Shown: piece by piece, positions 1 to 64,000 of the stretch
Layout: every line of letters begins with the position of its first letter
Numbering within the stretch: the first letter of the stretch is position 1
Origin: a bacterium
GTDB lineage: Bacteria > Zhuqueibacterota > Zhuqueibacteria > Residuimicrobiales > Krinioviventaceae
Reading direction: 5' to 3'
DNA length: 64,000 nt
Assembly: GCA_963675755.2 (NCBI GenBank)
Contig: CAXXMD010000002.1
Location: forward strand, 2,208,001 to 2,272,000
Made by a program: the position numbers and the translations under genes
Notes under the pieces: generated by a model
The model's database searches: none
What the model was told of the DNA's origin: nothing
Seen by the model: the letters and a program-made list of their open reading frames with translations, nothing else

Positions 1-1
1 C

Positions 2-76
2 AGCCAATCCAATTAGAATTATACCTATTGAAACTAAAAATTTATTAATATCGCCATAATCAATATGTTGCATCAT
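2..76 (-). CDS. Partial N-terminus of a probable membrane protein running off the left edge
   Basis: Manual translation MMQHIDYGDINKFLVSIGIILIGLA with a hydrophobic stretch; same strand as mrr; AT-rich. Confidence 0.45.
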   Translation of the reverse strand, partial: MMQHIDYGDINKFLVSIGIILIGLA

Positions 77-173
77 TGTATTTATTCTCACAATTAATAA
101 AAAAATGGGATTAATTATAAAAAATCAATCATAATATTTTCGCAAGCACATTAATATCAAGATACATAAAATA

Positions 174-1034
174 TTATAAATTTTTAAACCAACTTTTATT
201 TATATTGACTTTCTCAACCAATTCAACACTTACACCCAAGTTTAGTTCTTTTAACCTCTCAGCAAAATCATTTCCATCAATTAAATCAATAGGAGTGGCC
301 CCATCCCTTTGAGCTTCTTTTTTTGCTTCACGTGTAAAACTTCCAGTGGTCATTATGAGTCCTTTATCAGCACGACCAATCATTGCTCCTCGGAAATCTC
401 TTATTACTGATGATGATACTGATCCTTGATATCTTTTTGCTTGAAAAACAACATGATAGGATAAAACACCCCCTATTTTTATTATACCTTTTCCGTCTAT
501 CCCACCATCGTTAGTTTTTCCTGTAACTTCGACATTAACAAATCCCAATTCACGTAATAATCTTTGAGATAGTCGTTCAAATTGATCTGGTTTTATATTC
601 TTAATAGTTTCCAGTAATTCATCTTGCCAAGGAAATTCTTCTATCTCTTCTAAATTATTATAGAGTATCTTATCCTCAGTTTTATTTTGCTTTTTTAAAC
701 GTTCTTGCTTGTCAAGTTTTACAACAGCTTTTTTAACAATTTCTTGATTAACAGACTCTGTTTTTTGTCCCGCATCTGTTAATGCCCAAACTCCTCTTGA
801 AGAATTTTCTAATAATCCATATCGTTTCAAGTAATTTCTTGCCCAAGCAAGTCTATAAGTCAGTTTTGTTGTACTTTCCCTGTGTATTTCATTAACAGCA
901 TCTTCATTCAAGTTCAAAATTTTAACAACTTCTTCTTCGATTTCACTAATTGCTCCTGATCCACCTAAATTTCTTAATGCGATTAAAGTTGGATTGAAAA
1001 GGTCATCATATTTGTAATTAAAATACTTGTCCAT
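174..1034 (-). CDS. mrr: Mrr-family (type IV) restriction endonuclease
   Basis: Mrr N-terminal wHTH (RLAWARNYLKRYGLLENSSRGVW) and catalytic domain (FERL..., DGGIDG, QAKRY, TTGSFT, IDLIDG). Confidence 0.9.
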   Translation of the reverse strand: MDKYFNYKYDDLFNPTLIALRNLGGSGAISEIEEEVVKILNLNEDAVNEIHRESTTKLTYRLAWARNYLKRYGLLENSSRGVWALTDAGQKTESVNQEIVKKAVVKLDKQERLKKQNKTEDKILYNNLEEIEEFPWQDELLETIKNIKPDQFERLSQRLLRELGFVNVEVTGKTNDGGIDGKGIIKIGGVLSYHVVFQAKRYQGSVSSSVIRDFRGAMIGRADKGLIMTTGSFTREAKKEAQRDGATPIDLIDGNDFAERLKELNLGVSVELVEKVNINKSWFKNL

Positions 1035-1191
1035 AAAATGCTTTCCTGAACATTAAACTATATAATAATACAACTAAATAATAATCAATAATAAATATCA
1101 ACAATAATTTCCCCTGAATTCCCACATACTTTATAATTCAATAAACACATAAACTCCAAATATTGCAAGAAAAATAATATTGCCCAAGTTT

Positions 1192-1221
1192 TTTATCTGT
1201 GTTTATCTGTGTTTATCTGCG
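1192..1221. repeat. Short tandem repeat (TTTATCTGTG)x3, last copy imperfect
   Basis: tttatctgtg tttatctgtg tttatctgcg read directly in the intergenic region at the edge of the AT-rich mrr patch. Confidence 0.85.
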
Positions 1222-1344
1222 GTCAATTAATTTAAACGAAACCTACCTGAGGCAAATACCTATTTTACCAGGTAAACAGATTCAGAAAAAGAAGGTTAAT
1301 GATTACTGCTTTGCGGTTGATATCAGCAAATCCCCGTTAATATA

Positions 1345-2883
1345 TTATTTTCTCGCGTCGCTCTCTTTTTCAGCTTTTAATCCCTGTTCAGTAAAATCTT
1401 CCTGTTCAGGCGTACCATAAGCGCGCAGAATGCGTCGAATCATCTCGGTTGTTGACATTCCCTCAACCCCTGGCAACAGCGCAATAGCGCCGTTATAGCT
1501 TTCAACCAGTTTACGTTCTTCCTGGTTAATGGTATCCAGCGTATAATCTCCACCCTTGGCATAAACATCCGGTTTTAACGTTTCTATCATTCCTACGGGA
1601 GAATAATCATCAAACACAACCACATAGTCCACAAATCCCAAAGAAGACAAAACCTTGGCGCGCTCGTTTTCTTCCATCACAGGACGCAAAACACCTTTGA
1701 TCTTTTGCACCGATGCATCACTGTTTAATCCCACAACCAGAATATCTCCCAATGCTTTGGCCTTTTCCAGATAAATCACATGGCCGGCATGCAGAATATC
1801 GTAACAGCCATTGGTCCAGACAACCTTTTTGCCCTCAACCTTGGCCTTGTTAACAATTTTTTTCAATTGTTCAAGATTTACATGTTTTTTAGTCGTATCG
1901 TTCAGAGCCATACGCTTTGCTGCTGTTAGAACGTCTGAGCTTTTAAAAACATGATAACCATTATGAGTCAATGCTATAGATGCCAAAAGACTGGCAAATT
2001 CCGCTGTCTCTTGCGGATCAATTCCCGCCATCACGCCTGCTGTAACACCACACAAAACCGCTTCGTCCGAGCCGTGGTTATCCTGTATCAATTGTGATTT
2101 ACCGGGCACATGCAGAACATCCGGTTCACCGGTCACCACACTAATACCTTCACTCCCCAGTGTCATATAGACCTGTTTACAATTCAAATGACTGTGCAGC
2201 CGCTTGGCAAGCTGATCGGATTTGTTTTCTTTGCCATTCAAAAGCGACAAAACCGATTTCACATGCGGTACAACAGCATCAAACTTTTTCAAATCCTCAA
2301 GTTGTTCCAGTGAATTTCCAATAAATGGAATTTTCTTACCTTTTGCCAGTTTTTGGACCGCAGTGGTTATTCCACGGGTCATAATACTTTTATCATGATC
2401 CAAAAATACTACGCCATCACATTCATCAATATGTGCTTCTATATGATCATAAAACATTTCATACTTTTCTTCTGAAAGAGAAACCGGATCGGTAGAGTCA
2501 ATTTTCAAAATATCCCGGTCACTGTACCTGCAGCCTTCCACACGGATTTGTGTGCGGCAGGTGGTGCGGTATTCATCATCCAACACAGTACATTGGGTTC
2601 CAACACCTTGTTTTTTCAAAATTCTCATCAAGTCATTGCCAGCGGTATCATTCCCCATAACAGTAAACAAGGTGACTTTGAATCCCAGGCGTACAAGCAA
2701 TAATGCCAAATATCCCGCAGCACCTGGCACCTGGCTGCGGTGATGTTTCTGCACAACAGGTATAGGACCATCGTCAGACAATCGTTCTACTTCACCATAC
2801 AGGATCTCACTTAAAAAAACATCACCTATCAGGTAAATGTGTTTGCCTTTGACCTTGTTTAGAATGTTTTGTACCTGCTGCAT
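1345..2883 (-). CDS. hldE: HldE/RfaE-like protein: degenerate PfkB kinase domain plus adenylyltransferase domain
   Basis: N-terminal IGDVFL...GEVERLS..GPIPVV as in RfaE domain I; C-terminal WTNGCYDILHAGH, VGLNSDASV, KGGDY, STT as in RfaE domain II. Confidence 0.8.
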   Translation of the reverse strand: MQQVQNILNKVKGKHIYLIGDVFLSEILYGEVERLSDDGPIPVVQKHHRSQVPGAAGYLALLLVRLGFKVTLFTVMGNDTAGNDLMRILKKQGVGTQCTVLDDEYRTTCRTQIRVEGCRYSDRDILKIDSTDPVSLSEEKYEMFYDHIEAHIDECDGVVFLDHDKSIMTRGITTAVQKLAKGKKIPFIGNSLEQLEDLKKFDAVVPHVKSVLSLLNGKENKSDQLAKRLHSHLNCKQVYMTLGSEGISVVTGEPDVLHVPGKSQLIQDNHGSDEAVLCGVTAGVMAGIDPQETAEFASLLASIALTHNGYHVFKSSDVLTAAKRMALNDTTKKHVNLEQLKKIVNKAKVEGKKVVWTNGCYDILHAGHVIYLEKAKALGDILVVGLNSDASVQKIKGVLRPVMEENERAKVLSSLGFVDYVVVFDDYSPVGMIETLKPDVYAKGGDYTLDTINQEERKLVESYNGAIALLPGVEGMSTTEMIRRILRAYGTPEQEDFTEQGLKAEKESDARK

Positions 2884-2987
2884 GAAACCTCCAAATTATA
2901 CAAAAAAGCTTGTAAATTCTCACAACAGTAAAGTTAAAAAGAATTTACAATAACTGCAAATTCTTTATCCCCTTTTCAATACACAGG

Positions 2988-3016
2988 TTGATTGCAACAC
3001 CTTAAATTAGTATATT
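2988..3016 (+). promoter_or_regulatory. Putative sigma70-type promoter for the tilS operon
   Basis: TTGATT-17 bp-TATATT about 30 bp before the tilS ATG. Confidence 0.5.
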
Positions 3017-3044
3017 ATCAGAAATTAACAGGACTTTTCCCAGT

Positions 3045-4424
3045 ATGCAATCAACTGTAATCCAAAAGATTACCGAATTTTTCAACTTACATGCTCCATT
3101 AAAGAGCGGCACAAAGCTCATTGCTGCCCTCTCGGGTGGTATGGACTCTGTGGTTATGCTGCACTGTCTGTTAATGCTTCAAAAAGATATTCCTTTCACG
3201 CTTTTAGCGGCCCACCTGAACCATCAATTGCGCGGTGACGAATCGGATGGAGATGAATCTTTTGTGCAGTCTTTATGCAAAGCCTGGCAGGTTAAACTCT
3301 ATACCTCCCGGCAGGATGTAAATGTCTATTGTAAATCTCACAACTGTTCCATCGAAACCGGTGCCCGCGAATGCCGCTATACGTTTTTCGAAAATATACG
3401 CTCTGAACTGCAAGCTGACTATATTGCCACTGCCCATCATGCTAATGATAATGCCGAAACCGTGCTAGACCGTCTGCTGCGCGGTAGTGGAACAACCGGC
3501 CTCGCAGGGATCCCCCTTCAACGGGATTTTTACATTCGGCCCCTGTTGCAAATCAGCCGCAAAGAGATAGAATCTTATGCCGCTGAACATCATCTAACCT
3601 ACAGGACCGATTCAACCAATGCAGATACCCGTTACAAGCGAAACAGGATACGCCATGTGCTGCTGCCCATGCTTCAGCAAGAGTTTAATCCACAAATCGC
3701 AGAGTCAATTAACCGTTTCAGCAGCATAATGCGCGAGACTGACGAACTGGTCAAAAAAGAATCACAAATTGCATTTTCTCAATGTGTTAGAGAGGCAAGT
3801 AAAGACAAAATTATCCTTGATATTTCAGACTTTTTGGCGTACCTTGTTATTTTGCAAAAAGGAGTGATTCGGGTAGCACTCGACAAACTGGATGAGCCAA
3901 ATGGCATTCCGGATTTTGATCAGTTTGAAAACCTGATCGCCTTTATTCGCAAAAACAAGAGTGGAACAAAATTCAGAATATCCTCAAAAACCCGGATTTT
4001 GATCAGCGGCAACGAACTTGTTATCGGATGTGAACCTGAGCAACATGAATCCGTTGCAATTCAAGCTGTCCCGGGAAAATATCCATTCTGGAATGGACAG
4101 ATTCTTGAAATAAAAGAAGCGTTAAAACCGTTAGAATTTCAGAACAAATCTAATACCGAAGAATGGATAGATGCAGACAAATTATTGGAACCCTTGGTTA
4201 TACGCACCGTAAAAGACGGTGACCGGTTTACACCAGTTAATTTTCGGGGTAGTAAAAAAGTATCAGACTTTTTTATGGACTTGAAAATTCCGGTATACCA
4301 GAGAGACCAGGTCCCGCTCCTTGAAAGTCGGAGTAAAATTGTTTGGATAGCAGGATATCGACTGGATGATCGTTTCAAAGTAACGAATAATACCAAAAGA
4401 ATCTTAAAACTGGAAGTAAAGTGA
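3045..4424 (+). CDS. tilS: tRNA(Ile)-lysidine synthase
   Basis: SGGMDS PP-loop, HLNHQLRG, TAHHANDNAET, RNRIRH, C-terminal TilS domain; tilS-hpt-ftsH order. Confidence 0.95.
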   Translation: MQSTVIQKITEFFNLHAPLKSGTKLIAALSGGMDSVVMLHCLLMLQKDIPFTLLAAHLNHQLRGDESDGDESFVQSLCKAWQVKLYTSRQDVNVYCKSHNCSIETGARECRYTFFENIRSELQADYIATAHHANDNAETVLDRLLRGSGTTGLAGIPLQRDFYIRPLLQISRKEIESYAAEHHLTYRTDSTNADTRYKRNRIRHVLLPMLQQEFNPQIAESINRFSSIMRETDELVKKESQIAFSQCVREASKDKIILDISDFLAYLVILQKGVIRVALDKLDEPNGIPDFDQFENLIAFIRKNKSGTKFRISSKTRILISGNELVIGCEPEQHESVAIQAVPGKYPFWNGQILEIKEALKPLEFQNKSNTEEWIDADKLLEPLVIRTVKDGDRFTPVNFRGSKKVSDFFMDLKIPVYQRDQVPLLESRSKIVWIAGYRLDDRFKVTNNTKRILKLEVK

Positions 4425-4972
4425 ACAAATCATCAGAATTCTACAAAGCCAGGTACGAAAACAAATTCAGAGAACTGCTAAGTAAAGACGCTATCCAATC
4501 CCGTATTGAAGAATTGGGTAAACAGATCACACAGGATTACGCAGACAAGGACCCGATTCTCATCGGTGTATTGAACGGATGTTTTATCTTTTTTTCAGAC
4601 CTTGTACGTCAGGTTGAACTGGACCTTGAAATTGATTTTATCAAACTGTCCAGCTATGGCGATGCAAAAATTTCTTCGGGCAAGGTCACTGTTTTAAAAG
4701 ACATTAATGCAGATTTAAAAGATCGTCATGTATTAATTGTTGAAGATATTGTAGACACCGGGTTATCAATAAGGTACCTGAGAAACAAACTTCTTCAGTT
4801 TAATCCTGCTTCATTAAAATTTGTTTCTCTGTTGTACAAAGAAAATAATGCTGACCTGGACTTTGATATCGATTATGTGGGATTTAATATACCCAATGAA
4901 TTTGTTGTAGGATATGGACTGGATTATAAACAGATTTTACGTAATTTACCCGCAGTGTATGTAATGGAATAA
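4421..4972 (+). CDS. hpt: Hypoxanthine phosphoribosyltransferase
   Basis: VLIVEDIVDTG PRPP motif, FVVGYGLDY; GTGA overlap with tilS stop. Confidence 0.95.
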   Translation: MNKSSEFYKARYENKFRELLSKDAIQSRIEELGKQITQDYADKDPILIGVLNGCFIFFSDLVRQVELDLEIDFIKLSSYGDAKISSGKVTVLKDINADLKDRHVLIVEDIVDTGLSIRYLRNKLLQFNPASLKFVSLLYKENNADLDFDIDYVGFNIPNEFVVGYGLDYKQILRNLPAVYVME

Positions 4973-4987
4973 AATAAGAATCGACTT

Positions 4988-7042
4988 ATGGAAAACGAAA
5001 AAAACAACATATTTAAAAAATCTAATAAACCGCCCAAAGGTCCGGATAACAATCCAAACAAACCCGGTGGTCCTCAGGGACAAAAACCGGAAGGGCCGCA
5101 GTGGAAAAAAGCATCCCGAAATCTGCTGTTTTGGATCGGTTTGTTTATTGTTGCAATTATTATCTCTCAACAGATAACTACACAACGCCAGCAGGAGCAA
5201 ATTATAAAGTTCAATCGCTTTATGGAACTGCTGCATGATGGCAAAGTGGAAAGTATTCTGGTTGAAGATACAATTCTCTATGGAAAATTAAAGGGATCAG
5301 ATCCGGATAACCCTGAAAGTACAGCTACAAATTTCAGAGTGAATCTACCGCCAGCCAGACTTGATTTTGATACCATTGAAAAATGGCGCAGCGAGTATGA
5401 TCTCAAAGAAATGGATTTTAAACAACATACCCCGGGTGTTTGGGGTTATTTGTTTACGGCTTTACCATGGCTTCTGCTTATAGGATTCTGGATTTTCCTG
5501 ATCCGTCGTATGCAGGGTGGAGGTGGTTCCAAAGGTATATTTAGCTTTGGTAAATCACGTGCCCGTATGTTTACTGAAAACTTTCCCAAAGTTACATTTA
5601 ACGATGTAGCCGGTGCGGATGAAGCCAAAGTGGAACTGCAAGAGATCATTGAATTTTTAAAAGAACCTGAAAGATTTCAAAAACTTGGCGGCAAGATCCC
5701 CAAAGGCGCTTTATTACTAGGCCCCCCGGGAACCGGTAAAACCCTGTTGGCAAAAGCAGTTGCCGGTGAAGCCGGTGTGCCCTTTTTCAGCATGTCTGGT
5801 GCCGACTTTGTGGAAATGTTTGTCGGTGTGGGTGCATCCCGTGTTCGTGATCTTTTTGAAAATGGCAAGAAAAATGCCCCCTGTATTATCTTTATAGACG
5901 AGTTGGATGCTGTGGGTCGTCATCGTGGCGCCGGTCTGGGTGGTGGTCATGATGAACGCGAACAAACCCTGAACCAGCTTTTGGTTGAAATGGACGGATT
6001 TGAATCTACTGAAGGTGTCATTCTGGTTGCGGCTACAAACCGCCCCGATGTACTTGATTCCGCGCTGCTGCGCCCCGGTCGTTTTGACAGACAAATTGTA
6101 GTAGACCGCCCCGATGTTCGCGGTCGCGAAGGTATCCTCAAAGTGCATTCCCGTAAAATCCCCATTGCTAAAAATGTGGATATGAACATTCTGGCTAAAG
6201 GTACTCCCGGTTTTTCAGGTGCAGATCTGGCCAACATGGTAAACGAAGCCGCATTGCTTGCCGCTCGTAAAAACAAGACCAAAGTTGAAATGCAGGACTT
6301 TGAAGAAGCCAAAGACAAAGTAATGATGGGTACCGAACGAAAAAGTATGCTCATCAGTGAAAAAGAAAAAGAAAGCACAGCCTATCACGAAGCCGGTCAC
6401 GTACTGGTTGCGCGCCTTACACCTGGCTCTGATCCGGTCCACAAGGTTACCATTATACCTCGAGGACGTGCATTGGGTGCTACCATGACGCTTCCCCTGG
6501 ATGAAAAACACAATTACTCACGTACCTATTGTTTGGCATTATTACGTCATCTGTTTGGTGGACGTGAAGCGGAAAAACTCATCTTTAACGAATTGACAAC
6601 CGGTGCAGGTGATGATCTGAAACGCGCTACCGAATTGGCACGTAAAATGGTTTGTGAATGGGGTATGAGCGATAAATTGGGTCCCATCACCTATGGTGAA
6701 AAACAGGAAGAAATCTTTTTGGGTCGTGAAATTGCACAACATCGTGATTACAGTGAACAAACTGCGCAAACGATCGATTCAGAGATCAAAAAACTGGTAG
6801 ATGATGCAGTAGCAGATGTTCAAAAATTACTCAGCGACAATAAAGACAAACTGGAAGATATTACCCAGGCTCTGCTGATACGTGAATGTCTGGATGGTGA
6901 AGAAATTGAAAAAATTATGAATGGCGAAGAATTACCGCCTTTCGATAATGGCAAGAAAAAGAAAGCCACCAAAAAGAAAACACCCAAAGAGAAAAAAGAG
7001 CCTGAAATAGAACCTGAAACAGATCAGGATACAGAAGAATAA
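4988..7042 (+). CDS. ftsH: ATP-dependent zinc metalloprotease FtsH
   Basis: Two TM helices, Walker [32 protein letters not shown] zinc motif. Confidence 0.98.
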
Positions 7043-7059
7043 GAAAATATCATACATGT

Positions 7060-7097
7060 AAAAAAAGCCGGTAAAAAATTTTTTATCGGCTTTTTTT
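7060..7097 (+). terminator. Intrinsic terminator after ftsH
   Basis: A7-GCCGGTAAAAAA-TTTTTTATCGGC-T7 inverted repeat. Confidence 0.75.
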
Positions 7098-7103
7098 ATA
7101 TTG

Positions 7104-7132
7104 TTGAATTTTTAAGCAATTACAATTATATT
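7104..7132 (+). promoter_or_regulatory. Putative sigma70 promoter for folP, placed for a leaderless transcript
   Basis: TTGAAT-17 bp-TATATT with only 5 nt between it and the ATG at 7138. Confidence 0.5.
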
Positions 7133-7137
7133 CTTTT

Positions 7138-7980
7138 ATGAGTAAAAGCAATAAGGTTTGGGCAATCCGGAACAACAAGCTGGATCTTGCACAAAACACA
7201 CTGATAATGGGCATCATCAACACCACCCCGGATTCTTTTTCCGATGGTGGCAAATTCAACTCGGTTGATTCAGCAGTCGAACATGCCTACCGGTTACAGC
7301 AGCAAGGTGCAGATATTCTTGACATAGGCGGCGAATCCACTCGTCCCGGTGCTGATCCCGTTTCCGAACAACAGGAACTGGATAGGGTAATACCTGTAAT
7401 TGAAGGATTAAAAGATATTTCAATCCCCATTTCTGTTGACACCTGGAAATCGGGTATCGCTAAACACGCACTTAATGCAGGAGCTCATATAGTAAACGAT
7501 ATCAGTGGTCTGCATTTTGATCCTGAAATGGCCAATATCGTTGCTCAATACAAAGCCGGACTTGTAGCAATGCATACCAAAGGTACCCCGCGAAATATGC
7601 AAAGCAATCCGGTTTACAATGACTTGATTGCAGAAATAAAAACCTATTTACAAAACGCATTGCAAATTGCTCTCAATGCGGGTATATCAAAGCAGCAAAT
7701 TGTTATCGATCCCGGTATTGGGTTTGGTAAAACACTGGAAGATAATTTCAAGATTATTCGCGAACTGGTATCCTTTAAAGAGCTTGATTTACCCATACTT
7801 TTGGGTCCATCGCGAAAATCATTTATAGGAAATACATTAAACCTTCCTCTGGATCAACGATTGGAAGGGACAATAGCGGCTGTAACCGCGGGAATTTTGA
7901 ATGGTGCAGATATTGTTCGTGTTCATGATGTACTTGAATGCAAACGTGCTGTAATAATTGCTGATAAAATTAAAAGTTAA
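7138..7980 (+). CDS. folP: Dihydropteroate synthase
   Basis: MGIINTTPDSFSDGG, DIGGESTRPGA, DPGIGFGK, SRKSF, VRVHDV. Confidence 0.97.
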   Translation: MSKSNKVWAIRNNKLDLAQNTLIMGIINTTPDSFSDGGKFNSVDSAVEHAYRLQQQGADILDIGGESTRPGADPVSEQQELDRVIPVIEGLKDISIPISVDTWKSGIAKHALNAGAHIVNDISGLHFDPEMANIVAQYKAGLVAMHTKGTPRNMQSNPVYNDLIAEIKTYLQNALQIALNAGISKQQIVIDPGIGFGKTLEDNFKIIRELVSFKELDLPILLGPSRKSFIGNTLNLPLDQRLEGTIAAVTAGILNGADIVRVHDVLECKRAVIIADKIKS

Positions 7981-7986
7981 AATTGT

Positions 7987-8775
7987 ATGTTTGTCCTCTT
8001 TAAAATAGGATTCTTACCTGTAACCATTATGGACATATTGGACATTATGGTCATGTCCTTTATTATCCACAAAGTCTATAACTTTTTGCGTGGTACCCGT
8101 GGCGTGCAGATGCTGGTGGGGCTGGTTATTTTAATTATCTTTTCCGGACTGGCACCCATGTTCCAGATGAAAGGGCTTACCTGGATTTTCGAAAACCTGC
8201 GCACCATTTGGCTTATTGCGTTTGTAATCCTCTTTCAGCCTGAATTGAGACGTATTCTCATCTATATTGGACAAAACCGTGTTGTCCGTACCCTTGTCAA
8301 AGTCTCAGACAGTAAAGTAGTGGACGAGGTTGTAAAAGCAACCGTATCACTGCACGATCGTGGTTATGGGGCACTCATTGTATTGGGACGTGAAACCGGT
8401 TTACGTACCATTAATGAAACCGGTGTCATGATACAAGCCGAAGTTTCTGAACAACTGATTTTATCAATATTTAATCCCAGATCTCCCCTGCACGATGGAG
8501 CAATTATCATCCAAAACGACATAATCGATGCCGCCAAGTGCATTCTGCCCATTTCTGAAGAGAACCAGGCAAAAACCGAGTATGGTACGCGCCATAAAGC
8601 CGCACTGACCATGTCGGAAGAATCAGACGCAATGGTCATTGTCGTTTCTGAAGAAACCGGTAAAATCTCTGTTGCAATAGATGGAAAATTCCAAACAGAT
8701 CTCAATGCAGAAATGCTTGAACACATCATCATTGAGGGTTACAGGTACGGTAACACCAATATTGAAAAGTCCTGA
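7987..8775 (+). CDS. cdaA: Membrane diadenylate cyclase CdaA/DacA
   Basis: Three N-terminal TM helices, FQPELRR, PLHDGA, GTRHKAA, VSEETG. Confidence 0.93.
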   Translation: MFVLFKIGFLPVTIMDILDIMVMSFIIHKVYNFLRGTRGVQMLVGLVILIIFSGLAPMFQMKGLTWIFENLRTIWLIAFVILFQPELRRILIYIGQNRVVRTLVKVSDSKVVDEVVKATVSLHDRGYGALIVLGRETGLRTINETGVMIQAEVSEQLILSIFNPRSPLHDGAIIIQNDIIDAAKCILPISEENQAKTEYGTRHKAALTMSEESDAMVIVVSEETGKISVAIDGKFQTDLNAEMLEHIIIEGYRYGNTNIEKS

Positions 8776-8780
8776 TCCTT

Positions 8781-9926
8781 ATGAAATCATTATATAGCAA
8801 AGTTATTTATCTTTTCATTTTTTTCACCTGCATTACACTTGCATCAACTCCCGAGGAAGGCATATTTGCTGTCATATCTCCAGCAGTAACATTTGATAAT
8901 CGCCCCATGCTTTGGAAAAACAGAAATAGCGACAGCACAAATACAGCTTTGCACGCATTCAGAGGGAAAAAATACGACTTTATAGGTCTAATCAAAAACA
9001 ATGATACAACCGCAGTACTGGCAGGACAAAACACATCTGGCTTTGCCCTGGTATTCAATACGGCTATGGACCGAAAGAATACCAATTCAACTAACCCGGC
9101 AATTCTGGTAAAATCCGCTTTGGGAGAATGCGCAACAGTTCAGGAATTCCAGGATTTGCTAAACACACAAACCGGTCCGTCACTGTACGGCTGTTTTGAC
9201 AATCGCGGTAATTGTGCTGTTTTTGAATCAACATCAGATTCTGTCATTCAGTTTAATGTATCAAATCCGGAAACAGCACCAAACGGATTTCTGGTGAGAC
9301 AGCAATTTTCAATGAGTGCTTTAACTCAACTCGAATCAGATTCATGGCCTTACCACCGCACTAAACATCTATTAACGCAACAGGCAGAACGAAAAAATAT
9401 CGCTCCGCAATACCTGCTGCAAGTTGTCGCCAGGGATGTCACGAGCAAAGATCTGGACCCTGCTCCACTCCCCTTTGACGGACGTTACAAAGACGCTCCA
9501 AAACAGTTTGTCAAGACAGAAAACACCATTAAAAGCTACCGTACAACCAACACCTTTGTCTTTTATGGTTCTTCTCCTAATAAACCGGGACAGGCAGGAT
9601 TTTATTACATTGCAGGAGATCCTATATGTGGTGTTGCGGTGCCCCTCTGGCCGGATTGTGGAGAGGTCCCCAAATCATTACAGGGAAATGGCTATTTTTC
9701 AACCAGCAGCGCAATTGAAGCAATACATAAAAGAATATATCATAAATCGAAATGGCCGCATTATTTTGATTCAAAATTGCTGGCCAAAGGCAATAAATCG
9801 GTCTATAAAAGAAACCTCGAATTTGAACAGAAAATGCTTAATACAATATCTTCTGAAGCAGATAACAATAAACTTTTAGAAACTCAGCAATCCTGGGCAC
9901 AACAGGCTTTTAAATTGCTGAAATAA
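8781..9926 (+). CDS. Exported Ntn-hydrolase (peptidase C45-like) homologue apparently lacking the nucleophile Cys
   Basis: Signal peptide, then AVIS...DNRPMLWKNR, AGQNTSGFA, ALGECATVQEF, GDPICGVAVPLW resembling C45/AAT-like proteins. Confidence 0.6.
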   Translation: MKSLYSKVIYLFIFFTCITLASTPEEGIFAVISPAVTFDNRPMLWKNRNSDSTNTALHAFRGKKYDFIGLIKNNDTTAVLAGQNTSGFALVFNTAMDRKNTNSTNPAILVKSALGECATVQEFQDLLNTQTGPSLYGCFDNRGNCAVFESTSDSVIQFNVSNPETAPNGFLVRQQFSMSALTQLESDSWPYHRTKHLLTQQAERKNIAPQYLLQVVARDVTSKDLDPAPLPFDGRYKDAPKQFVKTENTIKSYRTTNTFVFYGSSPNKPGQAGFYYIAGDPICGVAVPLWPDCGEVPKSLQGNGYFSTSSAIEAIHKRIYHKSKWPHYFDSKLLAKGNKSVYKRNLEFEQKMLNTISSEADNNKLLETQQSWAQQAFKLLK

Positions 9927-9966
9927 TTACTATTTTTAAACCCTATTTTCAAGTTGTGGAGTTGTT

Positions 9967-11781
9967 GTGTCAGGCAAGATTCCTGCGGATAAAATTGAAC
10001 AAGTAAGACTGGCCTCAGATATTGTTGAAGTGGTTTCCCGCTATTTAACATTGAAAAAAGGCGGCAAAAACTATTTCGGTTTATGCCCATTCCATAAAGA
10101 AAAAACTCCCTCTTTTAGTGTTAACGCCGAAAAACAGATTTTTCATTGTTTCGGTTGTGGTGAAGGCGGCAATGTGTTCAATTTTGTTATGCGCACAGAA
10201 AACATCACATTCCCGGAATCCATCCGTCTACTGGCCAAACAAGCTGGCATTGAAATTCCTGAAGATGAAGAAAATCTTGCAGATTACCGCCACAAAGAGG
10301 CTCTGTTTTATGCCAATAACCTGGCAAAAGCCTTTTATCTACACAACCTGATTTCCGAAAAATCCGCTCAAAAAGCAAGAGATTACCTGGCTGATCGTGG
10401 TATAGGCCCAGACCTCTATGAAAAATATGGTATTGGTTACGCGCTTGACGGCTGGGACAATCTCATCAAACACGCAAAACAAAAAACAGTCAACATAGAA
10501 GTCTTGTTTCAGGCTGGCCTGGTATTGCAAAATAAAGAAGGCGGATATTACGATCGTTTTCGTGGACGGGTAACGTTTGCTATCCACAATACCAGCGGGC
10601 AGGTCGTAGGTTTTGGTGCCCGTCGCATTATCAACGACAACTCGCCCAAATATATAAACACACCCGAAACAGATGTATATCAAAAACGTCAGGTGCTTTA
10701 TAATCTGCATAACGCTCGTGAGGCCATACGAGAAAATGATCATGTCATTATTGTAGAAGGATATACCGATATAACCGGAATGGCAATGAAACAGTTTAAC
10801 AACTGTGTAGCAACCTCCGGTACGGCACTTACCGCTGACCATGCTGCATTGCTTCATCGCTATACCAAAAACGCGACCTTGTTATTCGATGGCGATTCTG
10901 CTGGTGCTTCTGCTGCGGTTCGTGGTGCAGAAATCCTGATGGAAAACGGTATGGATATCAATATCTGTCTGTTACCCGGTGGCCAGGATCCGGATGAATT
11001 TGCACGCAATAACGATCACCAAACCATAAATACATTTCTTGCCAAAGCTCAACCCTATGTTGACTTTAGACTGGATCAGTTTAAAAACGTTGACAAGGGA
11101 GAAAATGCCGCTCAAAAATCAGATCTTACCCGTGATCTTTTAATGACCTATGCAAAAGTGACAGATCCCATTAAACGCGCGTATATGGTCAAAGAACTGT
11201 CAGAGAAACTGAAACTGGATGAAAGTATCCTCTGGAATGAAATAAAAAAAATGCAGCGCCATGTACCCAAACCCGCAGTTGAACAACAGGAAAAAGCAGC
11301 CCCGACAAAAGATACCGCTTTTTTTAAAAGTAAACGGGGAGCTGCAGAACTGGGCCTAATGACTTCGGTATTTTTATTTCCTGACCTCATCCCTGATATT
11401 CTAAAAAACGCGAGTCTGGATCTGTTCAGTCATCCGGAAATACATGATTTTTTCCACCATCTTGAAACAGACAGGATTGAATCCAATGATTTTGATGGTA
11501 CCCGCTATCTGTCATTCATCGAAGATCCATATATTGCCAGAAACCTTTCTCAACTTTTAGCTCAAGATAACCAGGCAGATAATCAAAAATCAGTCACTCA
11601 ATATGCCAAAGAATGTATAGTTACAATACAATTGTCAATTGTAGATATAGAAATTCAAAACACGCGCAAAGAAATGCAAAATAGAACGGCTGTAAATCAA
11701 CAAGAGGTTGTGGAAAGATACCTATTTCTACAACAAAAAAGAAAAGAAATAGCAAGTGGTTCCTTTATTTCCTTTAACTAA
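9967..11781 (+). CDS. dnaG: DNA primase
   Basis: CPFH...EKTPSF...CFGC zinc finger, YDRFRGR, KYINTPET, VEGYTD, FDGD, DPD. Confidence 0.97.
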   Translation: MSGKIPADKIEQVRLASDIVEVVSRYLTLKKGGKNYFGLCPFHKEKTPSFSVNAEKQIFHCFGCGEGGNVFNFVMRTENITFPESIRLLAKQAGIEIPEDEENLADYRHKEALFYANNLAKAFYLHNLISEKSAQKARDYLADRGIGPDLYEKYGIGYALDGWDNLIKHAKQKTVNIEVLFQAGLVLQNKEGGYYDRFRGRVTFAIHNTSGQVVGFGARRIINDNSPKYINTPETDVYQKRQVLYNLHNAREAIRENDHVIIVEGYTDITGMAMKQFNNCVATSGTALTADHAALLHRYTKNATLLFDGDSAGASAAVRGAEILMENGMDINICLLPGGQDPDEFARNNDHQTINTFLAKAQPYVDFRLDQFKNVDKGENAAQKSDLTRDLLMTYAKVTDPIKRAYMVKELSEKLKLDESILWNEIKKMQRHVPKPAVEQQEKAAPTKDTAFFKSKRGAAELGLMTSVFLFPDLIPDILKNASLDLFSHPEIHDFFHHLETDRIESNDFDGTRYLSFIEDPYIARNLSQLLAQDNQADNQKSVTQYAKECIVTIQLSIVDIEIQNTRKEMQNRTAVNQQEVVERYLFLQQKRKEIASGSFISFN

Positions 11782-11857
11782 TACATTAAGTGAATCCTTA
11801 TTCACAACAGTCTTGAGCATATAGTCGTAAATTTTCTCGAAATTTATGTTTTTTATA

Positions 11858-11886
11858 TTGACAATATATTTGTTTTTTAATATATT
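11858..11886 (+). promoter_or_regulatory. Sigma70-type promoter for the peptide/membrane/regulator cassette
   Basis: TTGACA-17 bp-TATATT. Confidence 0.65.
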
Positions 11887-12047
11887 CATGTTGCGGTTAT
11901 AGGTAATCACTAAAACAGGAGGGGTATAAGGACCAAAATAGTTTAACATTATTGTATCTGCTATACTGAATTAGTATATAATCAGTAAAATCTTCCCTAC
12001 CGAGAACAAGAGTCATGTCAATCAAACTTCAAAAAAGGAGATTCGAC

Positions 12048-12347
12048 ATGAGAAAGAGTTTTATTTTTATTATGGTAGGGTTAGCATACGTTGTAATAGC
12101 CATGGCAGCATCATGGGCAAACACGTCTAGTGCTCTGGACAAAACGCTGGAAATCATTGGACTTTCACAAAAAGCAGACACCAGCACGATACAGCAGATA
12201 TCCGATGAGTTGAAACCTATGTCCGACAACGCAAAAGGAGAAAAAGAGCAGCAAAAGACTAGTATCCTTAAAAATTCAAGCAATTTATTAGCTTATTATG
12301 TACCGGTACCGCCTCCGGGGAATCCAGGTACCGATCCCAAAGACTGA
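12048..12347 (+). CDS. Small exported protein or peptide precursor (99 aa) with Pro-rich C-terminus
   Basis: AGGAG SD before ATG 12048; signal-like MRKSFIFIMVGLAYVVIAMAASWA; ends LLAYYVPVPPPGNPGTDPKD. Confidence 0.7.
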   Translation: MRKSFIFIMVGLAYVVIAMAASWANTSSALDKTLEIIGLSQKADTSTIQQISDELKPMSDNAKGEKEQQKTSILKNSSNLLAYYVPVPPPGNPGTDPKD

Positions 12348-12419
12348 TTTTAGAAAATTTGATAATACACTTTACGAGCAACTAATACATATTGACATGA
12401 TCTTTTGTTCGAGGTACCT

Positions 12420-13493
12420 ATGATTAAAGGCAGATATAATTTCACATTGATAACCAAAATACTAAACAGTTGGGTATTGTGTTTAGTATTTTTGGTTATT
12501 ATTTCATATTTGCCACATTGGCCAATGCCAATCTCCAGTTGGATAAATCTTGGGCTCTACGCCTTGTCCTTTATTCTAACTTTTTCAATCCTCATCAAAG
12601 ATAAATACAGCCTTTTCACGTTTTTACCATTTTCATTGTTCTTTCTGGGTTGCCTGTTACTGTTACCCGCAATGTTTATTGGTGATGATTTGATATTCGG
12701 CAGTAACCTGGTATCCATCCTCTATTACAAGTATATCTTTTTATTTTGCATTTTCATGTTTGCTTTCGCAGTATTGAATTATGCTTCGCAGGTTGCATTG
12801 ACTCCAAAACGGCAATGGATACTTTTCCTGGCATCATTTGCTTTTACTTTGGGAGTCTTTGTATTTCACTTTCACGATATCTTTTCCCCGGAAGTTACAA
12901 ACATATTTAATAAAAAGTTCTTCCAAGGCTCACTCACCTATCACCTGCTGCCTGTGGTTGCATTGTTTTCATATGGCATTTTAAATCCATACTTGAAACC
13001 CAGGTATGGTGAATATTCTCACTCTATCATGACCGTTCTGGCATTATTGAGCATTCGTGAACTTGGTACAGCCATATCCGAATTAAAGCATGTCTTTCTT
13101 TTCGGAATCGATCAAATATTCCTCACACTTGCTTTAATTTTGTTAAACTTTTTTCTATTCAAAAAATACAACTTTTTATCTTCAACAACCGGTGCGATTT
13201 ATTCTCAAATTGTCAACAATGATCTGGATATTGGGAACCTGCGGCTCGAAAGTCGTGACAGAAAAGGCTTTAAAATCTTTGCCGCTTTTGTATTTTATTT
13301 TTACCAGAGGAAAAATATCATTCTCCCCTTTCTCTTGTTTCTGGTTGTAGGCTTTAAATATCTCAATCCGCCAATTATAGTAAGCCTCAATATTCTTGCG
13401 TTTGCTATTGTAACTTTTTTTGTCTTTTTCTACTTTATTGTTATATATAATAAAAAGAACAAGAATCAAGATTTTTACATTCAAAAGATATAA
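12420..13493 (+). CDS. Polytopic membrane protein (about 9-10 TM) of unknown function
   Basis: Serial hydrophobic segments; GAGGT SD before ATG 12420 (ORF track start 12405); no large soluble domain. Confidence 0.75.
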   Translation: MIKGRYNFTLITKILNSWVLCLVFLVIISYLPHWPMPISSWINLGLYALSFILTFSILIKDKYSLFTFLPFSLFFLGCLLLLPAMFIGDDLIFGSNLVSILYYKYIFLFCIFMFAFAVLNYASQVALTPKRQWILFLASFAFTLGVFVFHFHDIFSPEVTNIFNKKFFQGSLTYHLLPVVALFSYGILNPYLKPRYGEYSHSIMTVLALLSIRELGTAISELKHVFLFGIDQIFLTLALILLNFFLFKKYNFLSSTTGAIYSQIVNNDLDIGNLRLESRDRKGFKIFAAFVFYFYQRKNIILPFLLFLVVGFKYLNPPIIVSLNILAFAIVTFFVFFYFIVIYNKKNKNQDFYIQKI

Positions 13494-13530
13494 AGGATCT
13501 AATTCATGAACAACATAACTGGGAGTAACT

Positions 13531-14439
13531 ATGGGTAGGGGCAAAAACAAAATACTGGGCAAAAGTTCAGAGATCAGCCGGGTCCGGCGATCTGTGAAAG
13601 CAATGAATGACAAGCAGGAAAATGTCTTGTTAGTTGGCGAAGTTGGTAGTGGTCGCGCGTTGATTGCGGCTCAACTCCATGAAACCGGCGACCGCAAAGA
13701 CAAAAAAATGGTTACCGTACTATGCAGTGCCATTGATGACACAATAGAACCTGATACTATTTTTGGCAATTCCAAAGATCCCGCAGTTTACAATGGTGAC
13801 CTGGATGCTAAAGAAGGTACTATCTATTTTGACAGTGTCGATCAATTATCTGCAGAATTGCAAAACAGATTGTACAATTTCATTTCCACCGTAAATCCCA
13901 AATCCTTGAATGCTCGTATTATTGCTTCAGCTGATCCATCGCTTGAAAACAAAATACGTGAAGGTGAATTTAAACTTGAACTTTTTCAAAAACTGGACGA
14001 GTTTAGGATCAACATCCCATCTATTCGGGAAAGAAAACAGGATATTCCATTTCTATTCAGCCACTTTTTAGATAATTTCTGTGCCGAATATGAAAAACCG
14101 CTTCCTACAGTACCTTTTGATATTTTTGAAGCTATTCTGGAATATGACTGGCCAGGTAATGTGAGTGAACTAAAAAATAGTGTTAGAAATCTGGTTATCA
14201 TGTCACCTGTTGGAGAGTTGTCACCGGAATTTTTACCATTCCGAGTTCAACCCAATCCACTCGAAGTACTTGCAAGTCGCGACCTTACCTCTGCTGTTTC
14301 CGAGGTAGAAAAATTCCTGATCCGCAAAGCGCTTGCTCGTTACGAAGGCAATCAGTCCAAAGCAGCACAGTTGTTACAGGTTTCGGAAGCCACATTGCGC
14401 TATAAAATGAAAAAATACGGCTTTCAAAACATTAAATAA
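13531..14439 (+). CDS. Atypical NtrC/Fis-family AAA+ transcriptional regulator with no receiver domain and no GAFTGA
   Basis: GEVGSGR, RIIAS, IPSIRERKQDIP, YDWPGNVSELKN, Fis HTH GNQSKAAQLLQVSEATLRYKMKKYG. Confidence 0.85.
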   Translation: MGRGKNKILGKSSEISRVRRSVKAMNDKQENVLLVGEVGSGRALIAAQLHETGDRKDKKMVTVLCSAIDDTIEPDTIFGNSKDPAVYNGDLDAKEGTIYFDSVDQLSAELQNRLYNFISTVNPKSLNARIIASADPSLENKIREGEFKLELFQKLDEFRINIPSIRERKQDIPFLFSHFLDNFCAEYEKPLPTVPFDIFEAILEYDWPGNVSELKNSVRNLVIMSPVGELSPEFLPFRVQPNPLEVLASRDLTSAVSEVEKFLIRKALARYEGNQSKAAQLLQVSEATLRYKMKKYGFQNIK

Positions 14440-14465
14440 ATACCGGGGATGGATTCTGTGCGGAT

Positions 14466-15233
14466 TTAGGCAATATATTTAAATGTATTCCTGAATTCGT
14501 GCAAACCCATCAATTTCAATCCCGCATTTATTCCTTTATTTTGCTGTTCCTGATCATTATATCCCCATTCAGCCATTACGCATTGGATATTTGTGTCTTT
14601 TATCTTTAATAAAGTGTCAACCTGATCATCCACATACCAGATTTTATCTGCAGGTAATTGGTGTTTTTGCTGAATATCAAGTAATATTGATCGCTTACTG
14701 CGCTGTTTGTCTGCGGTAAACAGATTTTCCCGGACCAATGCAATATTTCGGTTTGCTAACAGCTTTATCACAAAATCTATTTTCTTTGTGGTAATGATAT
14801 AGAGGTTTTCCTTCACAGGAAAATTTATCAAGAAATCATCCATGCCTTCATACATGGGATTCAATTGCAGCCACAAATCCAAATGGTTGCTCGAAATATC
14901 TTCTCTAACCCGGTAAAAACTGTCAAAAAATCCCTGCCAGCGGTCTTTGTGTTCATCGGCAAATCTGTCAAAATCCTGTTGATTATTGATCTCTATTCCT
15001 TTTTCTATGGCTAACAGTATAAATAAAAAATCTGCGCCTGCTCGAATATAATTCCGGATTCGTTTAAATGTTTCCACCAAAGAATCATCCAACTCTTGGG
15101 GAGAACTCACCCGAGCATCCCCCTCCAGATTATAATATGCATTATAAGCGACTATTAAACATTCATTTACACTATTGCCAATTACTCCGTCAAAATCCAG
15201 AGCAAGTACGTGTTCATTAACATTAAATCCCAT
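14466..15233 (-). CDS. HAD-superfamily hydrolase
   Basis: LALDFDGVI motif I, IITTK, YVDD, AEWGYN; start moved to ATG 15233 by AGGAGA SD (ORF track start 15290). Confidence 0.8.
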   Translation of the reverse strand: MGFNVNEHVLALDFDGVIGNSVNECLIVAYNAYYNLEGDARVSSPQELDDSLVETFKRIRNYIRAGADFLFILLAIEKGIEINNQQDFDRFADEHKDRWQGFFDSFYRVREDISSNHLDLWLQLNPMYEGMDDFLINFPVKENLYIITTKKIDFVIKLLANRNIALVRENLFTADKQRSKRSILLDIQQKHQLPADKIWYVDDQVDTLLKIKDTNIQCVMAEWGYNDQEQQNKGINAGLKLMGLHEFRNTFKYIA

Positions 15234-15316
15234 TATATCTCCTGATATTTTTACAAAAAGATAGTGATTTTTTTCTTCAAAAAAAATCACTGTTCACCAA
15301 ATAACTCAAATAAATC

Positions 15317-15345
15317 TTGACATCAAAAAAAAAAATTAATACATT
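15317..15345 (+). promoter_or_regulatory. Sigma70 promoter for trp leader and trpB2
   Basis: TTGACA-17 bp (contains A11)-TACATT. Confidence 0.65.
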
Positions 15346-15377
15346 CTTTTAATTCATTATTGAGGATTTTTAACACT

Positions 15378-15449
15378 ATGACAAAACACAACAACAACTG
15401 GCAATTTACCTGGGCTTGGTGGTGGAATATGTTTTGTTATAGTGGGTAA
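15378..15449 (+). CDS. trpL: Trp-rich attenuator leader peptide MTKHNNNWQFTWAWWWNMFCYSG
   Basis: GAGG SD-like sequence upstream; 23 codons with 5 TGG (three in tandem); directly upstream of a terminator and trpB2. Confidence 0.88.
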   Translation: MTKHNNNWQFTWAWWWNMFCYSG

Positions 15450-15483
15450 GAGCAGATAAACCTGAAAAATTTTTAATATACTC

Positions 15484-15516
15484 AAGCCCGCTTAAATTCA
15501 AGCGGGCTTTTTTTTT
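15484..15516 (+). terminator. Attenuator terminator hairpin
   Basis: AAGCCCGCTT-AAATTC-AAGCGGGC followed by T9. Confidence 0.9.
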
Positions 15517-15561
15517 GCAATTAATTATTTTTTTTTTAGTCTTTTAATTGATGGAGGAAAC

Positions 15562-16938
15562 ATGAGCGCCACTAAAATTCTTCTCAGCGAACAGGATATG
15601 CCAAGACAATGGTATAACCTGGCAGCAGATTTACCAAAGCCACCATTGCCACCATTAGGTCCTGACGGAAACCCCGTATCACCCGAAATGCTTGCACCGG
15701 TTTTCCCAATGAACCTGATTGAACAAGAAGTAAGCACCCAACGTTGGATTGATATCCCTGAAAAGGTATTGGAAATATACAGCATGTGGCGTCCTTCTCC
15801 CCTGTACCGCGCAAAACGTTTAGAAGCTCTGCTTGATACCCCGGCACGCATCTATTTCAAAAATGAAGGTGTTAGCCCTGCAGGTAGCCATAAACCCAAT
15901 ACTGCCATTGCACAAGCATATTATAACAAAGAATTTGGTATTAAACGCCTTACCACAGAAACAGGTGCAGGACAATGGGGAAGCGCCCTCAGTTTTGCAT
16001 GTGCTCTGATTGGTTTGGAATGTAAAGTTTATATGGTACGCATCAGTTTTGATCAAAAACCTTTCCGCCGGTTAATGATGGAAACCTGGGGCGGGAAATG
16101 CATCCCCAGTCCCAGTACCGAAACCAATGCCGGCCGTCAGATTCTTGAAGAAAACCCGGACACTCCCGGAAGTCTCGGTATCGCTATCAGTGAAGCAGTA
16201 GAAGCTGCTGTATCTGATCCTACCGGCGAAACCCGTTATTCATTGGGTAGCGTATTGAACCATGTTATGCTTCACCAGACCATTATCGGCCAGGAAACAA
16301 AAAAACAGCTTGAAATTGCCGGTGAAAAACTGCCGGATGTTGTTATCGGTTGTGCTGGCGGTGGTAGTAACTTTGCCGGTCTTGCATTCCCCTTTGTATT
16401 AGACAAAGTAAACGGTGCGGAAATTGATATCATTCCGGTTGAACCTTCCTCTTGTCCTACCTTAACCAAAGCCCCATTCCATTATGATTTTGGTGACAAT
16501 GCGGAAATGACACCACTCATGGCTATGCACTCTCTGGGTCACAAGTTTGTACCACCACCAATCCATGCTGGTGGATTGCGCTACCACGGTATGGCACCAT
16601 TGGTAAGTCATGCGGTTGAACTGGGTCTTATGAATCCATTGGCACTTGACCAATTGGAATGCTACGAAGCAGCTCTTACCTTTGCTCGTACTGAAGGTTT
16701 TATTTCTGCTCCCGAAACTTCGCACGCTATTGCTGCTGCTATCCGTGAAGCGAAAAAAGCTAAAGAAGAAGGTAAAGAAAAAGTTATCGTTTTCAACTGG
16801 AGTGGTCATGGATTGATGGACCTTACCGGTTACGATGCATACATGCGCGGAAAACTGATCAACTATCCATTACCGGAAGAAGATATTGCAAAATCTATAT
16901 CTGTTTTGGAAAATCTGCCCAAAGCAGTAATCAAATAA
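15562..16938 (+). CDS. trpB2: Tryptophan synthase beta chain, type 2 (TrpB2)
   Basis: [17 protein letters not shown] (PLP Lys), [36 protein letters not shown]. Confidence 0.95.
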
Positions 16939-16946
16939 TTCTATTT

Positions 16947-16987
16947 ACCGGAATTTGCCTTTTGGGCAGATTCCGGTTTTTATTTTT
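16947..16987 (+). terminator. Intrinsic terminator after trpB2
   Basis: ACCGGAATTTGCC-TTTTG-GGCAGATTCCGGT followed by a T-rich tail. Confidence 0.75.
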
Positions 16988-16999
16988 TAGGCACATATT

Positions 17000-17257
17000 A
17001 TGATTGATCAACACGATAAACTTGAAAAACGCTGTCCCATGCTGGGGCACCCTATCCATTTCCACTATTGCAGGACCACCACAAAAGATACGCCCTGTCG
17101 TAAAATCATGGACTGCTGGTTCGAGCAAATCCCTATACAGGAGTTTGTTAAGGAACATTTTACAGAAGAAATGATTACTGCAATGGAACAGCCCCCCAAA
17201 CCCAAAATGCTCAGCCTCATCGAACTCATCGAAAAAGCAAAAAAGTCTCAGGAATAG
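17000..17257 (+). CDS. Small Cys/His-rich hypothetical protein, possibly metal-binding
   Basis: RCPMLGH..F.YCR....PCRKIMDCW; plausible composition and free-standing position. Confidence 0.65.
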   Translation: MIDQHDKLEKRCPMLGHPIHFHYCRTTTKDTPCRKIMDCWFEQIPIQEFVKEHFTEEMITAMEQPPKPKMLSLIELIEKAKKSQE

Positions 17258-17349
17258 ACGATAAATTACTCCAATTACCCCTGCGCCCTCTGCGTTAAAT
17301 ATATTATTGCCCGGCACCCATCAGATGCCAGGCAAATAACATCCAGACC

Positions 17350-19170
17350 TTAAAATATCCCCTTGATCTTGTTGGTTACGTTCTTTTTCTCTTCTTCAAT
17401 GCGGGCCTCGACCTCTTTTTTCTTGTCGTCGATCTGCTTCTGGTATTCATTTACCCTGGCTTCCACATCGTCGATGCGTTTTTGCAGTTCGGCGTTCTTG
17501 TCCGCAACCAACTGCTCAACCTGTTGTTTTTTTGCATCCACTTTAGCATTTACAGCTGAACGGATTTTCTGTTTCGCTTTATCCACTTCATCACCCACCA
17601 TGGATTTTAGCGCGTTTGCAACCACATTATCCAGATTAGAATCGAGTGAGAAATCGGTATCGTCCGGTGTGCCGGTATAGCCGGCCTTGAAATTCACAGT
17701 CGAGATATCCGTAAACACATCACGCACTACCGCGGCCGTCTTGCCTTCGCTCTCAGCAAAAGCAAAACCCATTTGGGATCCGGTAAAATCCACATTTCCA
17801 CTTAATTGTTCTTCCAGAACATCGAGTTTGGCCTGCACGCGACCCGCTCCCTTGGTGATGCTGCTGGGCAGAATTTTTGTGCTGCTCAACGGTACGTCGT
17901 TAAACGCCAGATTCGATGCATCCAGCGCAAAATGCTCTTCCGGAGATTCCCCCATATAGTCCAACTCTCCGGTCAAATTCAAAGCCGAACTGTTTGCTTT
18001 AGCACCTTTGATTTCGAACGTGGTTGTTTTGCCGATAATAGGCTGTTCGGATACAATATCGTTCACAATACCGCTAAACTGGTACTGATTCGGCACCAAT
18101 CCCGAAAGCTCTATCTTTTTGATCCAAAATGACGGAAACACATTCTTGCCGGAAAAATGTACAGTCTGCCCTTTATAACGCGGCGGTTTTTCTTTTTTCG
18201 GTTTGTCGGATTTGAATTTTTCCGCGTATCCTCTTGCTTGGCTGGTCAATGACAATACCCGGTTAACACGACTCACAACCTGACTGCCAAATAACAAAAT
18301 CCCGATTTCCTGAGTTGAAATATCGGGCAGTTTAGCTTTATCCATTGCCGCAGAAATATCATCACGCACCCAATCATCCATGGATTTCAATCCGTTACGG
18401 GATTGCTCAATATCCGTTCCAATACCCGATTTTGATGTTTTCACAAACTGTTTTAAAGAATCCATATCCCCCTGAATGGTTTTAAGCGTTGTCAAAGTAG
18501 ACTGGAGTTTATCTACACTTTTAATCTCATTCGGGTTAATAGAATTTATTCTAGTTTTCATATCATCCAGATCCTGGGTGATATTTGTTTTGGCAAAAGT
18601 ATCATCCCATTGGGTATATGTCTCCCGCAAACCGGATTGCAGCGAGTCAATCTTTGCCGGGGCACTCAGATCCAGAATAGCAATAATACTGTCAACATTT
18701 ACCTTGCCGGAAAAAGAGCTAAAATCCAGTTCAGGCACATCAGACACCTTGGTTTCAAGCCTATCAATAGTTTTTGAAATGAATCCCGGTTTCTTTTCCC
18801 CATCGTTGGATTTGGTTTTCCAGGTTCCGTCAGTGGTTCGCTCGGTCCCCCAGGTAACATTGCTGAGCTGAACGTTATCGATCACCACCTTGTTGTACAA
18901 CAAGGGATAAAACTCCATATCGTACTCGGTTTTACCACTTGTCAGCATGTTTTTCCAAGGATCTTTGGGGTCAGTAACCTGCAGACTGTCCCATTTAAAA
19001 TGTAATTGCAATAACGATACATCCAGATTATCGATCTCTACTTTTGCCTGCAAAGCGTTCGATGCTGTTTTTTCCAGTATGCCCTCTAGCCAACTGTCTG
19101 TTAAAAACAATCCCAATACAAAAACAATCGCTGCCAGCACCAGGAGGGCTATAATTCCTTTCCAACGCAT
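17350..19170 (-). CDS. TIGR03545-like protein (membrane-anchored, AsmA-like N-terminus, coiled-coil C-terminus)
   Basis: MRWKG anchor, AKVEID, LQVTDP..PWKN, PPRYKGQTVHF, PSFWIKKI, SNLD; paired with TIGR03546-like gene. Confidence 0.8.
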   Translation of the reverse strand: MRWKGIIALLVLAAIVFVLGLFLTDSWLEGILEKTASNALQAKVEIDNLDVSLLQLHFKWDSLQVTDPKDPWKNMLTSGKTEYDMEFYPLLYNKVVIDNVQLSNVTWGTERTTDGTWKTKSNDGEKKPGFISKTIDRLETKVSDVPELDFSSFSGKVNVDSIIAILDLSAPAKIDSLQSGLRETYTQWDDTFAKTNITQDLDDMKTRINSINPNEIKSVDKLQSTLTTLKTIQGDMDSLKQFVKTSKSGIGTDIEQSRNGLKSMDDWVRDDISAAMDKAKLPDISTQEIGILLFGSQVVSRVNRVLSLTSQARGYAEKFKSDKPKKEKPPRYKGQTVHFSGKNVFPSFWIKKIELSGLVPNQYQFSGIVNDIVSEQPIIGKTTTFEIKGAKANSSALNLTGELDYMGESPEEHFALDASNLAFNDVPLSSTKILPSSITKGAGRVQAKLDVLEEQLSGNVDFTGSQMGFAFAESEGKTAAVVRDVFTDISTVNFKAGYTGTPDDTDFSLDSNLDNVVANALKSMVGDEVDKAKQKIRSAVNAKVDAKKQQVEQLVADKNAELQKRIDDVEARVNEYQKQIDDKKKEVEARIEEEKKNVTNKIKGIF

Positions 19171-19171
19171 A

Positions 19172-19696
19172 TCAATCCCTCCAACTGTTTACATTTTCAT
19201 AAATAGAATAAAACTTGGACGATTTAACAACCTGCACGATTTTCAATTTCAAAACGCGTTCATGTATCTTTTCACGATATTGAACAACACCCACCTTGGT
19301 CAGTAAATATACCGGAACCAAAAGCACAAGCGACGAAAGAAAAGCACCCATAACTACGGTATTATTAAATCGTGTCAATGCAACCACGGGTATATTATAC
19401 AAAGATGTCCACATTCCCTTTAGCGCGTCAATATTTACCAGCAGCCAGTATCCGATATTGTGAAACAACGGATCCAGAAAAAAAGCAAAAGCGCTGAATA
19501 CAACAAACCCAAGTATTGCCATTGAAACATTAACATTGATGATCAATATGAGAATGATTACTACCAAAGTCAACAGACTCTTGCCCGGCAGCAGCCCAAT
19601 GATCATACCCAAAATAAAACCACCGGCAAGCTGCGAAGGGGACTCGCCCGAAGTCAACGCCTTTAACAACTTGGCCAGGTATTTCATAATTAGCAT
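19172..19696 (-). CDS. TIGR03546-like membrane protein
   Basis: SPSQLAGGFILG, DPLFH.IG..LL, TRFNNTVVMG, YR motifs. Confidence 0.82.
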   Translation of the reverse strand: MLIMKYLAKLLKALTSGESPSQLAGGFILGMIIGLLPGKSLLTLVVIILILIINVNVSMAILGFVVFSAFAFFLDPLFHNIGYWLLVNIDALKGMWTSLYNIPVVALTRFNNTVVMGAFLSSLVLLVPVYLLTKVGVVQYREKIHERVLKLKIVQVVKSSKFYSIYENVNSWRD

Positions 19697-19775
19697 ATGA
19701 ATACTCCCTCTCTATATATTTTGTAATAATAAAACAAAAGTGGATTATTGAATATTAGACAATCAAACAAATAAT

Positions 19776-21404
19776 TTATTTCAATGTATTAACCAATTGA
19801 ACAATATCCAGAATATTTAATTCCCCGTCGTTATTGATATCTGCAGATGCTTTGGCTTTATCAGAATATTGCACCGGGTTCATAACCAGATTTGCAAGTT
19901 CTTTAACATCAACCAGATCAATTTCATCATCCCCATTCACATCCCCTTTGAGTCGATATTCTACAGCCGCAAGCGCATCAACCAATCCCCATCCATACAA
20001 ATTATTGGGATTATCGGCCTTGTCTGCCGTGAACATGAGTGCTTCCCGAACCTGCATGGGCGTCCAGTTGGGATGTGCTTCCAAAATCAAAGCACAAACA
20101 CCGGCTACAATCGGAGTCGAGTAGGATGTCCCTGTCCCATACTCATACCCGGTATTGTCATCCGGATCAGCACATCGCACACCCGTACCCATTGCAACCA
20201 CTTCTGGTTTAATACGCCCGTCATAGGTGGGTCCCGCCGAACTGTAAGCGGCAATATGTTCTTTATTATCCACAGCGCCAACAGAGATTACACTGTCCCC
20301 ATCTGCGGGAGCGGTAATATAATACCATGCATTATCCCGTTCATTTCCGGCAGAAGTACAGATGATAATTCCTCTTGAAACGGCAAGATCCGATGCAATA
20401 GTCATGGGTGATGTGTTACCATCCATGTCCGTATATGTATACCAGTCCAGATACCCAATTGAACAACTGACAATATCCGCGCCCAGGCTGTCGGCCCATT
20501 CAACCGCCGCTATCCAGTGGTCTTCTTCACCGGCATATTCCTGAATCAGATCCTCGGTTTTGGCCAATAGATATGTTGCTCCAAAGGCAGCCCCATACAA
20601 TTCACCGGATTTTTCCGCACCCATTGTAGACAATACTTTGGTACCATGATTGTGCTGATCTGCGTGATCAACCTCCGGATCATTTTCCGTATCATCATCA
20701 TTACGCAAAAAGTCATATTCTCCGGCAATCTTGAGATTGGTAAAAACCTCATGGTCGGTTTTAAAACCCGTGTCCGTAATACAGATTAAAACATCTTTAC
20801 CGGTCAATCCCATATCGTGCACATCCGGGACTTTGATCATTTCCAACTGCTGCAAAGATGAGCCATAAAAATACAAATGGCTGTTAATCTGGAAATCCTG
20901 ATACGGTTCCATACGTGTCACAGGTTCCGGTTGAATGGATTTCCTTCCCGCAATTATCCGGATCCCTTTAACATAGTCCTGTGAGGCTACAACATTCAAC
21001 TGGTCAACATCCAGAATACCGCTTACAGCGTTTAACCATTTACTCTGGTGCCGAACGTGCAAACCCATTGCTATTAATTCATCTATATACTGTTTTTTTA
21101 CGGGCAGATCATAATAATCCATTTTTTCGGCATTTACTTTTGAACGTCTTTTCAGGGCCCGTTCGGTAAGTGCAACTGTATTTGTTTTTTTCAACAAATC
21201 AGATTGCACATTTTCACCCTTGTCCATCAAAAAAATCCAGACCGGCACATTTCCTTCAAACAGTTCTGAATTTATAAAACTTTGCACACTAGAATGAATG
21301 ACAGGATCACTTTTCTCCGAAATATGCCCACTTGACGCAAATACAGATTCAGCAAAAATGAAAAGCAGTCCTATCATCCAAAATTTTAAATAACGTTTAT
21401 TCAA
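19776..21404 (-). CDS. Secreted S8 (subtilisin-like) serine peptidase with C-terminal dockerin-like domain
   Basis: TDTG, HGT, SAGN, GTSYSTP catalytic motifs; tail GDVNGDDEIDLVD...ADINNDGELNILD. Confidence 0.9.
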   Translation of the reverse strand: MNKRYLKFWMIGLLFIFAESVFASSGHISEKSDPVIHSSVQSFINSELFEGNVPVWIFLMDKGENVQSDLLKKTNTVALTERALKRRSKVNAEKMDYYDLPVKKQYIDELIAMGLHVRHQSKWLNAVSGILDVDQLNVVASQDYVKGIRIIAGRKSIQPEPVTRMEPYQDFQINSHLYFYGSSLQQLEMIKVPDVHDMGLTGKDVLICITDTGFKTDHEVFTNLKIAGEYDFLRNDDDTENDPEVDHADQHNHGTKVLSTMGAEKSGELYGAAFGATYLLAKTEDLIQEYAGEEDHWIAAVEWADSLGADIVSCSIGYLDWYTYTDMDGNTSPMTIASDLAVSRGIIICTSAGNERDNAWYYITAPADGDSVISVGAVDNKEHIAAYSSAGPTYDGRIKPEVVAMGTGVRCADPDDNTGYEYGTGTSYSTPIVAGVCALILEAHPNWTPMQVREALMFTADKADNPNNLYGWGLVDALAAVEYRLKGDVNGDDEIDLVDVKELANLVMNPVQYSDKAKASADINNDGELNILDIVQLVNTLK

Positions 21405-21410
21405 TCAAAC

Positions 21411-22832
21411 TCACCATATAAAAGGCATTTGAAATACACAAAAATATCCAAATACTACAAATGCTAAAATCAAGCCAACCAAAAAGATAAAACTGGGTTG
21501 TAAAACTTTTCTGGCTTCATCAGATAACAACTTGGGAAGTACAATGTACAAACCAGCAGCAACCCAAAGTGCCTGCAAAGGTGTAAGTAAAAGACCGTCA
21601 AGAATAGCACCCAGTTTGACCAAAAAGACCGGCTTTAAACCCAAAGTAAATACAATAACCATATTGGAGATAAAAAAGAAAACCAGAAAAATGCGAAACT
21701 GTGTCTTCCACTGGAATTTGCGGTTAAATGCGGGTACACAGAGTCTTAAACTGTCCGCCAGTAAACGCGGCCATCCCGCAAGCTGACCGATCTGGGTTCC
21801 AACCAATGCTGATGCACCGGCGATCAGAAACAGCGTCCCTCCCAGGGATCCCCATTTATTGCTGAATATGGTTGACAAGGTCAATGCAACATCCGGCCCT
21901 TCAGGGGCAAGTTTACTTGCTCCAAGCACACCCGCACCCGCAATCAGAAATCCGCTTGTAGAGATCACACCCAAAATCATGGCAATAGAAGCGTCGGTAT
22001 AAACAACATTACACCATCCTTTAATTTTAAGGGCGGCATTCTTGCTCATATTTTTCAATGCATGCAGATCAGCAGGCTGACCGTATCCTCTGCCCTCAGC
22101 TGCGCCATAACCGGCACCCAACACCCAATATGTATACCAAACCTGACTGGCAAAACCACCCGCGGCCCAGCCCATCAGCGGTAAAATCTCACGCCAGGGA
22201 TTATCAGAAACGCCATCCAGTTTTACTGCCCAGTCGGGTACCGGAGGAATTGTAAATCCAAATAAATGCTCCGTTATCCCAACCTGGGGAAGCACGTTGA
22301 TAGCAACATACAAAACACCTATCAGTACCACAGCAACAAAAAAGCTCATTATGATCTTTAAAAGATCAAACACACCCGACCACACAACAATTAATGAAAA
22401 TATGGTAACAAACCATCCACCAAAATAGGGCGAGACCGGCACCAGACTGTTTATAAACACACCGGCTGCCGATGCCAAAGATCCAATCGCTACCATGGCA
22501 CTGGCAAATTGTGCAACAAGTATCAACCAGACAGCCCAGTTTTTAGGTCCGGGAATTCTGGCACACATGTCTATCATCCCTTCCCCGGTACAGACCGTAT
22601 ACCGTGCGCCACTCATGCCAATCCAGAATTTTAAAAACACACCCAAAATCAGGGCCCAAATAACAGCAGGGCCTAAAATTGCCCCTACACGGGTCGCTAA
22701 AATCACTTCACCAGACCCGATAAATTCTGCGCACCAGATAAATGCAGGACCCACCAGGGCGAGAACTGCAAATCCTTTCGGCGGCATTCTGTAATCAGTT
22801 ACGATGTTTTTTTCACTCATGGGTTCAAACAA
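21411..22832 (-). CDS. Nramp/APC-superfamily transporter (YcsG-like)
   Basis: GPAFIWCAEFIGSGEVI, RYTVCTGE, about 11 TM segments. Confidence 0.75.
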   Translation of the reverse strand: MFEPMSEKNIVTDYRMPPKGFAVLALVGPAFIWCAEFIGSGEVILATRVGAILGPAVIWALILGVFLKFWIGMSGARYTVCTGEGMIDMCARIPGPKNWAVWLILVAQFASAMVAIGSLASAAGVFINSLVPVSPYFGGWFVTIFSLIVVWSGVFDLLKIIMSFFVAVVLIGVLYVAINVLPQVGITEHLFGFTIPPVPDWAVKLDGVSDNPWREILPLMGWAAGGFASQVWYTYWVLGAGYGAAEGRGYGQPADLHALKNMSKNAALKIKGWCNVVYTDASIAMILGVISTSGFLIAGAGVLGASKLAPEGPDVALTLSTIFSNKWGSLGGTLFLIAGASALVGTQIGQLAGWPRLLADSLRLCVPAFNRKFQWKTQFRIFLVFFFISNMVIVFTLGLKPVFLVKLGAILDGLLLTPLQALWVAAGLYIVLPKLLSDEARKVLQPSFIFLVGLILAFVVFGYFCVFQMPFIW

Positions 22833-23782
22833 TCCTCTACTACTTTACCATTTATCAGATTAACTAGATTCTCCACTGCACGTTCATGTAACTGTCGCAT
22901 GGCAGCATCCGAATACCATGCATAATGCCCCGTAGACAGCACCCTGGGATGTGTGATTAATGGCTGTTCTTCAGGACCTGTAGGTTCGTTTTTAAATACA
23001 TCCAGTCCCGCGCAGTGGATCTTGCCCTGATTCAAGGCTTTTAACAAAGCATCAGGATCAATAACATCTCCACGCGCGGTATTGATCAATATCGGACGAT
23101 TGTTCATTATTGCAAATGCGTTATCGTTAATAATATGATACGATGTCTCGTTCAAATCACAATGCAGGCTTATAACATGACTCTCTCCCAAAACATGCTG
23201 CAAGGTAGCCTGAGTGGCACCACAATCATCAAAGACAGACTCGGGGATATTGGGATCATAGGCCAGCACCCGCCCAAACAAATGCCTGACTTTAGTACAA
23301 AAGGTACCACCAATGCGCCCCAGTCCAATAATTCCAACGGTTTTATCATGCAGCTCGAAAATTTCCGGGGTTGGAGGTTTGCTGAAATCATTATAAATAG
23401 ATTTTGAACCGGCAGGAAGCATTCGAATACAGGAATACATTAACGCAATAGCATGATCAGAAACCGAGTGATTTGCATAGCCCTGAACATTTGCAACCCG
23501 TACACCCTGCCGGGTAGCTGCACTCAGATCCACGTTATCATACCCTACACCATAACGAACAACTGCTTTTAATTCAGGTACTTGAGACAAAAAATGCTCA
23601 TCAATCAATGTACCACGGACCATCATTCCAACTGAACCGGATGCAAATTCTATTTTTGCATCTCGGTCCTGCGGATCACCATCATACATTTCCAGTACAT
23701 ATCCATGTTCTTTTAAATACGACGCTTCATACGCATAAGTATCGTATCCACCGTCAATAATCACTACTCGCTGCGTGTTCAT
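22817..23782 (-). CDS. D-isomer-specific 2-hydroxyacid dehydrogenase (CtBP-like)
   Basis: RYGVGYDNVD, GIIGLGRIG, INTARG, GLDVF..EP, HYAWYS. Confidence 0.9.
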   Translation of the reverse strand: MNTQRVVIIDGGYDTYAYEASYLKEHGYVLEMYDGDPQDRDAKIEFASGSVGMMVRGTLIDEHFLSQVPELKAVVRYGVGYDNVDLSAATRQGVRVANVQGYANHSVSDHAIALMYSCIRMLPAGSKSIYNDFSKPPTPEIFELHDKTVGIIGLGRIGGTFCTKVRHLFGRVLAYDPNIPESVFDDCGATQATLQHVLGESHVISLHCDLNETSYHIINDNAFAIMNNRPILINTARGDVIDPDALLKALNQGKIHCAGLDVFKNEPTGPEEQPLITHPRVLSTGHYAWYSDAAMRQLHERAVENLVNLINGKVVEDCLNP

Positions 23783-24825
23783 TTTTCCTGCTCTTTTTTA
23801 ATATTCAAAATTACATCCAAGATTTTATCAGCGCCAAAGCGAATCACATCTGTAACCGGCAAACCGGTTTCAAACTCAGTCTGCAATACAATATCACGTG
23901 CTTCACGCTCACCATAATTATTCAAATTCAAAGAGATTGCTACAACCGGTGCAGAATAAACGGGAGCAGTCACTTTTTCGTATATTTCTCTTATAACATT
24001 AATGGGGGGAATTTTGGTATTTGCAGAACCGCGCATGATAGACCGTTCCGGTTGATGGCACAACACCAGCACATCAGGCATAAATCCATGCAGCATGGAC
24101 AATGTAACTCCTGAATATAAAGGATTGGCAATGGCACCCTGGCCTTCTAACAGGAGAAACTCATGGTCCTGATTTTCCAGCACCAATTGTTCAGCCGCAC
24201 CAGCCATAAAATCTCCGGGAACGCTGTCAATGGCAATCCCTTTGCCAGACAATAAAATGCCTCCCTGGCCGGTAGCAATAAATTGGGAATCCAGTCCCCG
24301 TTTTAACAATCCCAAATGCAGCTCATAGGTTGTTATCTTTTTACCGCAATTACAATCCATTCCAACGGTATGGACCCGAAAAGCTTTAACATCTGCAGCC
24401 CTGCAGCGGTTTACAGATAAACCTTTCGGAGGTTTTCGAAGATCATACAATGTAATATTGTTTTGTTTGGCTTTTGTAGAGATCTGGCTATCATCACATA
24501 AATAACTGTGCATACCGTTGTAAATATCGAGACCGGCATCAATGGCTTCCAATATCACAGATCGCCATTCATCCGGCAAAGCGCCTCCAGCAGGATTTAT
24601 GCCAATCACCAGTGCATTGGGATTCAATGCCAGTGCATCTTGAAGAGAAGCGGTTATGGGCACCCCTTTTCCCACCGTTAACAATTCCGAAGCATCTCGC
24701 CCGGAATTATCAGGATCAATCAAAGCCACTACAGAATCCGGTCTATACCGCAATAATACAGATGCCATTTTGGCAAGCGTTGGATGCGTATTCCCGGTTG
24801 TTAGAATAGCGTAACGGCGTTCCAT
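23779..24825 (-). CDS. DUF1611 family protein (DgcN-like)
   Basis: TVGMDCNCGKK, ATGQGGI, EGQG, LHG..PD.LVLCH, GLPVTDV.RFG. Confidence 0.85.
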   Translation of the reverse strand: MERRYAILTTGNTHPTLAKMASVLLRYRPDSVVALIDPDNSGRDASELLTVGKGVPITASLQDALALNPNALVIGINPAGGALPDEWRSVILEAIDAGLDIYNGMHSYLCDDSQISTKAKQNNITLYDLRKPPKGLSVNRCRAADVKAFRVHTVGMDCNCGKKITTYELHLGLLKRGLDSQFIATGQGGILLSGKGIAIDSVPGDFMAGAAEQLVLENQDHEFLLLEGQGAIANPLYSGVTLSMLHGFMPDVLVLCHQPERSIMRGSANTKIPPINVIREIYEKVTAPVYSAPVVAISLNLNNYGEREARDIVLQTEFETGLPVTDVIRFGADKILDVILNIKKEQEK

Positions 24826-24897
24826 ATTACCTCTTTTGGTTTAAAAAAAGATAATATTAATTTCAGTCAGAGTCAACAGGCTTTTAAACCTGTAATA

Positions 24898-25854
24898 TTA
24901 AAAACGGGGACGGAAACCCTCACCCAGAACTTCATGAACGTTATTTACAATTATAAAAGCATCCGGGTCAATAGCTTTAACCTTGTCTACAAGGTTTACA
25001 ATTTCCTTTTTGCTCAAAACCGTATAAATCACATCTCGCGATTGATTGGTATACACGCCTTTGGCAGCCAAAGCAGTTGCTCCACGGTCCATGTCCAATG
25101 TGATCATTTTTATAACATCTGCCTGCTTTTCAGATATGATAAATGCTGAACGCGCATAATCAAAGCCTTCAATAATCACATCAATAATTCTTGCCGCTAT
25201 AAATACACCAAAAAAGGCATACAGACTCAAAACCAATGCTGGCCTGTCCGGAGAAAGATCTTTGAACCAGATGATAAATCCTGCAATGACGATAACAAAA
25301 AAGTCCATTGTCAGTAATGAATGACCGGGTTTATAACCAAACCGTTTTCGTAAAATAGCCGCAATAATATCTGTACCACCAGTAGTGCCATGAAACTTGA
25401 ATATAATACCAAGCCCCAAACCAACCAGAGAACCACCCATTACTACCAGCAGAACAAACTCGTGTTCAAGCATATAAACAATCGCCGGATGTTCATGCAG
25501 ACGAATAAAAGTGAGTCCGGGTACAACCCCTTGCAATAAATCTATAAAAAAAGAACTAAATGTAAATCCCACAAAAGTACGAATACCAAAACGTCTGCCC
25601 AGTTCCCGAATTCCCCAAATATAAAGAGGAATATTGGTCACCCAGATCATTAAACCTACCGGAATTCTATTACCGGATAGATAATGGATAGCCATAGCCA
25701 GTCCGCTTACGCCTCCGGGTACAACTTTGGCATTCACTAAAAAGACCCCAATACCCAACGCCATTATAAATGACCCAATTAATATCAGAATATAATCTTT
25801 CCAGATTCCTTTTTGATACAATCCCAGGTCCGTGAAAAATTTTGCCAGATTCAT
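24898..25854 (-). CDS. YitT family membrane protein
   Basis: PGGVSGLA, NIPL, TTGGTDIIA, RGAT, IDPDAF, EVLGEGF. Confidence 0.9.
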   Translation of the reverse strand: MNLAKFFTDLGLYQKGIWKDYILILIGSFIMALGIGVFLVNAKVVPGGVSGLAMAIHYLSGNRIPVGLMIWVTNIPLYIWGIRELGRRFGIRTFVGFTFSSFFIDLLQGVVPGLTFIRLHEHPAIVYMLEHEFVLLVVMGGSLVGLGLGIIFKFHGTTGGTDIIAAILRKRFGYKPGHSLLTMDFFVIVIAGFIIWFKDLSPDRPALVLSLYAFFGVFIAARIIDVIIEGFDYARSAFIISEKQADVIKMITLDMDRGATALAAKGVYTNQSRDVIYTVLSKKEIVNLVDKVKAIDPDAFIIVNNVHEVLGEGFRPRF

Positions 25855-26013
25855 TCATGCCCTTTCATAAACGCAGAAAAAATTCAATTTTTAATGTACA
25901 AATTTTGAATCCGCATTGCAATATAATCTTTGTATTCTTATATTATGTATGCATCAAGTACTGCAATTTTATTTATTCACTTTTTCTGCCCACAGAACAA
26001 ATCTGGAGGTTCA

Positions 26014-29000
26014 ATGTACTGGAAACGATTGCTTAAAGGGGCAATTTTAATTATGTTAATTGGTTCAAACGGTCACTCACAAACCCTGCAAAACAGTATA
26101 ACCCAATGGCTGGTGCTCGGTTCTTTTAAAACAGACACTTTGCACACCGCATTACAAACTCAATTCTTACAAAATGAAGCGGAATTACAACCCGTAAAAG
26201 GCGAAACACCGCTGCCTTCTTCATTCCAGTGGCAGGCGATTGAAACGCTTCCCTCAGGAATCATTGATTTTAGCGAATTCCACTTTCCCGCGCAAACCCA
26301 AAGTATCGCTTATGCAGCAACCTATATTTACTCACAAAATGAGAAAAATATTGTTCTGGCAATTGGCAGCAATGATGCATATGCTTTTTGGTTAAATAAA
26401 ATACGCGTACACGAAAATTTTATTTTCAGAACGCTCCTCAAAGGCGATGACCATGTTACAGTAAGATTATCTTCGGGATGGAACCGTCTTCTGTTCAAAG
26501 TCCTTAATGATGGTGGTGGCTGGGGGCTGAGTGTTGATCTTGAAGACACTGAAGGTAATGTGATTACAGATTTACAATGCACCAATGAAAAACCGGAATC
26601 TGTGAATATGGAAGCCGCGTCTCCCTTTGCCTATATCGATCATTATGAATTTGGCCCCAGTTATATGGACAATGGTAAACGCTATTACCCGCTCAACGTT
26701 ACAATCCGGAACCTGGGTAAATTGGGGACCCATTCGGGCAGGGCTACGGTAGATACCCGCAGAAGCCGGTTCCAGAGTAAATCATTCAAACTCGACACGG
26801 TTACAACCGTATCTTACAATTTCAGTTCAAGGGACTTGTGGAACAAACTCAACAAACCTTGTGGAATTCGTATTGTACTGAATGGTAAAATGAATGATAC
26901 AGAGATTTTCACCATAGAACCCGAAATGATCTTTGCCAGTTTGTTTCAGGGAGATGAACTACCAGAAGAAATTTTACCTTTTAAACCTCTGTTTGCGGAT
27001 TTTAAGGAAAACCTGTTTTGGTACAAAACATTTACAGGCGAACCTTTTTCATATCAACCTAGTGATCTGGCAGATTGCGTGGACCATGCGCTGCATAACG
27101 AATGGGGCCCCTTTGTACAAATGCTGAACACCCTGTTTGTTGATGTCATCAACTTGTCTCACATCATTAAACAGGATACCCTGCACATGATCGGTCAGTC
27201 ACATATCGATATGGCGTGGGTATGGCAATGGCCCGAAACCATTGATGTCTGCCGTCGTACTTATGCATCCGCTATCAATTTTATTGATGAATATCCGGAT
27301 TTTCAATACATCCAGAGTCAGGCTGTAAGCTTTATGTGGATGGAGGAAAAATATCCGGATCTGTTTGCAAAAATCCAGCAAGCCGTCAAAAAAAATCGTT
27401 TCCATCTTGTCGGTGGAATGTGGGTAGAACCCGATCTAAACCTCGCCGGCGGCGAAGCGCTCATTCGCCAAATCCTTTATGGTAAACGCTATTTCAGAGA
27501 AAAATTTGGTGTGGATTGTATTACAGGCTATACTCCCGATACGTTTGGATACACCTGGACCCTGCCTCAAATTCTGGCAAAATCAGGATTCCAGTATTTT
27601 GTTACAACAAAGATCCGCTGGAATGATACAACCCATTTCCCGCACAGTATCTTTCGCTGGATTTCACCGGATGGTTCATCCATTCTGACGTGTTTACCGA
27701 ATGGATTAAATATATCCAACAAACCGGAAGAACTGGCTGAAAAAATGCTGGAATACAAATCCGAAGGGTATAACAATGTACCGGTTCTGTATGGTGTAGG
27801 CGACCATGGCGGCGGTCCTACCCGTCAGCATTTTGAGAGCATCAAAAAACTGCAGAATACCAGCGTGTTTCCGGCACTGGCGCATGACGATCTGGACAGT
27901 TATATGAAACACATTGACTACAAATACCCGGACGCACCAAAGTATGAAAATGAACTGTATCTGGAATATCATCGCGGTACGTTGACAACCCAGGGCCGTG
28001 TAAAAAAACAAAATCGTCAGGCTGAAATCGCTCTCGAAGAATCTGAAAAACTCGCTGTTTTTTCAGGTATCCCCTGGCCAAAAGATTCTCTCGAAACCGC
28101 ATGGAAGCTGGCCCTGTTTAACCAGTTTCACGACATTCTCCCCGGCTCAAGCATTCCAGAGGTTTATGATGATGCGGACAAGGACTATCTGCGAGTCAAT
28201 TCGTTGACCAAAGATATTATAAACAATTCAATGCAGGCTATCACCAAAGACATTGACCTGGATGAAAAAGATACTCCTGTTGTTGTGTTCAATACGTTAA
28301 ACTGGCAGCGAAGCGGTCTGGTTTCTGTCAATCTGCCTCAGGATTTAAGCATCAAAGAAGTCAAAGATGATAATGATGAAAAAATGCCTTATCAGCAAAC
28401 GGATATCAGTGTGCAATTCATTGCCAGAGATGTGCCTGCAAATGGTTATAAAACCTTTTGGCTGCGAAAAGGCAAATACAAACACCATGATGAGATCAAA
28501 GTTGGACCAACCTTTCTTGAAAATGAATTTGTACGTGTAGAAATTGATGCCCAGAACGGCAATATTTCCAGATTCTTTGACAAAGTGAACAATCAGGAAA
28601 TCCTTGTAGAAGGTCAGCAGGGCAATATCCTCCAATTCTTTGAGGATAAACCGGACAACTATGATGCATGGAATATAGGATACACCGGTGAAATGCAGGA
28701 ATGCTCGCAAGTAAGCAGCATCATCATCAAAGAAAAAGGGCCGGCCCGCGCTATTCTCAGTGTTGTGAGAGAGTATAACAAATCAGTGTTCACACAGGAC
28801 TATACCCTGTATGCCGACAGTCCCCGCCTCGATATTGTAACCCAGGCAGACTGGCACGAACATCACATTCTGGCTAAAGCGGCATTTCCGGTAAATATTC
28901 AATCAGACAAGGCAACTTTTGACATTGCCTATGGCAGCATAGAGCGCACAACAAATCCGCAAACCCCGGCTGAAAAAGCCAAATGGGAAGTTGCCGCGCA

Positions 29001-29568
29001 CAAATACGCAGACCTGTCCGACGACAATTACGGCGTTTCTCTCATGAACGATTGTAAATACGGTTACGATGTTAAAGACAATGTTATGCGCCTCACCCTG
29101 CTGCGTTCCCCCCTAACTCCGGATCCTATCAGCAAACCCATTGGATACGAGAATCCCTATGCTGACCAGGGACTGCACGAGTTTACCTATTCCATTTATC
29201 CGCACAAGGGAAACTGCAAAACTGCCAACAGTGTCCGCAAGGCATACGAACTCAACATGCCCTTAAAAGCGGTTGTAATGGAAAAACAGGATGGTCAGGC
29301 GCCCCGTCAAAACAGCTATCTGAGCGTAAACAAGGAAAACCTCATTGTTACCGCAGTCAAACACGCGGAAGACTCGGATGCGCTCATCATCCGGCTTTAC
29401 GAGACCCACGGCTGGCCTGTTGAAGCGGAACTCACACTCGCTGTGCCATTCACCAAAGCATGGACGGGTGATATGATGGAAAATAAACTGGAAAGTCTGG
29501 CAGTAAAGGGCAAGACAGTAACTTTTTCAGCTGGAAAATATGAAATAATAACCCTGATCTTGGAATAA
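26014..29568 (+). CDS. Secreted GH38 alpha-mannosidase with long N-terminal extension
   Basis: SHIDMAW, GGMWVEPD, PDTFG, GVGDHGGGP, LYLEYHRG, NQFHDILPGS, LTLLRSP; GGAGG SD before ATG 26014 (ORF track start 25930). Confidence 0.92.
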   Translation: MYWKRLLKGAILIMLIGSNGHSQTLQNSITQWLVLGSFKTDTLHTALQTQFLQNEAELQPVKGETPLPSSFQWQAIETLPSGIIDFSEFHFPAQTQSIAYAATYIYSQNEKNIVLAIGSNDAYAFWLNKIRVHENFIFRTLLKGDDHVTVRLSSGWNRLLFKVLNDGGGWGLSVDLEDTEGNVITDLQCTNEKPESVNMEAASPFAYIDHYEFGPSYMDNGKRYYPLNVTIRNLGKLGTHSGRATVDTRRSRFQSKSFKLDTVTTVSYNFSSRDLWNKLNKPCGIRIVLNGKMNDTEIFTIEPEMIFASLFQGDELPEEILPFKPLFADFKENLFWYKTFTGEPFSYQPSDLADCVDHALHNEWGPFVQMLNTLFVDVINLSHIIKQDTLHMIGQSHIDMAWVWQWPETIDVCRRTYASAINFIDEYPDFQYIQSQAVSFMWMEEKYPDLFAKIQQAVKKNRFHLVGGMWVEPDLNLAGGEALIRQILYGKRYFREKFGVDCITGYTPDTFGYTWTLPQILAKSGFQYFVTTKIRWNDTTHFPHSIFRWISPDGSSILTCLPNGLNISNKPEELAEKMLEYKSEGYNNVPVLYGVGDHGGGPTRQHFESIKKLQNTSVFPALAHDDLDSYMKHIDYKYPDAPKYENELYLEYHRGTLTTQGRVKKQNRQAEIALEESEKLAVFSGIPWPKDSLETAWKLALFNQFHDILPGSSIPEVYDDADKDYLRVNSLTKDIINNSMQAITKDIDLDEKDTPVVVFNTLNWQRSGLVSVNLPQDLSIKEVKDDNDEKMPYQQTDISVQFIARDVPANGYKTFWLRKGKYKHHDEIKVGPTFLENEFVRVEIDAQNGNISRFFDKVNNQEILVEGQQGNILQFFEDKPDNYDAWNIGYTGEMQECSQVSSIIIKEKGPARAILSVVREYNKSVFTQDYTLYADSPRLDIVTQADWHEHHILAKAAFPVNIQSDKATFDIAYGSIERTTNPQTPAEKAKWEVAAHKYADLSDDNYGVSLMNDCKYGYDVKDNVMRLTLLRSPLTPDPISKPIGYENPYADQGLHEFTYSIYPHKGNCKTANSVRKAYELNMPLKAVVMEKQDGQAPRQNSYLSVNKENLIVTAVKHAEDSDALIIRLYETHGWPVEAELTLAVPFTKAWTGDMMENKLESLAVKGKTVTFSAGKYEIITLILE

Positions 29569-29581
29569 AGACAAATGGCAC

Positions 29582-29646
29582 CCTGCCCGGGGGACCTTGA
29601 CCCGGGCAGGATAGCCCTAGTCCGCGGGTAGCCCCTAACCGCGGAA
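29582..29646. terminator. Tandem GC-rich hairpins between convergent genes
   Basis: CCTGCCCGGG-n9-CCCGGGCAGG and TCCGCGG-n11-CCGCGGA. Confidence 0.5.
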
Positions 29647-29829
29647 CAAGGTTTGAGGCTGCGGCCGATATGGATATTTACATTCGGTCCTATGAAACCT
29701 GCGCGCATCACGGACCTGTCCACATACCGGTCAAATCAGACCGGTTATACAAAAATACCCGCCAGATGGGTAGCCACTGGCGAATATGAATGGTATAAAG
29801 CCCAACCCTGCATCAATCCCGCAAATCTG

Positions 29830-30300
29830 CTACATACCGGCATCTGCCATGGCCGGCTTTGAAACCAGTTCCCATGTTTCTTTCAGATACCCTTCGGTTC
29901 TCTCTGATGCCTCAATTTCAATGGTCCACTGGTTTTCTACAATTTCGCTTTTAAATGTCAGGTGCGTGCCCACTCGAGCCGGCGAGCTGGAAGCCTCGTA
30001 ATACTCGGTATATGTACCTTCACCCAGGGTATATGTGCCCACAGCGGCAAAGAACTGGGAATCGGGATTCGCCTTGTACATCTCGATAACGGCAAAATGC
30101 TCACCGCTCATGAGTTTGTAACAAATACGCTCCTCCCCGTCAATGGTACCGCTGATCTCTCCACTGGCATACTGGGCTTCAATCATTCGCCACGTACCGC
30201 AAAGAGGTCCCTTTAACATCACTTCTCCCGGTTTGGGCTGGCAGGACATAAACAGCAAGATCATTAAAACCACGGAAACGGTGCCATACATACCACGCAT
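29830..30300 (-). CDS. Lipocalin-like lipoprotein
   Basis: AGGAGG SD before ATG 30300; lipobox-like FMSC; L.GTW, GTYTL, ETWE motifs. Confidence 0.65.
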   Translation of the reverse strand: MRGMYGTVSVVLMILLFMSCQPKPGEVMLKGPLCGTWRMIEAQYASGEISGTIDGEERICYKLMSGEHFAVIEMYKANPDSQFFAAVGTYTLGEGTYTEYYEASSSPARVGTHLTFKSEIVENQWTIEIEASERTEGYLKETWELVSKPAMADAGM

Positions 30301-30457
30301 ACACACCTCCTGGTGTTTTGTGAAAAAACACAATAATGAATTAGTGGAAATTTCCGTCCCGTTCCGGCAGGTTTGCGCCCAACACTCTGCGGATTGATGA
30401 GGTTCTTAAATTTGTAACAAAAGTTTTGAGGAAAAGATTTCGGGGAAATTTTTAAAA

Positions 30458-33400
30458 TCAAAACCAAGTAAAGTTGAAACCAAATTTAAACTTTACACCT
30501 GTTTCATATGGTAAAAAAATTGATTTAGTAAATGGTCCAACTTTATATCCAACTAGTAATTGTGGATTAGTTTTAAGATATATTATATCATTTTCTATTG
30601 ATGCTGTAGTAATATCATACTTGTCATAAGGCATATAAATATTAAAATCAAAAGCTAACAAAAAGGACTTTATTTCATAATCGTACCGAACACTTGGATT
30701 GATTATTAATGATTGATTCGATGAAATTTCACATATCTTTTGAGTTTTATTATTAGTAACGAGACCTAAATTAAGATGTAAATCATTATATTTATTTAAT
30801 GCATATGAATATAAAATTTTTAGTGTGTAATTTGGTAACCCTCTTGAAAATATTATTTCTTCATCATTATATGGTGATATTACTTTTGTTAATAATGAAA
30901 AAGTCTGTTTTTCATTAATTTGAGGTAAATAATATTTTAGACCAAACTCTACATCTTCATTAAAAAAATCGTTTACCCCCTGATTTTCTTTTATTAGCAT
31001 AGGCAAAGATATACACATGTCAACACTATTCGTTACTCTTTGCAAATAATTAATTGTAAAGTTAGTATTATTCCTTATTGGGAAAGTAATATCAATATTG
31101 CTATTAAAAAAACTCTTTTCTCTAGGCCAAATAAAAGGAAAAGCAGGTATTGTACAAAATTTAGGGAAATAAGAAATTATTGAATCACGAGCAAATATTC
31201 TCAATGTATCACCTGAAGTGTCTATTGAAACAAGATAATCTGTACCGGAATCGACAAGCTTAACTAAATGTAGACCCTTATTTAAAAAAAGTTCACTAAT
31301 CAAACCTTTTTCATTTGAAACACATTGATAATAATTATCAATTAATATTTCATACTGTTTACTTGGATATATTATTAAAGTTGAATATAACTTTTCATCA
31401 AAATAATTTGAAATATATCGATCAATATCTTCGTCCACAACTAATGTGTCTATAACTTGATTTATATTTTTAAACTTCAATAAATAATCACCAAAATTAA
31501 CATTAGAAAGTTCTAAAGTTGTATTCAGTAATGCAGAATTGGTTGATTTAATGAATATTTCCTCATGATTATCTAGATTTTCCAAAACTAAATTATCATT
31601 TAAATCATTTAAAAACCTGCGCCACGACTCATTTTTATTAGTTCTAAACTCAATTTTAAAATTTTCTTTATTTTTTTTGTTTAAAGAAAACTTTAATTCA
31701 TTTTTATCATTTTCAACTATGTTAATGATCGTATCAATTGAAGTATAGTATTTATTTTCTATTTTTAATTTATAACTTCCTTCTTTTAAGAAAAATGATT
31801 TAAAATTGATAACATTACTTTTTTTTCCATTGGAATCAATTAACATGGCTCTTGCATTTGATGGTAAAAAACTTATGGTCACATTATTATATTTCTCATT
31901 AGGTAATAATGTTAAATTTATCTTATTATTAGTTTCAATATTATTTATTACTTTAGGTTCAATGTGATAATAATTTGAAGTGGCATTTACTACTATAAGT
32001 TCTTCAGGAATAGTGTACAATTTAAAGTACCGAATTGCTTCACTTGATATATCACTTAATATTGATTGATGGTAAACACCTTCAAATTGTACATCAATAT
32101 CTCCAACTAAAGAATCTCCACCAATTGTAAATAAAAATATCTCAACTATAACAAAATCCCTAAAACAATTTATTTTCAAAGAATCATTATTAATATTTGC
32201 AAAACAATATTTAAACCTATTTCCCCCGTTTACGGAAAATCCCTGTGGTAATTCAACAGTTAAAGTATCTAATGGATTAATATTATCAGAAAATAAAAAA
32301 TTACCATTAATAACTTTTTTTATTATTGATGATTCTTTAGAATATTTGATAACTAAATTATTTACAAAACGATTTTTCAAATCTTTAAATTGGTTCTCAA
32401 CACTTATAACAAACTCTTTTATTTTATAATTAATATTTAAAACCCAAGTAGGATTATTGTTTTCAAAGCTTAGTTTATAACTTTGTGAAATAAAAAATGA
32501 ATCTGCAAAAGTAATAGAGTAATTATTATTAGGAATTGATTCTCTAATACGTATACTATATTCTGAATCATTGGACATATTAATTCCCACAATTTCACAA
32601 TTTTCACATGAAAGAAAATTAGCTAATTTATTATTTTGAAAATTAACTCCAGTAAAATTATTAATAACTACTTTTATCAATTTCTCTCTATATGTCTGAA
32701 TTTTAACATTTTGTACTAAATTGGGTTCAACTTCGAGACGAAACACATCGTTGATATCCTCATAATTATTAGATTCAAGAGTGTAAAAAACATCTAAATT
32801 CGGTGAGTAACGAAAACTTAAAACTATTTTCCCTTCTAAATCGCTTTTTAATAATTTAGAATTATAAGAAATTTCTAAATTAGAAATTGGATGATTCAAA
32901 CCATCTGTAAAGAAAATAGTTTTTTTTAATTCCTTCCTTATTATACTTTTTCTTACTTTTTTATAGTCATCTAATTTTGTTAATGTTAATTTAGAATTTT
33001 CCCAGAAAATATCATTTTTAATATTGACATCAAAATCATCTTCATTCTTTAAATTTAGTATATAATAATAGTGTTTTGATTTATAAATTTCTACATTATT
33101 ATTTTTACTTTTCAATTCTGGAATTGTAATATTACAATTTATTTCATCAAATAGTTCTATACAATAAAATGGCTGATTTTTAAATGTTTCACATTTTTCA
33201 AATTCAAAATTTGATTTATTATTTAAGGTAGTATATATTGGTTTATAATTTTCCTTAAAAATAACAACCATATGATATTTTACCATTGATTCAAAACTTG
33301 CTCTTGTATCTATAGAAACGACTCCAGGTTTTTCTGATTGAAATTGCGTACCTTGGTATAGGTTAAAAACTCGAAAATCTTTAATTTTTTCTTTAGTTCG

Positions 33401-33805
33401 TTTTTCCAAAATTTTAAAATTAAAATTATATACATTTGCCCAAGGAGACATCACTAATGGTTGTAAATAAATATTAAGCTCATCATATACTGTTTTTAAA
33501 TCTAAATTCAAATCAATATATTTACCAACATAATTTTCTTTAAAAAAGAACACTTTTACAACATTATTTTTAAAATATTTTCTATCTAAACATATATTTA
33601 TTACACCATTCACATCAGTCCTAAAAGAAGATCCAACTTCTTCAAAAAAAATTTCAACACCTTCGATTCCTTCATTTGTTTTTTCATTAAAAACAATTCC
33701 CGAAAAAATTATTGATTTAGAATAAACAGAATTTATGCATAATAATAAAATAATTAGTATTTTTTTTATCATATTCCAATTCATCATTTTTTTAATTGAT
33801 AACAA
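30458..33805 (-). CDS. Large AT-rich exported protein: repeated beta-sandwich (carboxypeptidase-regulatory/PEGA-like) modules and probable C-terminal beta-barrel
   Basis: Signal peptide; SGIVFNEKTNEGIEGVEI...TDVNG; LKEGSYKLKIENKYY; GLHLVKL; ends GVKFKFGFNFTWF. Confidence 0.6.
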   Translation of the reverse strand: MLSIKKMMNWNMIKKILIILLLCINSVYSKSIIFSGIVFNEKTNEGIEGVEIFFEEVGSSFRTDVNGVINICLDRKYFKNNVVKVFFFKENYVGKYIDLNLDLKTVYDELNIYLQPLVMSPWANVYNFNFKILEKRTKEKIKDFRVFNLYQGTQFQSEKPGVVSIDTRASFESMVKYHMVVIFKENYKPIYTTLNNKSNFEFEKCETFKNQPFYCIELFDEINCNITIPELKSKNNNVEIYKSKHYYYILNLKNEDDFDVNIKNDIFWENSKLTLTKLDDYKKVRKSIIRKELKKTIFFTDGLNHPISNLEISYNSKLLKSDLEGKIVLSFRYSPNLDVFYTLESNNYEDINDVFRLEVEPNLVQNVKIQTYREKLIKVVINNFTGVNFQNNKLANFLSCENCEIVGINMSNDSEYSIRIRESIPNNNYSITFADSFFISQSYKLSFENNNPTWVLNINYKIKEFVISVENQFKDLKNRFVNNLVIKYSKESSIIKKVINGNFLFSDNINPLDTLTVELPQGFSVNGGNRFKYCFANINNDSLKINCFRDFVIVEIFLFTIGGDSLVGDIDVQFEGVYHQSILSDISSEAIRYFKLYTIPEELIVVNATSNYYHIEPKVINNIETNNKINLTLLPNEKYNNVTISFLPSNARAMLIDSNGKKSNVINFKSFFLKEGSYKLKIENKYYTSIDTIINIVENDKNELKFSLNKKNKENFKIEFRTNKNESWRRFLNDLNDNLVLENLDNHEEIFIKSTNSALLNTTLELSNVNFGDYLLKFKNINQVIDTLVVDEDIDRYISNYFDEKLYSTLIIYPSKQYEILIDNYYQCVSNEKGLISELFLNKGLHLVKLVDSGTDYLVSIDTSGDTLRIFARDSIISYFPKFCTIPAFPFIWPREKSFFNSNIDITFPIRNNTNFTINYLQRVTNSVDMCISLPMLIKENQGVNDFFNEDVEFGLKYYLPQINEKQTFSLLTKVISPYNDEEIIFSRGLPNYTLKILYSYALNKYNDLHLNLGLVTNNKTQKICEISSNQSLIINPSVRYDYEIKSFLLAFDFNIYMPYDKYDITTASIENDIIYLKTNPQLLVGYKVGPFTKSIFLPYETGVKFKFGFNFTWF

Positions 33806-35805
33806 TCTCTCAATAGTTTGTATTTATTACATAAAAACTCAAAATATACAGGATCATCTTTTAAATTTGCATCAACTATTATCTCTTCAATTTTTTCACA
33901 ATTTTCATTCATTTTTCCTACTACATTTACTTGGAGAAATTGAATCATTATTAACGAAACTGAATTATCATAATCATCTCCATGTTTTAATACATAGCTA
34001 TAACTTTCATACGCATTATCATATTCACCTTTTAAACTATATAGATATCCTTCAATTATTTTTTGAAGAATGTCATTTGACACAAAAATGTCTTTATTTC
34101 TAAAAAATATATTTTTAGCAGAATCAATATGAGTATTATATATAATATTTAAATCTTGATACAAATTCATTTCATTTAATAAAGATTGAAATGAATAAAT
34201 ACAATCTCTTAGATAAGTGCAATATAGGAATCTTAAAAATATTTTAAATTGCATTTTAAAAATATCATCACAAAAAGTTGAATCTATTGCATTTACTTTA
34301 TTTAATACAGTTATAAATTTATTATCGAGTAACAAATTAATATCAATTGTATTTCCATCCTTTTGTAGTTCTTCCTGAAAATAATTTACTAATTCTTTAA
34401 CATCTTTTATTATCATGATCATTTCAGCTGATCGCTTTAATCCATTTTTAACAAATAAACTAATAGTATCTTTGGGGGATTCTTTAAAATGAGGCACATT
34501 AATTTCATTTTCATAACCATTATTATCTGCTAAAAAAGTTCTATATTCCTTATTTAAAATATCAAAAATTAAATTAGCGGTCTTATAACCAATTTCACAA
34601 TATATCAGCATATCCGCATTATATGATTCCTCATTATCTCTATAATCATCAATTGATGAAAAACTTTTATTATCAACAATTTTATCACTTCCTAAATATT
34701 CCCAGTCAATTTTTCTTTTTCCAACTATTTCTTTATCTAAAATACTATTTCTATTATCAGAAATAATTGAACTAATTTGACCACCTAACAAATTAAGTCT
34801 TTCATTTGTTTTTTTATCTTTTTTCTTATCTACATCAACTGGTCTCAAAAATAAAACTTTAACATTATTTGGGTTTTCGTACTTTTTGTTATCTAACAAT
34901 CTTTCATGCCATCTCTCAATACAAGTTAAGCATTCTTTTCGCGATTCTATATCTTTATCATCATAAGAAAAGTTGTTATATTCAATTATTTCATTATAAA
35001 TATTTTTAATGAATTGTTTATCTCGATTCCAATTGAATGATGTTGCTTTGTTTCCAAATTCAATTCGTTCTAAATTTAATGAACTCAATTGAGCATCAGC
35101 AATTAATTTTTTGTTTTGAACAAGAACTAAACCATTATAATACCCAATATTTCTTAATGAATCAGGAAAAGAAATATTAATAATTAAATCAAACCCATCT
35201 TTAACTAAAGAACTTGTATCTTGATTTGTTTTTATTATTTTTGTTTTTTTAATTTTATTATCAAACTCACCAAAATTATCATGAAATGAGGATGAATTAC
35301 TATTAAAATATTCATGTTCAATATTTAAAAGAACTAAATAATCATAATTATCAACAAATAAAATTATACATATTAAAATATTTGCTAATAATAATGTAAA
35401 ACTAAGAAAAGGAATTCTTAATGGTAAATTCGTATCAAAAACCATTTCCCAAAAAAAGATGAAAAACACCACAACAAGTAATAAATAAAACAATAATTCT
35501 TCAGAATCAATCTTATTTTTACTAATTATTATTATAATTAAAGAAATATAGAAAATTAAAAAACACCAAATCAAATAATGTTTTTCGTAAAAAACTAACT
35601 TTAATTTTTTATTTATTAAATAATTTAGCGGAACTTGCATTTTTTTTATAAAAAATGCTATACGGAAATGTAATAGTTCTATTAGAAATTTTATAAAATT
35701 ATCTGATTTTACAAAAAATAAAAAAACAAACAAAACTAATTGAAGAAGAACTAAATAAAAAGGTGTTTTTGAAGATAAAAATATACTTTTAAAAAATTCC
35801 TCCAT
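33784..35805 (-). CDS. AT-rich membrane protein with N-terminal TM helices and C-terminal TPR-like helices
   Basis: Hydrophobic segments in the first ~150 aa; GYLYSLKGEYDNAYESY TPR-like motif; overlaps next ORF by 22 bp. Confidence 0.6.
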   Translation of the reverse strand: MEEFFKSIFLSSKTPFYLVLLQLVLFVFLFFVKSDNFIKFLIELLHFRIAFFIKKMQVPLNYLINKKLKLVFYEKHYLIWCFLIFYISLIIIIISKNKIDSEELLFYLLLVVVFFIFFWEMVFDTNLPLRIPFLSFTLLLANILICIILFVDNYDYLVLLNIEHEYFNSNSSSFHDNFGEFDNKIKKTKIIKTNQDTSSLVKDGFDLIINISFPDSLRNIGYYNGLVLVQNKKLIADAQLSSLNLERIEFGNKATSFNWNRDKQFIKNIYNEIIEYNNFSYDDKDIESRKECLTCIERWHERLLDNKKYENPNNVKVLFLRPVDVDKKKDKKTNERLNLLGGQISSIISDNRNSILDKEIVGKRKIDWEYLGSDKIVDNKSFSSIDDYRDNEESYNADMLIYCEIGYKTANLIFDILNKEYRTFLADNNGYENEINVPHFKESPKDTISLFVKNGLKRSAEMIMIIKDVKELVNYFQEELQKDGNTIDINLLLDNKFITVLNKVNAIDSTFCDDIFKMQFKIFLRFLYCTYLRDCIYSFQSLLNEMNLYQDLNIIYNTHIDSAKNIFFRNKDIFVSNDILQKIIEGYLYSLKGEYDNAYESYSYVLKHGDDYDNSVSLIMIQFLQVNVVGKMNENCEKIEEIIVDANLKDDPVYFEFLCNKYKLLRDCYQLKK

Positions 35806-35996
35806 TATTAAACCCCAATATTTGTTTGATATTATTTTAACCCTAATTTTGCGGATTATAAATTAAACAAAAAAATATCAAAAGCAAATATTTAATACAT
35901 TTTCTGCACTTTTTTTCACAGATTTTTACGCAAATAGATAAAGTTTTGGATATTTATATTGATATTTGTTGCAGATTTTGCACAGATTGTTGACAA

Positions 35997-36905
35997 TCAG
36001 TCAAACATATGCCCCAGCAGCGTTTCCGCCACATCCACAATACTCTTGACCGGATTGCCGAATTTTTCTTGGCCCGGCCCAAATGCCAGTGTCATGGCAG
36101 GGTTGCGGGTGTGCCCCTTGAATGATAGATCTTCAATATTACCGTGATCACTGGTAAGCAGTACCAGGGTTTCGTCCAGGTCAACGGTTTCCAGAATGGC
36201 CCCAAGAAACGCTTCCAGTTTAACGATCTCGTTTCTGGCGCGCTCCATTTCTTTGCTGTGACCGGCAAAGTCGGTTTGAAAATACTCAAACAACGCCAGA
36301 TCATACGCCCGGCTCTGCTTCCCGATTATCTCCCCCGCCTTTTGCGGCGATACCACCGGTGCGTCAAATCCTTTTTCGCGCAGAGCGTCTCCGCTCATAT
36401 CCTGATACACACTGCGCTCCGCCCAGATATCCTCAATGCCGAAAAATTGTTGTCCCGCAAAATAGTTCATACACGATGTTACAGAGAGATGCCGGATAAT
36501 CTCGTCCGGTTCAAAATCAAAAAATGGCGGACGGAAAGCGTTCAAAAACGCGACCTTTTTCCCCTTGTCCACCAGTTTTTTGAAAATGGAGTGTTCTTTA
36601 ATCACCTCGCGTAGTTGCGCGTTGGGACGGTGATTGAGATGCCTCCCCAGCAGCTTGCTGGCATTAACGCCGGTAAACAGCGATGTCTGCCCGGTTGCGC
36701 TCTGCGGCAGCAGGGGCATATCCAGATTGGCATCCAGTCCCAGTGCAATGCCGTCATGCGGCAGGGATTTGGGATACTGTTGATCAAGCGTATTGTTGAA
36801 AAACCGCCACTGCTGGTCCGCACAGGGATTGATCTCGGGATCGTTTTCGCCAATACCAATACCATCAACAAACAGAAAAAGAATATGTTTTGGAGAGTTT
36901 AACAT
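35997..36905 (-). CDS. Alkaline-phosphatase-superfamily metalloenzyme (iPGM/phosphopentomutase-like)
   Basis: FVDGIG, PQSATGQT, TDFAGH, TSDHGN, HTRNP metal-binding motifs. Confidence 0.85.
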   Translation of the reverse strand: MLNSPKHILFLFVDGIGIGENDPEINPCADQQWRFFNNTLDQQYPKSLPHDGIALGLDANLDMPLLPQSATGQTSLFTGVNASKLLGRHLNHRPNAQLREVIKEHSIFKKLVDKGKKVAFLNAFRPPFFDFEPDEIIRHLSVTSCMNYFAGQQFFGIEDIWAERSVYQDMSGDALREKGFDAPVVSPQKAGEIIGKQSRAYDLALFEYFQTDFAGHSKEMERARNEIVKLEAFLGAILETVDLDETLVLLTSDHGNIEDLSFKGHTRNPAMTLAFGPGQEKFGNPVKSIVDVAETLLGHMFD

Positions 36906-36988
36906 AATTTCACATTTTTAAATCAAAACAACAAAACGCAGAGTGCGCCAGGGAAACGCAATGTACGCAGAGAGAAAAATTTATGCTT

Positions 36989-37053
36989 TAGCCCGGTTCC
37001 TGAGTGATCCGTCCGCAGCATGCGGGCGGATTGTATCGAAGGATTAGGGCCTA
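36989..37053. repeat. REP-like palindromic element
   Basis: TCCTGAGTGA-TCCGTCCGCA-GCA-TGCGGGCGGA-TTGTATCGAAGGA nested stem-loop just downstream of the SpoIID gene. Confidence 0.5.
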
Positions 37054-37063
37054 ATCAACCATA

Positions 37064-38692
37064 TCAATAATACTTGTCTATCACCGCACCGCGGTAATAA
37101 TGCGTCAATATCTGCTTAGCGGATTTGCCTTCTTCCGCCATCATGGCCGCACCAATCTGGCACATGCCTACTCCGTGTCCCCAACCCGCGCCGGTAAATA
37201 CAAATTCTTCGGGGAAACCGTTCACATCCCCAATCTTGTCCACAACAAAACAGGCGCTGTACAAGGCGGTTGACGACAATGCCCTGCGTATGTTCAGCTC
37301 TTTACGCACATTGATCTTGCCCGCCGCACCACGTATCTCGATCTCGATGAGGCGTCCCGACACACCTCGTTCAACCGGAACAATATCAACCAGTGTACCA
37401 ATATCATGATACTTGTTACGGATGATATTCTCCAGTTCTAATCGGGAGTATCGTTGCTGCCAGCGATAATATTTCACACTGTATTTTGCATAATCCGGGG
37501 TCCCATGGCTTTCCGCGTTACAGTTGACCTTGGGCGCGCTTTCAACCCATCGTCTTACACTCTCTTCCGTAGACAGATCAAAAGATACCGGCAAATCGCG
37601 TGATTCAGGATCGTCCAGCACTCCACGCAAATAAGGTAACGATTCACCCATCCAAACATTCTCGGTGTTTTCCGTGTGACCTCCACAAACCGCGGAATAG
37701 GGAGTTGTGCACAAACTTCCATTATAAACCAGCACCTCGCCCTGTGTCTCACTGATTGCCTTGCGTATGCGGTCATTACTGCGTCCCGCACCCACAAATG
37801 CCTGACTGTAAACATCATCTGTCACATCATAGGGCTTATCCCGGTAGCGGCTGCCAAAATTGTACAGAAAAAAAGTTCGGGCTGCAACAGCCTGCGCTTT
37901 AAGCGCTTCAAGCGGAAATGTGGGTATCATTTCACCGGGCAATACCCCTTCGAGATAAGATTCCAGACTTAGCACATTGATCACAAACAGTTTCCCATTG
38001 GGACCAATCATTAGTTCCAATTCACCGCCATACTTGCGGGTTTCTTCGCGTGAATAATGGAACCCCTCTCCCACCTTGACGGCCTGCAGATTAACCAACG
38101 CTCCGGAAATCCGCAGTGCGTTTTGAATCACCAACTCTTTGCCGGACTCGGATTTCAAATGAATTTCACCACCGGGATCGCCATCAGGTCGGCTAATTAC
38201 AACGGCATTGCGTAAAGCCGGAATCTGCTGTTTATATTGCTCGGCTTGTTCTTGTGTACTAAATTTTTGTTTCAGCAATACCAGGTATCGTCTTTTATCA
38301 ACCAATACCTTTTTGTCCATATTCAGCACATCACCGCTGGTAATCTTTTCAACATCCAGATTTTGGGAACGCGCTTCCTGAACGCCTGCGTCAGCAACAG
38401 TTTCCTTGCTGCTCGATGTATATTGGATTCGATAAACAGATGGAGCCGGGGAGCCATTCACCAGGGTTGCCCGCCATACTTCACCCTTGTTCATCCGGTA
38501 CATTTTCCCGTTTCCGTCTGCAATAACAAACGGACCTTCAGGTTCAAAAGCAATTTCAGATTTATCTTCAAGCAGTCCCACCCGCACAACCGGTCCCGTG
38601 GTTTGAATCGCAGGGCCATAATAGACACCCGCGCATGAGAAAAATAAAACCATGCTCACAAGAACAGTTGATATACTGACGATTCGTTTCAT
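37064..38692 (-). CDS. SpoIID/LytB domain lipoprotein (putative lytic transglycosylase)
   Basis: Lipobox FFSC; YLEGVLPGEM, EALKAQAVAART, GWGHGVGMCQIGA, ILTHYY. Confidence 0.92.
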   Translation of the reverse strand: MKRIVSISTVLVSMVLFFSCAGVYYGPAIQTTGPVVRVGLLEDKSEIAFEPEGPFVIADGNGKMYRMNKGEVWRATLVNGSPAPSVYRIQYTSSSKETVADAGVQEARSQNLDVEKITSGDVLNMDKKVLVDKRRYLVLLKQKFSTQEQAEQYKQQIPALRNAVVISRPDGDPGGEIHLKSESGKELVIQNALRISGALVNLQAVKVGEGFHYSREETRKYGGELELMIGPNGKLFVINVLSLESYLEGVLPGEMIPTFPLEALKAQAVAARTFFLYNFGSRYRDKPYDVTDDVYSQAFVGAGRSNDRIRKAISETQGEVLVYNGSLCTTPYSAVCGGHTENTENVWMGESLPYLRGVLDDPESRDLPVSFDLSTEESVRRWVESAPKVNCNAESHGTPDYAKYSVKYYRWQQRYSRLELENIIRNKYHDIGTLVDIVPVERGVSGRLIEIEIRGAAGKINVRKELNIRRALSSTALYSACFVVDKIGDVNGFPEEFVFTGAGWGHGVGMCQIGAAMMAEEGKSAKQILTHYYRGAVIDKYY

Positions 38693-38713
38693 GTATCAAA
38701 TCCTTTAATACGT

Positions 38714-38744
38714 AAAAAAACGCGCGGTTTTACAGACACGCGCG
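38714..38744 (-). terminator. Probable terminator after era
   Basis: A7-CGCGCG-loop-CGCGCG (U-tract on minus strand). Confidence 0.5.
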
Positions 38745-38782
38745 CTATCATATCAAATTAAATGTCTTACCGATCGAGTAGA

Positions 38783-39685
38783 TTATCGACCGTCATATCC
38801 AAATTCTCTGAGAAACGTATCCTTTTTACGCCATTTCTCTCGTACTGCCACCCACAACTCGAGGAAAACCGGCCTCCCGATAAACTCTTCAATTGCAATC
38901 CGCGCATCCTGTCCCAGGGATTTCAAAGCTTTGCCGCCCTTGCCAATAATTATTCCCTTTTGCGATGGACGTTCAACTACAATTCTAGCCTTGATCACAT
39001 CTTTGCGCCCCTCTTTTTCCACAAACTCGTCAATCACTACTGCCGTGGAATAGGGAATCTCGTCACCATATTGTTGGAAAATCTTTTCGCGTATAATCTC
39101 GCTTACAAAAAAACGTTCAGGATGTTCGGTAACCTGATCTTCAGGATAAAAGGGAAAACCTTCCGGCAAATATTTTAATATAGTCTTTTCAAGATCTTCT
39201 ACATTATCACCAGTCAGTGCCGATATGGGTATAATATCTTTAAAACTATAGATATCTTTATACTCATCTATCAACGGTAAAACTTCCTGGGGCTGGGTAC
39301 GGTCCATTTTATTGATCACCAGCAAAACAGGTTTTTCAGCTGATTTCAAATAACTGAGGATCTCTAAATCACGATCTTTGGGTTTTCTTCCTGCTTCAAT
39401 CAGAAACAATACCAGATCCGCATCCTTAGTTGCATTGTGTGCGGATTTGACCATATAATCATGCAGTTTGTATTTGGGCTCCATTAATCCCGGGGTATCC
39501 AGAAATACAATCTGACAACCCGGTTGGGATAAAATACCCAATATACGGTGCCGTGTTGTTTGGGGTTTAGCTGTAGTAATAGACAGTTTGAACTGTAATA
39601 AATGGTTGGTTAGGGTAGATTTACCCACATTGGGTTGCCCCACAACCGCAACATAACCCGCTTTAAAAACATTTTCATTCATCAT
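38783..39685 (-). CDS. era: GTPase Era
   Basis: GQPNVGKS, PQTTR, DTPG, NKMD, KH domain GIIIGKGG. Confidence 0.97.
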   Translation of the reverse strand: MMNENVFKAGYVAVVGQPNVGKSTLTNHLLQFKLSITTAKPQTTRHRILGILSQPGCQIVFLDTPGLMEPKYKLHDYMVKSAHNATKDADLVLFLIEAGRKPKDRDLEILSYLKSAEKPVLLVINKMDRTQPQEVLPLIDEYKDIYSFKDIIPISALTGDNVEDLEKTILKYLPEGFPFYPEDQVTEHPERFFVSEIIREKIFQQYGDEIPYSTAVVIDEFVEKEGRKDVIKARIVVERPSQKGIIIGKGGKALKSLGQDARIAIEEFIGRPVFLELWVAVREKWRKKDTFLREFGYDGR

Positions 39686-40140
39686 TAAATATAAGCATCC
39701 AGTGTGTGATATTCGTCAAGTTTATCCAGCAGGTCTTTTCCATCAGTAAGCTTTAAATTATGATTTTGACATCCATTACGGGCGCAGGCCTCAACACGAC
39801 CGCCATGCGGAAGATAAACACCGCACATATTTGAGCCGCATTCATCGCACACCACATGGTCCAGAATCAATGTGGTGCCACAGGTAGGACAAAAGAATTC
39901 TACCGTTTCACCATCCGGAATGTCAATCTCGGACACATTTTTAAAACTACCATAAACAGGATCAAGATGGATCATACCCACTACATCTTTGTATTTGACC
40001 TTGACAGTAATTGAGGCATATCCATTTATCAAATGGTCCGTATCCATCAGGTTGTGCCTGTTTGGGCACATTGCATGTTGAATTCTCAGCGATTTGCTGG
40101 GAATTTCGATGGTTATTTTTTCCTTTTCTCTATGAACCAT
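39685..40140 (-). CDS. Cys-rich hypothetical protein, probably zinc-binding
   Basis: CPNRH, CPTC, CDEC, CARNGC..H; TAATG overlap with era start. Confidence 0.7.
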   Translation of the reverse strand: MVHREKEKITIEIPSKSLRIQHAMCPNRHNLMDTDHLINGYASITVKVKYKDVVGMIHLDPVYGSFKNVSEIDIPDGETVEFFCPTCGTTLILDHVVCDECGSNMCGVYLPHGGRVEACARNGCQNHNLKLTDGKDLLDKLDEYHTLDAYI

Positions 40141-40144
40141 AATT

Positions 40145-41488
40145 TCACCTCAGGTGTTCTCGGGTTTCTTTAATTATTATTCCACTCAAAGCCAGTAAAC
40201 CAATCAAGTTCGGGATTGCCATCAAGCCATTCATAATATCGGCAAACGTCCAAACCAGGTTTACTTTGGTAATAACAGCGCCAACAAATACCATAATACT
40301 AAACAAAATCCGATAAGGCATTACAGACCGGGCGCCAAGTAAATATTCAAGTGATTTCTCACCATAATAACTCCACCCTAATATAGTGGAATAGGCGAAA
40401 AAAACCAAACCAAATGCCACTATCATTCCGCCAAACTTTCCGGGCAGTGCAGAGCTAAAAGCCATAGATGTCAGTTCAGCTCCGGTTGCACCGCTCGTCC
40501 AGGTGCCGCTTGAAAGGATCACAAAACCGGTAAGCGAACAGACGATAATGGTATCAATAAAAGTCTGAGTCATGGATACCAGCGCCTGATTTACAGGATT
40601 TTTCGTCTGGGCTGCAGCAGCAGCGATTGGAGCACTACCCAATCCGGATTCGTTAGAGAATACGCCGCGTGCAACGCCCCAGCGAATTGCCTCGCGAACC
40701 ATTGCGCCTGCAAAACCACCTGCAGCGGATGCAGGACTAAAAGCATTGCCGATAACCATTGTTAAGACTGAAGGTATGGCTTTATAATTAATTATTACAA
40801 CAATCAAAGAACTGAGCATGTATAACAAAATCATAAACGGAACAATCACCGCGGTCGTACGACCTATACTTTTAATACCGCCAAGCAGTACAAGTGCGGT
40901 TGCTAAAAATAAAACAATTCCCACATGATAATGACTTATTTGTGGAAACACAGCCGTAACTGCATCTGCAACAGAATTTGACTGAACAATATTTCCTATT
41001 CCAAAGGCTGATATAGATGCAAACAGAGCAAACAAAACCGCTAGCCACTTCCAGCCCAGTCCCTTTTCAATATAATACATGGGACCGCCGCGCATATTAC
41101 CGTGCTCATCCACTTCACGATACTTGACAGCCAATACAGCTTCACCATATTTGGTTGCCATACCAAAAAGACCGGTCACCCACATCCAAAACAATGCACC
41201 GGGACCGCCAGCAGTAATGGCAGTTGCCACACCGGCAATATTTCCGGTACCTACGGTAGCCGCAAGTGCGGTCATTAAGGCCTGAAAATGGCTGATATCG
41301 CCTTCTGCATCGCCTTCTTCACGACGTTTAATCAATGCCATGTGCAATGAATGCTTCAACGTCGTGAACTGAATTCCGCCCAATCGGATGGTCAAATATA
41401 TTCCGGTACCCACCAACAAGAGCAGCATTGGCGGTCCCCAAATATATCCGCTTACCGTTTCAAATATGGACAATAATTGTTCCTGCAC
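40145..41488 (-). CDS. Alanine/glycine:cation symporter (AGCS family)
   Basis: [43 protein letters not shown]. Confidence 0.95.
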
Positions 41489-41511
41489 ATCAAACTCCGT
41501 TTAACTCTAAA

Positions 41512-42942
41512 CTAGTAAGATTTTCCAACCAGCACCCGCTGTTCGGATGGCTTGCCGCAAACAATACATGATCCGCTCTCTTTTTCTCCATCAACAGGTA
41601 TCAAGCGTATTGTAGCTTTGGAAGTTTCCTGGAATTGATTTTCACATTCAGGTGAACCACACCAGTGGACCCAGAAAAAACCGCCCGGATCTTCGATACG
41701 TGTTTTGAATGCTTCAAAATCATCCTCATTAAATGTATTTTCCTCACGGAATTTCTTTGCGCGGTTGTACATGTCTTTTTGCATCTGTTCAAGTTCAGAC
41801 TGAATATGTTCCAAAAGTCCATCCTGAGATACAAATGTCTTTTCACCCGTATCTCTACGTACCAGAACAACCTGGTTATTTTCAAGATCTTTGGGACCCA
41901 TTTCAAGACGAATAGGCACACCGCGTTTTTCCCATTCATTGAATTTAAAACCGGGACGATATTGATCTCTATCATCAATTTTAAAACGGACTTTGCCTTT
42001 CCAGTCCGCGGTCAACTCTGCAATGCGTGCTTTTAGATTGGCCATATCTTCATCTGATCGCCAGATCGGAATCAACACCACTTCAATCGGTGCCAGACGT
42101 GGAGGAACAACAAGCCCATTATCATCACTATGGGTCATGATCAATGCACCAATCAATCGGGTAGATACACCCCAGCTTGTTGCATAAACATGCTGCTGCT
42201 GGCCATTCTCATCCTGAAAAGTTACATCAAACGCTTTGGCAAAATTCTGACCCAAATTATGTGAAGTACCTGCCTGCAGGGCTTTTTTATCCTGCATCAT
42301 GGCTTCAATACAATAAGTCTCTTTTGCACCGGCAAACTTTTCACTATCTGTTTTAACACCAACCAATACCGGTGCAGCCAGATATTCTTCAGCAAATTCA
42401 CGGTACACATCGATCATTTTCAATGTTTCTTCCTGAGCTTCTGTAGCTGTGGCATGCGCGGTATGGCCTTCCTGCCATAAAAATTCAGTGGTACGTAAAA
42501 ACAAACGGGTCCGCATTTCCCAACGTACCACATTGGCCCACTGGTTGATCAATATTGGCAAATCACGATACGATTGTATCCATTTCTTATAGGTGGACCA
42601 GATAATGGTCTCTGATGTTGGGCGAACAACCAGAGGTTCTTCAAGCTTTTTGCCGCCGCCATGTGTTACCACAGCAGTTTCCGGGGCAAATCCCTCTACG
42701 TGTTCTGCCTCTTTTTTCAAATAACTTTCCGGTATAAACATGGGGAAATACGCGTTCACGTGACCGGTTTCTTTGAACATTTTATCGAGCTGCGCTTGAA
42801 TATTTTCCCACAGCGCATACCCGTTGGGTTTGATCACCATACAGCCCTTGACAGCAGAATGTTCTGCCAGGTCTGCGGCTTGAATAACATCAAGATACCA
42901 TCGCGAATAATCTTCTGATCGTTTGGTTAAACCTTTTGCCAT
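41512..42942 (-). CDS. proS: Proline--tRNA ligase (archaeal/eukaryotic type)
   Basis: [38 protein letters not shown]-terminal zinc site ending KSY. Confidence 0.97.
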
Positions 42943-42973
42943 AATACATCTTCCTGATTTCTGTATATTTTAA

Positions 42974-43834
42974 CTATTCCTGATTACAATGATCTATAAC
43001 GCGTTTTGCATTCACATAGCATAAATTCTGGTCTTGAATACCTTCAAAACAATACAACTCACGAAAAGTCTGAATCCGGCCATTATGCTTTTCAATTACA
43101 TCCACCAAAGCGCCATGCGGGCAATGCAGACATGTATCACTTTGATTTTCAAAACGGGTAGCCGTTTGCCGGGCTACCAACGCGCGGCTGTTGTTCCATG
43201 TTTGCTTACCGGACCGATACTCAAAATCTACATGCCAGATCTTGTCGAACAATATCCTGCCCTTGTCCAGTGCAAACTTGCCTTTGGCTTCAAACTGGTC
43301 ACCGGCAGCAAATCTTAACCGGTCTTGCTGGTTCGGTGAAATATGAACATAAAAAAAGTCATCAATTCCGGTTTGGCCAATAAATCCATTTTGAATGATC
43401 AACAGATATCCATCAAGTCTTATCTGACCGCCTTTTCCATAGACCTGCTTCTTGAATCTGGGCTTAATTGTTACAATTTCACACCAGATATCCATTTCAC
43501 GATTCTGGTATTCGCTTACCCAATCATTAAATTCTTCAACCTCTTGCAAAAACAACTCAAACTCTTGTTTTTCCACCTTGATGCGAGGTTGATAATTTAT
43601 TTTTTCATCCTCATAGTGCGCGCAGCCTTCACACAATCGCCCAACATAATTATAGCCGCGTACACACGATTTTCCGCGGTCCTTGAGTCTGCACGACCAT
43701 TTAAAAATAATACAGCCCTGGGGATAACATTTTTTCTGCTGCATAACATGATACGCTGACACGCGGTGCTCAAAACGTTCATGTCCTTTGTAATTACATA
43801 TAAATATATCAGTTCGTTTTAATGGATTTCTCAT
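42974..43834 (-). CDS. Cys/His-rich hypothetical protein
   Basis: N-terminal and C-terminal Cys clusters flank a beta-rich middle region. Confidence 0.7.
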   Translation of the reverse strand: MRNPLKRTDIFICNYKGHERFEHRVSAYHVMQQKKCYPQGCIIFKWSCRLKDRGKSCVRGYNYVGRLCEGCAHYEDEKINYQPRIKVEKQEFELFLQEVEEFNDWVSEYQNREMDIWCEIVTIKPRFKKQVYGKGGQIRLDGYLLIIQNGFIGQTGIDDFFYVHISPNQQDRLRFAAGDQFEAKGKFALDKGRILFDKIWHVDFEYRSGKQTWNNSRALVARQTATRFENQSDTCLHCPHGALVDVIEKHNGRIQTFRELYCFEGIQDQNLCYVNAKRVIDHCNQE

Positions 43835-43942
43835 AAACGCTCATAAAAATATTAAATAATATAATTACACTGGTATTGATAAGCAAGAAAATAATAAGGG
43901 ATTTATGGCATGTAATGTATTGGATATATTTTCAGATAAATT

Positions 43943-43968
43943 AAAAAAAAGGCGCTTAAAAAGCGCCT
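43943..43968 (-). terminator. Intrinsic terminator after PTS IIB
   Basis: A-tract, GGCGCTT-AAA-AAGCGCC stem, abutting the stop codon. Confidence 0.75.
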
Positions 43969-44456
43969 CATTCTTTTTCCAATTCGAGAGAATCAGCTAT
44001 ATCGATAGGTGGACGTGTGGGTACGTCCCTGCCTTCAAGATAGATTTTCTTTTTGTATAAAATACTAAAATTTTCAATATCATTTTGATCGACAAAAATA
44101 AATGGGGTGATCTGGTTTTTGCCTGGTTTGAAATGCATTCCACCCACATTCACTTCTTTGATATCCACACCGGCATTTACCAGATCTACAATTGTTTTAG
44201 GTGAATCAACCAGCATTAAAACACGTTCTTGCACAAATTCATTTGCGTTCAAAGCATTAATGGTTTCTTCAAGCGTTAAAACAGATGCAGCTATTTCCGG
44301 GGGAACTGCAGACAAGTAAATTTTCCGCTGCCAATCGGAATTTGCGACTTCATCGCTGCACAATAAAATCCGTTGCGGTTTCAAAACATCTCTCCAGCCA
44401 ACAACGACCTGGCCGTGAATCAGTCGGTCATCAATTCTTACCTGTACCAGTGGCAT
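43968..44456 (-). CDS. PTS mannose/sorbose-family IIB component
   Basis: RIDDRLIHGQV, VNVGGMH. Confidence 0.93.
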   Translation of the reverse strand: MPLVQVRIDDRLIHGQVVVGWRDVLKPQRILLCSDEVANSDWQRKIYLSAVPPEIAASVLTLEETINALNANEFVQERVLMLVDSPKTIVDLVNAGVDIKEVNVGGMHFKPGKNQITPFIFVDQNDIENFSILYKKKIYLEGRDVPTRPPIDIADSLELEKE

Positions 44457-44490
44457 TACTTACTCTCCATATTCTGTTTATTTTTCATTA

Positions 44491-44877
44491 TTATTTCAAT
44501 GTTGTTATACCGCGCAATCCATCATTTATTATCTCTTCTACCAATTCATCCAGAGAATAAGTTTCTCGTTTAGTAACAAAAGACAATATCATGGGTAAAT
44601 TTACGCCGGAAACAACCCGAACATTCTGATAATTCATTGCAATACCTGCTGAAACATTCCAGGTACTGCCACCTTTAAGGCAAGCCATTATAACCAGTCC
44701 ATCCTGCTGTTCGTGTGGTGCCTTGACAATTGCCAACAGTCGGTGATTAATTTCTTCCAATGTCATATCGGTCACTGAAAGCGCGTGCAAGCCTTCGTCC
44801 ATTCCAATAATATTACGGACCGCTTCTATCAAAGCACTGCCCATGGGTCCGTGTGTAATTAATGCTGCATGTTTCAT
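44491..44877 (-). CDS. PTS mannose/fructose-family IIA component
   Basis: ITHG phospho-His, GGSTWN, SGVNLPM. Confidence 0.9.
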   Translation of the reverse strand: MKHAALITHGPMGSALIEAVRNIIGMDEGLHALSVTDMTLEEINHRLLAIVKAPHEQQDGLVIMACLKGGSTWNVSAGIAMNYQNVRVVSGVNLPMILSFVTKRETYSLDELVEEIINDGLRGITTLK

Positions 44878-44885
44878 AATTTATT

Positions 44886-45863
44886 CTAACTCCGGTTTTG
44901 GTTCTGCATCTTTTGGATCAATCGTTCATTAAATTCCTTGGCCGGATGCTCGCCATGTTGCTTGAGTTGGTGATTCATTGCAACAACTTCTGCAATTACC
45001 GTAATATTCTTACCCGGAAAGATAGGAAGCTCAACAAGAGGCAGTTCAACATCAAGAATTTTTACGGTCTTGTCTTCTACTCCTGAACGTTCGTATTCGC
45101 GGTTTTCATCCCACAATTCCAGTTTAATTACCACATCAATATTTTTATTGCCGCGAATCCCTCTAATTCCAAACATTCTGCGTACATCGATAATACCCAA
45201 GCCACGTATTTCCATATGGTGGGTCAATATTTCACTTGGGGCGCCCTGTAATACATTTGTAGCCATTTTGGTTATGTAAACAGCATCGTCTGCCACAAGC
45301 TGGTGCCCGCGTTCAATCAGGTCGAGCGTTAACTCGCTCTTTCCAATAGCACTGGGACCGGTTATCAGCATACCTACACCATATACATCGATCAAAGATC
45401 CATGCACCAATATATATGGGGCAAATGTGCGATTAAGATATTCACTGAGATAATACGTAACAGTAGTTGTACTAAGGGGGGTTGAAAAGATGGTTATGGC
45501 ATTATTATTGGCAATTTCTACAAGTTCATCCGGTATTCGGTTATCGTTGGTAACAATAATACATGGCAGGTCAAATCCCAAAACTGTAGATATGGCGTGC
45601 ATTCTGGCTTCTCCGTGCAGGGTATTCAAATACCCTATTTCCGTATTCCCCATAATCTGGAGGCGCCAATATGTAAAAACCTCAACAAAGCCGCTTAGGG
45701 CCAAACCCGGTCTGTGTAGTTCCTGCTCTTTAATTTTTCGAATAAAGCTGGCTTCGTTATTTATGATTGACAATGATAATTTTTCAGAATTATCAAGGTA
45801 CAACTCTTCAACTGTAATAAAAGGCCTGACTTTGGGTTCACTATCAAGAATGGAATCAATCAA
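44886..45863 (-). CDS. hprK: HPr kinase/phosphorylase
   Basis: RPGLALSG, HG....YG.G..ITGPSAIGKSE, LVADD, EIRGLGII. Confidence 0.96.
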   Translation of the reverse strand: MIDSILDSEPKVRPFITVEELYLDNSEKLSLSIINNEASFIRKIKEQELHRPGLALSGFVEVFTYWRLQIMGNTEIGYLNTLHGEARMHAISTVLGFDLPCIIVTNDNRIPDELVEIANNNAITIFSTPLSTTTVTYYLSEYLNRTFAPYILVHGSLIDVYGVGMLITGPSAIGKSELTLDLIERGHQLVADDAVYITKMATNVLQGAPSEILTHHMEIRGLGIIDVRRMFGIRGIRGNKNIDVVIKLELWDENREYERSGVEDKTVKILDVELPLVELPIFPGKNITVIAEVVAMNHQLKQHGEHPAKEFNERLIQKMQNQNRS

Positions 45864-45914
45864 CGCTTGTACATCTCCATTTAAAATGTGCTTTATTCAG
45901 CCGGGCGAAAACGC

Positions 45915-45944
45915 CCCTGGCAAAGACCCTGGTCTTTGCCAGGG
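45915..45944. terminator. Perfect inverted repeat right after hpf (stabiliser or terminator)
   Basis: CCCTGGCAAAGACC-CT-GGTCTTTGCCAGGG, no U-tract. Confidence 0.55.
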
Positions 45945-45949
45945 TATCA

Positions 45950-46270
45950 TTATTCTTCAAACTTTTCTACAATTTTTTCTTTGTCAAAATGTCTGATTTT
46001 TTCTTTATATTTTACTATATTCCGTTCTAGGGTATCCACCGCCAGTGTTATGGATTTATACATATCCTCGCTGCGGGTCACAACAGGTATACGGGTACCG
46101 TACACCTTGGCAATTATTTCAGCAACTTGCTCCTGCTTAATATAATCCAAAATTATTTCTACATCAAGTATTCCGTCATAATACTTTTTCAATCTGGTAA
46201 CTTCTTCGGTAGCGAATTCTTTTAATCGGTCCGATGGCTTAAAATGCCTGGCAGTGAAAGAAACTCTCAT
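45950..46270 (-). CDS. hpf: Ribosome hibernation factor (short HPF/RaiA)
   Basis: TARHF, DMYKSI..AVD.LER; upstream of hprK. Confidence 0.9.
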   Translation of the reverse strand: MRVSFTARHFKPSDRLKEFATEEVTRLKKYYDGILDVEIILDYIKQEQVAEIIAKVYGTRIPVVTRSEDMYKSITLAVDTLERNIVKYKEKIRHFDKEKIVEKFEE

Positions 46271-46345
46271 ATGTTACCTCCTTAATTTAATATAAATAAT
46301 CAAAAAAAACAAATTGCCAGACGATTCAAATCCTCCTATTTTAAT

Positions 46346-47281
46346 TTATTTTTCATTAGCCCTGGGATGGGCCTGTTTATAAATGCGTTTCAAATGTTCG
46401 GCTGATACATGTGTGTAAATTTCTGTGGTTCCCAAATTTGAATGGCCCAATAATTCTTTAACAGACATTAAATCGGCTCCGGAATCCAACAAATGAGTTG
46501 CAAATGTATGCCGCAATGAATGCGGATGCGCTTTTTCTGTATCTGCTACTTTTTTAATATAATTTTGAACAATTGTTGCGACTTGCTGTCTGGTAAAAGG
46601 CTCCTTTTTTTCTTTAACAAATAAATAGCGGTTATATTCCTGTTTTACAGAGTCTTGCACTTCTATTTGCTGCAAATACCGGCGTATATCCTCAATTACG
46701 ATACCGGGCAGGGGTAAAACTCTTTTTTTATTACCTTTACCTAATACGGTGAGTGTGCCGCTATTCAGGTTCACATCACTTGTTTTAATATTGATCAACT
46801 CACTTACGCGGATACCTGTTGCATAAAACAATTCCAGAATTAAATAATCCCGTAATCCTTCAAAAGTCTCTACATCCGGTAAACTCAATAACGCCTTTAC
46901 TTCTGATTTTGTCATAAAAGACGGCAATTTTTTATCCAGCTTGGGAGAAGCAATATTTGCAACAGGATTCGCCTCAAGCACACCCTTTCTTACCAAATAC
47001 CGGGCAAACATCCGTAACGCGGAAAGTTTTCTACCGGTACTGCGAGCCGAATATTTTTCTTTCAACAGTTCAGACAAAAAACCCCGCACTATAGCTTTTG
47101 TAAAATGTTCAGTTGCAAAAAGTTCGTCTGTAGAATAACGGTCTTTTAAAAAGCTGACATAATGATTTAAATCACGTCCATATGCTGCTATAGTATTTGC
47201 AGAACTGCGTCGTTCAACTTGCAAATGATGTAAAAATTGAGGAATCCAGTTTTCTAATTTTTGTTTTTCCATCGTCATCAC
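46346..47281 (-). CDS. xerC: Tyrosine recombinase XerC
   Basis: YATGIRVSEL, GKGNKKR, HPHSLRH, LLGH, TEIYTH, HPRA; topA-xerC order. Confidence 0.88.
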   Translation of the reverse strand: MMTMEKQKLENWIPQFLHHLQVERRSSANTIAAYGRDLNHYVSFLKDRYSTDELFATEHFTKAIVRGFLSELLKEKYSARSTGRKLSALRMFARYLVRKGVLEANPVANIASPKLDKKLPSFMTKSEVKALLSLPDVETFEGLRDYLILELFYATGIRVSELINIKTSDVNLNSGTLTVLGKGNKKRVLPLPGIVIEDIRRYLQQIEVQDSVKQEYNRYLFVKEKKEPFTRQQVATIVQNYIKKVADTEKAHPHSLRHTFATHLLDSGADLMSVKELLGHSNLGTTEIYTHVSAEHLKRIYKQAHPRANEK

Positions 47282-49455
47282 TTTTCGCTGATCACCGAAA
47301 TAAACTGGTTATCGTACAGATGATTACATTTAGGGCATTGATAGCCTTTGTGGCCCTCTGTCAAATCGTGTTCGACAAGATACCGGTTTCCGCAATTACG
47401 GCATAACATATTTACCGGTTTTTTCCACGCGGCAAAAGAACAATCAGGATACCTGCTGCATCCAAAAAACAATCGTCCTTTTGATTGTCTCTCTACTATT
47501 TTGCCGTCACATCCTTCAACAGGGCAAAAGATGTTGAGTGTGTAGGCTTTGGTAAAATCACATTTGGGATACCGGGTGCAAGCCAGAAACCTTCCATATT
47601 GTCCCTCTCTGACTGTTAGCGGTGCTCCACAAATCTCGCAAATTTCTTTTTCTTCTCTCTCATCAGCCTTATATATATATACGCAGCTTGCCGGGTAATG
47701 TTCACAAATTATTTTATTATCGTCACCGTGTATCAACTTGCCTCCGCACAACGGACAGACACTTTTTCCATCTGCGCCAGATGTTACAGGAGCTTGAACA
47801 GATCCGCCATGTTCAAAAAGTTTGCTGTAACTGTTAATAAACACCTCAACTTTTTGTTTACCAGACGCCACAGTTCGGATCGAATTATCCAGCTGCAAAA
47901 CTATACCTGTATTGATATAGCCTGAATACTTTAATAACAAGGCATTTATGGCATAAAATCCCTTTGCTGAAGGATAAAGTCCGGATCTCTTTCTTTCCAG
48001 CATTTGAATTGCAAAAAGCATGCCCGAATGATATAAATATTCGTAAATAGAACCTGCCCCGGATGCAAGCCACAAATGCAGCATTTCCGATTCAGTATAA
48101 CGGTTTGATATTTCGGACTGATGGGTTTGAATATCAAAATCCACAACCTCAAGTGTTTTACCGGTGTTCCAGGTATCCGGAATTTTCACATCTTCCTGAG
48201 CTTTTGATTTTTCGGAAAGAACCTGTCGAAATCCCCGAAACAGATCTGTTTCATATTCATACTCGCAAATACAAGGATCTTTTTTGTCATCGATTACAGT
48301 TATAGTCCTTGTTTCTGAAACAGATTTGGTCATTTGCGATGCAATATAACGGTGCCAAATCATTGAATAAATTTCGTATTGCGGTTCGGTCAGGTGTTTT
48401 TTGAGCTTGCGTGGAGTCAATCGCAAATCGAGTGGGCGAATAGCCTCCCCTTCCGGATGATGTTTGTTTTGCTTGTAAGCGCGTTGCGGCAGGTAATCTG
48501 TTCCATAATTGTTATAAATATATTCCCTCAACTCTGCAATACTTTCAGGTTTAACATAATCAGAAACAGAGAGAAAGTACGATATCAAACTTATGGGTTC
48601 GTCTCCACCAAGTCTTATACCTTTATACAACACTTGAAGAATTTTAATAACTTTTGACACAGAGTATTTGATCTGGGCATCTGCCAAAAGAGACTGCGTT
48701 GTATAGGGCTTGGGAGGCTGTGTTTGGGTTTGCCGGGTTTGGATGTTTTGAATTTTAAACTCACCATCTTTGATCTGAGAGACCATGGCTTTTGCGAGTT
48801 GAATGTTTCTTACATCCTGTTCTTCTTTTCCAATCTTGATAAGACTAAATTCTAAATTCTTTTTCCCCCTGACTTTGAAACGAATAGATATTTCAAAATG
48901 TCGGTGTGTCTTTTCGCTTTCAACCTCAGTTTCTTTTTCATATAAAAAGCGTAAAAGCAGTGCCTGTTTAATGTGGGTAATTTCTTTAATTCCCTCAACC
49001 GCTTTTAATTTAGAAAATTCATTCTGCAATAAACGGTTTGCCCAATAATCTGCGCATTCCGCATAAAACAAATCAGGGGTAACAGCCTTAATTTTTTTTA
49101 ATTCATTATTCAGATATAGGGCGGTATTCTGATGCATCTTTACTCTGACGATCTTTTTATAACTACCGTCAAACAATAATGCAAGCAATCCCGTTAAAAA
49201 ATCACTATCATCTCCGGGATCTACAACCAGAACAATTGTATGAAAAGGTTTAGCAAAATCTAAAAGAGGTGTGAATATATCCAACGCCGAATCGAGCAAT
49301 CTTACAGATTGGTTCGAAAAATCGACATTCTGTTTTATGAATTCATTACGATCTAATTTTTTCAAGAGCTTGTAATCCCGAAAAACCGTAAATCCATTCA
49401 TTGTAAACAGATCGTAACGGTTTTTAGAATCAACAACAACAAGCTTTTTTTGCAT
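47278..49455 (-). CDS. Divergent type IA topoisomerase (TopA) homologue with degenerate catalytic motifs and intact zinc ribbons
   Basis: PPKPYTTQSL, LYKG, EAIRP, Y.MIWHRYIASQM, RYTE, four C4 zinc ribbons; between smg and xerC. Confidence 0.8.
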   Translation of the reverse strand: MQKKLVVVDSKNRYDLFTMNGFTVFRDYKLLKKLDRNEFIKQNVDFSNQSVRLLDSALDIFTPLLDFAKPFHTIVLVVDPGDDSDFLTGLLALLFDGSYKKIVRVKMHQNTALYLNNELKKIKAVTPDLFYAECADYWANRLLQNEFSKLKAVEGIKEITHIKQALLLRFLYEKETEVESEKTHRHFEISIRFKVRGKKNLEFSLIKIGKEEQDVRNIQLAKAMVSQIKDGEFKIQNIQTRQTQTQPPKPYTTQSLLADAQIKYSVSKVIKILQVLYKGIRLGGDEPISLISYFLSVSDYVKPESIAELREYIYNNYGTDYLPQRAYKQNKHHPEGEAIRPLDLRLTPRKLKKHLTEPQYEIYSMIWHRYIASQMTKSVSETRTITVIDDKKDPCICEYEYETDLFRGFRQVLSEKSKAQEDVKIPDTWNTGKTLEVVDFDIQTHQSEISNRYTESEMLHLWLASGAGSIYEYLYHSGMLFAIQMLERKRSGLYPSAKGFYAINALLLKYSGYINTGIVLQLDNSIRTVASGKQKVEVFINSYSKLFEHGGSVQAPVTSGADGKSVCPLCGGKLIHGDDNKIICEHYPASCVYIYKADEREEKEICEICGAPLTVREGQYGRFLACTRYPKCDFTKAYTLNIFCPVEGCDGKIVERQSKGRLFFGCSRYPDCSFAAWKKPVNMLCRNCGNRYLVEHDLTEGHKGYQCPKCNHLYDNQFISVISEK

Positions 49456-49493
49456 AAATATCCCTGAGCCTAAAAGGGGGATTTCAGGAGAAA

Positions 49494-49961
49494 TCAGTGT
49501 GGCAGCATGTTGGAATTAAACTGGAAATAACCATCAGAAGCACTGTTTTCAAAATCCAATACTACCGCGGCAATCAAGTCCTGCATTTCTCTTACATCAA
49601 TACTTGCAAGCTGCAAGCTTACTGCACGCTCTATGATCTGCTCCATCATATCGTCAGTAACCAGTTCCAGTTCACGCAATTGAAACAGGTACCCATATGC
49701 CTCGGGAGAGATGATCTCTTTTTCAATTTCATTCAACTCTCTCCAGATTGCCCGGGGAACATCCGAAGGGTGCCCTTGTATGATCCGGTCTATACTTTCC
49801 CCATGGTTCAATAACCATGACATGGCCGTAGAGATCTCTTCATCACTAAAGCCCTGTTCCGATAATATATCTAAAATCAATTGTAAATCTATTTCTCCAA
49901 AAGCGTTGTCACGAATCTCTTTCATCACAAAACTCAGGATATCCAAAAACCTTTTGTTCAT
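49494..49961 (-). CDS. smg: Smg/DUF494 family protein
   Basis: LSEQGFSDEEISTAMSWL, SPEAYGYL, EQIIERA; upstream of topA-like gene. Confidence 0.85.
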   Translation of the reverse strand: MNKRFLDILSFVMKEIRDNAFGEIDLQLILDILSEQGFSDEEISTAMSWLLNHGESIDRIIQGHPSDVPRAIWRELNEIEKEIISPEAYGYLFQLRELELVTDDMMEQIIERAVSLQLASIDVREMQDLIAAVVLDFENSASDGYFQFNSNMLPH

Positions 49962-50133
49962 CCAGGTTCACTCCGCGTGCTTGTTTCATTATCCGAATAT
50001 ACACTTTTTTCATACAAATGCAAGTGATTGTTCTGGCATTTTTTCATCAACAACAGAACGATCACAAGCAATCGCATAAAAAGCAATATTTCAATCTTGA
50101 CCTTTGTGTATCAGTAACACAAATTTATTCTCA

Positions 50134-53100
50134 TTAATTGCCTTTACCACAGCAATTTTTATATTTTTTCCCACTTCCACAGGGACAAGGCTCATTTCTA
50201 CCAACTTTATTGGTATTAATCACCTGACGCTGCTTACCCGCCGGACGTCCCGGTGTGGGTTGGGCCTGTGCTTTACCCTTGGGTGGAGCCATTACCTGTT
50301 TAAACAACTCTACCTGAGAATGAGATGTAGATACCTTTTGCGGTTCGGCACGTCTCATTTCCCGTTCTTCAAGCTCACCACCAACATCCAGTACGCGGAA
50401 AAGAGTGCTTACAATATCTCTGTTTGTACTGTCAATCATTTTTACAAACATTTTGTAAGCTTCGCTCTTGTACTCAATCAATGGATCTTTTTGGCCATAA
50501 CCGCGCAATCCAATACCTTCACGCAGTTCATCAACACCACTCAAATGCTGACGCCAGTTCTCATCAATTTTTTCAAGTATATAATACCGCTCGTATCTGG
50601 CTACCATAGATTCGCCAATCTCATCTACACGGCGTCGGTAAATACTTTGTGCCCAACTACTCAGAATATTCATCACCGTATTGGGATCCATTGCCTCACC
50701 ACTTTCATCGTGCAGGCGTGGCGATTGTCTGAATACCAGACGGCATTCCGATTCCAAACGACGAATCTGGGTAGCATCAAGATCATCATTATTACCCAGC
50801 ACACCGCTGATCATCTGATAGATTGTATCATCGATCATGGTTAAAACAGAATCAAAAACAATATCTGTACTGAGCCGTTCCTGATGGTAACGCTCAACCC
50901 GGTCTGCATAGGTTTTATAGAAACTCAAACCCCATGCAACCAGTTCTTCTCGATACGAGTTTAATGTTTCACGTTCACGAGATGCCGGCAGAATCTTGTC
51001 CGGTTTTCCCATAAACATATTCTGAAAACTTGATGCCAGTAGCTGTTGTGTTGATTCGGCATCTTTGTTTTCTTTGATAACATTTTCAAACCTTGCAATA
51101 ATAGAAGATTCTATCAATTCTTCAATGGATGTATTGGCAAGTAACAATTGGTTATATACGGAAATATTTTCTCGTAAATGCTCCAAATAGGTATTTCTTG
51201 CCCATCGCATTGTCTGGTTAACAAGATCAGGCCAGTCTTTCAAGGCTTCAGCAGGTTCAAATGCTTTACCAAATACACCCTGCAAAAACTCTGCCTGTTT
51301 TCCTTCCAGTTCTAAAACATCCCGGCTGTGGTAAGCAGATGCCTGAATAAAACTGTGTTCAACTATTGCATTAATATATTGTACAGATGAAAAATAGCCC
51401 AGAATACGGTTACGATACAACATTTCATCCTTGGCGGTAATTGCCAGACCGTCAAGCCATTCCTGAACTTTTTCAATTACTTTTTCTCGTCGAATGGTAC
51501 GCATCTCATTTTCACCAATGGGCGGACGCTGCATAAATATCTTTTCAAGATCACTTAAAAAGTTCTCTGAATTCCAGGTTGCCGCTGGCGCATCAATTGG
51601 TAAATGACGATTAACCAAACCATTTACATAAATTTCCAGAAAAGTGTTCAACGGAATGGTTTTAAAAAGAATAAGGTCTATTGCTTTTTGCCCGTTTTCT
51701 ACCTGAGAATTATAAACAGATGCAGCCCATTCTTTCAATTTTGATTCAAAAGCATCAGCAGTATCAATATTGCTATTCTCAAGCCAATCTGGTTTTTGCT
51801 CAAAAATACGCTCCATTTCATAACCAATGCCTTCAATATTCCATTTTGAAATATCTCGGGTACCAGCGTTATGCAGTCTTATTTTCAACAATACCAGCTC
51901 ATCTATAATATCTTGAATATTACAATACCCGGTAATACGGTGACGTTCCTGCATTTGATAGAGGTGGCGCTGTTCTTTCAACTTTTCATCAACCCAGGTT
52001 CTCAAAGTCTCCCGAACACCACTAACATCCTGGCTTTCAAGTTCAGATTTGGTAAAATCAGGTTCTGCACCAAAATACCGTTTCAGATTTTCAAACAATT
52101 CATCCAGTTTCCAGGTTGAACGATCATCTTCTTCATCAATAAAGCGTTTGATCTTGGCTTCTACAAAATCTTCCGGCTGTGCAAAACCCAGCAGGTTTTG
52201 TCGTCGTTTATATATAATCTTTCTTTGTTCATTCAATACGTCATCATAATCCAGCAAATGCTTACGGATTTCAAAGTTGCGTTCTTCAACTTTTTTCTGA
52301 GCGCGTTCAATGGATTTTGTGATCATAGAGTGCTCAATGCGCTCTCCCTCATCCATACTGCCTAAACGACTCATAATATTTGTAATGCGGTCAGAACCAA
52401 ACAGACGCATGAGATCATCTTCCAATGACAGATAAAAACGTGAAGAACCCGGGTCTCCCTGACGTCCTGCACGACCACGTAACTGCCGGTCAATTCGACG
52501 GGCTTCGTGTTTTTCTGAACCAATGATCTGCAAACCACCTTTTTCAATCACATCTCTGGTAAGCTTGATATCCGTACCACGACCCGCCATATTGGTCGCA
52601 ATAGTTATAGATCCCGGTAGACCCGCTTTGGCAACAATTTCAGCTTCGTTTTTATGATACTTGGCATTCAATACCGTATGAAAGCGTCCCGATTCCAGCT
52701 CTTTAGTAACATCACCCTTTTTCAGCCAGTTGGCAACAGGAATACCGCGCTGGGTAAACAAATTACTCAGATGCTGAGAAACATCAACTGAAACCGTACC
52801 AATCAGAACCGGTAGTCCTTTTTCATGATACTCTATGGTATCTTTAATGATTGCATCATACTTTTCAGCCTTTGTTCGATAGATCACATCATTCATATCA
52901 TCACGAATAACCGGTCTATTGGTTGGTGCAACAATAACATCCAGCTTATAAGTGCTGTAAAATTCCTGCGCTTCGGTTTCGGCGGTACCGGTCATACCTG
53001 CCAGCTTATTATATAATCTAAAGAAATTCTGCAAAGTAATGGTAGCCAGTGTCTGACTTTCGGCCTGTACTTCAACACCTTCTTTGGCTTCCAACGCTTC

Positions 53101-56100
53101 GTGCAATCCGTCACTGAAACGGCGTCCCGGCATTAAACGACCGGTAAACTGGTCAACAATCATAACCGCTTTATTTCCACGTTTTGCACCGGTACGTCTT
53201 AATTCATTATCTTCCACAGCCTTGACCACATATTCAACATCGTTATGATAAAGGGTATATGCACGCAGCAACTGGGATATATTTTGAACGCGTTCTTCCA
53301 CGCGGTTATAATCCTGCCAGATCTTGTCACGCTGCTGTTCCAGCATTACACGTGGACGTCTCTCAAAATGGATGCGGAACCAGTGTTCAATCTCTTCATT
53401 ACGCATAACAAAATTCGGCATATGGGCATTAGACAGCAATTCTGTCATCTCGCGATCATCCAAAACAACATGGCGTGAACGCAAATGCGCTTTTTCTTTA
53501 GGAAGCAGTCCCTGAAGCTCTGCCCGACTGCCGGCTTTTTTAGTGCTCAACTGCATAATCTCATCGCGAAAACTCTGATACTCATCCCGGTAATTGAAAT
53601 AAGGCAATCCGCCAATCAACAATGTACGGGCGGCTTTTTCAATACCCTTGGGCATTTTGTTTTCATCCAAAACAAATAGAGCATCAATATCTACATTCGG
53701 GTCACTGGCAGCTTCTTTTAATTTATCCACAACCTGACTACGTTCAAAAAACAGTCCTTGTAGATTCTTGCGGCCGTTTTCGGTTAATCCTGAAATATTA
53801 ACAGTCGTCAATACCGGGTCTTCGGGATGCAGGGTACCACTAAACTGGAAATACCTGCGAAGCCAGCGTTGACGTTCTGTAAGGGTTTGATCCGTATCTG
53901 CCAGGTTTGTAAAGATCATCTGTATTGTATTATTGAGGCGTTCTACCTCTTCAAACCGACGAGAAGCACTGATTATCTCTGCGGGCAAGTTGAATTTTTC
54001 CTGTAGATGTGCATCCAGCTTTAACTTGTTTGACAGTTCATTTTTACCGGTGTCACGGCTCCAGGATTTAATTTCTTTATCTACATCGGCAAAGCTCGCG
54101 CCCATCAGGCGTTCCAATTCAGCGTCTGCTAATCCGGATACACGTCCATCCGCGTCAGTTTTAAAAATAGCCTCAGGTTTATCTTTATAATCACCCAGGT
54201 TTTTTTCAAAATGTCGTATTACGGCTTTACTTTCACTGCTGAAATTAGAAAGACATTCAACACCCAAAGCGGTAATGTCAAACCTGCTGGTTTCCATAAC
54301 ATAAAAATCATTGTTTGCAGGGTCTTCAAGTGTTTGAATATGTTCATACAGTGATGTTACATCTTTATCCATATCTTCTACAGCAAGAACATGAGCAGAA
54401 TAATCATAATCTGCCTGGTTTAGGGTATCATCCAACTGTTTTTGGATCTGCTGGTCACGTTCTTCAACCAGGGTTCTGTCAGGCAGTACATACAGATCAG
54501 GATTACCGCCAAGCAGAGCAATACGGCCTTTTTCTGTTATCTGATTTAAAACAGCACCATTGTCTTTAAACTCGAAATATTCCTGTTTAATGTTTTCAAT
54601 AGTGGTCACATCCTGTGTTGTTGCTGGATTTAAAAGTGCAATCAATCCATTAACAGTAGGCAGTAGCATAGGATCACCAGATTTTTGCATTGCCAATACC
54701 GCCAGCTTGCCTTCTTCCGTCAAACCGGTGATTGCGCCAAACTGTTTTTCTGTTTCAAAAAAAACATCGGTCAATTCTCTTCTTCTGTCAACAAGCGGAC
54801 GTTTCATAACCGGCTCAGCATCTACGTCTGCTTCTTCACGTACCATATCTAAAAGCTTTACAAAGGCGTCTACAATGGATTCGTCATACTTTCCGTTTGC
54901 ATTTGATTTCAGATAATCAATACCTGCCGGGGCCATACTATTCACAGCCCGATCCATCTTTTTTGTCATATCGTAAAATTGACGCCAGGCAGAGGCCTTG
55001 TCGCCTTTATTGTTTTGCAAACGTGTATTAACTTCTTCAGGCAAATCGTTCAATTGAAGAGCAAGCTGTTCAATGGGTTCAAACTCAGACTCGGCAACTC
55101 CGGATTGTATACCAATAAGGGCAGCTTTACCCGCAAGGGTCAGGCCATTACAGGTGCCTGTAATGGAATCATGTGTAAAATAGATGGAGCGGTTCTTTTG
55201 CTCACTGAGCTTTTCAAGCGTTGCGCTCAATTCATCCAGCTTTTGAATTTTATGTACAATATCCTGATCACGACCACCCGAGAGGAATATACGTCCCTTT
55301 TCGGTAATGTCTATAACATGGCTTTTTTCGTCAATGGTAAAATACAAATCGGCATCAATTTCACCCATTTGCTTATTAACTTCATATTGGCCCTGAATTC
55401 GCTCAATCAATTTCTTGACCCAGAATTCCGAAGTCAACAGTTCAAGCAGTTCCTTGTTTTTAGGATCTCCACGATGTACCTGAAGGATCTTGATACCTGC
55501 CTGCTCTTCTTCATTCTCGAGCAATTCTTTGCCTTCCCGCAACAGTTGCTGTACCAGTTCGTTTTGTCGTTTTGCCAGGTTCTCTACAGTGGGTTTTAAT
55601 TCTTTGTAAATATTCTTGGGTGCGCCAACAGCTCCCGAGATAATAAGCGGGGTTCTGGCTTCATCAATTAAAACACTGTCCACCTCATCCACAATTGCGT
55701 AATGTAATGGACGCTGAACAACAGACCAGACATCCTGAGCCATATTATCACGCAAATAATCAAAACCAAACTCGTTGTTGGTACCATACGTAATATCGGC
55801 ATGATATGCCGCGCGGCGTTCTTCAGGAGATTGATCTCCAAAAATTGCGGCTACGGTTAATCCCAAAAATTTGTAAATCTCGCCCATCCATTCACAGTCA
55901 CGTTGGGCCAGATAATCATTAACAGTGATAAGATGCACACCCTTGCCTTCTAACGCATTCAGATACAAAGGCATAGAGGCTACAAGGGTTTTACCTTCAC
56001 CCGTTGCCATTTCTGCTATTTTTCCTGAATGCAGAATCATACCACCCAATATCTGCACGTCATAAGGGATCATGTCCCATTCTATCTCCTGCCCTCGTAC

Positions 56101-56364
56101 AATCCATTTTTTACCACGCAGCCGTCTACATGTATCCTTGACAACAGCAAAGGCCTCGGGCAAAATATCATCAAGAGTTTCCCCCATACGTAATCTATAT
56201 TTAAATTCGTTGGTTTTCGCTTTTAACTCATCATCAGACAAATGCTCATATTCTTTAGCATATTCATTCACCGTACCAACTAGTGGTTCTAGCCGTTTAA
56301 CTTCACGTTCGGTGCTTGTGCCTCCCATAACCTTGGAAAGCATTTTTTCAATAGACTTTAACAT
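50134..56364 (-). CDS. secA: Protein translocase ATPase SecA, giant 2076-aa form with internal repeat expansions
   Basis: [76 protein letters not shown] motif [19 protein letters not shown]. Confidence 0.97.
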
Positions 56365-56530
56365 TTACAAAATCCTCGTTTATCAAATCTATAATAATTA
56401 TACCGGCAATACTTATATGTATACAAACTACACAAGTTTCAAATTTAATGGATTTTAGGCTAAAAATCCAGCAAATAAATCACGCCGGCATTATTAAAAT
56501 TGGCTGTTATCAAATTAGAGCATGGTGGGG

Positions 56531-57052
56531 TTAAGCGGGCAAATCCTGTTTATCCAGGCATCCTCTACCGGTTTTTTGTATTTGATTGTTCTTTTTCAAA
56601 CTTTCATAAACAGCATCCAAAATCCCGTTAATAAAACCACCGCTCTTGTCCGTACTATACAGCTTGGATAATTCGATAGCCTCATCAATGGAAACTTTGG
56701 GTGGTATATCATTAAAATTCATAAACTCACATATCGCAATACGCATAATAATGCGATCAATAATTGCAATACGTTCAAACTTCCAATTGGTGGAATGGTC
56801 CCGAATATTTTGATCCAGAACTTCCCGTTGGTCATATGTTTGGCGAATCAATTGTTTGGTAAACTGGGTAATTGTATTATCTACAACATCCTTACCCAAA
56901 ACCAGAGTCAAAACCTGCAGAACAGAATTGCCAGAGAGTTCCAGGGCATATAAACCCTGTAAAGCTGTCTCTCTGGCTTTTCTACGACTTGCGGGGGGTG
57001 AAATTAATTCAATTTCATCATTATTTTCAATAAACATGGTATAAAAGAACAC
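56531..57052 (-). CDS. nusB: Transcription antitermination factor NusB
   Basis: RRKARE..LQ.LY, W...RIA.IDR, PPKVSIDEAIEL, FINGILD; true start may be ATG 57037. Confidence 0.95.
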   Translation of the reverse strand: MFFYTMFIENNDEIELISPPASRRKARETALQGLYALELSGNSVLQVLTLVLGKDVVDNTITQFTKQLIRQTYDQREVLDQNIRDHSTNWKFERIAIIDRIIMRIAICEFMNFNDIPPKVSIDEAIELSKLYSTDKSGGFINGILDAVYESLKKNNQIQKTGRGCLDKQDLPA

Positions 57053-57053
57053 C

Positions 57054-57983
57054 TTATAAAGTTATAAAATCATGCCAATTGTAAATATCATCACACTCGC
57101 CGTTGATATATTCAAAATAGCGTTTCTGTATCTTTTCTGTAATTTCGCCCCTGCTACCACTGCCAATAGGAATTCTATCAACAGAACGAACCGGGGTAAT
57201 TTCTGCCGCAGTACCTGAAAAGAATATTTCATCTGCCAGGTACAGCATTTCGCGAGGTATTTTAGTTTCCACTACAGGAAGATCCATTTCTTTAGCAATG
57301 GTAAACACACAATCACGTGTTATACCCAATAAAATACTGGAATGTATTGCCGGCGTATATATCACACCATCACGTATCACATAGATATTCTCTCCGCTGC
57401 CCTCACTGACATAACCCTGAACATCAAGCCCAATACCTTCAGAAAAACCATTCTGGGTTGCTTCGGTTTTGATCAGTTGAGAGTTCATATAGTTAGAGCC
57501 TGCTTTGGCCATAGAAGGCATTGTATTGGGTGCCAGTCGGTTCCAGCTCGCAACACCAACATCCACACCGTTAACAATTGCCTCTTCACCCAGATAACGT
57601 CCCCAATTCAGACCGCCAATTATCACTTCTACCGGGCATTTGGAAGCATCCACACCCAGACTATGATACCCACGGTAAACAAGCGGACGTACATAAGCTG
57701 ATTCAAATTTATTTACTTTGATTGTTTCTTTACATGCCTCTACAATTTCTTCCTGTGAAAAGGGAATAGGCATACGATATATTTTAGCAGAATCAAACAA
57801 TCGTCTGATATGCTCTTTTAATCTAAAAATACTGGGACCGTTTGGTGTTTTGTAACAACGCATGCCTTCAAAAACACTGGTTCCATAATGCAGAACATGA
57901 GACATGACATGGACATTTGCATCTTTCCACGCTACAAACTCACCATTCATCCATATTTTGCCCTGTTCATCTCTGGGATCCAT
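57054..57983 (-). CDS. ilvE: Branched-chain amino acid aminotransferase
   Basis: LHYGTSVFEGMRCY, AKAGSNY, EGSGEN, LLGITR, GTAAEITPV. Confidence 0.96.
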   Translation of the reverse strand: MDPRDEQGKIWMNGEFVAWKDANVHVMSHVLHYGTSVFEGMRCYKTPNGPSIFRLKEHIRRLFDSAKIYRMPIPFSQEEIVEACKETIKVNKFESAYVRPLVYRGYHSLGVDASKCPVEVIIGGLNWGRYLGEEAIVNGVDVGVASWNRLAPNTMPSMAKAGSNYMNSQLIKTEATQNGFSEGIGLDVQGYVSEGSGENIYVIRDGVIYTPAIHSSILLGITRDCVFTIAKEMDLPVVETKIPREMLYLADEIFFSGTAAEITPVRSVDRIPIGSGSRGEITEKIQKRYFEYINGECDDIYNWHDFITL

Positions 57984-58001
57984 AATACCCTCCTAAAAAA
58001 A

Positions 58002-59729
58002 TCATCTTAAATCTTTAGCTCTTAATTGTATGGTTTTTCGTCCCATATATTCATTTTCTTCAATAACATACGCCAGATCAAGATTTCCGTCACCGGGAGA
58101 TACTCTATAAAACAGATCACCCATATTAAATCCTATTACATCTAAAACCTTGCCGTTCTGACGGACCCTGAATTTCAGGTGGTTTCGACCAACAATCAGG
58201 GGACTACCGACTACCTGCAACTGCCGTGAAACGAATATAGGACGCATATTATGTGGTCCAAATGGAGCAAATTTTTTCAACATATTTACAAAACTATCAT
58301 CAATTTGGTCCAAAGTCAACTCTGCATCTATAGACAATTTGGGAATAAGTAATTCTTCAGTAATTTTATTTCTTGCAATTTCCTCAAATCGGTCAATAAA
58401 TACTTTTAAATTTTCTTCTTTGATTGATAAACCGGCAGCATATTTATGTCCGCCATAACCAATCAATAAATCCTCGCATTCCTGCAAAGACTCGTACAGA
58501 TCAAAGCCCTGAATACTTCGGGCAGATGCTTTACCCACACCTTCTTCAATAGATATCAATATGGTTGGGCGATAATATTTTTCAACAATTCTTGAAGCAA
58601 CTATACCAATAACGCCGGTATGCCAATTCTGCTTATGCAATACAAGCGAATGGGTTTTTCCATTTTGAAAAAGCTTGTCTGCCTGAAACAATGCTTCGTT
58701 AAAGGTCTCCTCATCCACAGTTTTACGATGCCGGTTTTCAGACTCTATGACCTGGGCAATCTGGGTTGCCTCATTTTCATCAACTGTAGTCAACAGTTTT
58801 ACCGCACGTTCAGCATCACCCATTCTGCCAACGGCGTTTAAACGGGGAGCAATAATAAATACAATCTGACCAGTCCCAATATCCTTGCCCAGTAAACCGG
58901 CAGCCTGAATGAGTGTACGAAGTCCTACATTTTCGCTTTCATTCAACTTTTCCAGACCAATCTTGACAAAAATACGATTTTCATCAATCAACGGAACAAT
59001 ATCCGCAGCGGTACCAATGGCTACCAGCTCAATATATTGCTCAAGAATAGACATGTCGATTTCCATGCGCATCAACAAACCCTGAGCAACCTTGTAAGCA
59101 ACACCTACACCTGCAAGTTCTTTAAAGGGATATGTAGAATCACTCCGCTTGGGATCAATCACAGCAACCGCGTTAGGCAAATCTGCCCCCGGTTCATGGT
59201 GATCCGTAACAATTACATCAATACTGTGTGTCTGAGCGGCATCGATCTGTTCATGTCCGGTAATACCGCAGTCTACTGTTACAATCAGGTTAACACCCAG
59301 TTCAAGCGCAAACTGGATACCTTTTTCAGACAATCCATATCCTTCAATTTGACGGTCAGGGATATAATAATGTACATCTGCCCCCAGCTCTTCAAGCAAT
59401 AAATAGAGAAATGATACAGAAGTAATACCGTCTACATCATAATCCCCATAAATCAAAATCCTTTCGTTGCTTAAAATGGCACGACGTAATCTTTCAACCC
59501 CCAAATGCATATCATTCAACAAAAACGGATCGTACAACTGGTCCAAAGTCGATTGAAAAAACTTTTTCGCGCTTTCAATTGTATGCACACCACGTCGAAT
59601 TAAAATTTGGGCAATGATTGCAGGCAGCTCGGTCTTTGCGGCCAAATCATAAACAAGCTCCCTGTTTTCATCTTCCAAAACAATCCATTTTAGGTCCATA
59701 AACAAGCTCCGGGATTTATCAAATATCAT
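58002..59729 (-). CDS. recJ: Single-stranded-DNA exonuclease RecJ
   Basis: YGDYDVDG, TVDCG, TDHH, APRLNAVGR, GGHKYAAG, PFG. Confidence 0.96.
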   Translation of the reverse strand: MIFDKSRSLFMDLKWIVLEDENRELVYDLAAKTELPAIIAQILIRRGVHTIESAKKFFQSTLDQLYDPFLLNDMHLGVERLRRAILSNERILIYGDYDVDGITSVSFLYLLLEELGADVHYYIPDRQIEGYGLSEKGIQFALELGVNLIVTVDCGITGHEQIDAAQTHSIDVIVTDHHEPGADLPNAVAVIDPKRSDSTYPFKELAGVGVAYKVAQGLLMRMEIDMSILEQYIELVAIGTAADIVPLIDENRIFVKIGLEKLNESENVGLRTLIQAAGLLGKDIGTGQIVFIIAPRLNAVGRMGDAERAVKLLTTVDENEATQIAQVIESENRHRKTVDEETFNEALFQADKLFQNGKTHSLVLHKQNWHTGVIGIVASRIVEKYYRPTILISIEEGVGKASARSIQGFDLYESLQECEDLLIGYGGHKYAAGLSIKEENLKVFIDRFEEIARNKITEELLIPKLSIDAELTLDQIDDSFVNMLKKFAPFGPHNMRPIFVSRQLQVVGSPLIVGRNHLKFRVRQNGKVLDVIGFNMGDLFYRVSPGDGNLDLAYVIEENEYMGRKTIQLRAKDLR

Positions 59730-59748
59730 TCATATACAAATCATATAA

Positions 59749-60102
59749 TACAAAGCAGGTCATAAGCCGAATTCTGTTATCCGCAAATGCGGATCGATGA
59801 TCATTTATCTGGGATGGCGATTGCCCGCCACCTCAAGCGACCTACCCGAGAGTCAAACGAGACGGGCCGCCTCTTCTCTCCTATTTGGTCTTGCTCCGAA
59901 TGGGGTTTACCCTGCCCCCGATGTCACCACCGGGGCGGTGAGCTCTTACCTCGCCATTTCACCTTTGCCCCAAAGGGCTGTATATTTTCTGTGGCACTTT
60001 CCCTGCTTCACAACAGGTCCGCGTTACGGACCATTCTGCCCTGTGGAGTTCGGACTTTCCTCATGCGCCAGAGGCGCACGCGATCATCTGCCCTGCTTTG
60101 TA
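59749..60102 (-). ncRNA. rnpB: RNase P RNA (bacterial type A)
   Basis: Minus strand has GAGGAAAGTCCGAACTCC near the 5' end and ACAGAATTCGGCTTA near the 3' end; terminal P1 pairing TACAAAGCAGG/CCTGCTTTGTA. Confidence 0.97.
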
Positions 60103-60153
60103 TATTAAAATAACAAATTACACCAATTTTCAAAGCATATAATTAGCTATTTT

Positions 60154-60903
60154 CTAATTATTTACAGATTGCTCTTCAGCTTCAGGTTTCTTGTTCTTTT
60201 CTATATCCCACACCATGATCCTGCCACAGACTTCACAATAGTACAAAGTATCCATCAACCGGATCTCTAAACCTCGCTGCGGCGGTATGCGGGAAGAACA
60301 CTCTCTGCATGCACCATCTTCCAGATATGCTAATGCTCTGCCGCCTCGGTTCACCCGGATACGGTCATAGGTATTCAACAAGGGTCTTGAAATTCCTTTT
60401 GCTAAATCATCCCGCTCAACCAATAATACGTCTTCTTCTTCTTTGGTTTTTTCCAACATCACTTCAAGGTTCTTTTGTTTATCTACAAACTGTGCTTCCT
60501 GTTCCTCAAGTTTTTGGGTGGTTTCAGTAATTCTCTCACCCAAAGTGGTCAATGCTTCATCAAGTTCCAATACTTCATATTCATGTTCTTCAATATTTTT
60601 TTCACAATTTTCAATTTCTAATGTCATTGCATCATATTCTTTATTGTTTTTCACCTGATATAATTGATCCTGATATTTTTTCAATTTTCCATTAAGCAGC
60701 TCAACTTCACCCTCAATCTGATGTTTGCGGGTTTCTTTTTCTTTTTTATCAATATTCAATTGTTCCAGTAAAAGACGTATGCCTTCTATCTCATTTTTCA
60801 ATTCATTTACTTTTTGAGGTAAATCTCCTCTTGCTTCCTCCAATGTCTGCAATTTTATATCTACTACCTGCAGTGCCATTAATTTTTCCAGGATTTTACG
60901 CAA
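60154..60903 (-). CDS. Coiled-coil protein with C4 zinc ribbon (DUF164/CT398/HP0958-like)
   Basis: Long coiled coil, NNKEYDA, C-terminal CREC...CEVCGRI. Confidence 0.88.
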   Translation of the reverse strand: MRKILEKLMALQVVDIKLQTLEEARGDLPQKVNELKNEIEGIRLLLEQLNIDKKEKETRKHQIEGEVELLNGKLKKYQDQLYQVKNNKEYDAMTLEIENCEKNIEEHEYEVLELDEALTTLGERITETTQKLEEQEAQFVDKQKNLEVMLEKTKEEEDVLLVERDDLAKGISRPLLNTYDRIRVNRGGRALAYLEDGACRECSSRIPPQRGLEIRLMDTLYYCEVCGRIMVWDIEKNKKPEAEEQSVNN

Positions 60904-60952
60904 TTTTAATTCTCCTTTTCACGATTATCATATGTTTGTTACGGGCCATAAC

Positions 60953-60988
60953 AAAAAAAAAGTGCACCCAGAATCTGGATGCACTTTT
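60953..60988 (-). terminator. Intrinsic terminator downstream of the aminopeptidase-like gene
   Basis: A-tract, GTGCACCCAG-AAT-CTGGATGCAC, TTTT. Confidence 0.65.
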
Positions 60989-61160
60989 AATATATTGTCA
61001 ACTGTACAAGTTTTTTTATTTGACTAATGCGTTGATCACTCTCAAAATCTTTTATTATCATTTTCCTATCCAAAGAACCTCATAAAACATTTTATGCATT
61101 AAAGTAAAATAAAGATAAATTTTAAAAGAATCAAGAAAAAATCTCACCAGTATCAATTAT

Positions 61161-62297
61161 TTACCATAATTGATACTGACCATCTTTGATTATAACTTCT
61201 TTCTTGTTCTGAGAATACTCATAATCAACATGCGTAACGCGTACACGAGGTTGTGTCTCTGGAAGATATATACGGTCAATATGCACAACAGCTTCTGGTG
61301 AACTGAATTGTTCCGGACCTATGATACCTCCAAAATGATCACTACGACCAAAGGCAATATGGAAACCCAACTTTTCATCCAGCAAAACCTGCCCTATGGG
61401 ATGAATGTCAAAATCCGCAATAATCCCGAATCCAAGTTCTGCAACGTTTGCATAGGCTGGTTCTGATCTTACATAATCCCATTCCTGCATGCTTTTGGGC
61501 CCATCTGACAACACTTTGGTTATCTTGTTCTGCCGTATACGGTAAATCACAACTTCATCACCAAATTGTACCGGTAAATATCCCTGACTTTGACTGACTT
61601 TGCCCAAGCCTCCTTCATAAGGTACTATGTAGGTCTCGCCACTGGGCAAATTGCCTGCCGTTCCCCTTTCAGGAAACCGCCCACTACTGACGTGTGCTGT
61701 TCTTTGAAATAAATCAAAAGATACTTTGTACTTTTCATTATCATCAACAACAAATTCAGCATTTACCTTGTCAGCAAAATCAAGTTTTTGTTTTAACAAT
61801 TGTAAACGCTCATTCACAATATTAAAATCAATGCGTAATGCGGGAATCATATCTGAGGTAAATCCCGGCATAGTAGCAGCACGGAAATTGTACTGTTTTG
61901 CAGCAACTTTTAATGGTGCAGTTGCAGAATATTGTGTAAGCGCAATAAACAATTGCGTGTCTGAAAAATAACTGGTTAGATTTTTGGGTTCTCCAGACAG
62001 ATCAGAAGCCTTGTCTGGCAACATCTTTTCCAACCGATACACCTTTTCCGGTAAATCAGCATTGTTCGAACCAACATCCGGATACCCAACCAGATCAACA
62101 GCTTCTACCCCAAGCTTGTCCAAATTCTTAGACAGTAAGGAATACCAGTCAAAAGCAATTTTCCTTCTGTCTTTCCATGCCGGGTTGTCTTGCCCGGATT
62201 TGGGAATATCTACCAATATTACTAATTTCTTATCCCCCTCTAACCTCGGAAAACAAAAGTTCAATAATTGAACCAGTTCCAAACCTGATAACTTCAT
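61161..62297 (-). CDS. M29-like (thermophilic metalloprotease) aminopeptidase homologue
   Basis: ATMPG, GNLPSGE, NVAELGFG, LLDEK, HIAFG, HID. Confidence 0.7.
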   Translation of the reverse strand: MKLSGLELVQLLNFCFPRLEGDKKLVILVDIPKSGQDNPAWKDRRKIAFDWYSLLSKNLDKLGVEAVDLVGYPDVGSNNADLPEKVYRLEKMLPDKASDLSGEPKNLTSYFSDTQLFIALTQYSATAPLKVAAKQYNFRAATMPGFTSDMIPALRIDFNIVNERLQLLKQKLDFADKVNAEFVVDDNEKYKVSFDLFQRTAHVSSGRFPERGTAGNLPSGETYIVPYEGGLGKVSQSQGYLPVQFGDEVVIYRIRQNKITKVLSDGPKSMQEWDYVRSEPAYANVAELGFGIIADFDIHPIGQVLLDEKLGFHIAFGRSDHFGGIIGPEQFSSPEAVVHIDRIYLPETQPRVRVTHVDYEYSQNKKEVIIKDGQYQLW

Positions 62298-62495
62298 AAA
62301 TTACGTCCTCTTACCCTTTTTTAAAGTTACCAAATTAATGAATATTATTCAAGTCTTAAGTAAGATAATTTAATATTTTTTATTATGATACAATTATCAG
62401 AAACGTGAAACACATGACACATTCTAACGTAAACTTTGCTTGCAGGGTAATAATTTTATATTAAATTATAATTGGAATAGAAAAAATGGTATCGA

Positions 62496-63824
62496 TTGAT
62501 GAATATACATACACAGGTTAAAGGGATTTTTGTTGGTCTTTTTTTCACATTGTTGATGAGTACAGTTAATCTCTATTCTCAATCAGCAAAACCTCCCAAG
62601 GCTCTTGTTATTGAAAAGATAGAAATTGAAGGAAATAACAAAACAAAGCCGCATGTAATTGAAAAATATATCACATTAACGCCCGGCAACGAGCTGGTTC
62701 CTTCTGAACTGCTTGAAAACACACTTTTATTACAACAAACAGAACTATTCAAAGATGTAGATATTTATACTAGGCCTGGTTCAGAAAAAGGCCTGGTAAT
62801 TGTTGTAATAGAAATTATCGAAAACAAGTGGGCAACTTATCGTTTTGAAGGCGGCCATGGCGATCTGAATGGCTGGTACCTCTCTCCAATTATTTTTAGA
62901 ATGGACAATTTTTTTGGGTATGGTAACTATTTCAGTTATACATGGAAACTGGGTAACCGTGTTACCGGTAACTATTTTGACATTAAAGAACCCAACCTTT
63001 TCAACTCGAAAGCTTATATTGGTTTTCAGTTTTTTGGGGAACATCAGGATTATTTGCACTATATAGATCACAAAGATACTACCGAAACCGTTTATTCAAA
63101 AGGTATTCGAATAAAGCTCGGTGCTAACACAGGAGTACTCAAACATACATTCCTGGGCTATCGCCTGGTAGGCTACAGGCCCAAAAAGGTAAAAGAACTT
63201 GAACCGTTATTACAAGAAGATTATGAAAACCGGGTTGTTGGTGCCTTGTCTACCGGGCTTATTACAGATACTCGTGATAATACAGCATTTCCTACAAATG
63301 GTATTTGGGGAGCCGTTACAGGTGAAGTTGCTTTAAAGTATTTAGGAAGCAATACCATTTTCCCTAAACTTTTATTTGATTTCAGAACGTATAAGCAATT
63401 TGCCAGTAAACCGGTTTATGCATTCCATATCAAAGGCGGCCTAATGGGAAACAAGGCCCCATACTATGAGCGTTTTTATCTGGGGGGCGCATCTTCCCTA
63501 AGAGGTTTTTCCTTTAGCCGCTTAACACCTCCGGGTTGGGGAACCAAACAGCTAATCATTCAGAATGAATTCCGGTTCCCAATTGGCACCCCGGAAACCG
63601 AATCTCCCGGCTACAAACATACCCTTGTTTTATTTTATGATGCCGGGGGTATATGGATGTCAGACCAGATACCTATCTTGTTTGATCTTTATCATACTAT
63701 TGGTGCAGGTTACCGTCTCAAGCTCCCGGTGATTGATATTTTACGATTTGATATTGCACATCCATTAAACAATATTGAAAACAATTTTCTCGAATTTCAT
63801 ATATCATTGGGACAAACTTTTTAA
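62496..63824 (+). CDS. Omp85 (BamA/TamA-family) outer membrane protein with a single POTRA domain
   Basis: Signal peptide, IEIEGNNKTK POTRA, DTRD, FYLGGASSLRGF, FYDAG, C-terminal LGQTF. Confidence 0.88.
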   Translation: MMNIHTQVKGIFVGLFFTLLMSTVNLYSQSAKPPKALVIEKIEIEGNNKTKPHVIEKYITLTPGNELVPSELLENTLLLQQTELFKDVDIYTRPGSEKGLVIVVIEIIENKWATYRFEGGHGDLNGWYLSPIIFRMDNFFGYGNYFSYTWKLGNRVTGNYFDIKEPNLFNSKAYIGFQFFGEHQDYLHYIDHKDTTETVYSKGIRIKLGANTGVLKHTFLGYRLVGYRPKKVKELEPLLQEDYENRVVGALSTGLITDTRDNTAFPTNGIWGAVTGEVALKYLGSNTIFPKLLFDFRTYKQFASKPVYAFHIKGGLMGNKAPYYERFYLGGASSLRGFSFSRLTPPGWGTKQLIIQNEFRFPIGTPETESPGYKHTLVLFYDAGGIWMSDQIPILFDLYHTIGAGYRLKLPVIDILRFDIAHPLNNIENNFLEFHISLGQTF

Positions 63825-63845
63825 GAGATCAGAATTTTATATAAA

Positions 63846-64000
63846 ATGTTCAAGATACAGATAAAAACATGTGCAGTAATTATTATGATGTTGGTCTTTT
63901 TTAACATCTGCTTTGCTGCCGATAACGAGATTGAAATAGAGAATATCACTCCCTCATTTCAAAATGATAGTCTGTATATTAATGCGCAATTTTCAAATCT
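63846..64000 (+). CDS. Partial exported protein running off the right edge
   Basis: Manual translation MFKIQIKTCAVIIMMLVFFNICFAADNEIEIEN..., signal peptide, frame open to window end. Confidence 0.6.
   Translation, partial: MFKIQIKTCAVIIMMLVFFNICFAADNEIEIENITPSFQNDSLYINAQFSN

Follow-up and report, generated by a model that had tools for sequence, protein, structure and literature searches.

A double-size SecA with two arrays multiplied from its own modules in an order of the phylum KSB1

The window, a stretch of 64,000 nucleotides of bacterial DNA, contains a complete secA gene on the minus strand at positions 50134..56364, counted like all coordinates below from the first letter of the window. 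The gene starts with ATG and encodes 2,076 amino acids plus a stop codon in a single unbroken open frame, in which the translation and Pfam searches recovered all SecA domains and motifs. Bacterial SecA proteins normally have about 800 to 1150 amino acids, for instance 901 in Escherichia coli and 841 in Bacillus subtilis. Upstream of secA are recJ, a gene for a class IV aminotransferase, and nusB; downstream are smg/DUF494, topA, a gene for a xerC/D-type recombinase, and hprK. The GC content across secA was 0.38 to 0.44, similar to that of the flanks. The first-pass annotation, made from the letters alone, had described an uninterrupted frame with the core SecA motifs, an intact motor, housekeeping neighbors such as nusB and smg, and a host-like composition. 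All of this was confirmed, in the case of the motor by the motifs, the Pfam domains, and the alignment to E. coli SecA.

The Pfam models SecA_DEAD (PF07517), P-loop_SecA (PF21090), SecA_SW (PF07516), and SEC-C reached 411.6, 230, 197.6, and 35.5 bits, respectively, and SecA_PP_bind (PF01043) 69.9 bits at amino acids (aa) 1021-1092. Two NCBIfam SecA equivalogs were exceeded, PRK12904 with 972.5 (cutoff 814) and TIGR00963 with 910 (cutoff 800). Solved SecA structures matched with E values of about 1e-206 (chains of 778 to 844 aa, e.g., 6s0k_h, 1tf2, 3jv2, and 6itc), and E. coli SecA (6s0k_h) aligned to aa 6-288, 1028-1292, 1272-1434, and 1902-1991. The first nucleotide-binding domain (NBD1) contains Walker A (MATGEGKT) and DEVD, and the preprotein cross-linking domain (PPXD) is located within it, as shown by PF01043 and by the SecA_DEAD match, which was divided in two around an insert in the PPXD. 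NBD2 (IRA2) possesses the SecA P-loop domain, NMAGRGTDI, and the arginine finger region, while scaffold helix, wing domain, and two-helix finger form the C-domain (PF07516 and superposition on 3jv2_B). Judged by its sequence, the protein is a SecA preprotein translocase ATPase. Since motor, scaffold helix, two-helix finger, and zinc tail are canonical, this giant SecA should drive preproteins through SecYEG, and ATP-driven translocation as by other SecAs would also be expected from family membership, the intact motifs, and the sole-copy status described below.

The domains follow each other on the minus strand as follows. The N-terminus and NBD1, with Walker A and the DEVD box, are encoded at 55630..56364 (about aa 1-245). 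The first PPXD part at 55279..55629 (about aa 246-362) is shared with SecAs of about 1050 aa from sister orders and is 0.76 to 0.81 identical among giant SecAs; within it, aa 341-362 form hairpin module 1, which matched the single hairpin of the sister proteins (E = 2.1e-15). The PPXD expansion at 53338..55278 (aa 363-1009) is absent from the sister-order SecAs. It contains hairpin-helix modules 2 to 9, starting at about aa 395, 463, 535, 596, 687, 733, 838, and 897, and a highly conserved 11-aa stretch at aa 619-629 that continues the ancestral module. The PPXD end with the canonical second hairpin and VDQFTGR, the NBD1 end with GMTGTA, and NBD2 occupy 52345..53337 (about aa 1010-1340). A 19-aa insert in NBD2 (52681..52737, aa 1210-1228) is missing from 13 compared sister SecAs and from the E. 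coli and B. subtilis proteins, and it is 0.85 identical to the window sequence across 20 other giants. The long helix of the helical scaffold domain (52120..52344, about aa 1341-1415) is followed by a helical-wing array of six units (50515..52119, aa 1416-1950), which were named H0 (51850-52119, aa 1416-1505), H1 (51583-51849, aa 1506-1594), H2 (51325-51582, aa 1595-1680), H3 (51058-51324, aa 1681-1769), H4 (50779-51057, aa 1770-1862), and H5 (50515-50778, aa 1863-1950). Taken together, the beginning of H0 and the final part of H5 are the counterpart of the one wing domain in canonical SecA. The two-helix finger region (IRA1; GYGQKDP) at 50380..50514 (about aa 1951-1995) and a basic C-terminal tail with the zinc-binding SEC-C motif (50143..50199, aa 2056-2074) complete the protein.

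The extra residues were located in two blocks, within the PPXD and the wing region, as claimed in the first-pass annotation. The alignment to E. coli SecA placed them at about aa 290-1027 and about 1440-1900, respectively, and the comparison with 13 SecAs from sister orders of the same class (1028 to 1077 aa after start trimming) at about aa 363-1009 and 1393-1888. In total, about 1100 residues are added. The annotation had also interpreted both blocks as divergent repeats, in tandem, of sub-domains of SecA itself and not as foreign domains, and profile comparisons, Pfam, and structural models all agreed. In the wing array, profile-profile comparison recovered six copies of about 89 aa in register, with E values of 2.6e-16 (H0-H2), 1.3e-10 (H1-H3), 3.1e-9 (H0-H1), and 1.8e-8 (H1-H5), while all reversed-sequence controls had values of 0.009 or above. 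H0, H1, H2, and H5 each mapped to the single wing domain of the sister proteins; H4 is weakly related to the other units (best E = 9.8e-5), and H3 is tied to the remaining units via H1 alone. In the PPXD block, profile comparison and an AlphaFold2 model revealed nine modules of a beta-hairpin plus a helix, derived from one ancestral module. Among 41 off-diagonal profile hits, 35 begin no more than 2 residues from another of the nine hairpin motif positions. Their E values ranged from 1.5e-6 to about 0.2 with the best reversed control at 0.0066, and certain pairs were no better than 1e-2. Modules 1, 5, 6, and 4 mapped to the sisters' single hairpin. No intein or foreign Pfam family was found in the protein at E <= 1 beyond six sub-cutoff rows at chance level, and the additional DEAD and Helicase_C rows represent SecA's own helicase fold. 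Fold searches with the blocks, which are weak as negatives, returned SecA or no significant match. A SecA interrupted by an intein or foreign domain was rejected, as the blocks match SecA modules and contain no Hint/intein or other non-SecA domain. Both arrays thus arose by old internal tandem amplification, from one to nine modules in the PPXD and from one to six units in the wing.

The structural models rest on a shallow alignment of 32 rows from one order. For aa 228-1108, AlphaFold2 predicted a beta-hairpin and a short helix at all nine module positions, with a mean pLDDT of 78.5, mostly 75 to 95 over the expansion, and a pTM of 0.57, which indicates that the mutual arrangement of the hairpin modules is uncertain. 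For aa 1335-2000, the model consists of helices throughout (pLDDT 88.2, pTM 0.82). With the B. subtilis SecA C-domain (3jv2_B), it superimposed at Z = 19.1 and an rmsd of 2.1 Å over 175 residues, which are spread across model residues 38-660, so that the canonical scaffold is retained and the added wing units project from it. "Arms," as a term for the two arrays, would describe this predicted topology and not a measured shape.

SecA_DEAD and P-loop_SecA searches of the 6.48-Mb, 98%-complete genome matched the 2,076-aa frame alone. The protein is therefore the main SecA, as had been suspected, with no second, normal secA beside it. In a congeneric genome closed as a single contig, matches were likewise confined to its 2,076-aa frame. 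One SecY frame is present in the genome, with a normal length of 453 aa. The length comparison among relatives that the annotation had proposed showed that 34 of the 41 genomes from its KSB1 order have an intact frame of 2060 to 2166 aa, and 38 of 40 database hits of the PPXD block were SecAs of 2049 to 2111 aa (the window protein included), the other two being cut gene calls. No frame exceeded 1183 aa in the other orders and classes sampled within the phylum, no lineage that had lost one or both arrays was seen among the 41 genomes of the order, and a surviving SecA with one expansion alone appeared neither in the order nor in the other orders and classes sampled. On 977 shared core columns, 21 giant SecAs formed one clade with an SH-like support of 100, on a stem 0.59 changes per site long, and in 32 aligned giants from five families, the number and length of the units were constant, with lengths differing by no more than 7 residues. 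This shows a single origin, with both amplifications older than the radiation of the order and retained in each of its sampled families.

Both arrays are under purifying selection. In four pairs, dN/dS was 0.05 to 0.17 for the arrays (0.05 to 0.16 for the PPXD expansion, 0.05 to 0.17 for the wing array) and 0.02 to 0.05 for the core, so that the arrays are 2 to 5 times less constrained than the core. Identity was 0.26 to 0.62 between orthologous units, lowest for H3, and 0.13 to 0.36 between paralogous ones.

Canonical SecAs share with the giant protein the domain order (NBD1 with the PPXD inside, NBD2, scaffold helix, wing, two-helix finger, and zinc tail) and identical catalytic motifs, but they possess one PPXD module and one wing unit instead of nine and six, a difference of about 1100 residues. 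The "VAR" segment of the E. coli NBD2 is missing from the giant SecA, which has its own 19-aa insert in NBD2. The top-scoring model was PRK12901, the long SecA of the Bacteroidota type with 1118 positions, at 1096.8 bits in five stretches, below its equivalog cutoff of 1493. By sequence and tree, this type and the SecAs of about 1030 to 1180 aa from other KSB1 orders and Calditrichota are the nearest relatives. They share with the giants an extended helical stretch with which the PPXD starts (aa 246-340), whereas the sister SecAs contain a single hairpin module and a single wing unit. SecAs of 1120 to 1180 aa from other classes are not intermediates, because their extra residues, about 64, form a separate insert in NBD2. 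Giant multidomain proteins with SecA_DEAD and preprotein-binding domains have been described in Omnitrophota and Actinobacteriota (bioRxiv 10.1101/2023.11.21.568195). They are similar in being very large and including SecA domains, but the KSB1 giant is a complete SecA made of SecA parts only, is the sole copy, and has its wing multiplied rather than lost. The architecture was called undescribed in the first-pass annotation, and a literature search found no published description of a double-size, self-repeat SecA. It is an apparently undescribed giant form of a known motor, real and common to the whole order.

Taken as a whole, the protein is very probably the sole housekeeping SecA, doubled in size when two of its modules were amplified in tandem long ago, and predicted to act as the SecYEG motor. 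The PPXD hairpin module was multiplied to nine and the wing unit to six before the order radiated, and both arrays, carried by an otherwise canonical motor, evolve under purifying selection. According to PMC5412566, the PPXD (there PBD) swivels between states, the signal-peptide groove is located between it and IRA1, and mature domains dock to a peripheral cytoplasmic platform of SecA. Next to the preprotein clamp and the signal-peptide groove, the two mobile elements are the PPXD and the wing domain, and this suggests an enlarged client surface: the arrays may extend the cytoplasmic surface where unfolded clients dock or wait before and during threading. A larger docking and holding surface is the leading guess, and a tentative one. 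The first-pass annotation had suggested that the arrays could lengthen the preprotein clamp, serve as a built-in holdase, or scaffold partners. A doubtful elaboration would be that both arrays jointly form a movable receiving platform or cage for long unfolded clients at the SecYEG mouth, where client strands could, for example, pair onto exposed hairpin edges. Such a motor would bring its own holdase, a coupling of chaperoning and translocation that is not known from any Sec system. SecB was found in 5 of 121 genomes of the class, just 2 of them over the Pfam cutoff, and is scarce with either SecA type, while trigger factor was present in 116 of the 121, again with both types. This indicates that the loss of neither chaperone accompanies the giant form, and a built-in holdase substituting for a lost chaperone is unsupported.

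The arrays may have no role in substrate handling at all. Slippage or unequal recombination could have produced repeats that became entrenched and are conserved merely for folding without disturbing the motor, a case of constructive neutral evolution. The 2- to 5-fold faster evolution of the arrays, the orthologous identity of down to 0.26 in H3, and a unit alignment without a function-specific motif conserved across units agree with this explanation, as does the finding that neither a partner gene nor a chaperone loss went along with the arrays when SecY, SecB, and trigger factor were checked. The dN/dS values nevertheless represent strong purifying selection, the units are constant in number and length in 32 of 32 sequences, no lineage of the order lacking one of the arrays was observed, and two separate expansions, both on mobile clamp-side domains, co-occur with no single-expansion form surviving, which makes a purely neutral explanation rather improbable. 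Alternatively, the arrays could be scaffolds for docking or oligomerization, with the ribosome, SecDF/YidC, other export systems, or SecA itself as partners instead of clients. Helical and hairpin repeats commonly serve as interaction scaffolds, and the arrays are repetitive, soluble, and mildly acidic, with a pI of 5.0 to 5.2 compared to 9.6 for the basic C-terminal tail. This alternative is unlikely, too: no candidate partner emerged, SecY is of normal length, and the genes on either side have unrelated housekeeping roles.

Far less probable than either is an accessory, SecA2-like motor for giant or unusual substrates, with the general SecA encoded elsewhere. Six genomes of the class (G010, G013, G045, G048, G067, and G068) do contain an additional, very divergent SecA-like paralog of 808 to 856 aa, but this protein has a branch length of 1.56 and occurs also beside a SecA of about 1050 aa, and no other SecA_DEAD or P-loop_SecA match exists in the genome studied here or in the closed congeneric genome. 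SecA2 belongs to the same fold family as the giant SecA, which remained under the cutoff of all five SecA2 models, among them TIGR03714 (645.8 versus 930), TIGR04221 (514.4 versus 725), TIGR04397 (772.8 versus 1085), and NF012136 (550.7 versus 1100). An identity as SecA2 was rejected with these scores, the lack of a SecA1 companion in the genome, and the location of secA among housekeeping genes. Sequence data, within their limits, refute an artefact, be it misassembly, a fused gene call, an intein, or a foreign mobile insertion. Internal repeats can produce assembly errors, and the gene is split in a few assemblies (a frame change near aa 770-799 in G010; P0027/P0045 on one contig). Repeats of 13 to 36% protein identity, however, are too diverged to mislead an assembler, the same intact frame was present in 34 of the 41 independent assemblies, and no intein or foreign family emerged above chance level. 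Independent contigs gave the same answer: Logan contigs from two runs covered 50527-56600 and 50513-56493 with 0 differences. Two Logan contigs from a run of another study were collinear with the gene; each had one gap, with 152 differences in one contig and 343 in the other.

Few bacterial machines are as well studied and as conserved as SecA, whose length normally stays within about 800 to 1150 aa. The only SecA of this order, by contrast, has about 235 kDa, as estimated in the first-pass annotation. The amplified parts are exactly the two mobile elements bordering the preprotein clamp. The order offers a natural experiment on the roles of the PPXD and the wing domain and on the load that a swiveling PPXD can bear, and it demonstrates how an essential motor can grow through internal repeat amplification. 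In public databases, giant SecAs bear generic names, for example "SEC-C domain-containing protein" or "hypothetical protein," and recognition of the architecture would improve the annotation of these entries.

The giant SecA of this bacterium, a member of candidate division KSB1, is encoded by one uninterrupted frame of 2076 amino acids (aa) at window positions 50134-56364 on the minus strand, and all the motifs listed in the first-pass annotation were found in its translation. Pfam assigned SecA_DEAD (411.6 bits), P-loop_SecA (230), SecA_SW (197.6), SecA_PP_bind (69.9), and SEC-C (35.5), and the protein passed the NCBIfam equivalog cut-offs of PRK12904 (972.5 versus 814) and TIGR00963 (910 versus 800). 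The top score was that of the long-SecA model PRK12901, 1096.8, yet this was below the cut-off of 1493, and equivalog status for this model was rejected by score. A SecA2 identity was likewise rejected, since none of the SecA2 NCBIfam models reached its cut-off and the protein is the only SecA in the genome, and so was that of an intein host, because Pfam indicated neither an intein nor any other foreign domain. Solved SecA structures matched with an E value of about 1e-206. By all sequence and fold criteria tested, the giant SecA is a SecA.

E. coli SecA could be aligned to residues 6-288, 1028-1292, 1272-1434, and 1902-1991, leaving two blocks unaligned, one within the preprotein cross-linking domain (PPXD) and one within the region of the helical wing domain. 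Comparison with 13 sister SecAs, the ~1050-aa proteins of other orders of the same class, positioned the extra blocks at about aa 363-1009 and 1393-1888, and both alignments bear out the initial assignment of the extra residues to these two regions. In 20 other giants, the SecAs of similar size from the same order, identity to the window sequence was about 0.65-0.89 over most of the core, against 0.33-0.43 and 0.28-0.53 for the larger pieces within the two blocks. A separate insert of 19 aa in nucleotide-binding domain 2 (NBD2; window 52681-52737, minus strand; aa 1210-1228) is 85% conserved among the giants and has no counterpart in the 13 sister SecAs compared or in the SecAs of E. coli and B. 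subtilis.

The wing block was split by eye into six units of ~89 aa, H0 to H5, and a profile built for each unit from 21 orthologues was used for pairwise comparison. The units matched each other in register, with E values of 2.6e-16 for H0-H2, 1.3e-10 for H1-H3, 3.1e-9 for H0-H1, 1.8e-8 for H1-H5, and 8.8e-8 for H1-H2; H4 was weak, with a best E value of 9.8e-5 to H1, again in register. All 15 reversed-sequence controls yielded E values of at least 0.009. H0, H1, H2, and H5 each mapped to the single wing domain of the sisters (E values from 8.5e-12 to 1.7e-3), and in the E. coli alignment a single canonical wing domain is represented by two halves, one at the start of H0 and the other at the end of H5. 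An AlphaFold2 model of aa 1335-2000 was all-helical and confident (pLDDT 88.2, pTM 0.82), and Foldseek matched it at an E value of 0.001 or below to SecA chains alone. VIA-align superimposed the B. subtilis SecA C-domain on the model with a Z score of 19.1 and an rmsd of 2.1 Å over 175 residues across model residues 38-660, which indicates that the usual arrangement of scaffold helix, wing, and two-helix finger is preserved, with the extra units as an extension of the wing.

The PPXD block contains nine occurrences of the motif [YF][FY]x[DE]...[LI]TExG, starting at aa 341, 395, 463, 535, 596, 687, 733, 838, and 897 of this minus-strand product. Each occurrence was used as a profile query against the whole PPXD region, with the reversed region as control. 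Thirty-five of the 41 off-diagonal alignments began no more than 2 residues from another motif position, with E values from 1.5e-6 to about 0.2; the best match to the reversed region had an E value of 0.0066, and the others ranged from 0.08 to 0.56. Modules 1, 5, 6, and 4 mapped to the single hairpin of the sisters with E values of 2.1e-15, 1.6e-6, 3e-4, and 7e-3, respectively. In the sister SecA L052, this hairpin is followed by the tail NDPELFVLPD; in the giants, the tail [11 protein letters not shown] comes after module 5 and is 94% conserved.

An AlphaFold2 model of aa 228-1108 (mean pLDDT 78.5, pTM 0.57) had pLDDT values mostly between 75 and 95 across the expansion and low values at the ends, where nucleotide-binding domain 1 was missing. 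Each of the nine positions was predicted to form a hairpin of two strands and then a short helix, with longer helices between the positions. Foldseek found no match to this model at an E value of 0.001 or below, and the wide VIA-align search gave only Z scores below 8, for a three-helix stretch (model residues 33-102) against TPR-like proteins. Such scores lie in the chance range for helical segments, and a new fold is not claimed; no foreign fold was recognized in the PPXD block by either search. The proposal that both blocks consist of SecA's own sub-domains in diverged copies is correct on the evidence of repeat profiles, sister mapping, models, and Pfam, and can be stated more exactly: the protein has nine hairpin modules in the PPXD and six wing units, and the sister SecAs have one of each.

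In the genome that contains the window (6.48 Mb in 3 contigs, 98% complete), SecA_DEAD and P-loop_SecA matched solely the giant frame. Since the search for a second SecA found none there, the suggestion that the giant is the main SecA of the genome holds. The same genome has a single SecY frame, which is of normal length (453 aa). The GC content of the giant secA gene resembles that of its flanks, and its neighbors are recJ, a class IV aminotransferase gene, nusB, smg/DUF494, topA, a tyrosine recombinase gene, and hprK. The recombinase, of the XerC/D type (46346-47281, minus strand), adjoins topA, and a CT398-like coiled-coil hairpin protein is encoded upstream of recJ (60154-60903, minus strand); both look like ordinary housekeeping context.

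Misassembly of the gene is excluded. Logan contigs from two runs of one sample covered positions 50527-56600 and 50513-56493 with 0 differences, two contigs of a different study were collinear with the gene, one with 152 and the other with 343 differences and each with a single gap, and the complete chromosome (6.5 Mb) of another member of the genus carries a 97%-identical giant secA. Independent contigs thus cross the gene, and the same intact frame occurs in related assemblies. The internal repeats, 13-36% identical as protein, are too diverged to mislead an assembler. Short Logan "joints" with sides of fewer than 40 letters were rejected and read as conserved SecA motifs from other organisms. 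One related locus (L068, G010:C1, from a 5-contig assembly) was read in two frames of 804 and 1324 aa, with the frame change at about locus nucleotides 2728-2817, equivalent to aa 770-799 inside the PPXD array. This is consistent with a one-base indel, either introduced during assembly or reflecting a genuine frameshift.

The order was sampled with 41 genomes from 5 families and 21 genera. An intact frame of 2060-2166 aa was present in 34 of them, 6 more carried the split-domain signature in frames that contig ends or a frame change had interrupted, and only a short SecA-like gene was found in the last (G016, 78% complete). No SecA frame longer than 1183 aa was found outside this order among the genomes sampled from the class (121) and the phylum (151); these counts include the unpublished genomes G085 and G116, on neither of which a claim rests. 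The length comparison among relatives proposed at the outset indicates that the giant form is order-wide and absent from the other orders sampled. Of 40 proteins retrieved with the PPXD block in a word-indexed search, 38 are SecAs of 2049-2111 aa, the giant SecA included, and the other two are cut gene calls. When 1.84 billion representatives were scanned exhaustively with HMMER, again using the PPXD block, 6 proteins were returned, 5 from the giant clade; the sole match outside, P0044 (3076 aa), is a surface protein that has Ig repeats and a Por secretion tail and was treated as spurious. Shorter carriers of the wing block were searched for, and only giant-SecA fragments were found (P0045-P0047).

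Intermediates between the two sizes were also considered. P0038 (1575 aa) and P0027 (1429 aa) were rejected, both being cut gene calls. The 1120-1183-aa SecAs of other classes were rejected because their extra ~64 residues come from an insert in NBD2 in six of the seven fetched; the seventh row, L085, was dropped, its longest frame not being the SecA. This insert, conserved in the 1126-1183-aa SecAs of L081-L084, L086, and L087, follows the position equivalent to residue 672 of L052, a site that differs from those of the giant's expansions.

In a FastTree phylogeny on 977 shared SecA columns, the 21 giants sampled formed one clade with an SH-like support of 100, sister to a clade of other KSB1 SecAs plus two Calditrichota-type SecAs, which indicates that the expansion arose once, before the order diversified. 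The stem of the giant clade, measured on the conserved core, was 0.59 changes per site versus 0.07-0.15 for neighboring stems; the motor too changed quickly when the arrays arose. The giant SecA is a real, clade-wide, and clearly defined variant of the known SecA motor, with a putative role for its arrays. The sequences are public under generic names. Among the papers covered by the literature search, none described a SecA of such size or with repeated PPXD or wing modules, in agreement with the first-pass annotation. The giant SecA also differs from the giant SecA-domain proteins of Omnitrophota (10.1101/2023.11.21.568195).

The complete and only SecA of this genome carries two ordered repeat arrays on two mobile clamp-side domains. 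From knowledge of the family, it would power Sec export, and the leading guess is that the arrays may give unfolded clients a larger surface on which to dock or be held. In B. subtilis SecA, peptide binds as an added strand on the two-stranded sheet at the PPXD stem, and by analogy nine exposed hairpins could provide similar sites. The guess builds on the known signal-peptide groove and mature-domain platform of SecA: according to PMC5412566, the PBD (the PPXD) swivels between states, the groove is between PBD and IRA1, and mature domains, which can equal SecA itself in size, dock on a peripheral cytoplasmic platform made by all four SecA domains. SecB is scarce throughout the class regardless of SecA type (5 of 121 genomes, 2 over the cut-off), and trigger factor accompanies both types (116 of 121), which indicates that no loss of either accompanies the giant form.

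The docking surface has two main rival explanations: a neutral expansion that became entrenched, or a scaffold to which other partners bind. For four pairs of relatives, the core had dN/dS ratios of 0.02-0.05, the PPXD block 0.05-0.16, and the wing block 0.05-0.17; another pair was saturated. Orthologous units were 0.26-0.62 identical versus 0.13-0.36 for paralogous units, and wing unit lengths varied by no more than 7 residues over 32 sequences, with three of the six units invariant. The arrays are of old origin, and selection maintains them as folded protein. They are mildly acidic (pI about 5), soluble, without hydrophobic excess, and of unremarkable composition. A complex prediction of the PPXD array with the wing array, run without controls, gave a score of 0.05 (mark 0.32), which favors neither outcome.

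Two other kinds of SecA were seen beside the giants. G004, a genome with 6% contamination, has a canonical-looking SecA of 934 aa (L065, G004:C23), which falls outside the KSB1/Calditrichota clade in the tree and is therefore probably contamination or transfer. Some KSB1 genomes, the window's genome not among them, contain a very divergent SecA-like paralogue of 808-856 aa, which occurs both alongside a giant SecA and alongside a SecA of the ~1050-aa type. Carriers are L066 (G010:C5, in the genome with the split giant secA), L067 (G045:C20), and the genomes G013, G048, G067, and G068. The two sampled, L066 and L067, had a stem of 1.56 changes per site, and the paralogue may match the "secondary SecA_DEAD domain proteins" named in the title of PMC4452313.

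What the first reader, a model, noticed from the sequence alone, without database searches (positions are those of the whole stretch)
53330..55350. About nine divergent copies of the PPXD hairpin-helix motif inside SecA
The single PPXD motif Y/F-x-I/V-DEK-x4-LTExG recurs serially: [154 protein letters not shown]...[32 protein letters not shown]. The copies are separated by helical linkers. The NPDLYVLPD and DY...[12 protein letters not shown] landmarks of FCB-type SecA are pushed apart, giving about 670 aa where far less is normal. No DNA-level repeat is evident by eye, suggesting an old, selected amplification. Since the PPXD forms the preprotein clamp, a multimerised PPXD could alter substrate capture (inference).
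Basis: partly seen in the sequence, partly recalled or inferred. Interest (0 to 1): 0.8.

Follow-up and report, generated by a model that had tools for sequence, protein, structure and literature searches.

The report
Giant SecA with multiplied clamp domains
The cell's only SecA protein-export motor is twice the normal size because two small structural modules beside its signal-peptide binding groove were each copied many times long ago and kept by selection, an architecture that appears not to have been described.

Summary
The region lies in a 2076-aa secA (window 50134-56364, minus strand), the only SecA in a 98%-complete genome. All nine quoted strings exist. AlphaFold2 predicts strand-strand-helix at all nine sites. 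Eight of nine unit profiles land on the single canonical hairpin of 23 normal-length sister SecAs. Units u7 and u9 are weak by sequence.

Sister orders have one hairpin and 72 aa where this protein has 687 aa.

Not in the finding: the helical wing domain is also multiplied, about six times. Both arrays occur throughout one order (35 of 36 genomes), with no intermediates. They show no DNA repeats and dN/dS of about 0.05.

PPXD and HWD flank the signal-sequence site, so an enlarged preprotein-docking surface is the likeliest role. That is inference only.

Other SecAs over 1865 aa with different inserts exist, some labelled Anaerolineae, Armatimonadetes or Planctomycetota.

This is a new variant of a known kind. 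None of my seven literature searches returned a paper describing it.

The parts
50134..56364 (-). secA ORF, 2076 aa, the only SecA in the genome
   Evidence: Pfam hits: SecA_DEAD, SecA_PP_bind, P-loop_SecA, SecA_SW, SEC-C. NCBIfam: PRK12904 972.5 bits (cut-off 814) and TIGR00963 910 bits (cut-off 800).
55363..55584 (-). Helical subdomain before the first hairpin (aa 261-334). It is shared with the normal sister SecAs and absent in E. coli SecA.
55273..55344 (-). u1 (aa 341-364): the canonical PPXD beta-hairpin plus helix, nearly invariant in the family (0.95 mean identity)
   Evidence: Aligns to the E. coli SecA hairpin in PDB chains and to the sister SecA hairpin at P 6e-14. Predicted strand-strand-helix. 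Conservation.
55111..55182 (-). u2 (aa 395-418)
   Evidence: hhalign u2-u4 P 1e-4. Recruited by HMMER iteration in 44 of 44 sequences at i-E<=1. Predicted strand-strand-helix.
54901..54978 (-). u3 (aa 463-488)
   Evidence: hhalign u3-u8 P 5e-4 and u3-u1 P 1e-3. Hits the sister hairpin at P 6e-4. Predicted strand-strand-helix.
54685..54762 (-). u4 (aa 535-560)
   Evidence: hhalign u4-u5 P 9e-6. HMMER iteration 44 of 44 at i-E<=1. Predicted strand-strand-helix.
54505..54579 (-). u5 (aa 596-620), followed by the NPDLYVLPD landmark. It keeps the downstream context of the ancestral hairpin.
   Evidence: hhalign u5-u1 P 2e-6. Hits the sister hairpin at P 1.3e-5. 13 of 24 residues identical to u1.
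54250..54306 (-). u6 (aa 687-705)
   Evidence: hhalign u6-u1 P 1e-5 to 2e-5. Hits the sister hairpin at P 3e-4. Predicted strand-strand-helix.
54103..54168 (-). u7 (aa 733-754), the unit with the weakest sequence support
   Evidence: By sequence only u7-u9 at P 1e-3. Its top hit on the sister SecA profile is not on the hairpin. Predicted strand-strand-helix.
53758..53853 (-). u8 (aa 838-869), a hairpin with a longer loop
   Evidence: hhalign u8-u3 P 4e-4 and u8-u5 P 1e-3. Hits the sister hairpin at P 0.01. Predicted strand-strand-helix.
53617..53679 (-). u9 (aa 896-916)
   Evidence: hhalign u9-u7 P 4e-3 and u9-u4 P 0.011. Its top hit lies on the sister hairpin but at P 0.75. Predicted strand-strand-helix.
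53335..53616 (-). Helical segment aa 917-1010, with no counterpart in the sister SecAs. It is the best-conserved part of the insert outside u1 and u5 (column conservation 0.65-0.76).
53089..53304 (-). Single-copy canonical C-terminal half of PPXD (aa 1021-1092)
   Evidence: Pfam SecA_PP_bind, profile positions 53-110, E 3.5e-19.
50590..52137 (-). Helical wing domain array, six units: w1 1410-1498, w2 1499-1588, w3 1589-1677, w4 1678-1764, w5 1765-1856, w6 1857-1925

Best explanation
Anatomy and history (about 0.9 sure).
- This is the housekeeping SecA of an order-level clade; one homologue is labelled candidate division KSB1.
- The small beta-hairpin-plus-helix sub-module at the start of the PPXD bulb was tandemly amplified from one copy to nine. 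Each copy is followed by one to four helices.
- u1 kept the ancestral upstream context and u5 the downstream context (NPDLYVLPD).
- u2-u5 form block A (aa 362-620). u6-u9 plus a conserved 90-aa helical segment form block B (aa 630-1010).
- In the same protein the helical wing domain was amplified to about six copies.
- Both arrays predate the radiation of the order. They have lost all DNA-level similarity, keep their length, and are under purifying selection.

Function (inference, about 0.35).
- PPXD and HWD are the two domains that flank the signal-sequence binding site, and PPXD forms the preprotein clamp (review PMC5963308, passages read).
- The two arrays therefore most likely extend both walls of that groove into a large built-in docking or holding surface for preproteins.
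- No SecB was found in this genome.
- The motor core and the SecY partner are unchanged.
For: - Sole SecA: both SecA_DEAD matches in the genome lie in this ORF. SecY is ordinary at 453 aa. SecB was not found in a 98%-complete genome.
- Repeats: profile tile scan gives 0 hits in 49 core tiles against 32 in 31 PPXD-array tiles and 27 in 28 HWD-array tiles.
- HMMER iteration gives 0 hits in 88 decoys.
- 8 of 9 PPXD unit profiles have their top hit on the single hairpin of 23 sister SecAs. None of 14 control tiles is centred there.
- Sister SecAs of 1037-1133 aa have one hairpin and one HWD.
- Distribution: 35 of 36 same-order genomes have the split giant-type match, and 31 of those have ORFs of 2060-2166 aa. 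Listed ORFs in the other 114 genomes of the phylum are at most 1183 aa.
- An exhaustive phmmer search with the insert found only this family and its fragments, plus one unrelated Ig-repeat protein that I rejected.
- Selection: block lengths are 212-239, 355-379 and 446-456 aa across 44 sequences. dN/dS is 0.050, 0.055 and 0.055 in the arrays against 0.015-0.026 in the core.
- Groove geometry: taken from PMC5963308 (passages).
Against: - u7 and u9 have only weak, mostly mutual, sequence support, and HMMER iteration never reached u6-u9. w5 is weak, and the top hits of w4 and w5 are not on the sister HWD.
- The units were not superposed in 3D because model coordinates are not exposed. The PPXD model has pTM of only 0.58, so the overall shape of the array is unknown.
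- The inserted blocks diverge faster than the core: 0.38-0.41 against 0.77-0.86 mean pairwise identity.
- Nothing here tests substrate binding.
- Giant SecAs labelled with other phyla carry quite different inserts at PPXD, HWD, NBD2 or the N-terminus. That fits 'tolerant surface sites collect insertions' as well as it fits a specific substrate role.
Confidence: 0.55

Rival explanations
1. The amplifications are real, but the arrays do not touch substrates. They would be lineage-specific outgrowths at tolerant surface positions, kept for folding or stability, or used as a scaffold for oligomerisation, membrane attachment, or ribosome or partner docking.
For: - Inner units are poorly conserved, 0.24-0.52 identity, against 0.95 for u1.
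- Giant SecAs labelled with other phyla carry unrelated inserts at different sites.
- Published 'large' SecA inserts of 50 and 76 aa lie in surface loops, and their authors suggest roles in stabilising ADP/ATP binding, thermostability and new protein-protein contacts (PMC7023208, passages).
Against: - dN/dS of 0.05 and tightly kept lengths argue against pure neutrality.
- The two domains multiplied here are exactly those flanking the signal-sequence site, and both arrays always occur together.
Confidence: 0.35
2. The units are not duplicates of the PPXD hairpin. The resemblance would be a generic strand-strand-helix pattern, or the insert would be an unrelated acquired domain.
For: - Individual P values for several pairs are only 1e-2 to 1e-3.
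- No Pfam family matches aa 362-1010 apart from two chance-level rows.
- Foldseek against PDB finds nothing at E<=0.001 for the array model.
Against: - Hits are confined to the arrays and are in register.
- 8 of 9 units point to the one canonical hairpin in independent sister sequences, and the controls do not.
- u1 and u5 share 13 of 24 residues and split the ancestral flanks between them.
- There were 0 decoy hits.
Confidence: 0.05
3. The long ORF is an assembly artefact, a gene fusion or a decaying gene.
For: None was found. Four same-order genomes show truncated ORFs of 748-1338 aa, all in fragmented assemblies except G110.
Against: - It is one uninterrupted ORF on a 2.4-Mb contig.
- The same architecture is seen in 31 full-length ORFs of other genomes and in 44 database homologues.
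- It is the only SecA in the genome.
- It is under strong purifying selection.
Confidence: 0.01

Closest known systems
Normal-length SecA of the sister orders and classes of the same phylum (1014-1183 aa; NCBIfam PRK12901-like type)
   Same: Same domain order. Same helical subdomain before the hairpin. Same landmarks: hairpin, N(D)P-x-hFVLPD, and [13 protein letters not shown]. Same SEC-C zinc tail.
   Different: One hairpin-helix instead of nine, with 72 aa against 687 aa between the hairpin and NISQLL. One HWD of about 100 aa instead of an array of about 515 aa. The giant protein scores 1096.8 bits on PRK12901, below the 1493 cut-off.
Solved SecA structures (E. coli 2fsg/5k9t, B. subtilis 3jv2/1m6n, T. 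maritima 4ys0/3din)
   Different: No solved SecA has repeated hairpin or wing units. The PPXD array model has no Foldseek match at E<=0.001.
Lineage-specific SecA inserts described in print: 50 aa in Thermotogales/Aquificales and 76 aa in Thermales (PMC7023208)
   Same: They are clade-restricted, conserved and surface-located inserts in an otherwise conserved SecA (abstract and passages).
   Different: The published inserts are 50-76 aa, lie in the ATPase domain (the 50-aa one in NBD1) and are not repeats. Here about 615 aa and about 410 aa are added by tandem copies of native sub-modules of PPXD and HWD.
Other SecAs of 1865-5000 aa in public data, some labelled Anaerolineae, Armatimonadetes/Abditibacteriaceae or Planctomycetota
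   Same: They are SecA proteins about twice the normal size, with inserts at PPXD and/or HWD positions.
   Different: - Anaerolineae type: normal PPXD and about 1300 aa at the HWD site, with its own roughly 63-aa GYF-x-D repeat.
- Armatimonadetes type: about 790 aa in PPXD plus about 540 aa in NBD2.
- Planctomycetota type: about 900 aa N-terminal insert plus an enlarged HWD.
- None matches the unit HMM built here or the insert by phmmer.

Membership tests
SecA preprotein translocase ATPase | DEAD-like motor: NBD1 with Walker A, plus NBD2 | tested here: met
   SecA_DEAD E 2e-123 and P-loop_SecA E 3e-68. GEGKT at aa 122 and DEVD at aa 226.
SecA preprotein translocase ATPase | PPXD inserted in NBD1 | tested here: met
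   SecA_PP_bind E 3.5e-19 at aa 1021-1092. The hairpin aligns to E. coli SecA.
SecA preprotein translocase ATPase | Helical scaffold, wing and two-helix-finger domain | tested here: met
   [not shown]
SecA preprotein translocase ATPase | Curated equivalog score cut-offs | tested here: met
   PRK12904 972.5 bits against 814, and TIGR00963 910 bits against 800.
SecA preprotein translocase ATPase | ATP-driven translocation through SecYEG | not testable with these tools
   It is the only SecA in the genome and SecY is present. The activity itself is inferred.
NCBIfam PRK12901 (long SecA type, 1118-position model) | Score at or above the curated cut-off of 1493 bits | tested here: not met
   1096.8 bits in 5 stretches. 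The inserts break the match, although the landmarks are shared with sister SecAs.
Accessory SecA2 | Score at or above the SecA2 model cut-offs; a second copy beside SecA1 | tested here: not met
   All SecA2 models score below their cut-offs. There is no second SecA in the genome.
Internal tandem domain repeat | Significant, in-register self-similarity confined to the array | tested here: met
Internal tandem domain repeat | Units share one fold (3D superposition) | not testable with these tools
   Only DSSP strings are returned.

The most novel reading that the evidence does not exclude
SecA, long treated as architecturally fixed, has an unrecognised class of 'mega-SecA' motors. In this clade both walls of the signal-sequence groove (PPXD hairpin nine times, HWD six times) were multiplied together into a built-in preprotein holding platform that takes over part of a chaperone's job. 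Comparable doubling of SecA arose separately in at least three other groups by different inserts.
Probability: 0.2. Interest if true: 0.75.

Novelty: new variant of a known kind. Interest (0 to 1): 0.62.

Why it matters
SecA is one of the most studied and most conserved bacterial machines. Models of how it grips signal peptides and preproteins rest on proteins of 800-950 aa with one PPXD and one HWD.

A natural, essential, order-wide SecA carries nine hairpin-helix modules and about six wing modules beside that binding groove. It offers a natural experiment on which parts of the clamp and groove set substrate capture. It also shows that these domains tolerate, and that selection keeps, massive internal amplification.

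The family is poorly annotated: sources name members 'SEC-C domain-containing protein' or 'hypothetical protein'. Giant SecAs in several other groups suggest a wider pattern that has gone unnoticed.

Tried and rejected
- Self-BLASTP of the insert returned only the identity hit.
- hhalign self-mode returned nothing in this version, so I used tiles instead.
- Foldseek of the 881-residue PPXD model against PDB gave nothing at E<=0.001.
- ESM Atlas search with the insert gave no usable hit.
- Complex prediction of the HWD array (aa 1406-1925) with PPXD aa 596-1010 gave 'no answer', score 0.00. It says nothing either way.
- P0050, a 3076-aa Ig-repeat protein hit at E 1.6e-6 in 8 stretches, was read and rejected as an unrelated repeat-protein match.
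- HMMER iteration from u1+u5 did not reach u6-u9.
- dN/dS against three same-family or same-order genomes was unusable because synonymous sites were saturated.
- The search of earlier findings returned nothing.
- Literature: searches returned no paper on a SecA of about 2000 aa or on repeated PPXD or HWD units. One search was badly phrased and uninformative. The del Val and Bondar survey of SecA diversity, which I recall, was not found in the library, so I could not check whether it mentions such lengths. Supplements were not consulted.
- Rows dropped: P0030 (1429 aa) and P0046 (1575 aa) were left out of alignments A1-A3 as truncated, leaving 44 of 46 hits. L011 was left out of the sister set because my script picked a wrong frame, leaving 23 of 24.
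Full report
WHAT IS THERE

The finding lies inside one uninterrupted ORF, window 50134-56364 on the minus strand, of 2076 aa.
- Pfam finds all SecA domains: SecA_DEAD, SecA_PP_bind, P-loop_SecA, SecA_SW and SEC-C.
- Two general SecA equivalog models pass their cut-offs: PRK12904 at 972.5 against 814, and TIGR00963 at 910 against 800.
- The 1118-position long-SecA model PRK12901 is matched in five pieces and falls below its cut-off, 1096.8 against 1493.
- Both SecA_DEAD matches in the organism's 6.48-Mb, 98%-complete genome lie in this ORF, so it is the only SecA.
- SecY is ordinary, with a 453-aa ORF. SecB was not found.

CHECKING THE OBSERVATION

All nine quoted peptides and both landmarks are present at aa 341-915, 621-629 and 1028-1036.

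Homologue set. A word-indexed search with aa 335-1015 returned 46 proteins. The 44 that look full-length are 2049-2111 aa and cover the insert completely at 37-53% identity. One is labelled candidate division KSB1. I aligned those 44, leaving out two truncated ones.

Tile scan. I cut this alignment into 38-aa profile tiles and ran each against the whole alignment with hhalign. Off-diagonal hits at P<=0.005:

| Segment | Tiles | Hits |
|---|---|---|
| NBD1 | 17 | 0 |
| aa 335-920 | 31 | 32 |
| aa 921-1400 | 25 | 0 |
| aa 1401-1925 | 28 | 27 |
| C-terminus | 7 | 0 |

Of the 32 hits in aa 335-920, 30 are internal to that segment. The script counted 30 of 32 within 6 residues of some unit-pair spacing.

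Best unit pairs:
- u5-u1, P 2e-6
- u4-u5, P 9e-6
- u6-u1, P 1e-5 to 2e-5
- u2-u4, P 1e-4
- u3-u8, P 4e-4 to 5e-4
- u7-u9, P 1e-3

HMMER iteration. Starting from u1+u5, it recruited u4 and u2 in 44 of 44 sequences each at i-E<=1 (43 of 44 at <=0.05), and u3 in 3-5 of 44. There were 0 hits in 88 reversed or shuffled decoys. It did not reach u6-u9.

Single sequence. 19 of 36 unit pairs beat the 95th percentile of control segment pairs, and u1 and u5 share 13 of 24 residues.

Structure prediction. AlphaFold2 on aa 240-1120 with the family alignment (mean pLDDT 81.3, pTM 0.58) predicts strand-strand-helix at exactly the nine places. Each is followed by one to four further helices.

DNA level. No repeat exists beyond chance 18-24-nt matches.

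u7 and u9 rest mostly on each other and on the predicted secondary structure.

ARE THE UNITS COPIES OF THE CANONICAL PPXD HAIRPIN?

u1 aligns to the hairpin-helix of E. coli SecA in solved structures.

I fetched 24 normal-length SecA genes from other orders and classes of the same phylum. One was dropped because my script chose a wrong frame. All 23 kept have a single hairpin followed directly by the N(D)P-x-hFVLPD landmark.

Profiles of the nine units were then run against the profile of these 23 sequences. For 8 of 9 units the top hit fell on that one hairpin, in register:

| Unit | P |
|---|---|
| u1 | 6e-14 |
| u5 | 1e-5 |
| u6 | 3e-4 |
| u3 | 6e-4 |
| u4 | 0.01 |
| u8 | 0.01 |
| u2 | 0.11 |
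| u9 | 0.75 |

The top hit of u7 fell elsewhere. None of 14 control tiles from linkers and from the wing array was centred on the hairpin.

Alignment with four full-length sister proteins shows two insertion blocks:
- aa 362-620 (u2-u5), between the hairpin helix and NPDLYVLPD
- aa 630-1010 (u6-u9 plus helices), between VLPD and the long helix before NISQLLRAY

Hairpin to NISQLL is 687 aa here and 72 aa in the sister L003. Only this sub-module is multiplied. The C-terminal half of PPXD is single copy.

The tile scan also lit up aa 1401-1925. Cut into six units of about 89 aa, the profiles match each other:
- w1-w3, P 2e-11
- w2-w4, P 1e-7 to 7e-9
- w1-w2, P 9e-7
- w2-w6, P 4e-6
- w5-w2, only P 0.002

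The top hits of w1, w2, w3 and w6 fall on the single helical wing domain of the sister SecAs (P 3e-4, 5e-4, 0.08 and 0.003). Those of w4 and w5 do not.

The sister wing is about 100 aa and this region about 515 aa.

DISTRIBUTION AND AGE

SecA_DEAD was searched in 151 genomes of the phylum.
- Of 36 genomes in the same order, 35 show the split, giant-type match.
- Of those 35, 31 have ORFs of 2060-2166 aa and four have ORFs of 748-1338 aa that look truncated.
- The remaining genome (78% complete) shows only a 795-aa short SecA.
- In the other 114 genomes the listed ORFs are at most 1183 aa, and five genomes had no match.
- 81 further matches were not listed.
- Two genomes in the tally (G088, G144) are flagged unpublished. 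Both are normal-type rows and no claim depends on them.

An exhaustive phmmer search of aa 362-1010 against 1.84 billion representatives found six proteins. Five are this family and its fragments. The sixth is an unrelated Ig-repeat protein that I read and rejected. No intermediates with fewer copies were seen.

SELECTION

| Region | Mean pairwise identity | Length range (aa) |
|---|---|---|
| Motor core | 0.77-0.86 | - |
| u1 | 0.95 | - |
| u5 | 0.69 | - |
| Block A | 0.38 | 212-239 |
| Block B | 0.41 | 355-379 |
| Wing array | 0.40 | 446-456 |

The helical segment aa 917-1010 has no sister counterpart yet is the best-kept part of the insert, with column conservation of 0.65-0.76.

Against the same-genus genome, dN/dS is 0.050 (block A), 0.055 (block B) and 0.055 (wing array), against 0.015-0.026 in the core. 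Comparisons with three more distant genomes were saturated.

The arrays are old and under purifying selection, about two to three times more relaxed than the core.

HOW IT MOST LIKELY WORKS

Shown:
- a normal SecA motor and a normal SecY
- two arrays made by tandem copying of native sub-modules of PPXD and HWD
- the two arrays always occurring together

From the literature (review PMC5963308, passages read):
- PPXD contacts the translocating polypeptide.
- The substrate site lies between PPXD and NBD2.
- The signal-sequence site lies between PPXD and HWD.
- PPXD sits near HWD in the B. subtilis closed form.

Inference: the two arrays extend the two walls of that groove, giving a much larger built-in surface for docking or holding preproteins. 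No SecB was found in this genome.

I put about 0.9 on the anatomy and history and about 0.35 on this function.

The main rival, at about 0.35, is that the arrays are scaffolds or simply tolerated outgrowths with no substrate contact. A complex prediction between the two arrays gave no answer and is not used.

COMPARISON WITH WHAT IS KNOWN

The lineage-specific SecA inserts I could find in print are 50 aa and 76 aa. They lie in surface-exposed regions of the ATPase domain, the 50-aa one in NBD1 (PMC7023208, abstract and passages).

Seven literature searches found nothing on SecAs of about 2000 aa or on repeated PPXD or HWD units. One SecA diversity survey that I recall is not in the library, and supplements were closed.

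Giant SecAs are not unique to this clade, however. I used a sister SecA as query and searched only proteins of 1865-5000 aa. This gave 295 hits at E<=1e-10, of which the best 120 are listed. After the 44 of this family come others, some labelled Anaerolineae (about 2000-2180 aa), Armatimonadetes/Abditibacteriaceae (about 2150-2350 aa) and Planctomycetota (about 2510-2620 aa).

Landmark spacing in six of them shows different architectures:
- Anaerolineae type: normal PPXD with about 1300 aa at the wing site, containing its own roughly 63-aa GYF-x-D repeat
- Armatimonadetes type: about 790 aa in PPXD plus about 540 aa in NBD2
- Planctomycetota type: about 900 aa N-terminal insert plus an enlarged wing

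The unit HMM built here hits none of them.

This protein is therefore a SecA: the membership features that could be tested were met. It is not a member of the PRK12901 model by score and it is not a SecA2.

VERDICT

This is a new variant of a known kind. Interest is moderate to high. The function remains open.

Noticed in passing
window 50590-52137 (-), aa 1410-1925: The helical wing domain of the same SecA is multiplied to about six units of roughly 89 aa (w1-w3 P 2e-11). This was not part of the finding as given.
   Followed up: yes
P0072, P0112, P0084, P0118, P0074, P0127: SecAs of about 2000-2620 aa also exist, some labelled Anaerolineae, Armatimonadetes/Abditibacteriaceae and Planctomycetota. 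They carry different inserts: HWD-site array with a roughly 63-aa GYF-x-D repeat; PPXD plus NBD2 inserts; N-terminal plus HWD inserts. None resembles the insert here by HMM or phmmer.
   Followed up: partly
[not shown]
   Followed up: no
window 52680-52736 (-), aa 1210-1228: A 19-aa insert in NBD2 ([18 protein letters not shown]) relative to four sister SecAs. It is nearly invariant within the giant family.
   Followed up: no
L005 (G003:C12), SecA of another class of the phylum: This 1133-aa SecA has an insert of over 100 aa in NBD2 at the position where the others have a few residues.
   Followed up: no
G110, G102, G137, G139 and several other genomes of the phylum: Some genomes carry an additional short SecA-like ORF of about 795-934 aa with a contiguous SecA_DEAD match. 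The window's own genome has none.
   Followed up: no
P0017, P0033, P0039, P0054-P0056: Public annotation names members of this family 'SEC-C (metal-binding) domain-containing protein' or 'hypothetical protein' rather than SecA.
   Followed up: partly
window 56531-57983 (-): ORFs of 173 aa and 309 aa lie directly upstream of secA on the same strand. By eye they look like NusB and a branched-chain aminotransferase. They were not searched.
   Followed up: no
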